From the NCBI GenBank assembly GCA_021806285.1, contig JAJZYA010000001.1, positions 1 to 35,768 of the forward strand: DNA of 35,768 nucleotides, read 5' to 3'. Source of the DNA: a bacterium (GTDB taxonomy: Bacteria > Patescibacteriota > Saccharimonadia > Saccharimonadales > UBA4665). Below, piece by piece: positions 1-35,768 of the stretch. The translations under genes were made by a program, and so were the position numbers. The notes beneath the pieces were generated by a model. It saw nothing but the letters and a program-made list of their open reading frames with translations. It was not told the DNA's origin and did no database searches. How positions within the stretch are numbered: the first letter of the stretch is position 1; the number at the start of each line of letters is the position of its first letter.

Positions 1-31
1 AAATAGATAATTCTTGAGGCTATAATATTCA

Positions 32-1444
32 TTATACTTTAAAGAAAATAAGGAGAACTACTACAACTAGAATTAAGATTAAAAGAATTAATAGTAAGTC
101 TATAATATTAACTGCTTTTTTAGTCGAGTCCGGTTTAAGTAGTTCAAAATTATGGGATTCCTTCTGGGGCTGAGATAAAAGATTACTAGCTTCTTCGCCT
201 AGATCTAAACCTCGATTTTTTAATAATTGTTCGATCTTGTTTTCTTTAGCTGGTGGATTTTCGTCATCTAAAGCTCCTTGGTCTCGAATGGCAGGGTCTC
301 TTTCAAAATCTATTTCCCTTTCAAGTAATTCTCTCTTTAAAGCTTTTTTAACATTACCGCCCCGTAAATATACTTCAATCATTCTTCTTAATCCTTTTTC
401 GGTAAGTTGGCCGCTCTCATGAATTTTCCTTAAATTTGTACCCATTACTTCTACCTTAGAAGCAATTAAAAGAAGTTCTCTTCTTTTTAGATTAATACCA
501 GACTTAGGTTTTTCGACTATTTTTTCATCTTTAATCGAAGCTTTTTCCAATGTTTTCCCGATTTCTATAATTTCTTGCTTCGAGATTCTTTCTTTCTTAA
601 CATTTTTGGGGGGAGATGAGATTTTTTCAATATGACTGGTTCGATCTGGGATATTTTCAATTTTAGCAGCTCTTTCTCTTAGAAAGTTTTCTTGCTTAGT
701 GATTCTTTGGCTGAGTCGTTGAACTTCCTTATTTAATTTAGTCTTAAGAGCCTTTTCGGATTTATTTTGTTGATCTATACGAGCCTTTCGTCGATATAAT
801 AAAGCGTCTAGTAGAGCGGCACCACTTACGACTTTAGGTACATTTACAACTCTTCGGGGAGGAGGAGTTTCTTTTTTAATCGAAGTATCGACGCTAGATT
901 GGTTAATATTTTCGTTTTTTGGATTTATGTATATAATTTCTTCTTTATGATTTATGCCAGGATCCTCTTGAATATTTGTTTCAAAAGTATCTATAGTTAT
1001 TTCGCTATCATCAGCTTCTTCAAGTAGTTCAATTGGGTCGCTTGGTTGATCAACCGTCAGCTCTCTAGCAGCTTGAATAAATGCAAAATCTGGGTCTCCA
1101 GTTTCATAAACATTTTCTAAATAAGTCTTAGATGCAATAGTTTCATGATCTAAATGATCTTCTTCGTCGACCTCTTCTAAACGCTCTCGGGCAATATCTC
1201 GAGATATTTCTTGTATTTCTACTACTGATAATTCTTCAACCGGCGCTTCAGAATCTAGCTCCGGATTTTTATCTATATCCTTTAAAGCCTCTAATAGCGA
1301 GGGTTTTTCTAAGGGTTTAGTTTCCTCTTTTTTGGCCTTAAAAATAGATTCAATAATACTCTTTGGGGGAGTTAGATCATCATCATCTTCTTCTGAATCT
1401 TCATCTTTCTCGTAATTGGTTGGATCAATCGGAGAATTTTCCAT
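32..1444 (-). CDS. hypothetical tail-anchored membrane protein, highly acidic/charged, no recognisable family
   Basis: 470-aa ORF with ATG at 1444, nine nt after the rplY stop. Acidic low-complexity N-terminus (EKDEDSEEDDDD), long Lys/Glu-rich middle. Single hydrophobic helix IIDLLLILLILILVVVVLLIFF (nt ~41-112) two residues from the stop. No signal peptide. Confidence 0.6.
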   Translation of the reverse strand: MENSPIDPTNYEKDEDSEEDDDDLTPPKSIIESIFKAKKEETKPLEKPSLLEALKDIDKNPELDSEAPVEELSVVEIQEISRDIARERLEEVDEEDHLDHETIASKTYLENVYETGDPDFAFIQAARELTVDQPSDPIELLEEADDSEITIDTFETNIQEDPGINHKEEIIYINPKNENINQSSVDTSIKKETPPPRRVVNVPKVVSGAALLDALLYRRKARIDQQNKSEKALKTKLNKEVQRLSQRITKQENFLRERAAKIENIPDRTSHIEKISSPPKNVKKERISKQEIIEIGKTLEKASIKDEKIVEKPKSGINLKRRELLLIASKVEVMGTNLRKIHESGQLTEKGLRRMIEVYLRGGNVKKALKRELLEREIDFERDPAIRDQGALDDENPPAKENKIEQLLKNRGLDLGEEASNLLSQPQKESHNFELLKPDSTKKAVNIIDLLLILLILILVVVVLLIFFKV

Positions 1445-1453
1445 TATTAATCA

Positions 1454-2134
1454 TTATTCTTCTTGAGATGTTTTCGCTGATTCAGCTTCAGCCTTTTCGT
1501 CAGACTCAACTTCAACTTCTTCTTCGGCTTCTCCTCCTACGGCATCATTGGCAGCCGCTACGGCGCTAGGTTCAAAGACGCTTGCCAATTGAGAATCTGG
1601 AGATGTTTTTAATTCAACACCTTCCGGTAAAATTAGATCGGAAGCTTTAATGTGATCACCGATTTCTACTAATTTTTCAGCATCATAATAGAGAACGTCA
1701 GGGATATTACTTGGAGTAGTTTCAATTGTAACACTTTCAAGATTATTAAGAACCATAAGACCAGCTCGTTCAGCTGGAGAGGCAGTATTTTCATCGTTAT
1801 ATTTAGGATGAACAGGAACTTCGGCTTCAACCTTTTGGTTAATATTGACAGCATTAAATACTAAATGATTGATATCTTGATTCTTATTCTCAAATTCAAC
1901 GGATTTAATTAGAGTTGTATAATTCTTATCTCCAACCTTAACTTCAACAGGATGATGTTTACCGGCGGCATTATATATTTTAATTAAAGCCGTTTTATCT
2001 CCTTGGACAATAATAGATTCTTTTCCATGGTTATGAATAACGGCTGGAATTTTACCACTTGATCTAAGTTGCTTAACCCGTTTACCAAGAACTTCTCGTT
2101 TTTCGAGTTCAATACTAAGCTGATCGTTTGACAT
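1454..2134 (-). CDS. rplY: 50S ribosomal protein L25 / general stress protein Ctc (long form)
   Basis: 226 aa. N-terminus RxxxGKxxxxxLRxxGxIPAViy-type (REVLGKRVKQLRSSGKIPAVIHNHG), two-domain Ctc length, acidic C-terminal tail. GGAGA Shine-Dalgarno 5-6 nt before the ATG at 2134. Confidence 0.85.
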   Translation of the reverse strand: MSNDQLSIELEKREVLGKRVKQLRSSGKIPAVIHNHGKESIIVQGDKTALIKIYNAAGKHHPVEVKVGDKNYTTLIKSVEFENKNQDINHLVFNAVNINQKVEAEVPVHPKYNDENTASPAERAGLMVLNNLESVTIETTPSNIPDVLYYDAEKLVEIGDHIKASDLILPEGVELKTSPDSQLASVFEPSAVAAANDAVGGEAEEEVEVESDEKAEAESAKTSQEE

Positions 2135-2331
2135 TTTTTCTCCTTGATTATTTCAGATAGATTATTTGTTTATATTATATCAGATATCCAACGGATTGAT
2201 AGATTCTTTTTTTAATTAGATTTTTTAATTGATCTAATAGTAAGCCTTATCTCAGGAGCTAATCTTATATAACTAATCTGATCTGATATTTAAATGTGTA
2301 TTTTAGAATATTTAAGTTATACTTTTAGTTA

Positions 2332-2952
2332 ATGTTTGATGTAACACATATTATCCAATCTGGTGGAATTTGGTTAATCGGTCTATTTATATTTTCAGAG
2401 GTTGGTCTTTTCTTAGGCTTTTTTCTTCCCGGTGATACTCTCTTAATTGCAGGAGGTATTTATGCTATGGAAGGTAAGTTAAATATATTTTCTGTCATTA
2501 TTGTGGCTATTATTGCGGCTATTCTGGGAGACAGTACTTCCTATTTAATTGGTAGGAAGATAGGCCGAAGACTATTTACTAAGAAAGACAGCGTCCTTTT
2601 TGACGCTAAACACGTTAAAAGAGCCGAGGATTTTTATCAAAAATATGGCTCCAAAGCAGTTTTGATAGCACACTTTATACCTGTTATTAGAACTTTTAAT
2701 CCGCTAGTTGGAGGAGTCGGTGAAATGCCTTACCCAAAGTTTTTAATTTTTGACGCTATTGGCGATACGGCTTGGGCTATTATTGTTACTCTGATTGGTT
2801 ACTACATCGGAAGTCGTATTCCAAACGTTGATCACTATATTTTGGCAGTAGTTGGTTTAGTAGTGGTTGTTTCCTTAGCTCCAACTATTTATCATTTCGT
2901 GATAAAAAGATATTTAAAATCTCGAAAAGCTAAAAAAGAACTAAAGCTTTAG
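2332..2952 (+). CDS. DedA family (SNARE-associated) inner membrane protein
   Basis: 206 aa, multiple hydrophobic helices, DedA motifs FLPGDTLLIAGG and GDSTSYLIGRKIGRRLF. One of only two plus-strand genes. Its 3' end overlaps the uvrA 3' end convergently by 12 nt. Confidence 0.85.
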   Translation: MFDVTHIIQSGGIWLIGLFIFSEVGLFLGFFLPGDTLLIAGGIYAMEGKLNIFSVIIVAIIAAILGDSTSYLIGRKIGRRLFTKKDSVLFDAKHVKRAEDFYQKYGSKAVLIAHFIPVIRTFNPLVGGVGEMPYPKFLIFDAIGDTAWAIIVTLIGYYIGSRIPNVDHYILAVVGLVVVVSLAPTIYHFVIKRYLKSRKAKKELKL

Positions 2953-5742
2953 GTATTGGGCTGTATAGCCTTTTTGCTTAATAATCTCTTCGGGTGTACC
3001 TTTGGCAATTATTTGACCACCTTGATCTCCCCCTTCGGGTCCCATATCGATGATGTAATCGGCGTTTTTAATTACGTCTAGGTTGTGCTCGATTACGATC
3101 ATACTGTTTCCCGCATCAACTAAGGCGTGCATCACGCTTAGTAATCGTTTAACATCATCAAAATGTAGCCCCGTAGTGGGTTCATCTAAAATATAGAGAG
3201 TCTTACCTGTGGGTCTTCGAGATAACTCTGAAGCCAGTTTAATTCTTTGAGCTTCTCCTCCACTTAAAGTAGTAGCCGGTTGACCTAAACGAATATATCC
3301 CAAACCTACGTCTACTAGAGTCGTAAGCTTTCTGGAAATGGCTGGGATATTAGAGAAAAAATCTAGAGCTTGTTCACAGGTCATATTTAGTACTTCACTA
3401 ATATCCTTTCCCTTGTAGTGCACTTCTAGAGCTTCTTTGTTATATCTTTTACCATGACAAACTTCACAAGTAACATAAACGTCTGGAAGAAAGTGCATTT
3501 CAATTTTAATAATCCCATCACCTCGACAGTTTTCACATCGTCCGCCTTGAACATTGAAACTAAATCTTCCTGGCTTATATCCTCTTAGTTTTGCTTCAGG
3601 AACAGAAGCATATAACTCTCTGATCGGAGTGAAAAGTCCAGTATAGGTAGCTGGATTTGACCTTGGAGTACGACCGATTGCTTCTTGATCAATAATAATA
3701 GCTTTGTCTAAATTTTTAATTCCTTCAATGTCTTGGTGTTTACCTGGGACGGTTGATGCGTGATGTAATCTAGCGAGAAGTTCTTTAGCTAATATATCGT
3801 TAATTAGGCTCGACTTACCGGATCCAGACACCCCACTAACAACCACCAGTTTTCCTAGAGGAATATGGACATCTATATTTTTTAAATTATTTTCACTTGC
3901 TCCCTTAATAACAAGTTCTTTTTGATTCCCAGATCTTCTTCTTTTAGGAGTCTCAATTTTTTTAGAACCCTTTAAATATTGGGCGGTTAAGCTGTTTTTG
4001 TTATTTAAAACGTCGGATAGTGGGCCAGCTGCTACAACGTGACCTCCGTGGATACCTGCTCCAGGACCAATGTCAACCAAAAAGTCTGAAGCTCTAATAG
4101 TTTCTTCATCGTGCTCAACAACTATGACACTATTCCCAATATCCCTTAAGTTTTTTAAAGTCTTAATAAGTTTGGCATTATCTCTCTGATGTAATCCAAT
4201 TGAAGGTTCATCTAATACATATAAAACTCCCATGAGACCCGATCCAATCTGAGTAGCTAATCTAATCCTTTGGGCTTCTCCCCCACTTAAAGTATTGGCG
4301 CTCCTTAAAAGATTTAGATAATTTAAACCAACATCGTTCATAAATTTTAAACGAAAACTTATTTCTTTAAGAATGAGGTTAGCAATCTGTTGTTCTTTTT
4401 GGTCTAAGTTAAGATTATTAACCCAACTGATGGCATCGTTAATATTTAAACTACAAACATCCATAACAGAATAGTCTTTTATTTTAATGGCCAAAACTTC
4501 CGGTTTAAGTCTTAGACCCTGACAGGCGTGACAGGGTTTTTCTTGCATATACTTTTCTATATCTCTCCTAATAAAGTCACTTTCGGTTTCTTTATGCCTT
4601 CTTTCTAGATCAGGAATTACTCCGGCATAAGTAGTTTCAAAACTACGCCCATTACCAATACTAATTCGATACTTCTCGTTTCCAGTACCATATAGAATTT
4701 TATCGATAATATCTTTTTTTAGCTCACCAGTAGGAACATGTAAACTAAATTTATACCTATCAGCTAAGGCTTGGAGTTTTTTAGTATGCCAGTTATCGAC
4801 ATTAATCCGATTATATGGTCTAATAGCACCTTCTGCTATAGTTAAGCGGCCATTCGGTATAACAAGTTCTGGATTTACTTCTAGTCTCGATCCTATCCCA
4901 GTACAAACTGGGCAAGCTCCCTGGGGAGAGTTAAAGCTAAATGATCTAGGCTCCAATTCAGGAATAGCTATATCTGGATGATTAGGGCAAGCGTAAAGTA
5001 AGCTAAAGGTTTCCATCTTATCCTTATCATGCTCTAAGATTGCCACTTTGTTTTCGGCTATTTCGAGAGCTTGTTCGATGGCTTGAACAAGTCTATTGCG
5101 ATTTTCTGAGTTATTAACAATCCGATCTACAACAATTTCTATATTATGCCTATAATTCTTATCTAAATCAGGAAATTCTTCCAAAGTATAGATAATACCA
5201 TCTACTCTTGCTCTGGCGTAACCAGACCTGAGATATTTTTCGCTAATATGTTCAAAAGCTCCTTTTTTGGCCGAAACAATAGGAGCTAGAATCACTAATC
5301 TTTTATCTTTATATTCATTTTCAATCTGTTCAATAATGCTTTGCGATGTTCTCCTTTCAACAGCTATACCATCAATTGGACAATGTGGAATACCAATTCT
5401 AGCAAAAAGAAGTCTTAGATAGTCGTATATCTCTGTAACAGTGGCAACAGTTGAACGAGGATTTCGGCTAGTAGATTTCTGATCAATACTAATGGCTGGA
5501 CTAAGACCATCTATTTGGTCAACATCAGGCTTTTCCATAATGCCCAGAAATTGTCGAGCATAGGAACTAAGGCTTTCAACGTACCTCCTTTGTCCCTCGG
5601 CATAAATAGTATCAAAAGCTAAAGAAGATTTTCCAGAACCGCTTAAACCAGTCATAACAACTAATTTATTTCTTGGAATTTCTAGGTCTATATTCTTTAA
5701 ATTATGTTCTCTTGCACCTTTGATAACTATTTTTTCTGCCAT
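2941..5742 (-). CDS. uvrA: excinuclease ABC subunit A
   Basis: 933 aa. Two ABC ATPase modules (GLSGSGKSSLAFDT and GVSGSGKSSL Walker A; two LSGGEAQR signatures). Zinc-finger cysteines (CPVCTG, CHACQG, CENCRGDG...CEVCHG). GAGG Shine-Dalgarno 6 nt before the ATG. Confidence 0.97.
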   Translation of the reverse strand: MAEKIVIKGAREHNLKNIDLEIPRNKLVVMTGLSGSGKSSLAFDTIYAEGQRRYVESLSSYARQFLGIMEKPDVDQIDGLSPAISIDQKSTSRNPRSTVATVTEIYDYLRLLFARIGIPHCPIDGIAVERRTSQSIIEQIENEYKDKRLVILAPIVSAKKGAFEHISEKYLRSGYARARVDGIIYTLEEFPDLDKNYRHNIEIVVDRIVNNSENRNRLVQAIEQALEIAENKVAILEHDKDKMETFSLLYACPNHPDIAIPELEPRSFSFNSPQGACPVCTGIGSRLEVNPELVIPNGRLTIAEGAIRPYNRINVDNWHTKKLQALADRYKFSLHVPTGELKKDIIDKILYGTGNEKYRISIGNGRSFETTYAGVIPDLERRHKETESDFIRRDIEKYMQEKPCHACQGLRLKPEVLAIKIKDYSVMDVCSLNINDAISWVNNLNLDQKEQQIANLILKEISFRLKFMNDVGLNYLNLLRSANTLSGGEAQRIRLATQIGSGLMGVLYVLDEPSIGLHQRDNAKLIKTLKNLRDIGNSVIVVEHDEETIRASDFLVDIGPGAGIHGGHVVAAGPLSDVLNNKNSLTAQYLKGSKKIETPKRRRSGNQKELVIKGASENNLKNIDVHIPLGKLVVVSGVSGSGKSSLINDILAKELLARLHHASTVPGKHQDIEGIKNLDKAIIIDQEAIGRTPRSNPATYTGLFTPIRELYASVPEAKLRGYKPGRFSFNVQGGRCENCRGDGIIKIEMHFLPDVYVTCEVCHGKRYNKEALEVHYKGKDISEVLNMTCEQALDFFSNIPAISRKLTTLVDVGLGYIRLGQPATTLSGGEAQRIKLASELSRRPTGKTLYILDEPTTGLHFDDVKRLLSVMHALVDAGNSMIVIEHNLDVIKNADYIIDMGPEGGDQGGQIIAKGTPEEIIKQKGYTAQYLKL

Positions 5743-5849
5743 TTATTGCCTCGAATTTGACATATTATTATACCTCAGTTTTTAGATAAAAGATAGAACC
5801 TAAAGTAAAAAGAAGAATACTTGACTTAACTAAATCTTGATAAATATTA

Positions 5850-5878
5850 TTGACTTTGTTGCCAGTTCGTTGTATATT
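5850..5878 (+). promoter_or_regulatory. putative sigma70-type promoter for the small plus-strand ORF
   Basis: TTGACT (5850-5855), 17-nt spacer, TATATT (5873-5878), about 28 nt upstream of the ATG at 5907. Pattern match only. Confidence 0.4.
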
Positions 5879-5906
5879 AGCAGTCCAGTATTTTAAGGGA
5901 GAAAAG

Positions 5907-6110
5907 ATGCAAACTTTTTTGGTGCTTGGGTTAATTCCAGGAACAAATATTCAAATTAATTTTTTTGTATGGCTAATTATTAGCATAATTATCCTTAGCT
6001 ATTTAGCTAACGGTTACTTCCATTATTTAAAGTTTGTTAAAAGATATGTAAGAGAAATTGAAAGACCTGGCCCCAGACCAGCTAGTTCATTTCATACTCG
6101 TTTAAAATAA
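5907..6110 (+). CDS. hypothetical small membrane protein (67 aa)
   Basis: ATG at 5907 preceded by AAGGGAGAAAAG. Two hydrophobic segments (FLVLGLIPG; FFVWLIISIIILSYL) then a basic tail. The ORF-track start at 5850 is a TTG that coincides with the predicted -35. The 3' end overlaps sbcB convergently by 29 nt. Confidence 0.4.
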   Translation: MQTFLVLGLIPGTNIQINFFVWLIISIIILSYLANGYFHYLKFVKRYVREIERPGPRPASSFHTRLK

Positions 6111-7491
6111 TACTTGCATATTTTTTTAGATCTTTAATTAACTGAGAGGAGCGATGATCTTTTTCATATTCCTTAATTTCTGATAGAAATTTATCATATC
6201 TACTAATACCATCAGGTTTCATAAATAACTTTTTCTCAAGATACTTTTTCCAGATTATTTTTTGGTCTGGAGTTAAATGATTCTTAAAGTTATATGCTAA
6301 AAATAATGGATATAGCTCATTTAGATTATGATTACTAAAAGTTTGCTGAACTAGAGGGCTACGCGTTAAGAGAACTTTTTTATACTGATCACTTGGACTA
6401 TCAAAACCATCATAAAGATTTTCATTACTTAAATTGGTTTTAGTCTTTTTGTTCTGTTCTGAATCTAAGATCTCTTTGGCGCCAACAATTTTAGGTAAAA
6501 GATCGTCCTTTGTAGCTAATAATTTGGAGTAATTTTTAAGATGTTCACTTTTATCTATTGATAGTCTTTTTTCAGATTCATCATTTAGAGTAGATATTGG
6601 AGCTAGAGCTGGAGATCTATTTAATTTGATTGTTTTAAAGGGGGTGAGATATCTTTTTTGGTCTGGATCATAATGCCACATATCAGCCAATTGTTCAGAG
6701 CTAAGTTTTAGAAAATCTTCAGGGTCATACCTAAGGTCATACACTAGGGCGCTTGAAGCGTCGCTATGACTAATATTCATGAGCGCAACAAGAGCGGTAT
6801 TTAAATATTTGGTTTGGTAATGGCTGGAAGTATATAAGAAAGTTTTATTATTTTTTAGAAAATCTAAAACGTTCTTTTTTAAGCGTAATTCTTTTAAATA
6901 ATTAAAAAGTTTTGGTTGTTTTTGTTGGATTAGCTTGGCAACCTCGATAGTTGCCAATACATCACTAAGAGCATCATGAGCACTATAGTGTTTTAAATTA
7001 TTAGCTTTGGTCAAAGCTTCAAGCTTATTAATAGGATTATCTAGTTCACCTAGAGGCCAATTAATTCCTTGAGGCCTTAAGGCTCTTGTCATACGCACCA
7101 AATCTAATATATCCCACCTCGAATTGTTTTGATCCCAGTGCCATTTATAGGGATCATAATAATTACGATAATTCAGATATCGCATAAACTCATCGTCAAA
7201 TCTAATATTATTGAAGCCGACAAATATAGTATTAGGAGTGTTGATCTCTTGATTAAATATTTTAAGAAATTCAAATTCTGTTAACCCTTCTTGAAGAGGA
7301 GAGATACCTGTTAGAAGTATCGCTTTAACACTAGGTAAAGTGTCGCTAGAAAGTTTTAGGCTTATGTTATAGGGCTGATTAATTAGGTTTAAATTGGAGT
7401 CAGTTCTTTGACCAGCAAACTGCATAATACGATCTGATTTTGGAGAAAGACCACTAGTTTCTAAGTCATAAAAAAAATAAGTAAAAGACAT
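6082..7491 (-). CDS. sbcB: exodeoxyribonuclease I (3'-5' ssDNA exonuclease, DnaQ fold plus SH3-like/C-terminal domains)
   Basis: 469 aa, similar to E. coli ExoI (475 aa). Exo I motif FFYDLETSGLSPKSDRIMQFAGQRTD. Exo III motif SAHDALSDVLATIEVAKL. ATG one nt after the obg TAA. Confidence 0.85.
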   Translation of the reverse strand: MSFTYFFYDLETSGLSPKSDRIMQFAGQRTDSNLNLINQPYNISLKLSSDTLPSVKAILLTGISPLQEGLTEFEFLKIFNQEINTPNTIFVGFNNIRFDDEFMRYLNYRNYYDPYKWHWDQNNSRWDILDLVRMTRALRPQGINWPLGELDNPINKLEALTKANNLKHYSAHDALSDVLATIEVAKLIQQKQPKLFNYLKELRLKKNVLDFLKNNKTFLYTSSHYQTKYLNTALVALMNISHSDASSALVYDLRYDPEDFLKLSSEQLADMWHYDPDQKRYLTPFKTIKLNRSPALAPISTLNDESEKRLSIDKSEHLKNYSKLLATKDDLLPKIVGAKEILDSEQNKKTKTNLSNENLYDGFDSPSDQYKKVLLTRSPLVQQTFSNHNLNELYPLFLAYNFKNHLTPDQKIIWKKYLEKKLFMKPDGISRYDKFLSEIKEYEKDHRSSQLIKDLKKYASIILNEYEMN

Positions 7492-7492
7492 T

Positions 7493-8770
<1,278 letters not shown>

Positions 8771-8805
8771 CTAAGGGTATCTGATTTAGGTTATAAATTC
8801 TAGGG

Positions 8806-9936
8806 CTATTTTGTTATATAGTTAGGAAAGGAACTTGCTGGAACCCATCCACTATACCCAACTCTACCCCATCCAGCTAGACCATTCATATCAGAGAATT
8901 TTATCATAGTACCATTGCTCGAAACGGCGTCAACAAGTGCAACATGGCCCTCTCCACCAAAAGCATAGGGAGTTTGAGCAATTGCTCCAACGGTCGGTAC
9001 ATGACTCACGTTCCAACCACTTAAAGCAGCATAATAGGCCCATGTAATAGCATTCCCCCAATTCGTTGGGACAGCAATTTTACTAGCTACATACCAAGTA
9101 CAATAGCCGTAGTCATAACCATTATAACCATAGCTTGGACCGCTCCAAGCATAATTAGCGCTATAGCTTGGCTGTTGATTTATTGTACCGTTCGGAATAA
9201 TTATTTTTTCACCAGGCCAAATACCTTTTATTTCAGCGTCGTTATAGGCAATGATTTGAGCAGCACTAGCGTTATATTTCTGAGCTAGAGAAGCGACTGT
9301 GTCACCTGCTTTAACGATATATACGATTCCGTTAACAGGAGGTATCAGAAGACTCTGTCCGGGTATTAAAGAATTACCTCGGAGATTATTAGACCATTCA
9401 ATACTATTTGAGGTTACACCAAATTTCTGGGCTAGAGAAGCGACTGTATCGTTAGCCTGGACTTTATATGAAATAATGTCTGCCCGAGATTTTAAAGCTG
9501 TGGTTGTGATCTGAGGTTTAGATATTACATTATTAGTTGTAGCAGCCATAGCAATTTCAGCATTTTGAGTATCAGCCTGGTTAGATATCGAAGTAGTCTC
9601 TGGTAAATTTGTTACTCGAGCAACTGTTAGTGCAATATTAGCAGAAGCAACTTGATCTAAGGGGCTCGACACTAAACCAGTGTTTTGACCACTAAAATTC
9701 GAATTAATATTATTGGCATTAGTTACATTAGTAATTAAAAATATCGCTAGAATAACTAAGATGGTGATATTAATGGAATAAAATATAACCCTAGTTTTAA
9801 GTTGAGATTTTTTAATTCTTTCTTTTTTAGGGATATCTCTAGAAAGGGTTGACGCATTTTTTTGAATATCATAAATAACACCAGAAGAACTAAGTCTTCC
9901 CTCACCATTTTTAAATTTAATATTGGGCTTATCCAT
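8806..9936 (-). CDS. membrane-anchored peptidoglycan hydrolase, 2x LysM plus C-terminal CHAP domain
   Basis: N-terminal TM (VIFYSINITILVILAIFLITNV). Two LysM repeats (YKVQANDTVASLAQKFGV...; YIVKAGDTVASLAQKYNA...). CHAP region with catalytic Cys context YGYCTWYVA and GHVALVDAV. The ATG at 9936 is preferred over the ORF-track TTG at 9951; the start is uncertain. Confidence 0.85.
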   Translation of the reverse strand: MDKPNIKFKNGEGRLSSSGVIYDIQKNASTLSRDIPKKERIKKSQLKTRVIFYSINITILVILAIFLITNVTNANNINSNFSGQNTGLVSSPLDQVASANIALTVARVTNLPETTSISNQADTQNAEIAMAATTNNVISKPQITTTALKSRADIISYKVQANDTVASLAQKFGVTSNSIEWSNNLRGNSLIPGQSLLIPPVNGIVYIVKAGDTVASLAQKYNASAAQIIAYNDAEIKGIWPGEKIIIPNGTINQQPSYSANYAWSGPSYGYNGYDYGYCTWYVASKIAVPTNWGNAITWAYYAALSGWNVSHVPTVGAIAQTPYAFGGEGHVALVDAVSSNGTMIKFSDMNGLAGWGRVGYSGWVPASSFPNYITK

Positions 9937-10008
9937 GCCTCGATTCAACAAAATTAATTATAGTTTTTTTAAAAAGGTAATATTTAAGCACCTAACTATA
10001 ACTTCACT

Positions 10009-10017
10009 ATTATACCA
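10009..10017 (-). promoter_or_regulatory. putative extended -10 promoter element (TGgTATAAT) upstream of the LysM-CHAP gene
   Basis: Minus-strand TGGTATAAT, ~73 nt upstream of the ATG at 9936 and 27 nt downstream of the preceding gene's stop. No convincing -35. Confidence 0.4.
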
Positions 10018-10043
10018 AAAATAATTGATACATTTAAAGACTA

Positions 10044-10751
10044 TTAATGACTTGTTATGTGTTTAATTATCGACAATAGGATACTTAAGTCTTTTTTGTC
10101 AAATCCTGGTATATCGTTAAATTTACCTTCATCAAAGGCTGCAAGTATCTTAGACTTGGAAAAAGCAAGATTTGGATAGGCTACGTGCTTAGTATCTAAC
10201 TTTCGGATTTGATTTAAAGCTCTTCTCGACGTTTTAATATTTAATCCTAGCTCATTTTCTAAATAATCTTTAATATCATGCATAGGTAACATGTCTTCAA
10301 TTTCACTACCTCGAGAAGATTGTGGCTCAAAAGTATCTGAAGATAACACAAATTTTACAATAGCGTCTTGACCTTCTTTCTGAGCAGCTCTTATAAAAAG
10401 ACCAGTATTTTTTAAGGGTGAACTAGTAATTTCATCAATTTTATCTGATTGTTCTAAGACTTTATGATGTGATTGAGAAACTGCTTCTTTTATTGTAGCT
10501 ACTTGATCCCCATTGGTACCAAAAATGGTTACAGGAATATCTGGATTAGGGTTAGTTAAATAAGCAACCATGGTAACAGCGTTATTAAGGTTAGTACCTA
10601 AAACGAGCGTATCGGGATTAGGTGGCAACTGAACACCTAAACCGAGCACAAATAAATTGGATCCATTGGCTAGTCTACCTAAGGCCCCAACTAGTTCAAT
10701 AGGAACATTCCTTATTTCAGGTCTAAGAACTTCACCTCTTGATTCTTGCAT
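10044..10751 (-). CDS. hypothetical protein, no family recognised
   Basis: 235-aa intact ORF with an ATG start, in the same orientation as its neighbours. No TM segment or signal peptide. The C-terminal segment FNDIPGFDKKDLSILLSII is loosely helix-hairpin-helix-like. Confidence 0.5.
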   Translation of the reverse strand: MQESRGEVLRPEIRNVPIELVGALGRLANGSNLFVLGLGVQLPPNPDTLVLGTNLNNAVTMVAYLTNPNPDIPVTIFGTNGDQVATIKEAVSQSHHKVLEQSDKIDEITSSPLKNTGLFIRAAQKEGQDAIVKFVLSSDTFEPQSSRGSEIEDMLPMHDIKDYLENELGLNIKTSRRALNQIRKLDTKHVAYPNLAFSKSKILAAFDEGKFNDIPGFDKKDLSILLSIIKHITSH

Positions 10752-10785
10752 AATCTAATATTATATAACAATTTGATCACTAATA

Positions 10786-11835
10786 CTAGTTACCACACAG
10801 TTTATGGCAATATTGAGTCGTATTTGCTTGTTGTTGAGCTAAAGTGTTTGAGAAATATGTTACTCCATTATCTCCGGTTACAAAGTAAAGCCAATTAGTG
10901 GGAGCCGGATGAGTAGCGGCATACAAGGATGAGGAGTTAATAGTGCTAATTGGGGTAGGAGGGAGTCCGGGATGAAGCAAAGTATTATATGGTGAATCGT
11001 AGCTAAGACTTGGTGGCTGATTATTGGCAAGAGCTCCATAATATGCCGTTACATCTGATCCAAGATTCATTGATTGTTTTAATCTACTTAAAAATACTTG
11101 AGCTACTTGAGCTTGATCAGTCGGTTTGCTAACTTCCTGATCGATAATAGAAGCTAGTATTATTCCTTGGTAAGTAGAGAGTCCTTCGCTAGCAAAATCG
11201 GCTTGAACCTGTTGTGTTAAATGATTAGCCATTTCATTTAAAGATTCTTCTATTATGACTGAAAGAGGTGTATTCTTATTTCTTTCAAACGAATCGGGCC
11301 AAAGCAAACCTTCCATAGAATTAACATTACTAGGAACAAACTCCATGATTTTGAGGTTTCTATAATTAGCGATGTTGAGTGCATTATTAATAGCACTTTG
11401 GCTGTAACCATCTTTAAGAAAATCAGCTTTTAGTTTAAAGATGTTAGTACCTGGCAATATAGTTACTAGGTTCGAGGATATTTTACCAGAAACAATGCTT
11501 GATATTATTTGTTGAGTAGTCTCATTTGGAGAGAAATCATAGGTACCAGCCTGAAGACTATTTGAAAGATTTTGACTATTAATATATAACTGCGCTGCCC
11601 AGGAACTTTTTATAACGTGACTCGAGGCAAGCTGATCTGTTATTTCTCTCACACTACTGCCTCTTACAATATCTATAGTAATAACTTTGTGACTAGTACT
11701 AAGAGGCTTTAGCAAACTGTAATAATAATTTCGAACTATGACACTTCCAGCTATAAAAACAAAGATTATTACTATGATTAGAACCCAAATTCTTCTTGGA
11801 ACTCTTCTATATTTCTTATCTTTTTGAAATTTCAT
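10786..11835 (-). CDS. mltG: endolytic murein transglycosylase MltG (YceG-like)
   Basis: 349 aa, N-terminal TM (IWVLIIVIIFVFIAGSVIV), then a YceG-like body ending in NTLLHPGLPPTPISTINSSSLYAATHPAPTNWLYFV. The ATG overlaps the ruvX stop (TAATG). Confidence 0.85.
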   Translation of the reverse strand: MKFQKDKKYRRVPRRIWVLIIVIIFVFIAGSVIVRNYYYSLLKPLSTSHKVITIDIVRGSSVREITDQLASSHVIKSSWAAQLYINSQNLSNSLQAGTYDFSPNETTQQIISSIVSGKISSNLVTILPGTNIFKLKADFLKDGYSQSAINNALNIANYRNLKIMEFVPSNVNSMEGLLWPDSFERNKNTPLSVIIEESLNEMANHLTQQVQADFASEGLSTYQGIILASIIDQEVSKPTDQAQVAQVFLSRLKQSMNLGSDVTAYYGALANNQPPSLSYDSPYNTLLHPGLPPTPISTINSSSLYAATHPAPTNWLYFVTGDNGVTYFSNTLAQQQANTTQYCHKLCGN

Positions 11836-12254
11836 TATTTAATATCCCCGTTTATATAATCCTCTAGAATTAAGCTGGCTGCAGTTTTGTCTATATCTTC
11901 TTTAGAATATGATTTAGATCTTTGTTCTAATATTTCTTGAGCCTTTTTTGACGTTAAGAACTCATCCTGAAAGATTATTTCTAATTGTAGTTTAGATTTA
12001 ATCTGATTAACAAAATTTTTTACTTTCAAAGTTTGAGGTGTGTCTTCGGAATCCATGTTCCTAGGTAAGCCTACTATCAGTCTTGAAATATGATGCACGT
12101 CAATTAAATCTTTAAGTTTATCTATAAAATATTGATCATTACTTAGAGTTATTAAAGCTTGAGGTAAAAAGGTCGGATAAGTTGCAAGAGCCACACCAAT
12201 TCTAACATCACCCACATCTAAAGCTAGTAAATTTACGGGTTTGTCTTTAGACAT
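11835..12254 (-). CDS. ruvX: putative pre-16S rRNA nuclease / Holliday junction resolvase-like YqgF
   Basis: 139 aa. LALDVGDVRIGVALA N-terminal catalytic Asp motif, VGLPRNMDSEDT motif, DEFLTSKKA. The ATG overlaps the upstream stop (TAATG). Confidence 0.85.
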   Translation of the reverse strand: MSKDKPVNLLALDVGDVRIGVALATYPTFLPQALITLSNDQYFIDKLKDLIDVHHISRLIVGLPRNMDSEDTPQTLKVKNFVNQIKSKLQLEIIFQDEFLTSKKAQEILEQRSKSYSKEDIDKTAASLILEDYINGDIK

Positions 12255-13996
12255 TAGTTGACGGTTTTGGTTGGTTTAGCAATATGGACATGGATCTTGC
12301 TTGGATTATTCGGGGCGCTTGAAACATAGAAAGGACTCAAAGTAACTTTTACACTTGTTACATTACTGTTGCCTTCGACTATATTTTTAATTTGGGCAAT
12401 TTTCTTTCCTTCGGCTTGAGATTTAATTAAACCAACATTAATATTTGGTCCAACAATAGCCGTACTCTGGATCGTAATTTGAGTAGGATTGGTATTGCCA
12501 TTGGTATATGAGAAGCTAGCATTATTAAGACCAGTACTTAATATACTTTCAGAATTTCCAACTTGAGAACTTATATTGTTACTTAATAAGGTATTAAGAT
12601 CTTTTTTGAAGACACCATACATAGTGTATGTAATACTTTCAGTTACGGTAACACTTGAATTTTGAGAACCTACTTGGTTGTTTTCAGTTACGGTAGGTTG
12701 AGAAGAGTTAAATGTCATACCTATTGGATAATATCCATCTTGAGAAAGTCGAGAAGATAAACTACTTTTAATGGAATTATTGTTAGTTGTTATTTTATTC
12801 TGGGCATTGGTTATATCGTTTTGACTTACTACAGTTACCATATTATCCGTTCCCCCACTGGCTCCTCCAGTTGCTGAAACACCGCTATAACCTGGGACGC
12901 TGAAAGAAGTATTATTATTTTGAGTATTATAGCTACTTCCGGCTTGTTGAGCAGATATGTTTATATTTCCGGTACTATAGAGAACACACTGAGAATTGGT
13001 GGTATTATACGAAAACGTTGCTGTCGAATCGGTTACATATGTCAGATTGTTTTGAGTAATTCCCGTCCCGGCTGAAATTGAACTAGGGTCGGTAAATGGT
13101 GGCTTGACCTCACAAACATTGAAGACAACAGATCCTGAGGCTTTTGTTCCATCATTCTGTTGACCTGTTGCATTAACTGTTGCTGAGTAAGTTTTAGTAG
13201 TACTAACCTCTTTGGCTGGAATAGTATTGGAGGCTAAATTAACACTTGAAGCAGATGGGTCGATCGTAAAGCTTACATTAGTATTAACATTAGATGAATT
13301 AGTATTAATATCGATAGTTGCAGAAGGTAGAACTGCTAAAGCTACATACCCCACAATTCCAATTAATAATATAAGAACTATTAGGACAACGGCGATCTTA
13401 AATTTTTTAAAGTTTGGTACCTTAATCTTTTCTTTCTTGTCTTTTTTAGTCTTTTTAGGTTGAGGTGTAACAGAATCCTCTTGAGGAGGTTCCTGATTAT
13501 TTAATCCGGTATTGTCTAGATCGATGGTGTCTAGATCTCTGTCTAGTTTTGTTTTTACACTAGGTGCTACAGTATCGCCAGACGCCAACTCTGCAAGTGT
13601 CTTAGTTTTAGAATCTTTAAGATCTATATCTTTTGAAGGTGTATCATTTTGGTCTATTACTAAGGGTTCATCTTCATCAGCTTCAATAATAGATTCGTTG
13701 AAGACCGGGGCAGCTGGGATTTCGGGCTTACTATTTAAGGTTTTGGCGACAAATAATCCAACACCTCCAGCTAGCGGTAAGAGATTGGCTTCATTCGTTA
13801 CTAGAACTACCTTCTTGTTGACATCTTCACTTTTTCTTTTTAAAAGTTTCATGTTAACGGTGCTTTGGAAAACGCTGGCTCTTTTGGGAAGAACTAAGGC
13901 TATAACCGTAGCGCTAGAGTCTAAAACCTTATCTATAACGTTTGTTATCTCGTCATCGACATCTACGTATATGGTTGCTTTTGATGGATCTGCCAT
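12254..13996 (-). CDS. hypothetical bitopic membrane protein: ~200-aa cytoplasmic N-domain, one TM, ~355-aa Asn/Ser/Thr-rich ectodomain
   Basis: ATG at 13996 lies one nt after the TAA of the upstream FtsA-like gene (the ORF-track start at 14005 is a GTG). N-domain motif DEITNVIDKV...VLPKRASVFQSTVNMKLLKRK. Lys-rich juxtamembrane stretch. TM IAVVLIVLILLIGIVGYVALAVL (nt ~13328-13399). Ectodomain has only two Cys. Confidence 0.6.
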   Translation of the reverse strand: MADPSKATIYVDVDDEITNVIDKVLDSSATVIALVLPKRASVFQSTVNMKLLKRKSEDVNKKVVLVTNEANLLPLAGGVGLFVAKTLNSKPEIPAAPVFNESIIEADEDEPLVIDQNDTPSKDIDLKDSKTKTLAELASGDTVAPSVKTKLDRDLDTIDLDNTGLNNQEPPQEDSVTPQPKKTKKDKKEKIKVPNFKKFKIAVVLIVLILLIGIVGYVALAVLPSATIDINTNSSNVNTNVSFTIDPSASSVNLASNTIPAKEVSTTKTYSATVNATGQQNDGTKASGSVVFNVCEVKPPFTDPSSISAGTGITQNNLTYVTDSTATFSYNTTNSQCVLYSTGNINISAQQAGSSYNTQNNNTSFSVPGYSGVSATGGASGGTDNMVTVVSQNDITNAQNKITTNNNSIKSSLSSRLSQDGYYPIGMTFNSSQPTVTENNQVGSQNSSVTVTESITYTMYGVFKKDLNTLLSNNISSQVGNSESILSTGLNNASFSYTNGNTNPTQITIQSTAIVGPNINVGLIKSQAEGKKIAQIKNIVEGNSNVTSVKVTLSPFYVSSAPNNPSKIHVHIAKPTKTVN

Positions 13997-13997
13997 T

Positions 13998-15329
13998 TTA
14001 TACACTCAACATCTTATCTAATTTATCTCTTATTGATTCATTTACACCGTTATTAAAGTCCGAGGTATCAAGCCCAACTCTTAGAAGGCCCATAGCAGTA
14101 ATATAAGTATGGTCATTAACTTGGCCAGTTTGATCTGTAATGCCAACAACTTGTTCTGGTTTAATATGATGAACACTTGGTTTTTTGGTAAATGGGAGAT
14201 CCTTATACCAACTAGACTGTTCCAACTTATCTATCAACATATCTAGAGAAGATCCACCTCCACATAAAAACATTCGGTGAGGTAGATGATCAAGTTTATC
14301 GAACTCACTTAAAGCCAATTCGATCCCACTAACCCAAGTGTCAGCTGTTTTTTCGATAACAGATTCTATAATAGGTCTTTTTTGAGTAGCGATTTCGTTA
14401 GTAGATAACTTAATCTTTAATTCCTCAGCCTGGTTGAAGCTGATACCAAGTTCTTTTTCCACGCTTCTTGTAAAAGCTCGTCCACCTATTCCAAACATTT
14501 TAGTACCTTGAACACCACCCTCATTAATTACAGCAATATCAGTTGTTCCACCACCCACATCCATTAAGATGGCACTTAAGTTTTGGGAAGAATCGTTCCC
14601 TATAACAGCTCTTGAGACCGCAAAGGGTTCGGCAGCTACGGCTAAAAGATCTAAATCAAGCTCTTGAGCAGTTTTCTCAAGGGCTCCAATATGAATCAAA
14701 GGCGCAAAGGCTGTATAAAGCTGAATAACAACATCTCTACCCTGAAAGCCAATCGGATTATTAATGGGATAACCGTCGATTTCAATACTTACTAAGGCAC
14801 TGTTTACGAGACGAACATCAACATTTTTACCACCGAGCTCTAGGGCTAACTGTTGTTTAGCTCTTGCTTCAGATCTATCCTGAACTAGAGAAATGATCTT
14901 TTCCATTTCAACAGCATCAATTGCAAGTGTAGGGTCTTTTCTAGTAACTCTAACACTATTAGTCGTTCCCTTAACAAGCTCTCCAGCTATTCCAAGTATG
15001 GCAGTACGAGCACTTACTCCAGCTTGTGTCTCTGCCTCGTGTAGGGCTTTATCACAATTCTCAACAACCGCGGCAATATCAGCTATAGCTCCGGCCTGCA
15101 TATCTGTTAAAGCTTGATGTTGTCGTCCTACCCCAATAATTTCAAGTGTTCCAGGATTCGCAATGGAAGTTTTGGCTATGAGAGCTTTTACATATTCGGT
15201 ACCAATATCTAAACCAACTAAATACTGCTCTTTAACCCTCTTATTTCGAATAGAATTACTCTTTTTAGAAGCTTTATCTAAGGCAATCTGAGCTAGATTC
15301 TTCGAACTATTTTTAATTTTTTCTAGCAT
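13998..15329 (-). CDS. actin-fold ATPase of the FtsA/PilM type
   Basis: 443 aa. Phosphate-1 VGLDIGTEYVKAL, phosphate-2/adenosine-type ILMDVGGGTTDIAVI, FGIGGRAFTRSVEKELGISFNQAEELK, FLCGGGSSL. AGAGGA Shine-Dalgarno before the ATG. No ftsZ is adjacent. Confidence 0.75.
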   Translation of the reverse strand: MLEKIKNSSKNLAQIALDKASKKSNSIRNKRVKEQYLVGLDIGTEYVKALIAKTSIANPGTLEIIGVGRQHQALTDMQAGAIADIAAVVENCDKALHEAETQAGVSARTAILGIAGELVKGTTNSVRVTRKDPTLAIDAVEMEKIISLVQDRSEARAKQQLALELGGKNVDVRLVNSALVSIEIDGYPINNPIGFQGRDVVIQLYTAFAPLIHIGALEKTAQELDLDLLAVAAEPFAVSRAVIGNDSSQNLSAILMDVGGGTTDIAVINEGGVQGTKMFGIGGRAFTRSVEKELGISFNQAEELKIKLSTNEIATQKRPIIESVIEKTADTWVSGIELALSEFDKLDHLPHRMFLCGGGSSLDMLIDKLEQSSWYKDLPFTKKPSVHHIKPEQVVGITDQTGQVNDHTYITAMGLLRVGLDTSDFNNGVNESIRDKLDKMLSV

Positions 15330-15394
15330 ATCCTCTAGTTTAACATAAGTTTAATCAATTTTATCCTTGAAATATTAAAATCTACTCAAAAATT

Positions 15395-17290
15395 TTATAC
15401 TAATGCAGCCTTGATTCTTCGTATACCTGAAGAACTCGATTCTTCTTTTAAGATCTTAAATCTTTTACCTTGTTCTTTTAATATGGCCGTATGCTCAACA
15501 TGAGGGCCACCACAAATTTCAAAACTAAAAGGTTTTGATTCTCCCTTAGCCTGCATTCTATAAACTTTTACTCTTTTACCGTATCTGTCGCCAAATGCAC
15601 CCAAGGCATGAAGCTTATCCATGGCTTCTTTGGTATCGTGCTCTTCCCAGGTCACAATCAGATCTTTATCTATCTGTTCATTCACTATTCTTTCGACCTC
15701 AGCAATTTGTTCTGGGGTCATTTTATCGGGATGTGAAAAATCGAAGCGTAATCTTTCTTCGGTTATATTACTACCGTGTTGAATAACATGATCACCCAAA
15801 ACCTCTCTTAAAGCCTGATACATTAAATGAGTAGCCGTGTGATATTTTTTATGAATTAAAGTCTGTCCGCCAAGTCCACCCTTAAAGACACCTTTAGCAG
15901 CCGTTTGGCTTCTTTTGCGTTGTTGTTCCATCAGATCTAAATATTCTTTTTTGTAGTCTTTTTTAAGTTTAATGTTTCGGCTAAAAGCTTCTTCTAGACT
16001 AAGCTCATAAGGAAACCCAAAAGTATCTTGAAGTTTAAACAGGTCAGCCCCGCTTAAACCCTTATCTTGCAGTTTACTTAATTCTCTTAAGCCCTTTCTT
16101 AAGGTCTGGCTAAAAATGTTTTCTTCCTTATTCAGAGTTTCAACTACTTTTTGTTTAACAGCCTTAATCTCCGGAAAGTCTGGTTCATAAAGAGACAAAA
16201 TTAACTGGCTAATTTCCGCTATAAACTTATCTTCTATTCCTAAATTAAAACTAAACCTTATTGCCCTTCGGATTAAACGGCGCATTACGTAACCTTGTTC
16301 TTTATTACTTGGTACGACACCATCAACCGCCAAGAAGACCGCTCCTCTAAGATGATCGGCAATTATTCTCATAGAATTAGTTTCCACTTCATAAGTTTTA
16401 TTAGAAAGAGATTCCAGTTTTTGAATTATTGGAAAAAGTAAACTAATTTTAAAGACGTCAGGGCTATTAATCGCAGCAGCTGCAATTCTCTCTAATCCAC
16501 CTCCATAATCTACATTTCTTTTAGGTAACTTTACAAAACCATCGCTAGTTTTTAAATACTCCATGAAGACCGAATTACCAAGTTCAATATATCTACCACA
16601 ATCGCAGTTAAAGTGACACTTTTTGCCATACTTCGGATCATGTTCGACTTGGGGAAATAAATAAAAAACTTCTGTGTCTGGTCCACCTGGTTCGTTAAGC
16701 GGCATATCTTCCGGTTTACCAGATCTACTCCACCAATTCTTATCCGAATAAAAAAGAATTCGAGCTCCTTGAGTTCCTAATCTGTAACCGTCTTCTTCAC
16801 TTCCAATTTCTGCCGAGGCATGATCTATACCAATCTCTTTAAAGAGATTAGTCCATATTTTGGCACTAATTTCATCTTTGGGAATTTTGTTTTTAGCATC
16901 TCCAATAAAACAAGTCACATAAATTCGGCTCGGATCTAGCTTTATTTCTTTGGTTAAAAATTCAAAAAACCATTGAATCTGTTCTTCTTTAAAATAGTCT
17001 CCAAGACTCCAGTTTCCGAGCATTTCAAAAAAGGTTGTATGACGATTATCTCCTATTTCATCAATGTCCTGAGATCTTAAACATGTTTGACTATTAGTGA
17101 GGCGCCTCCCCTGAGGGTGCTCTTCTCCCAGTAAATAAGGTATTAGGGGCTGCATTCCACTACCCGTAAATAGAGTGGTTGGATCATTTTGAGGAACTAA
17201 GAGAGCTCTAGGTATAACTTTATGCCCCCTGTCCTCAAAAAATTTTAAATAAGCTAAACGAACTTTTCTAGCATCCATAATATCTACCAT
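15395..17290 (-). CDS. alaS: alanine--tRNA ligase, short form ending after the editing domain (no C-Ala domain)
   Basis: Class II catalytic core (RLAYLKFFEDRGHKVIP, FTGSGMQP, FFEMLGNWS, GGGLERI). Editing domain HTATHLM...CGGPHVEHT. Ends ...GIRRIKAALV. Start set at the ATG at 17290 (MVDIMDARK); ATG 17278 is also possible. The ORF-track start at 17341 would overlap mnmA. Confidence 0.93.
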   Translation of the reverse strand: MVDIMDARKVRLAYLKFFEDRGHKVIPRALLVPQNDPTTLFTGSGMQPLIPYLLGEEHPQGRRLTNSQTCLRSQDIDEIGDNRHTTFFEMLGNWSLGDYFKEEQIQWFFEFLTKEIKLDPSRIYVTCFIGDAKNKIPKDEISAKIWTNLFKEIGIDHASAEIGSEEDGYRLGTQGARILFYSDKNWWSRSGKPEDMPLNEPGGPDTEVFYLFPQVEHDPKYGKKCHFNCDCGRYIELGNSVFMEYLKTSDGFVKLPKRNVDYGGGLERIAAAAINSPDVFKISLLFPIIQKLESLSNKTYEVETNSMRIIADHLRGAVFLAVDGVVPSNKEQGYVMRRLIRRAIRFSFNLGIEDKFIAEISQLILSLYEPDFPEIKAVKQKVVETLNKEENIFSQTLRKGLRELSKLQDKGLSGADLFKLQDTFGFPYELSLEEAFSRNIKLKKDYKKEYLDLMEQQRKRSQTAAKGVFKGGLGGQTLIHKKYHTATHLMYQALREVLGDHVIQHGSNITEERLRFDFSHPDKMTPEQIAEVERIVNEQIDKDLIVTWEEHDTKEAMDKLHALGAFGDRYGKRVKVYRMQAKGESKPFSFEICGGPHVEHTAILKEQGKRFKILKEESSSSGIRRIKAALV

Positions 17291-17313
17291 TTTATTAATT
17301 CTATTTAAGATAA

Positions 17314-18360
17314 TTAAACTATTATTCCTCCTCCAATACAATATCCCTGATCATAAACAACAGCTGATTGTCCAGGTGAAACTGCCTTAAGTGGATCTTG
17401 TAATCTGATAATAGCTTTTGAACCTGATTTTTCAAGTTGACACTGAATTAGAGGAGCCCGATGTCGAATACGAACTTCAACTGATTGGTTATTAATTTGA
17501 TAGTTTGGATAAGTTTGGTAAAAATTTTCAAGATTTAATTGGTCTGACCACAGTTTTTGATCATCCAATTTATTGGTTACATAAACTATGTTTTTAGCTA
17601 TATCTTTAGATGTCACATAATAAGGTAAACCACCAGAAACATTGAGTCCGTGTCTTTGACCGATAGTATAAAAGATTGCTCCCTCATGTTTACCAACAAC
17701 TATGTTATTTTGATCCATGATTGGACCTTCTTCCTGTTCGCCTAGTTCACTTATTAAGAAATCTTTTATTCCGACCTCGCCGACAAAACAAATTCCTTGA
17801 GAATCTTTTTTATTATAAGTTGGAAGATTATATTTTTGAGCTAATTTTCGAACCTCAGGTTTTAAATAATCACCTATTGGCATTAAAGTCTTAGATAAGG
17901 CCTTTTGACTCATCCTATATAAAAAATAGGTTTGATCTTTATTTTGATCTTTCGCCATCATTAGATGATTATTTTTAATTCGAGCATAATGTCCAGTTGC
18001 AACCAAGTCAGCGCCTTCATTAAGAGCGGTATCGAGAAATAGTTTAAATTTAATCTCCTGATTACACATAATATCAGGATTAGGAGTCAATCCTTCTTTA
18101 TAGGCTTCAATCATATAATCGACCACTTTTTGGCGGTATTGTTTCTCGAAATCAAAAACTTTAAAAGGTATACCTAAATTAACAGCAACCCTTTTAGCAT
18201 CCTGATAATCTTCTTTCCATGGGCACTCATATCCTAATATGTCTTTAGTCCAATTTTTCATAAAGACTCCTACCACGTTATAGCCTTCTTTTTTAAGAAG
18301 TGCTGCAGTAAGTGAACTATCTACTCCACCTGAAAGACCTACATATACAACTTGAGACAT
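17314..18360 (-). CDS. mnmA: tRNA-specific 2-thiouridylase (tRNA U34 2-thiolation)
   Basis: 348 aa. PP-loop GLSGGVDSS, catalytic Cys contexts NPDIMCN and SQGICFVG, ATGHYAR. Confidence 0.95.
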   Translation of the reverse strand: MSQVVYVGLSGGVDSSLTAALLKKEGYNVVGVFMKNWTKDILGYECPWKEDYQDAKRVAVNLGIPFKVFDFEKQYRQKVVDYMIEAYKEGLTPNPDIMCNQEIKFKLFLDTALNEGADLVATGHYARIKNNHLMMAKDQNKDQTYFLYRMSQKALSKTLMPIGDYLKPEVRKLAQKYNLPTYNKKDSQGICFVGEVGIKDFLISELGEQEEGPIMDQNNIVVGKHEGAIFYTIGQRHGLNVSGGLPYYVTSKDIAKNIVYVTNKLDDQKLWSDQLNLENFYQTYPNYQINNQSVEVRIRHRAPLIQCQLEKSGSKAIIRLQDPLKAVSPGQSAVVYDQGYCIGGGIIV

Positions 18361-18392
18361 CTGTTAAGTTTACCATTTTGTAGAAAAAATTT

Positions 18393-18746
18393 TTAGATAT
18401 CTAAAAATACATTAACTTGATCACTTTTAACGTGCATAAGACCTCCATTAATAGAGATATTTTGAATCTGTCCAGTAGTAGTCCGAATAGCTATGTCACA
18501 AGGTTTTAAGAGACAGATAAAGTTATGGTGTTTAGGTAAGATGTCAAAGGGTCCAGTTTCATTAACAGCGCTAATACTAAATGCATAGGAATCATAATAA
18601 ACATTAAAGGGACTGGCGACCACAATCTTAAGTTGATCCTCCTTAGTATCTACACTTTTCAGAATATCTTTGAGGGCTATATTCTCGTTTTTATCTTTTA
18701 GAGAAAGATTATCTATAAAATCTGGATCTGCTTTTTTTCCGCTCAT
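18393..18746 (-). CDS. atpC: F1 ATP synthase epsilon subunit, beta-sandwich only, with an N-terminal extension
   Basis: 117 aa in the last position of the atp block, ATGA overlap with atpD. Residues ~37-117 fit the epsilon beta-sandwich pattern (GPFDILPKHHNFICLLKPCDIAI...INGGLMHVKSDQVNVFLD). The protein ends where the C-terminal helical hairpin would begin. Confidence 0.65.
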   Translation of the reverse strand: MSGKKADPDFIDNLSLKDKNENIALKDILKSVDTKEDQLKIVVASPFNVYYDSYAFSISAVNETGPFDILPKHHNFICLLKPCDIAIRTTTGQIQNISINGGLMHVKSDQVNVFLDI

Positions 18747-20044
18747 ACTATAATTTCTTCAATACTGTTTAACGTTTCTTCTAATGTAAAGTATTCGCCT
18801 TGAACACCTGTTAACTTAGTCATAACATTCAAATTCTGAGCAAAATTAGCTATTAACTTTTTGGCTTTGTTATAGTCCGAGCGATCAGTTGGGCTAAGTT
18901 CACTTTCTCCAATAATCGCAATAATAGCTCTTAATGATTCATATTTTTTAAGAAGGGCTTGCACTTGAACGCTCAAAAGATAATGTCTATCTCCAACTAT
19001 TTCTGGAGTTAATAGCGAAGAAGAAGTACTGTTTAAATCGACGGCTGGTCTTATTCCCTGTTCAGCAACTTTTCTAGACAGAACAATAATTGAGTCCATT
19101 TCATTTTGAATCATTTGAACGGCCGGATCAGTTATATCGTCAGCTGGGACGTATATAGTTTGAATCGAAGTTATTGAACCGTTGTCATTAGAAGATAATC
19201 TGTCCTGAAGAGTCTTAACGTCACTAAAGAAAGTAGCACCGTATCCACCTTCGTTTGGAACCTGTTCCAAAACCGTTGAGAGCTCATTACGAGCTTGAAC
19301 GAATCGATACATATTGTCGGCAAAGAATAAGACATCCTTCTTATCATTATCTCGAAAATATTCCGCAGCAGTTGCTGCCGATAATCCAATCAAAGAACGT
19401 TGGATCGGATTCTCGTTCGTTTGAGCAAAAAAGAGAGCTGTATTTTTTAATAAATCATTTTCCCTTAGGGTGACCCAAAGTTCATGACCCTCACGTATAC
19501 GTTCACCCATACCGCTAAAAATTGAAAGACTCGAAGAATTTTTAGAAGTATTATTAATAAGTTCCATGGTTAAAACGGTTTTACCAACGCCGGCTCCTCC
19601 AATAATTCCAACTTTGCGACCCTTAACGAAAGGTGTAAAGAAATCAATAACCTTTATACCTGTCTCCATTATTTGAGGTTTAGACACTTTGTATTGTTCG
19701 CTCTTTTTATAATAATTTAATATATTTTTCATGGGTACATTACCCTTAATTTGATCAAGACCATCAAGTGGTTGACCAAAAGTATCTAGAACTCTTCCAA
19801 TGATTTTATCTCCGACTGGGATTTCAATCATCTGAGAGGTCCTTCGAACTTCTTGACCCGTCTTTAAAGTTAGATCAGAATTTAGGTTAAGACAATAAGC
19901 AATTTGGTTATCTTCAAAATGTTCAACCATCAAGTTAGTGTTATTGGGGTTATTAACTACTAAGAGTTCATTTAATTCAGGTGGATCATCGTCAAACTGA
20001 ACTTTAACAATCAATTCTTTGACCCCTTTTATTACCCCAGACAT
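18743..20044 (-). CDS. atpD: F1 ATP synthase beta subunit (short, 433 aa)
   Basis: Walker A GGAGVGKTVLTMELINN, GERIREG, DNMYRFVQA, IQTIYVPADDITDPA. The DELSEED position reads ESELSPTD (nt 18884-18907). Confidence 0.93.
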   Translation of the reverse strand: MSGVIKGVKELIVKVQFDDDPPELNELLVVNNPNNTNLMVEHFEDNQIAYCLNLNSDLTLKTGQEVRRTSQMIEIPVGDKIIGRVLDTFGQPLDGLDQIKGNVPMKNILNYYKKSEQYKVSKPQIMETGIKVIDFFTPFVKGRKVGIIGGAGVGKTVLTMELINNTSKNSSSLSIFSGMGERIREGHELWVTLRENDLLKNTALFFAQTNENPIQRSLIGLSAATAAEYFRDNDKKDVLFFADNMYRFVQARNELSTVLEQVPNEGGYGATFFSDVKTLQDRLSSNDNGSITSIQTIYVPADDITDPAVQMIQNEMDSIIVLSRKVAEQGIRPAVDLNSTSSSLLTPEIVGDRHYLLSVQVQALLKKYESLRAIIAIIGESELSPTDRSDYNKAKKLIANFAQNLNVMTKLTGVQGEYFTLEETLNSIEEIIV

Positions 20045-20901
20045 TATTTAGCCCCCTTAGTTGCCAATCTAAAGGCATTGGTTATCTCTCTTAAGCGTTG
20101 ATCTCTGAAATTTCTTCTGGCTCGATTTAGATTTAAAGTAATATTCTCTTTTTGATCAAGAGCAAGATGGTTGGAAGTGCTCATAGCCTTAAAGCGTGAA
20201 GCAAATTGAGCTAATTTAGAACTTAAAATCAATTGACTCAAGGCGATTTGAATCATAGATTTTTCTAGATGAGCTGCAACTTCATGAGTATTTGGTTCAA
20301 ATATATAGGTACGGTTGCTAATAGTATCTTTTGATTCTTTATTTATATTAATCTTGACAGCTTCACTTAAGTCAATACTTTTTACTTCTTGGTTCATTAA
20401 GGTTATATAGCTCTGATAATATACTTTTGTTCTAGGATAATTTTGTAAGATTTTTAGAATAGGCTGGGTATTAATGTTCTGATCAACCGTCGGTAATTTA
20501 AAATATTTAATGTAATCAATACTTTTTTGGGCTAACTGGATGGCGCCATGATAACCAATAACAACAACATCGTGTTTATTAGGGTCGTAACTTTCTAACA
20601 TAAAATTAACCAACTTTAAATCGATATCTCCGCTAAAACCTCCTTCAGCGGTAATAATAATATAAAGATCCTTATTAGATAAATGATGATCCTTACTAGC
20701 AATACGACCGTAATTAAAGTCATCTTCAACTCTTAAAAGACGATATATATTCCAAAGTTCATTAAAAAATTTAGTTGAAACTTCTACTCTTTTTTTTGTT
20801 TGAGCCACTTTTAAACTAGCAATTCCTTGAAAAGCACTGGTTAATTCCACTAGTACCGATACATTGTCCTGTTCTTTTTTAAGTTGGTCAATGAGATTCA
20901 T
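20044..20901 (-). CDS. atpG: F1 ATP synthase gamma subunit
   Basis: 285 aa between alpha and beta. N- and C-terminal helices typical of gamma (C-terminus LNRARRNFRDQRLREITNAF, compare the gamma motif NKxRQAxITxELxEI). ATGA and TAATG coupling to its neighbours. Confidence 0.8.
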   Translation of the reverse strand: MNLIDQLKKEQDNVSVLVELTSAFQGIASLKVAQTKKRVEVSTKFFNELWNIYRLLRVEDDFNYGRIASKDHHLSNKDLYIIITAEGGFSGDIDLKLVNFMLESYDPNKHDVVVIGYHGAIQLAQKSIDYIKYFKLPTVDQNINTQPILKILQNYPRTKVYYQSYITLMNQEVKSIDLSEAVKININKESKDTISNRTYIFEPNTHEVAAHLEKSMIQIALSQLILSSKLAQFASRFKAMSTSNHLALDQKENITLNLNRARRNFRDQRLREITNAFRLATKGAK

Positions 20902-22364
20902 GTTTCTACTCCATTTTGATTAGAACTTGGGTTTGGCAATACGTGATGACTAACGTATTTATTCTTTAATTCAGTTAAAATTCTGTCAAAATCTGATTCT
21001 TCCTTATATTGTTGAGAAATATCTTTAACACCTTTTTTAAGATCTTCTATATCCAGACGATCCCCCAAATCTAGCGAAATAATTAAACTTAGTATTAATT
21101 GCTGCTCTATTAAAGAATAAGAGATACTGGGAATTTGATTAAAGCTATTGAGGATTAGGTCTCCTAAGAACAAAGATCTCTTAGATTCCTCGCTAAGTTC
21201 GCTTCCAAAATGAGAAAACTCCTTAGCTTCCCGGTAATCAGCAAGTATTTTTAAGATTTCGACCGCTATTTTTTTCTGTCTTTCATTATGACCTAGACCT
21301 CCCGCCCTAGTTACGCTTAGACCAAGATTAAGGGCTGGTCGAAAACCATTTCTAAAAGTATCCATGTCTAAAATCCATTGTCCATCAGTGATTGACATGA
21401 TATTAGTTGGTAAATAGGCCGTAATATCTCCATTAGCAACGTGTGATACTGGAATTGAAGTTAAGCTCTTTTTATTATAATTAAGTCTACCTGCTCTTTC
21501 TAATAACCTGGAATGCGAATAAAACATATCCCCTGGGTACGAGTCTCTTCCAGGACTTGAACCAGAAAGCAATGAAATCTCTCGATAGGCATGAGCGTGA
21601 GAAGTTAAATCGTCATAAATAATTACAACATCTCTATCTTTTTTAAGCCAAAGATATTCAGCCATCGAACAAGCTACATAAGGTGCCAAATAATTTAAGA
21701 CTAATGAGTCAAAAATAGTCGATACTATCATTATTGTATTCTCAATTCCACCATTCTCTGTTAATTTGTTAACGATGGCATCAATATCAATTTTTCTTTT
21801 AGCGATTAAACAATACACAACAACTTGATCGGTTTTTTGTTGGTTTATAGCAATTTGGGCAGCAAAGGTAGATTTTCCAGATTTTGCATCTCCTAAAAGA
21901 GCCATTCTTTGGCCCTTAACTATTGGAAAGACGCTATCTACAACCATTATCCCAGTTTCTAGCTGGTCACTTAAAAGTTCTCGATCATTGATATTAGTTG
22001 CTTTATTAAAAATAGGCCAAGCACTTTCCGCCACTATTGGACCTTTACCGTCAAGAGGTTCAGCATTAACTCCTACGATTCGGCCAATGAAATCTTCTCC
22101 AACTTTTGTCAAGAGCTGCTCGTGCTGAATAACTGCTACACTACCAACCGTAACTTCTTTTTTGCCCATGTGCATAACTTTAACCAAATTGCCATCAACC
22201 TCGCTTACAAAGCCCTTACTACCATCTTCAAACAAAACTAAAGAATGCACACTGCAGGGCTGAAGCCCCTTAACTTTTACCATGAATTTATTAACGGCCA
22301 CGACTTCACCAACTGGATTTTTAGATTCTAATAATTTTTTAAAATGAGCTCTAGCTTGTGGCAT
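20898..22364 (-). CDS. atpA: F1 ATP synthase alpha subunit
   Basis: 488 aa. P-loop GDAKSGKST (canonical GDRQTGKT). IYDDLTSHAHAYREISLL, ITAYLPTNIMSITDGQ, arginine-finger context GFRPALNLGLSVTR. Confidence 0.92.
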   Translation of the reverse strand: MPQARAHFKKLLESKNPVGEVVAVNKFMVKVKGLQPCSVHSLVLFEDGSKGFVSEVDGNLVKVMHMGKKEVTVGSVAVIQHEQLLTKVGEDFIGRIVGVNAEPLDGKGPIVAESAWPIFNKATNINDRELLSDQLETGIMVVDSVFPIVKGQRMALLGDAKSGKSTFAAQIAINQQKTDQVVVYCLIAKRKIDIDAIVNKLTENGGIENTIMIVSTIFDSLVLNYLAPYVACSMAEYLWLKKDRDVVIIYDDLTSHAHAYREISLLSGSSPGRDSYPGDMFYSHSRLLERAGRLNYNKKSLTSIPVSHVANGDITAYLPTNIMSITDGQWILDMDTFRNGFRPALNLGLSVTRAGGLGHNERQKKIAVEILKILADYREAKEFSHFGSELSEESKRSLFLGDLILNSFNQIPSISYSLIEQQLILSLIISLDLGDRLDIEDLKKGVKDISQQYKEESDFDRILTELKNKYVSHHVLPNPSSNQNGVET

Positions 22365-22848
22365 CTTTGTTTACCTCGCTAATTTTTTTAACTAGAAGCT
22401 CTTTATTGTTTCTAAGAATATTTCCAAGGCTAAAATCAAAATATTTATTAGTAGTCCTTAGTGTAAATCCTACACCTATGGAATTATTTAAACCGGTGGT
22501 TAATAAAATATTGGGATCAATATTCTTTCTGAGCCATTCTATCAGCTTATTTAAGACTAATTCGCTAGTTGGTTGTGTAAAGCTAAAATGCATCACTTTA
22601 GCATTATTTTGGAGATCTTCTAAAAAGTCGCGAAGATTCTTTAGATCTACGGAGTTTGTTAGATCCAATTCATTATGCTTAATCATGCCCTTTAGATTGA
22701 AAGAAAGACTTAAGTCTTTAGTTTGATCATCCCCCCTAATACGTCGCTCTGATATACTGTTCTCAACCATATCTAATTCTCTGATGAGTTTTCTAAGCTG
22801 AGAAGGTTTTTGAATTGATGAAATTAAACTTATTTCTTTAGATGCCAT
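22351..22848 (-). CDS. atpH: probable F1 ATP synthase delta (OSCP) subunit
   Basis: Lies between b and alpha. C-terminal part IDPNILLTTGLNNSIGVGFTLRTTNKYFDFSLGNIL fits the OSCP pattern (vd.sliGG..v..g....D.S....L). ATG at 22848 is preferred; the ORF-track start at 22863 is a TTG. Confidence 0.6.
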   Translation of the reverse strand: MASKEISLISSIQKPSQLRKLIRELDMVENSISERRIRGDDQTKDLSLSFNLKGMIKHNELDLTNSVDLKNLRDFLEDLQNNAKVMHFSFTQPTSELVLNKLIEWLRKNIDPNILLTTGLNNSIGVGFTLRTTNKYFDFSLGNILRNNKELLVKKISEVNKDATS

Positions 22849-23470
22849 GCTTAAGATCCTCAATAATTACTTCTTTGTTTTGATCAAGTTCTCCTAAAAT
22901 ATAATCTAACTGATCTTCAAGATCGATCTGATCTCCGATAGCTTCTATTAGGTAGTGGCTAATAATATCTGTCATGTTTTGTTCCATGTTACCTATTAAT
23001 TTTTCCTTCTCTACATCTAGATCTTTTCTAACTTCTTCGGTTATAGTTTTTCTTTGGTTTTCAAGCGTATCAAGGGTCTTTTGTATAGATTCGATCGCCA
23101 TTTGTTTAGCATCTCCAATCGACTGCTCGTATTTAGAGAATTCTTCCTTAAGAGTAGAGCTTATCTCAGATTTCATAAAGTCGTTAAGTTGAGAAGTAGT
23201 TAAACGAAGATCTTGCTGAAGAAACATAGCATTTTCTCCGATAATTTTTTCAAAATAAAGTCTTCCTCTATTTCTGAGCTCTTCCCGAAATTCTCTGTTA
23301 AAGATATGTTCAACGTCTGCTTCCGGAGACTTTCCAAGACTTTCTAAGAGTTGATTTTTAGGGCTCTTTTGGTTTTTTTGAATCTCATTTAATTTATATG
23401 CTAACCATATAAAAGCTATCGTGAAGGCAGTTAGTATAGCAATGATAGTGTAGATCCACCAGACATTCAT
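22838..23470 (-). CDS. atpF: probable Fo ATP synthase b subunit
   Basis: 210 aa, one N-terminal TM (WWIYTIIAILTAFTIAFIWLAY), then a long charged helical region. First gene of the atp block. Assigned by position and architecture only. Confidence 0.55.
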   Translation of the reverse strand: MNVWWIYTIIAILTAFTIAFIWLAYKLNEIQKNQKSPKNQLLESLGKSPEADVEHIFNREFREELRNRGRLYFEKIIGENAMFLQQDLRLTTSQLNDFMKSEISSTLKEEFSKYEQSIGDAKQMAIESIQKTLDTLENQRKTITEEVRKDLDVEKEKLIGNMEQNMTDIISHYLIEAIGDQIDLEDQLDYILGELDQNKEVIIEDLKHGI

Positions 23471-23544
23471 TAATTTTTACCCACCGTTTTCTAGTATAAA
23501 CCTTATGCTAATATTATTAGATTATACCTTGAATTGAAATAATA

Positions 23545-24678
23545 CTAAATATCTTTTTGAAGATTTTTGATTAAACTTAGGATATCTCTCTTGGTAGTAA
23601 AACGTCCAAGGGTAATTCTAATACTATTTTTAATCTCTTGATCGGTTAGTCCAATAGCTTTTAAAACATGTGATGGAGCGTCATTAGATGCGTTGCACGC
23701 CGAACCTGAAGCAATCATTATTCCGAGATTATCTAATTTCATGATTAAGGTTTCATTATCGACACCCTTAATAAGTAAGTTTATATTGTTTGCTAGACGA
23801 TTCTTTAAGGTCCCATTAAGCTTAATTCGATGGTTGGGGTCTAATAAGATTTGATCTATAAATAAATCTCTAAGCTTAGTTAATCTTTGAGATTCTTTGA
23901 TACGATCTTCTTGAACAATACTAAGTGCTTTAACAAATCCTATAATAGCAGCGGTGTTCTCCGTTCCAGATCTTAACGAGAACTCTTGACCACCTCCTTC
24001 AATTAATGGATCAATAGCAATATTAGAATCTATATATAGCATTCCACTTTGTTTAGGGCCATATATTTTACACCCATTTAAAGTCATCATATCGAGGCCT
24101 AATTTAGAGACTGAAAGACTTAAATAGTTAGCAGCTTGGCAAGCGTCACTATGGAAATAAAGAGGTGTTTTTACCGCTCGTTCAGTACGACTTTTTTTGA
24201 TCTCTTTGATAAGTTCAAAAATTTTTCTAAGAGGTTGAATGCTACCAATTTCGTTATTAACATACATTATGCTAACCATTACCGTTTGATCATCTATTAG
24301 ATTCTTTAATTTACTTAAATCTACTATCCCATCTTTAGTCACTGGACATATTTTAGTATTATATCTTGCTGCAGGTTTTAAAATAGAATCGTGTTCGATA
24401 GATGAAACAACTAAATTCTTATCTTTAAACTTATTCATCACTCCTTTTATAGCCAAATTATTGGCTTCACTGCCACCGGCCGTAAAAATTACCTCTTTAG
24501 GCTTAATGTTCAAAATTTTAGCAACCTGATTTCGAGCGTTTCTAATGTCTTTCTTAACTTCGATAGATTTTAAATAGATTGAGGAGGGATTATAGAAATT
24601 ATTCTTAAGATAAGGTTCCATTGAATTATAAACCTCGTCTAATAATGGAGTGGCAGCAGCGTAGTCTAAATAGATCAT
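23545..24678 (-). CDS. cysteine desulfurase (class V aminotransferase, NifS/IscS-like)
   Basis: MIYLDYAAATP N-terminus, SSIEHDS, HSDACQA, PLP-lysine context GCKIYGPKQSG, active-site loop SGSACNASNDAPSHVL. ATG at 24678 is preferred; the ORF-track start at 24693 is a GTG. Confidence 0.88.
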   Translation of the reverse strand: MIYLDYAAATPLLDEVYNSMEPYLKNNFYNPSSIYLKSIEVKKDIRNARNQVAKILNIKPKEVIFTAGGSEANNLAIKGVMNKFKDKNLVVSSIEHDSILKPAARYNTKICPVTKDGIVDLSKLKNLIDDQTVMVSIMYVNNEIGSIQPLRKIFELIKEIKKSRTERAVKTPLYFHSDACQAANYLSLSVSKLGLDMMTLNGCKIYGPKQSGMLYIDSNIAIDPLIEGGGQEFSLRSGTENTAAIIGFVKALSIVQEDRIKESQRLTKLRDLFIDQILLDPNHRIKLNGTLKNRLANNINLLIKGVDNETLIMKLDNLGIMIASGSACNASNDAPSHVLKAIGLTDQEIKNSIRITLGRFTTKRDILSLIKNLQKDI

Positions 24679-24699
24679 AGACCCAGTTTTCACTTTAAA

Positions 24700-25062
24700 T
24701 TAACCGATCATTGTTTGATATCTAGCGCTAACTAGATCAACGTATTTTCTAATAGTATGAATAAGATTAATTGTTTCTTCTTTTGATAAAAGTTTATAGG
24801 GACCCGAATTTTGAGACTTAAGAATGCCACCTTTTGGCCTTAAAATATACTTGGTCATAACAGAATTATAGCCATTATTATCTTTCCAAGCTTCGTGCCA
24901 AATCCAAGTTTTAGAATCTAGGCAAAAAAATTCTCTTTGATGATTTTTAGGAATATCTCCAAATAAATTTCGACCAATTTCAGATTCAAATTTAATTAAT
25001 TTTCTTTCTATGGAAAGCTTTCTTTTATCTGGATTAATGATGATTCTTGGAAGAATAGACAT
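24700..25062 (-). CDS. hypothetical basic protein (120 aa), no family recognised
   Basis: ATG one nt after the TAA of the upstream 82-aa ORF, with a strong GGAGG 9 nt upstream. Lys/Arg- and Trp-rich (KTWIWHEAWKDNNGY). Confidence 0.55.
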   Translation of the reverse strand: MSILPRIIINPDKRKLSIERKLIKFESEIGRNLFGDIPKNHQREFFCLDSKTWIWHEAWKDNNGYNSVMTKYILRPKGGILKSQNSGPYKLLSKEETINLIHTIRKYVDLVSARYQTMIG

Positions 25063-25063
25063 T

Positions 25064-25312
25064 TTAAGCAGCCTCCTGAGATTTATAAATATCTTCTAGA
25101 CGTTCCTGAATCTCTCCTACTACTGCATTACTACCATCGGCTTTAGGTGGTTGGTTGGTAGTTTCAGGAGTTAGGTTTGGAGTAGAAGACTCTTTTTCCA
25201 TTTGATCCGAAATAAGATTAACGATTTCAAGAGAAGCTTGGAATCCATTTAATCTATCTAAAATAGCACTCGTTACTTCGGGAGTTCTAGCGTGTTCCTG
25301 ATTTCTTAACAT
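25064..25312 (-). CDS. hypothetical acidic protein (82 aa), no family recognised
   Basis: ATG with GAAAGG Shine-Dalgarno 7 nt upstream. Glu/Asp-rich with a Pro/Thr-rich centre. Immediately precedes the 120-aa ORF. Confidence 0.5.
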   Translation of the reverse strand: MLRNQEHARTPEVTSAILDRLNGFQASLEIVNLISDQMEKESSTPNLTPETTNQPPKADGSNAVVGEIQERLEDIYKSQEAA

Positions 25313-25343
25313 TAATTACCTTTCTTAAAGTAAAATCTACCTT

Positions 25344-26153
25344 TTAAACACCAAAAAACGCCCTCGCATTTTTAGTGGTCTTAAAGGCTACTTCTGCTAA
25401 ATCCTCACCCCTTAGAGCAGCCAAATAATCAGCGATTACTCGGATGTTTTTAGGCTCATTTATACTACCACGAAAAGGGTTAGGAGTCAAGTAAGGAGAG
25501 TCAGTCTCAAGCACAACGCTATTAATAGGTATACGTTTAAATAATTGGGTTTGGTTTTCGTCTTTAGTAAAAGTTGCAATTCCGTTTATGCCGATTAGAA
25601 AATTTTGGTCTAAAGCTTTTTCTAAATTAGATTGATTATCCGTAAAACTATGCAAGATTGCTCTTATCTTAGTTTTATATGGTTCAATTATTGGCCAAAA
25701 GTCATCGAAAGCATTCCTAACGTGAAATATTAAAGGTAGACTGTATTTAAGAGACATATCTAACTGAAATTTAAGCACTTCTTTTTGGGTACTATGATCG
25801 GAGTAATTGTAGAAATAATCGAGACCACACTCTCCAATAGCGACAACCTTATCTTTTTTGAGTAATTCTTCGAACAGGTTTTTAGAATTCTTAATTTTTA
25901 AGAAATCATTTGCTTCGTGGGGGTGTATTCCAACTGAAGCATAAATATTTGAGCGAGATAAACTTAGGTCTATTGCTTTAATAGAATCCTGTAAAGTGCA
26001 CCCAACTACTATAAGAGTCTTGACTTCTTCTTTATGAGCCCTAGATATTACTTCGTTTAATGTAGAGTTAGATTTTGACCAAAGCCTCGAAGTATGGTCT
26101 TTAGAATCTTCTGCAATTGATTGGATGTGGCAATGCGTATCTATAAATTCCAT
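25344..26153 (-). CDS. tatD: TatD family metal-dependent hydrolase/DNase
   Basis: 269 aa. IDTHCHI metal-binding HxH, GIHPHEA, AIGECGLDY, IFHVRNA, ETDSPYLTP. AGGAAAG Shine-Dalgarno. Confidence 0.9.
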   Translation of the reverse strand: MEFIDTHCHIQSIAEDSKDHTSRLWSKSNSTLNEVISRAHKEEVKTLIVVGCTLQDSIKAIDLSLSRSNIYASVGIHPHEANDFLKIKNSKNLFEELLKKDKVVAIGECGLDYFYNYSDHSTQKEVLKFQLDMSLKYSLPLIFHVRNAFDDFWPIIEPYKTKIRAILHSFTDNQSNLEKALDQNFLIGINGIATFTKDENQTQLFKRIPINSVVLETDSPYLTPNPFRGSINEPKNIRVIADYLAALRGEDLAEVAFKTTKNARAFFGV

Positions 26154-26175
26154 AAAACTTTCCTAAGAATTTAAG

Positions 26176-27609
26176 CTACTTTGTTTTTTGAAATAATATT
26201 TCAACCGTTTGAGGAATTTCAGTCCCACTGAAAAGGTTGGTGATCTTAGTTGAGGTTTCGGGCATAAATGGTTCTAAAAGATCTGCGATCTCGAGAATCG
26301 AACTAACTAAATAAGAGAAGATCTCTTGAAGATGATCAAGGTCATTATCTTTAAATATTGTCCATGGTTTAGTTTCTTCAATATATTGATTAAGTCCCCT
26401 AATCTGTTTCCAAACTTCTTCGATAGCTTGATCAATTCTAAACTCATCTAGAGCGGTTTCGTAATTTTTAATATCGTGTTCGGGCGGAATTCTATTGGGT
26501 ATTTTAAAGTTTAAATATTTTTGGATCATTGCCGACGTTCTTTGCACCAAATTGCCAAGTTCATTAGCTAGTTCGTTGTTATAAACTTCTTCAAAGTTAT
26601 CCCAAGTAAAGTTGCCGTCTGAAGAACTTGGAATATGCCTTAAGAAAAAGTAGCGATAGGCATCAACGCCATGTTTATCAACTATTTCTTTGGGAGCAAT
26701 AACATTTTTAAGAGTCTTAGACATTTTTTTGCCATCAACTACCACAAAACCATGCGCATAAAGACTAATCGGTAGCTTAAGTCCAAGGCTCATTAGCATT
26801 GCAGGCCAAATAGCAGCGTGAAATCTAATGATATCTTTACCTACTATTTGAATATTGGCAGGCCAAAATTGTTTAAAGTCTGAATGTTCAGGATATCCCA
26901 AGACCGTAATATAGTTCATTAAAGCCTCAAACCAAACGTACATGACTTGACTAGGGTCGTTAGGTACATCAATACCCCACTTAATTTTATCTTTCGGCCT
27001 TGATATGCTTATATCTTCTAGGCCTTTGTCGAAAAGGGCTAGGATTTCGTTACGTCGAGTCTTAGGATAAATTTTGAATTTGTTAGATTTTATGGCGTCA
27101 AAAACACTTTCGGAGTATTTGCTAAGTTTAAAAAAGTAATTTTCTTCCTCAATCTTTTCAAAAGGTCGGTTGTGATTTGGGCAAATTCCATTATTGGCCC
27201 TAACTTCGGATTCGCTAAAATAGGCTTCATCACCAGTACAATACCACCCTATATAACTACCCTTATATATATCCTTTTGAAGTTTTTGCCAGATAAGTTG
27301 AGCTCTTTGAACGTGGGCTGGGTCAGTCGTTCGAACGAATCTGTTATTTGAGATATTAAGTAGTTTGGTTAATTCTAAAAATTCTTTGCTAATACTATCG
27401 GCAAGTTCTTGGGCGCTTATTCCTTGAGCTTCAGCTTTCTCGTCGATTTTACCACCATGTTCATCCGTACCTGTAGAGAATATTACTTGCTTATTTTGTT
27501 TCCTAGCTCTTCTGGCATAAACATCCGCTATCAAAAAATCTAAAGCATGTCCTAAATGCGGAACATCATTAACATAGGGTATAGAGGTTGTTACGTAAAA
27601 CTGATTCAT
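26176..27609 (-). CDS. metG: methionine--tRNA ligase (short form, no C-terminal tRNA-binding appendage)
   Basis: 477 aa. HIGH-type PHLGHAL, KMSKT loop (GKKMSKTLKN), VWFEALMNY. Confidence 0.95.
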   Translation of the reverse strand: MNQFYVTTSIPYVNDVPHLGHALDFLIADVYARRARKQNKQVIFSTGTDEHGGKIDEKAEAQGISAQELADSISKEFLELTKLLNISNNRFVRTTDPAHVQRAQLIWQKLQKDIYKGSYIGWYCTGDEAYFSESEVRANNGICPNHNRPFEKIEEENYFFKLSKYSESVFDAIKSNKFKIYPKTRRNEILALFDKGLEDISISRPKDKIKWGIDVPNDPSQVMYVWFEALMNYITVLGYPEHSDFKQFWPANIQIVGKDIIRFHAAIWPAMLMSLGLKLPISLYAHGFVVVDGKKMSKTLKNVIAPKEIVDKHGVDAYRYFFLRHIPSSSDGNFTWDNFEEVYNNELANELGNLVQRTSAMIQKYLNFKIPNRIPPEHDIKNYETALDEFRIDQAIEEVWKQIRGLNQYIEETKPWTIFKDNDLDHLQEIFSYLVSSILEIADLLEPFMPETSTKITNLFSGTEIPQTVEILFQKTK

Positions 27610-27646
27610 TAATCTTATTTTATAATAAAAAGTCGATTGGGATAAA

Positions 27647-28897
27647 CTATTCTCTCCGATCTACATAATTTCGACAAAAGTCTTCAAAGACAGCATTTGT
27701 CCAACCAAACCCTTCTTGAGATGGATAAACACCTTTAAAGGGTGGTTTTTCGGGTCGTACAACGTTGTATTTTTCAATAAAGTTATGATGAATAATAAAC
27801 CAGTTGAGATTAGTTTTAAGCCACTTCATAGCTATCGTTCGAGCTTCTTTATGATAACCATATTTTTCGAGGCCTCTCACGACAAACATATGTAAAGGAG
27901 CCCAGCCATTTGGATAAGCCCATTGAGTTGGCATCGAACCTAAAACGAACTGACCAACCGGAAGAGTATCAGTTGTAGCAAGCCCGCCCCTATACTCAAA
28001 TCGTTTTAATTGTTTAACTAAGCTTTTAGCCATATTAGCGTCAACCATTCCAGCCCATAGCGGGACATAAGCAGCTAAGGAATAGATCGGTCCTTTTTTA
28101 TTTTTAAGATAATTATAATCAAAATAAAATTTTTTAATTTTATCCCACATTAACTCATTAATCACTGCTTTTCTTTGATTCGCTAAATCTTCCCAACGGG
28201 CAGCTTCTCTTCTATTGTTTAGGATTTTAGATGCTTTTGAAAAATCCATTTCGTATTTATATAAGAAGGCATTTAAATCAATTGGTAGAAAATTTAAAGC
28301 TTTTCGATTAAATCTAGGTGTCATATCCCATCCACTTTCAGCTTCGGCTAAATCATGTAATAAATTAGAGTCTGTGTATCTAGAAAGACCTTTATATACG
28401 TTGCGTAGATTAGGCTTCGTAGTTCCCATCCATACAATTTTATATTCATTTTGAGCGACCGTAATTTTGTCTTCAAGCCATTTATTATCTAATTTGTAAG
28501 TATTATAAATATCAAAAATTAAAGAAGTTAAAAGAGGAGGCTGAGATCTACCCATAAGATAAGTTCGTGATGCATTAGGTATAATCTTAAATCTGTTAAA
28601 TAAATAAATGATATTATCTAAAATCCCAAGCACGAGATCTTTATGCTCTTCATCCAAAAGACCTTGAACTATAAAGTAACTATCCCAATAGTACATTTCA
28701 TTAAAATCAAAACCTAAGACAGAAGTAACCGAGGGTACGATATAGGGATTTGGTAATCCCAGTAAACTCTCATCATCCTTGGGATGATAGCAAGTTAACT
28801 CACTCCAATAACTATGGATATATTCCCTGGCAGGTTGAACTTCTTCCTTAGTTAGACTTACGTCCGATCTTAATGATACTAATTTTCTTATATTCAT
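27647..28897 (-). CDS. alpha,alpha-trehalase, glycoside hydrolase family 37 (compact, apparently cytoplasmic)
   Basis: 416 aa. GH37 signature 1 region FNEMYYWDSYF. Catalytic-acid context AESGWDMTPRF. Signature 2 QWAYPNGWAPL. Catalytic-base context FIEKYNV. No signal peptide and no obvious Shine-Dalgarno. Confidence 0.88.
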   Translation of the reverse strand: MNIRKLVSLRSDVSLTKEEVQPAREYIHSYWSELTCYHPKDDESLLGLPNPYIVPSVTSVLGFDFNEMYYWDSYFIVQGLLDEEHKDLVLGILDNIIYLFNRFKIIPNASRTYLMGRSQPPLLTSLIFDIYNTYKLDNKWLEDKITVAQNEYKIVWMGTTKPNLRNVYKGLSRYTDSNLLHDLAEAESGWDMTPRFNRKALNFLPIDLNAFLYKYEMDFSKASKILNNRREAARWEDLANQRKAVINELMWDKIKKFYFDYNYLKNKKGPIYSLAAYVPLWAGMVDANMAKSLVKQLKRFEYRGGLATTDTLPVGQFVLGSMPTQWAYPNGWAPLHMFVVRGLEKYGYHKEARTIAMKWLKTNLNWFIIHHNFIEKYNVVRPEKPPFKGVYPSQEGFGWTNAVFEDFCRNYVDRRE

Positions 28898-28993
28898 TAA
28901 CTATATTAAACAAGGTATTTAATAAATAGTCATCAACAAAACTAAAAAAACTTTGCAATGGATAATTTAATCTAACGTTTTTCAACTAGTTTA

Positions 28994-29393
28994 TGGTGGA
29001 GCTGCCGGTGATTGCAACCGGGTCCGCTAGTTTAATTAATTAAATGTCTACAGGTTTAGTCAATTTAAAATGCTTGTTTAAATAAAAATTAACAAAATAT
29101 TAAACAAGTTCCCTTGTAAGGTCTATAGCATTAAAAATAAAGGGAAAATTTTTAATGAGCATCCAGATAATATAAAGCACTTAATCAAAGTCTGGAACTT
29201 TTAATTAAGCACTGCCTTTAATAAGAAAAGGCTGGTGCGAAAGGAGCAAATACGCTAGCAAAAGAGCCTTTGATACTTGCTGCTAAATCGCTGATTCTAG
29301 ATTTTGCATCTAAAAAAATTTTGCCTATAACGCTGACAAGCGACCTGCAAATTTAACTATTAAAATCCAACGTCGAGCTTTTGATTCAGCCCC
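28994..29393 (-). ncRNA. ssrA: tmRNA (transfer-messenger RNA)
   Basis: Minus-strand 5' end is GGGGCTGAATCAAAAGCTCGACG. 3' end is GCGGAC-CCGGT-TGCAATC-ACCGG-CAGCTCC-ACCA. Acceptor stem GGGGCUG/CAGCUCC includes the G3:U alanine identity pair. The T-arm layout matches E. coli ssrA and CCA is encoded. Length 400 nt. GCAGGU (nt 46-51) can pair with ACCUGU near the 3' end (helix 2). Confidence 0.9.
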
Positions 29394-29403
29394 ATCAAAT
29401 ACA

Positions 29404-29432
29404 ATTATACCACTCGGGAATAATACTTGCAA
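29404..29432 (-). promoter_or_regulatory. putative ssrA promoter
   Basis: Minus strand: TTGCAA (29427-29432), 17-nt spacer, TGgTATAAT with TATAAT at 29404-29409. This is 10 nt upstream of the mature tmRNA 5' G. Confidence 0.55.
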
Positions 29433-29518
29433 TTGCCATAATTTAGTTGCATAATATTTTATCTTTTGAAGTAGCTTTATAACTCTAGATCAGAAAGAGA
29501 AATTGAGAATTTATTAAA

Positions 29519-30343
29519 TTAATGAAGTAAATTAAAAAGCTTTATCCAGGTATCTAAACTTAGTTCTTGAGCTCGAATTTTTGGATTTAGTTTCAATTTT
29601 TCTAAGCTTACCGGGATTTCATTTTTATAGACATTTTTAAGATTATTTTGAAGAGTTTTTCTTTTTGAACTAAAAGCCACTTTTATTAATTTAAATAGTT
29701 TTTGACTATCTGATTTATTTAGGGGCAAATTCTTTTTTGGCTCTAATATTACTATCATAGAATCTACTTTCGGAATTGGTTCAAAGAGATCCCTTCGAAC
29801 AAATGGACCTTTATAGACATTAAAATAATACTGAGCAATAAGTCCTAGTACGGAATAATCTTTAGGTCCAGCACTAAGACGTTCGGCAATTTCTTTCTGG
29901 ACCAGTAGAATTGTCTTAGCTGGTTTATTATCTAAGTCAGCAAGTATACGAATAAGATTAGAAGTTAGGTAGTATGGTATGTTGGCTACGATTTTATATT
30001 CTTTAGGTAATTTACTAAAATCAAATTTTAGAATACTTTCGTTATATATTTCAAAATCTTCCAGCTTCAAATCTATTAACATTTGAGATAAAACAGGGTC
30101 TACCTCTACGGCTATAACATGACATTTTTTAATCAATTTCAAGGTCAAATTACCAGTTCCTGGACCTATTTCTAGAACATTGTCTTTCTTTGATAGTTCG
30201 GCTAAATCAACTATTTTATCTAGGATGACTGGATCTTTTAGCCAATGTTGTCCTAAGCTCTTGTTAGCTTTTACATTACCAGTTTCTGTTATGTACCCAG
30301 TGGATATAGGCATTGTACCATCCTCCATATCTAGCATTTGCAT
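29519..30343 (-). CDS. rsmA: 16S rRNA (adenine1518/1519-N6)-dimethyltransferase
   Basis: KSLGQHWL (compare GQNFL), SAM motif VLEIGPGTGNLT, ANIPYYLTS. All four candidate ATGs (30343, 30337, 30328, 30313) overlap the upstream gene by 38-68 nt. Confidence 0.9.
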   Translation of the reverse strand: MQMLDMEDGTMPISTGYITETGNVKANKSLGQHWLKDPVILDKIVDLAELSKKDNVLEIGPGTGNLTLKLIKKCHVIAVEVDPVLSQMLIDLKLEDFEIYNESILKFDFSKLPKEYKIVANIPYYLTSNLIRILADLDNKPAKTILLVQKEIAERLSAGPKDYSVLGLIAQYYFNVYKGPFVRRDLFEPIPKVDSMIVILEPKKNLPLNKSDSQKLFKLIKVAFSSKRKTLQNNLKNVYKNEIPVSLEKLKLNPKIRAQELSLDTWIKLFNLLH

Positions 30344-31553
30344 AAGAATTACACCACTCTAGCTGCGTAATCGGGTTTGTGGCCCAATCCGCACCAGCAC
30401 TGGACATTTTATATCCAGGAGTAGCTTGACATAAACCATATCCATTAGGAGTATAAGCATTATCGGGAATGGCCGGACAATAATGCTCGCCCTGGGCTTT
30501 AGTGGGGCACCAACCAGATTCATGACTAATTATATAGTCTGCATACTGATAATCGTTTGGAGGTATTCCAGCTAGAGCCATATCTCCTTTTATACCACTC
30601 AGACTGGTCCCTTCGACGACTATTTCTGTAACAGGTTGAACAGTTACGATTGTCTGCATTTCAGTCGATGAAACAACTAAATTATTTTGGGTTTGATCTT
30701 CATAGGTAATAACTTCTTGACCTGCAGAACCTTGCTGCCTGACAGCACTTGTGCCGTAAGCCAAACTTGAAGAATAAATTGTTTGAATCGGCATAGGGAT
30801 TGATTGAGTTATTGTCGAAATTTTAATTCCTTTTCTTACTATATAGACGACTTTGTTGGCTGTAAGAGTAGAATCTAAGGCTGGTACCACCTCGTTTTTT
30901 GATATTAATTTAATATGCTCTTTTTTAATAAGCTCACCCACGGTTTTAGCATGTGTTCTAATTAAAATATTTTTGCCATACAGGTTCAAATTAATGGGCG
31001 TAGCTGGGTTGATAACTACACTCTGTCCAATAACACCACTTTTTAGAAAATTTGATGTAGGAGTGGCATAAACATAGTCTTCTGGATAAATTTTAATTCC
31101 AGCCTGTTGCACCACCGCTCTTGGAGTTTTGGCGGCTGAATATGTAAAAACTACGCCACTAGGAGTATTGATGGCAATTGGTTTAGCTCTAAAAATATTA
31201 ATTCTAAAGTCATCTTGATTAATGGAAGTGTTTAAGGCTGGTTCAACAACGTCACCGTGATGTAATACGATGTGAAGCTTAGCTAATAATATCTTAACCG
31301 TCTTATCTTTAGTTGGCACGACTTGTTGAATACCATCATAAGATATAATTACTATTTTGGAATCTGGGACAACTTCGATTGTTTGACTATTTTGAACAAA
31401 ATGATAAAGAACTAAAGTAACTAAGCTTAAAGATAAAATCGTAATAACAGGAACCTTTACTCCCGGATGCCTAATGATATGTCTAAGCCTTCTTATCTGT
31501 CTTCTTTTGAATCGGATAAGCTTATATAAAAATGATCGTTTATTTAGCTTCAT
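30276..31553 (-). CDS. YabE/RpfB-like cell-wall protein: TM, DUF348-like repeats, G5 domain, C-terminal lysozyme-like (Apf/IsaA-type transglycosylase) domain
   Basis: 425 aa. TM VPVITILSLSLVTLVLYHF. Three repeats of the TVxxLL...I.L...D.V.P type. G5-like QQGSAGQEVITYEDQT...VTEIVVEGT. C-terminus IISHESGW...NGYGLCQ...ARYGGWYNAYIHW with four Cys. Confidence 0.75.
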   Translation of the reverse strand: MKLNKRSFLYKLIRFKRRQIRRLRHIIRHPGVKVPVITILSLSLVTLVLYHFVQNSQTIEVVPDSKIVIISYDGIQQVVPTKDKTVKILLAKLHIVLHHGDVVEPALNTSINQDDFRINIFRAKPIAINTPSGVVFTYSAAKTPRAVVQQAGIKIYPEDYVYATPTSNFLKSGVIGQSVVINPATPINLNLYGKNILIRTHAKTVGELIKKEHIKLISKNEVVPALDSTLTANKVVYIVRKGIKISTITQSIPMPIQTIYSSSLAYGTSAVRQQGSAGQEVITYEDQTQNNLVVSSTEMQTIVTVQPVTEIVVEGTSLSGIKGDMALAGIPPNDYQYADYIISHESGWCPTKAQGEHYCPAIPDNAYTPNGYGLCQATPGYKMSSAGADWATNPITQLEWCNSYANARYGGWYNAYIHWVHNRNW

Positions 31554-31632
31554 ATAATAATGAACGTAGAAATTAGAATATAAAGGAAATTTAATTAGCT
31601 ACGTACTTATTTAATTGTAGCAGATATTAGGT

Positions 31633-32100
31633 TTAGGATTTTAAATTTTGAATAAAACATACACTTTGATCTTCAATTAGATTCGGATTTTTAATTAAAT
31701 CATTAATTTTAAACCACCTAACATCTACTATTTCTATTTTTTTAATGATGTTGGTCGTTGGTTTGTGATCAAGTTTAGTTTTATAAAATATTAAAAACAA
31801 CTTAAAAATTAAATATTTATAAACCACTTCGTTTTCTTTAACAATATTGGTATTTCTTAATTTGATACCTGTTTCTTCATAAACTTCTCTAATAGCAGCA
31901 TCTCTATAATCTTCATGTTTCTTGGTACCACCTCCAGGAAATCCCCATTTATTATCTGAGATAAGGGACCTAACCATTAATACTTCATCTTTATATATGA
32001 TCGCGACTCTATTACGTTTAGATTTGTTTATTAATAAAAAAATGAATGGTTTAAAAACTACGAATATTATATTTCCGAATACTTTAAAAAGTTTTTTCAT
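31633..32100 (-). CDS. NUDIX hydrolase with a hydrophobic N-terminal segment
   Basis: Nudix box GFPGGGTKKHEDYRDAAIREVYEETGI. N-terminus FGNIIFVVFKPFIFLLI. The ATG overlaps the pcrA TGA (ATGA). Confidence 0.8.
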   Translation of the reverse strand: MKKLFKVFGNIIFVVFKPFIFLLINKSKRNRVAIIYKDEVLMVRSLISDNKWGFPGGGTKKHEDYRDAAIREVYEETGIKLRNTNIVKENEVVYKYLIFKLFLIFYKTKLDHKPTTNIIKKIEIVDVRWFKINDLIKNPNLIEDQSVCFIQNLKS

Positions 32101-34229
32101 ACTTTCTCTATTTTAGCGAAACTTAAGTTAATCTTTTTAAGACCCTTACCCTTAAAATAGATGGCCGCGAAATCACCGTCCATTTCCATAACAGTTCCTC
32201 TCCCAAAATAATCATGGTTGATTTGATCTCCAATATTTAGTTCTGGTATTATCCAAACTTCGTCATTTGCGGGTTTAGGGTCAACATATTCGTTTAAAAA
32301 ATAGGGTTCTTTATTCTGTGAGAATTCTGCGTCAATATCTTCTAGAAAACGACTCGGAGTATTATGTTGAACTCCTCCAAAGAGCATTCGAGAGGCAGCG
32401 TATAGCATATATAATTCTTTTTTGGCACGAGTCATACCGACATAACAAAGTCTCCTTTCCTCCTCCATTTCACTAGCATCATACAAAGATCTGGAATGAG
32501 GGAATATGGTCTCTTCCATCCCACTCATAAAGACAACTTCAAACTCTAAACCTTTTGCCGAATGAAGTGTCATTAAAGTGACAGAATTTTTAGCATCATT
32601 CATTGAATCTAAATCCGATATTAAAGCCACCTCTTCCAGAAAACCAGCTAGACCTAATTCTTGATATTCACTGGCAACACTTAAAAGTTCCTTGACGTTT
32701 TCCTTACGTGATTCTCCTTGAATAGTGCCGTCGTCTAAATACTTATAGTAATCTAGTCTTCTAATTAAAGAATCAATTAAGCCACTTAAATGGGTGCTGC
32801 TTTCAATTTTTCTTAAACTGTTTAGTATTTCAAATAAATCGTTTAAACCTTCTCTAGCCTTATTAGACAAGTCTTGACACTGATCTATAAGCTCTAAGGC
32901 TTTAAAAATGCTACCTTGCAACGTTGCAAATTCCCAAAAAACATTGAGACTTTTAGGTCCCAGAGATCGTCTTGGAACATTAATAATTCTCTCTAGGGAC
33001 GACCTGTCTTCAGGCTGATAGATTAATCTTAGATAAGCAATAATATCTTTTATTTCTTTTCGTTCATAAAATTTAACACCACCTACTATATGATAATTTA
33101 GGCCATTTCTTACAAAAGCTTCTTCTAGTGATCGACTTTGAGCATTCGTCCGATAAAGAACGGCAAAATCTTTTAATTGACGATGTCCCATACTAACTTC
33201 GTCTTTAATCTTATTGATTATAAAATCAGCTTCAGCTCTCTCGTTATTTACTTGAATTACTTGAACCGGCTTACCACTAATTTGATCTGTCCATAATTTT
33301 TTATCACTCCTGTTGTCATTTTTGGATATGACGGCATAAGCGGCGTCTAATATCTCTTTAGTTGATCGATAATTTTGCTCTAATTTAATTATTTTAGTAT
33401 TTTTAAAATCTTTTTCGAAATTCAGAATATTTCTAAAATCTGCCCCTCTCCAGCTGTATATGCTTTGCCAATCGTCTCCCACAACCGCTAAGTTTGGATT
33501 GTTCTTAGAACTTAAGAGCTTAACCAGCTTATATTGGGAGGCATTGGTGTCCTGATATTCATCTATAAGAATATATTTAAATTTGGATTGCCATTTATTT
33601 CGAATTTCCTTATTTTTAACAAATAATTCTACGGTTTTTGCTATTAGATCATCAAAATCTAAGGCGGCAGCATCTTTTAGTTCTTTTTCATACTTAGGAT
33701 AAAGTTCCGATGCAATCTTTTGAGTTGGATTAAATGCTAGATCATGAATCTCTTCGGAATCTAACATTTCATTTTTAGCATTACTTATAAAATTTAAGAC
33801 TTCCCTTTTGGAATATTCTTTTTCACTGATTCCATTATTCTTAAAAAGTCTTTTAATTACAGATAATTGATCACTTTCGTCAAAAATAACAAAGTTTCTA
33901 GGAATTTTTAAATAAGACCCGTCTTCTCTTAGTATCTTCACACAAATACTATGAAAAGTACCCATAAAAGGCATGAAATAATAATTATTTGGAGACTTAA
34001 GAAGATCTGCAATCCTTTCTCTCATTTCATTGGCTGCTTTATTGGTGAAGGTTACAGCTAAGATCTCATTAGGGTTGGCTAAATGCTCATAGAGAATATA
34101 GGCGATCCGATGAACCAAAGTTTTAGTTTTACCACTTCCAGCACCAGCCTGTATTAATAACGGACCCTCCGTAGAAGTTACAGCATCTCTTTGTTGGTCA
34201 TTTAAACCAACTAATAAGTCTTCAAGCAT
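32097..34229 (-). CDS. pcrA: ATP-dependent DNA helicase PcrA/UvrD (SF1A)
   Basis: Motifs AGAGSGKTKTL (I), TFTNKAANEM (Ia), ILIDEYQDTN (II), VGDDWQSIYSWRGA (III), YRSTKEIL (IV), TLHSAKGLEF (V), YVGMTRAK (VI). ATG at 34229; the ORF-track start at 34232 is a TTG. Confidence 0.93.
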   Translation of the reverse strand: MLEDLLVGLNDQQRDAVTSTEGPLLIQAGAGSGKTKTLVHRIAYILYEHLANPNEILAVTFTNKAANEMRERIADLLKSPNNYYFMPFMGTFHSICVKILREDGSYLKIPRNFVIFDESDQLSVIKRLFKNNGISEKEYSKREVLNFISNAKNEMLDSEEIHDLAFNPTQKIASELYPKYEKELKDAAALDFDDLIAKTVELFVKNKEIRNKWQSKFKYILIDEYQDTNASQYKLVKLLSSKNNPNLAVVGDDWQSIYSWRGADFRNILNFEKDFKNTKIIKLEQNYRSTKEILDAAYAVISKNDNRSDKKLWTDQISGKPVQVIQVNNERAEADFIINKIKDEVSMGHRQLKDFAVLYRTNAQSRSLEEAFVRNGLNYHIVGGVKFYERKEIKDIIAYLRLIYQPEDRSSLERIINVPRRSLGPKSLNVFWEFATLQGSIFKALELIDQCQDLSNKAREGLNDLFEILNSLRKIESSTHLSGLIDSLIRRLDYYKYLDDGTIQGESRKENVKELLSVASEYQELGLAGFLEEVALISDLDSMNDAKNSVTLMTLHSAKGLEFEVVFMSGMEETIFPHSRSLYDASEMEEERRLCYVGMTRAKKELYMLYAASRMLFGGVQHNTPSRFLEDIDAEFSQNKEPYFLNEYVDPKPANDEVWIIPELNIGDQINHDYFGRGTVMEMDGDFAAIYFKGKGLKKINLSFAKIEKV

Positions 34230-34270
34230 CAATATATTTTAACAATTTTTTAGGTTAATTAGCTAATATT

Positions 34271-35143
34271 TTAAATTTTGATTAGACCCGCATTAGACGC
34301 TATAAACAGCCAAGCTATAATTAAAATTATGCTCAATATTGTTCCGAGTATGACAAATCTTTTTGTTTTTTTCTTTTGAGTTCTATTTATTGGTAAAAAA
34401 TATTGCTTACTTTCTATCATACGATTAATCTCTTGAAGTCTTTTTTGTTCTTCTGCTTCTTTTAGTTGAGCGACCTTTTCTTCACTAGATTCATTAACTT
34501 GTTTTTTATTAATTAAGGAGTTGGTAGCGTCTTCATTTTGAAAGTCTTTTGAGCTATCTTCTTGATTAGACTGTGGACCCACAATATTACTAATTTCTGG
34601 AGTTGAAATATCAGATTGATCAACATTTGGTTTATCGCTAGCTTGATTTAAAGTATAAGATTCGGGTTTACTATCATTAGTTTCTTGATCTTTAGTTGCG
34701 TCTTGCGGATGATCTTCAATCGGTAGTTTTAAATTATCCCGATCCGTTTCTTCGTTTGAAGCGTTTAGATCTTCATTGGCCTGCGTTTTTAAGTCATCAT
34801 CTGGAACAACAATATTTAATTTACTTTTTTCATGTTCTGATGGAGCAAGTAAAGTCTCAGGTTCATCTTTAGTTTCGATATCATCTTTTATATTATCCCT
34901 GAGTGGTTCAATATTAATTTTTCTGGATAAAGTTTTTGGAAGATCAGGAGGTCCCAATGGTTCTTCTTGGTCAACCCTATCACTTTCTAAACTAGGATCG
35001 TGATTATCACTTATCATGGGATCTATTAAGATAGGATTAGATTTTATAATAATATTTTTAGAATTCTCAGAAGGTTTAGTTGAACCCGGACTTAAAACAT
35101 CCATAACTTTTTTCTTATTTTGATTTTTTTTAGATGGCACCAC
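34271..35143 (-). CDS. hypothetical tail-anchored membrane protein, acidic low-complexity, no family recognised
   Basis: 290 aa. The GTG at 35143 overlaps the tpiA TAG (an ATG alternative lies at 35104). Asp/Glu/Ser/Pro/Asn-rich with no signal peptide. A short helical segment (EEKVAQLKEAEEQKRLQEINRMIE), a basic patch KKKTKR, then a single C-terminal TM FVILGTILSIILIIAWLFIA near the stop. Confidence 0.55.
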   Translation of the reverse strand: MVPSKKNQNKKKVMDVLSPGSTKPSENSKNIIIKSNPILIDPMISDNHDPSLESDRVDQEEPLGPPDLPKTLSRKINIEPLRDNIKDDIETKDEPETLLAPSEHEKSKLNIVVPDDDLKTQANEDLNASNEETDRDNLKLPIEDHPQDATKDQETNDSKPESYTLNQASDKPNVDQSDISTPEISNIVGPQSNQEDSSKDFQNEDATNSLINKKQVNESSEEKVAQLKEAEEQKRLQEINRMIESKQYFLPINRTQKKKTKRFVILGTILSIILIIAWLFIASNAGLIKI

Positions 35144-35768
35144 TAATTTCCTTTTATTAAATATGCTTTATTTATTATTTTTGCAAATTCTTGGTAGTTT
35201 AGACTTGCTCCACCAACTAAAGCTCCATCACAATTTTCTAGAGCCAAATAACTTGAAACACTATCGGAGTTTACACTACCACCATACAAAATTCTAACTT
35301 CTGCAGACACTTTTGGACCATATAGTTCAGATATTTGATAAACTATGAAGTCAATAACTCTTTGAATATCTTGGGGTTTAGCAACTTCTCCCTGGAATGT
35401 ACTAATGGCCCAAACAGGCTCATAGGCTATTACTATAGTTCGAATCTCTTCAGCTGTTAAATTACTTAAGGCTGTTACTAACTGATCGTGAATAACTCGT
35501 TTAGTCTCTCCACTCGTTCGTTCGGCTTTTGTTTCACCGATACACAAAATGGGGGTTAGACCGTTTCGGTAACAAGCTGCGACTTTATCTCGAATCATTT
35601 CAAGGTCCTCATGGAAGAAAAGTCTTCTTTCACTATGACCGATAATCACATACTTAACTAAATCTCTTAACATCGAGAAGCTCACTTCTCCAGTAAAAGC
35701 TCCTTCATCTTTATGGTATGCATTTTGAGCGGCTAATTTAATTTTACGATGATCAACTTCTAAACTTA
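35143..35768 (-). CDS. tpiA: triosephosphate isomerase, 5' end outside the window
   Basis: The frame stays open to the window edge (...AQNAYHKDEGAFTGEVSFSMLRDL). Motifs YVIIGHSERR, AYEPVWAI, YGGSV. The ORF-track M at 35685 is an internal GTG. Confidence 0.9.
   Translation of the reverse strand, partial: SLEVDHRKIKLAAQNAYHKDEGAFTGEVSFSMLRDLVKYVIIGHSERRLFFHEDLEMIRDKVAACYRNGLTPILCIGETKAERTSGETKRVIHDQLVTALSNLTAEEIRTIVIAYEPVWAISTFQGEVAKPQDIQRVIDFIVYQISELYGPKVSAEVRILYGGSVNSDSVSSYLALENCDGALVGGASLNYQEFAKIINKAYLIKGN

Follow-up and report, generated by a model that had tools for sequence, protein, structure and literature searches.

A conserved gene pair for an actin-like ATPase and a bitopic membrane protein, a putative link between cytoskeleton and cell envelope in Patescibacteria

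FtsA, the divisome actin homologue, tethers FtsZ and binds the cytoplasmic tails of bitopic divisome proteins such as FtsN. The gene for PilM, likewise an actin-like protein that binds ATP in the cytoplasm, lies directly upstream of, and is translationally coupled to, that for its bitopic partner PilN, which has a short N-terminal peptide and, like PilO, a ferredoxin-like fold. In the MreB-RodZ elongation machinery, which includes the peptidoglycan enzyme MltG, RodZ combines a small folded cytoplasmic domain of the helix-turn-helix type, a basic juxtamembrane stretch, one transmembrane (TM) helix and a beta-rich outer domain, and some MreBs begin with an N-terminal amphipathic helix. Here we describe a gene pair that resembles each of these systems in part, in a stretch of 35,768 nt from a Saccharimonadales (TM7) genome (GCA_021806285.1, contig JAJZYA010000001.1), all of which was analysed and is referred to below as the window.

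On the minus strand of the window, an open reading frame (ORF) for a 443-aa FtsA/PilM-family actin-fold ATPase (13998..15329) is followed after 1 nt by one for a 580-aa bitopic membrane protein, its partner (12254..13996, including the stop codon at 12254-12256), in the same order and with the same tight coupling as in PilM-PilN. As first described in the initial annotation, a single A separates the ATPase TAA (14000-13998) from the partner ATG (13996), and TAATG overlaps join the partner gene to ruvX (12256-12252) and ruvX to mltG (11837-11833). An alternative in-frame GTG at 14005 would yield a partner of 583 aa; the ATG is favoured because homologues and the database entry begin MAD. Both downstream genes, also on the minus strand, were readily assigned: ruvX (11835..12254) encodes a YqgF-family nuclease (Pfam RuvX, E 1.9e-32), and mltG (10786..11835) a YceG-family endolytic transglycosylase (Pfam YceG, E 7e-63; TIGR00247, 185 bits). 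The upstream edge of this packed four-gene block is an AT-rich 65-nt spacer (15330..15394), in which we found a Shine-Dalgarno-like AGAGGA 3 nt upstream of the ATPase ATG and no consensus promoter, and beyond which lies alaS (15395..17341, minus strand; Pfam tRNA-synt_2c, E 1.6e-106). On the other side, the block is followed by a gene for a LysM-LysM-CHAP peptidoglycan hydrolase (8806..9951, minus strand; Pfam LysM, E 9e-19, and CHAP, E 9e-14) and then by obg (7493-8767).

This gene arrangement is far from chance. ATPase and partner genes were direct neighbours with a shared strand in all 78 Saccharimonadia species loci having upstream DNA (median gap 3 nt), and likewise in 48 of 53 loci from distant Patescibacteria (named Parcubacteria or Moranbacteria), whose ATPases are just 40-49% identical to that of the window. 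Co-occurrence of the two proteins, which the initial annotation had set beforehand as a test of its reading, is hence near-universal across Patescibacteria, and the 'lineage-specific module' that it proposed is specific to Patescibacteria as a whole and not to this genome alone. The usual position of the pair is between alaS and ruvX-mltG: ruvX was directly downstream of the partner gene in 80 of 80 Saccharimonadia loci and in at least 18 of 50 distant ones, with a median ruvX-mltG gap of -4 nt (77 species), while alaS was upstream in 69 of the 80 (the remainder being without a detectable alaS match) and in 23 of the 23 distant loci where it was detected. Spacers within the ATPase-partner-ruvX-mltG block are near zero or overlapping, in contrast to the long gaps on either side of it, which vary in size: that between alaS and the ATPase gene ranges among species from 23 to 4707 nt, with unrelated inserted genes, and that between mltG and the LysM-CHAP hydrolase gene, which is kept in Saccharimonadia, has a median of 235 nt. 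No fusions of ATPase and partner were seen, and we found no paper discussing the pair.

The ATPase contains all three actin-fold motifs first read from its sequence (LDIGTEYVKA, MDVGGGTTDIAV and GGRAF...AEELK) and has the FtsA/PilM fold, including the extra 1C-type domain. It matched Pfam FtsA (PF14450, E 4e-16) and, barely, PilM_2 (27.3 bits, cut-off 27 bits), but scored under the cut-offs of both the FtsA equivalog TIGR01174 (123 versus 175.85 bits) and pilM TIGR01175 (43 versus 133 bits), and had no match to Pfam SHS2_FTSA. FtsA was consistently the closer relative, both among PDB sequences (7q6f, the best, E 1.8e-16; PilM 3jc8, 2e-8) and when the AF2 model (pLDDT 75, pTM 0.75) was searched with Foldseek (FtsA 7q6i, E 5.5e-26, TM 0.76; PilM, ~1e-18 to 1e-19; MreB, ~1e-9), the top structural match being an FtsA-FtsN(1-29) complex. 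Saccharimonadia ATPases share on average 72% pairwise identity (AlaRS 68%, Obg 59%). Throughout the Patescibacteria, 89 positions reach 95% conservation or more; among them are all the nucleotide-binding motifs, which do not vary in the phylum. Judged from its sequence, the protein is probably an active actin-like ATPase that stands apart from divisome FtsA and pilus PilM. Helices are predicted at both its termini (residues 2-29 and 433-442); they are weakly amphipathic (muH 0.4-0.55), modelled with low confidence, and could bind the membrane or the partner. The N-terminus in the family is either a helix or an MG[IL]FSK motif, distant orthologues beginning with a short motif that resembles the amphipathic helix of some MreBs. 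FtsA too has a C-terminal helix, but the ATPase C-terminus is unrelated to the tail of canonical FtsA from the cultured relative Southlakia epibionticum, a clear amphipathic helix (GGFIKTLLSKFKP).

No ftsZ was found in the window or 10 kb past each end, nor any FtsZ signature within ~10 kb of the ATPase in 203 fetched loci (~2.3 Mb total). In S. epibionticum, the syntenic ATPase, SEML1_0656, coexists with the essential ftsA-ftsZ pair SEML1_0174/0175 and with pilM-pilN, SEML1_0104/0105, of the pilus locus (PMC10633639 Tables S1/S2). With its sub-cut-off equivalog score and missing SHS2_FTSA domain, the ATPase is therefore not the sole canonical FtsA, the case that would have counted against the initial annotation, but a third paralog, separate from PilM as well as from canonical FtsA; a canonical ftsA-ftsZ pair is presumably present in the window's own genome as well.

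The partner, delimited from its ORF, its junctions and 837 homologues of about 560-600 aa, had no Pfam or NCBIfam match and no PHROG match of note in the window, and is a member of no characterised family. Its AF2 model (mean pLDDT 79.5) and hydropathy indicated a globular domain, a disordered tether, one TM helix and a beta-rich ectodomain. The ~200-aa cytoplasmic domain originally proposed is indeed a cytoplasmic region, but its folded part comprises only ~97 aa (residues 1-97, 13706..13996), the remainder being a ~90-aa disordered, acidic, Pro-containing linker (residues 98-188, 13433..13705; pLDDT <50, variable length, 22 Asp/Glu among 91 residues). The N-domain, of beta-alpha-beta-alpha-beta-alpha-beta topology (pLDDT 75-90) and thus unlike the helix-turn-helix of RodZ, is the most conserved region of the partner, with a mean identity of 69% compared to 44% for the ectodomain and 27% for the linker, a pattern that contact with a conserved cytoplasmic protein would explain. 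Within its core motif, LVLPKRAxxxQSxVNxKLLK, residues Q44, S45, V47, N48, K50, L52 and K53 are invariant, Parcubacteria homologues included, and we consider this domain, parsed as 'SpoIIAA-like' in the S. epibionticum orthologue (PMC10633639 Table S2), a candidate docking site for the ATPase. It is followed by a Lys-rich juxtamembrane stretch and the single TM helix (residues 189-224, 13325..13432), the latter spanning ~residues 200-222 after KKTKKDKKEKIKVPNFKKFK with a Kyte-Doolittle maximum of 3.17 at residue 201. A juxtamembrane VPNFxxF motif, with P194, F196 and F199 invariant in Saccharimonadia, is missing from the most distant homologues and unconserved outside Saccharimonadia-like lineages. 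The extracytoplasmic ectodomain (residues 225-580, 12257..13324; pLDDT ~90) agrees closely with the ~355-aa, Asn/Ser/Thr-rich, two-Cys domain foreseen, having 356 aa, 42% Asn/Ser/Thr, and Cys295 and Cys337. All these segments are on the minus strand. The overall layout is that of RodZ, and the pair is linked to the gene of a peptidoglycan enzyme of the elongation machinery, MltG; there is, however, no homology, since the ATPase falls within the FtsA/PilM branch and the partner is devoid of the RodZ C-terminal domain.

Transposon sequencing (Tn-seq) in S. epibionticum revealed a fitness role for both genes: SEML1_0655, which encodes the partner, falls into essentiality class II, its normalised reads dropping from 373 to 34 and finally 24, and the ATPase gene is non-essential, although its loss carries a growth deficit (normalised reads 2427, 660 and 221 in succession) (PMC10633639 Table S1). 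The partner thus has an ATPase-independent function, the ATPase mutant being far less sick, and its essential role is not through MltG alone, since MltG was dispensable in the same screen (PMC10633639). Phylogeny-corrected rate covariation of ATPase distances was 0.55 with the N-domain, 0.56 with MltG and 0.07 with RuvX, which is weakly supportive of coupling.

By a modest preponderance, we favour the view that ATPase and partner are coupled in function and work on the envelope, as a Patescibacteria-wide module joining cytoskeleton to cell envelope. The ATPase would probably assemble at the inner membrane face via its terminal helices, and the partner would be its transmembrane adaptor, whose N-domain, carried by the flexible, acidic linker, is probably the part that binds the ATPase, much as FtsN(1-29) binds FtsA; the VPNFxxF peptide may also help docking in Saccharimonadia. 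Through its ATP-dependent assembly in the cytoplasm, the ATPase would in this way position or cluster the barrel-containing ectodomain on the other side of the membrane, in the wall zone. More tentatively, the clustered ectodomain might act with MltG, the glycan-strand terminase co-transcribed with the pair, and with the LysM-CHAP hydrolase encoded nearby to organise remodelling of the wall or surface, and we hold a specific link to wall remodelling to be possible rather than probable. If true, the pair would follow a logic like that of RodZ-MreB or FtsN-FtsA in organisms without MreB, MreC and RodZ, none of which is found in the S. epibionticum annotation.

It is unlikely that the ATPase is instead a divisome accessory, acting as an additional FtsA that attaches to FtsZ or canonical FtsA and, with the partner, regulates septation or the asymmetric, budding-type division that occurs in Saccharibacteria. 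Its closest relatives in sequence and structure are FtsA proteins, its S. epibionticum orthologue is assigned to KEGG K03590, and the known binding of bitopic tails by FtsA, in keeping with the FtsA-FtsN(1-29) match, would suit such a role, but the ATPase never adjoins ftsZ in the 203 fetched loci, falls short of the equivalog, has neither SHS2_FTSA nor the canonical tail, and is non-essential in S. epibionticum where ftsA and ftsZ are essential. Moreover, FtsA, FtsZ, FtsQ-like, FtsL and FtsW are all present in that species, with a full FtsQ/L/W/I set elsewhere in its genome.

We give still less credence to a variant type IV pilus or competence platform with a PilM-like ATPase and the partner in the PilN/PilO role. 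Canonical pilM-pilN is already found in the S. epibionticum pilus locus, the neighbourhoods examined have no pil genes next to the module, and the partner is three times larger than PilN, bears no PilN/PilO signature, and has a 97-aa folded domain on a tether and a beta-barrel-containing ectodomain in place of a short peptide and a ferredoxin-like fold. The NCBI pipeline name of the S. epibionticum ATPase orthologue, 'pilus assembly protein PilM', agrees with the marginal PilM_2 score and the PilM structural matches, yet those to FtsA were consistently stronger and TIGR01175 fell far below its cut-off. It is also compatible with a pilus role that CPR bacteria are enriched in type IV pili, which are essential (PMC6744442, PMC10633639), and that a segment of the S. 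epibionticum ectodomain was parsed like the phage G3P pilus-binding domain, for which our Foldseek search gave a weak match (4eo0, E 0.2).

That the two genes are neighbours by history or expression only, independent housekeeping genes riding the alaS-ruvX-mltG operon, seems improbable to us. Synteny alone does not define function, because the linked alaS and ruvX are functionally unrelated, non-envelope genes, and the Tn-seq phenotypes of ATPase and partner are unequal in strength; nevertheless, their near-zero-spaced adjacency persists down to ~40% identity while surrounding gaps and inserted genes vary, and the partner cytoplasmic domain is strongly constrained and covaries in rate with the ATPase. 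SEML1_0655 and SEML1_0656 each belong to Patescibacteria-enriched core families (PMC10633639), which fits a shared distribution.

In the envelope-acting module that we favour, the outer part of the partner carries a GlxA/baseplate-J-type beta-barrel (residues ~270-370, window 12887-13189, minus strand), as traced by profiles in some family members and, for the window protein, by Foldseek. The first PDB match of the ectodomain was GlxA 5lxz (E 8e-4), followed by the cyanophage baseplate 8kea (2e-3), and in BFVD it matched Baseplate-J-like proteins (E 1e-4 to 2e-4); phrog_6 ('baseplate wedge subunit') matched residues 271-368 of one family member, P0065 (E 3.5e-9), and among 46 distant members the GlxA beta-barrel PF21110 was present in 27 and Baseplate_J PF04865 in six. 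The baseplate-J resemblance raised in the initial annotation is therefore genuine, though only as a remote, domain-level homology. It is hardly credible that the partner gene is what remains of a prophage or of a contractile injection system (a baseplate J/gp47 wedge), as the label 'baseplate J/gp47 family protein' on its S. epibionticum orthologue, the phrog_6 match and the Foldseek matches might suggest, for the likeness is limited to this barrel, more often matched as that of GlxA, an extracytoplasmic bacterial enzyme, no further phage or tail genes lie nearby, the window protein itself matches no notable Pfam, NCBIfam or PHROG profile, and the partner, membrane-anchored with a cytoplasmic domain, is vertically kept in a housekeeping locus across the phylum and belongs to no tail or injection machine. 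Like the partner barrel, that of GlxA is extracytoplasmic and membrane-tethered, although the partner is without the copper-oxidase domain. The ~100-aa barrel common to the partner, the baseplate J/gp47/gp6 wedge and domain 2 of Streptomyces GlxA has a shared motif type, TGxxNxGxKAxGxV...PAGTG...AQxxGxxYN.

The ATPase gene (positions 13998–15329, minus strand; 443 aa) and that of its bitopic membrane partner (12254–13996, minus strand; 580 aa) lie between alaS (15395–17341, minus strand), separated from the former by a 65-nt spacer, and the genes ruvX (11835–12254, minus strand) and mltG (10786–11835, minus strand), with alaS, ruvX and mltG all confidently assigned by both Pfam and NCBIfam. 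The minus strand carries every gene of the region, and the junctions described in the initial annotation are indeed seen in the sequence: TAA-A-ATG between the ATPase and partner genes, and TAATG both at the partner/ruvX and at the ruvX/mltG boundaries. Housekeeping genes (uvrA, obg, an ATP synthase operon, mnmA, metG, uvrD and others) are found in the rest of the window, which database matches place in Saccharimonadales (TM7) metagenome-assembled genomes (GCA_027427135.1 and GCA_021844405.1). A scan for promoters and terminators performed no better than on shuffled sequence, and operon structure is therefore read from the spacing. At the alaS/mnmA junction (17314–17341), the mechanically called alaS ORF has a TTG start and a 28-nt overlap with the end of mnmA; an in-frame ATG some 21 codons further on (MDARKVRLAYLKFF...), at which AlaRS homology begins, is probably the true start. 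A 235-aa ORF between mltG and the LysM-CHAP gene (10044–10751, minus strand) has no Pfam or NCBIfam match and, among 80 Saccharimonadia loci, a copy was detectable only in the closest relative (locus L001, 33% identity). This ORF has the look of an insertion specific to the lineage, in a gene order that is otherwise kept.

Within the actin family the ATPase belongs to the FtsA/PilM branch, and it reaches the curated threshold of neither the FtsA nor the PilM equivalog. Its sole FtsA match in Pfam is the generic PF14450 (E 4e-16), those to PilM_2, EutA, MreB and others being weak. It scored 123.4 bits with the FtsA equivalog TIGR01174 (cut-off 175.85), covering profile positions 2–260 of 371 only, and did not match SHS2_FTSA (PF02491) at E ≤ 0.01, a domain that is matched by the canonical FtsA of Southlakia epibionticum, a cultured Saccharibacterium. 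With TIGR01175 (pilM) it scored 43 bits (cut-off 133), and with PilM_2 27.3 bits (cut-off 27) in a partial match to profile positions 155–297 of 340. By sequence, the best matches among solved structures were FtsA (7q6f, E 1.8e-16) and then PilM (3jc8, 2e-8). Its AlphaFold2 model (pLDDT 75, pTM 0.75) consists of an actin core and low-confidence helices at residues 2–29 and 433–442, and retrieved FtsA 7q6i as top Foldseek match (E 5.5e-26, TM-score 0.76), followed by S. aureus and T. maritima FtsA and PilM (~1e-19 to 1e-22), with MreB far behind (~1e-9). Some 400 columns were aligned with FtsA structures, at TM-scores of 0.73–0.76 on the target, far above those with MreB. The model has an actin fold with a 1C-type domain replacing subdomain 1B, a trait common to FtsA and PilM that hence does not separate the two. 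In the phylum as a whole, 89 positions of the ATPase show conservation of 95% or more, all nucleotide-binding motifs among them. The predicted C-terminal helix (433–442, SIRDKLDKMLSV) is conserved but only weakly amphipathic (muH ~0.45) and of low pLDDT, and reads ILRRAVKMIQK in orthologues from Patescibacteria outside Saccharimonadia (henceforth distant). The latter, of Parcubacteria type, start with MG[IL]FSK[IL][LF]G (loci L085–L203, for example L089 3513–4775), a candidate N-terminal membrane-binding motif, and Saccharimonadia ATPases start instead with a longer basic helix (MLxKxK...); the N-terminus was apparently remodelled as the classes diverged.

With FtsA as its nearest structural match, the ATPase could act with its partner as a divisome accessory, but this reading is less well supported, since the ATPase gene shows no linkage to ftsZ or to the dcw cluster. 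The FtsZ signature GGGTG[ST]G was absent from all 2.3 Mb of loci fetched around the module (1.48 Mb in an initial set of 83, made up of 80 module loci and three window-flank extensions, and 0.82 Mb in 120 metagenome loci), and ftsZ, already noted in the initial annotation as not adjoining the ATPase gene, was found neither in the window nor, like ftsA, within 10 kb beyond either end. In S. epibionticum, an adjacent and essential ftsA–ftsZ pair (SEML1_0174/0175) lies away from the module (Wang et al., 2023; PMC10633639, supplementary tables), from which we infer that the genome of the window likewise has a canonical ftsA–ftsZ. The C-terminal segment (90 aa) of the canonical S. epibionticum FtsA, rebuilt from the published flank of a deletion construct and used as query, showed no similarity to the window ATPase and retrieved five short fragments only, none linkable to the window's genome. 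The S. epibionticum genome also has FtsL, a class B PBP, FtsW and an FtsQ-like protein, and no MreB, MreC or RodZ is annotated in it. A variant of the pilus platform, for which the PilM matches could speak, is likewise less well supported: S. epibionticum has its pilM–pilN pair (SEML1_0104/0105) away from the module (PMC10633639), no pil genes flank the module in the neighbourhoods examined, and the gene downstream of the ATPase has no PilN/PilO signature and differs in architecture.

The gene-neighbourhood survey proposed in the initial annotation bore out the pairing. Scanning one genome per GTDB species yielded 80 loci, all from Saccharimonadia, in which the ATPase gene was directly upstream of the partner gene wherever upstream sequence was available (78/78) and ruvX followed the partner gene in every case (80/80), with mltG, the LysM-CHAP gene and obg next wherever the contig reached far enough. 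Median gaps were 3 nt (ATPase–partner), about –11 nt (partner–ruvX) and –4 nt (ruvX–mltG), compared to 235 nt for mltG–LysM and to an alaS–ATPase gap that ranged from 23 to 4707 nt among species and held variable inserted genes. These near-zero internal gaps and long or variable flanking ones indicate that the tight unit is ATPase–partner–ruvX–mltG. The genes inserted between alaS and the ATPase gene vary between species and were rejected as extra module components. In 12 species (L022 7437–8588 and 11 other Saccharimonadia loci) a same-strand gene for a 134–383-aa protein is found there, the one inspected having a basic N-terminus and hydrophobic, transmembrane-like segments; with unrelated insertions at the same spot in other species, this junction is a hotspot of gene gain. 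A full locus of Saccharimonadia type also occurs on three contigs named otherwise, DATHNF010000044.1 (L018), DATLRC010000018.1 (L032) and DATJNI010000007.1 (L036), deposited as Verrucomicrobiia, Candidatus Dormiibacterota and Candidatus Sulfotelmatobacter; these are probably mis-binned or mislabelled MAG contigs.

Beyond the class, metagenome contigs were scanned with a hand-designed DNA pattern for QS[IV]VNLKLLK, a variant of a motif in the partner's N-terminal domain (N-domain) that occurs in only 3 of the 80 Saccharimonadia loci. The N-domain was encoded by 103 of 120 pattern matches, and 81 of these loci were distant, with an ATPase 40–49% identical to that of the window and AlaRS ~40% identical. 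Among the distant loci, the ATPase gene was directly upstream on the same strand in 48 of the 53 with enough upstream DNA (gaps of 1–214 nt), alaS lay upstream in all 23 where it was detected, ruvX was immediately downstream in at least 18 of 50, and the partner ORFs had 520–666 aa and a single transmembrane segment. By exact-sequence look-up, the organisms are Parcubacteria group, Candidatus Moranbacteria and Patescibacteria group bacteria. The module is thus phylum-wide.

Mean pairwise identities across 51 Saccharimonadia species were 72% for the ATPase, compared to 68% for AlaRS and 59% for Obg, the ATPase being more strongly constrained than even an aminoacyl-tRNA synthetase; for the partner they were 69% in the N-domain, 46% in the transmembrane region, 44% in the ectodomain and 27% in the linker. 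With AlaRS and Obg distances regressed out, those of the ATPase still correlated with the distances of the partner N-domain (0.55) and MltG (0.56) and not with those of RuvX (0.07), figures that are only suggestive because species pairs are non-independent. The locus is identical in S. epibionticum: SEML1_0657 (alaS), SEML1_0656 ('PilM', KEGG K03590), SEML1_0655 ('baseplate J/gp47 family protein'), SEML1_0654 (ruvX), SEML1_0653 (mltG), SEML1_0652 (LysM protein) and SEML1_0651 (obg) (Wang et al., 2023; PMC10633639). There, both module proteins are flagged as Patescibacteria-enriched core families, and in Tn-seq the partner is class II essential (normalised reads 373, 34 and 24 in succession), the ATPase shows a growth deficit (2427, 660 and 221), RuvX is essential after T0 and MltG is dispensable (PMC10633639, Table S1). 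The successive calls were non-essential, non-essential and growth deficit for the ATPase versus growth deficit, essential and essential for ftsA SEML1_0174 (PMC10633639). Since insertions in the upstream ATPase gene are tolerated, polarity on ruvX is an unlikely cause of the partner phenotype. That the two are independent genes merely co-located, to which their phenotypes of differing strength might be attributed, is less well supported given adjacency in 78/78 Saccharimonadia and 48/53 distant loci.

The window partner has no match in Pfam, NCBIfam or, by family profile search, among PDB sequences, and belongs to a large family: 837 homologues were detected, all of ~560–600 aa, and a representative-library search gave 9026 clusters at E ≤ 1e-3, the matches listed being close relatives only. 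Alignment and an AlphaFold2 model (mean pLDDT 79.5) divide it into a beta-alpha-beta-alpha-beta-alpha-beta domain (residues 1–97), a disordered acidic segment (98–188), a Lys-rich stretch after residue 188 with a VPNFxxF motif invariant in Saccharimonadia, a single transmembrane helix (~200–222) and, in the remaining 356 aa, a beta-rich, confidently modelled ectodomain with 42% Asn/Ser/Thr and two Cys. The single transmembrane segment, the Lys-rich juxtamembrane stretch and the Asn/Ser/Thr-rich ectodomain with two Cys reported in the initial annotation were thus confirmed, and its ~200-aa cytoplasmic domain exists as a cytoplasmic region but is actually a 97-aa domain plus a tether. An identity as RodZ was discarded, there being neither a RodZ C-terminal domain nor any Pfam or NCBIfam match and the predicted N-domain fold not being helix-turn-helix; the 'RodZ' label on one homologue (P0095, a single JGI record) is without any support.

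The ectodomain had been likened to baseplate-J/gp47 proteins when the sequence was first read. This holds as a remote homology limited to one beta-barrel domain of ~100 aa (~270–370) that contains exactly the motifs then noted, but the window partner itself does not match Baseplate_J (PF04865) at E ≤ 1. PF04865 matches 1 of 52 Saccharimonadia partners (E 0.0066) and 6 of 46 distant members (best 9e-9; 45 distant members were recovered later and 46 sequences aligned), and phrog_6 ('baseplate wedge subunit') matches only the family member P0065, at residues 271–368 (E 3.5e-9). PF21110 ('GlxA beta barrel domain') matches 27 of the 46 distant members (best E 7.8e-11) and not the window partner by sequence; the top PDB match of the partner model in Foldseek, run on the full-length multidomain protein and yielding matches that were local and marginal throughout, was GlxA of Streptomyces lividans (5lxz, E 8e-4, 134 columns, 20% identity), with phage Baseplate-J-like proteins at E 1e-4 to 2e-4 over 110–180 columns and a cyanophage baseplate at 2e-3. 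The protein is not a baseplate component, and a phage remnant is less well supported: the likeness is confined to one barrel, neither the window nor its extensions encode tail, sheath or spike proteins, and the locus is a housekeeping one kept phylum-wide.

The best-supported reading is that the module is a conserved two-protein link between a membrane-associated actin-like ATPase and an extracytoplasmic beta-rich domain. The link would run via the partner as bitopic adaptor, co-expressed with MltG, with the ATPase putatively polymerising, binding the membrane and contacting the partner directly, and with a presumed wall-related target. Mutant phenotypes of differing strength and a dispensable MltG indicate that the simplest version of this model is incomplete. 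In its logic the module is like FtsA–FtsN, PilM–PilN and especially MreB–RodZ, but it did not qualify as a member of any of these families. As a pairing of an actin-family ATPase and a bitopic membrane protein, it is phylum-wide, strongly constrained and experimentally tractable. A bolder proposal, which we consider rather improbable, is that the ATPase is the founding member of a fourth class of membrane-associated bacterial actins, specific to Patescibacteria and additional to FtsA, PilM and MreB. With its partner it would then serve these ultrasmall, MreB-less epibionts as their chief morphogenetic scaffold outside the divisome, and by organising the enzymes of wall remodelling from within the cell it could direct polar or budding growth or build the surface that contacts the host.

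Much of bacterial diversity is accounted for by Patescibacteria (CPR) and, to our knowledge, almost nothing is known of how their tiny host-attached cells grow, are shaped and divide. Few core gene sets enriched in CPR offer a recognisable mechanistic handle, as the module does with its actin-family ATPase, and its fitness phenotype has already been measured in the genetically tractable S. epibionticum. Its definition corrects the misleading database labels 'FtsA', 'PilM' and 'baseplate J/gp47', provides a concrete, testable way into CPR cell biology and would extend the bacterial cytoskeletal proteins of the FtsA/PilM/MreB family by a further branch. We found no text in the searchable literature describing the pair, its conservation or its function, although its proteins are already in databases under misleading names and in the supplementary tables of two papers; in the supplement of Meheust et al., no 'baseplate' annotation identifying the partner family was found.

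Two further features of the region may be mentioned. Just outside the window, some kb beyond its high-coordinate end (L082 2857–7814) and adjoining pgk and tpi, is a type IV secretion gene set with two T4SS_pilin genes (one also with TrbL_3), a TraC-like gene, a VirB4/TraG-type ATPase and a CHAP hydrolase, which fits the conjugation-like T4SS described for Patescibacteria. Within the window, this very small genome encodes a glycoside hydrolase of the trehalase family (27647–28897, minus strand) and a G5/DUF348 protein (30276–31553, minus strand) whose architecture is that found N-terminally in wall enzymes of the resuscitation-promoting-factor type; both may be tied to the epibiont's host-derived carbohydrate or wall biology.
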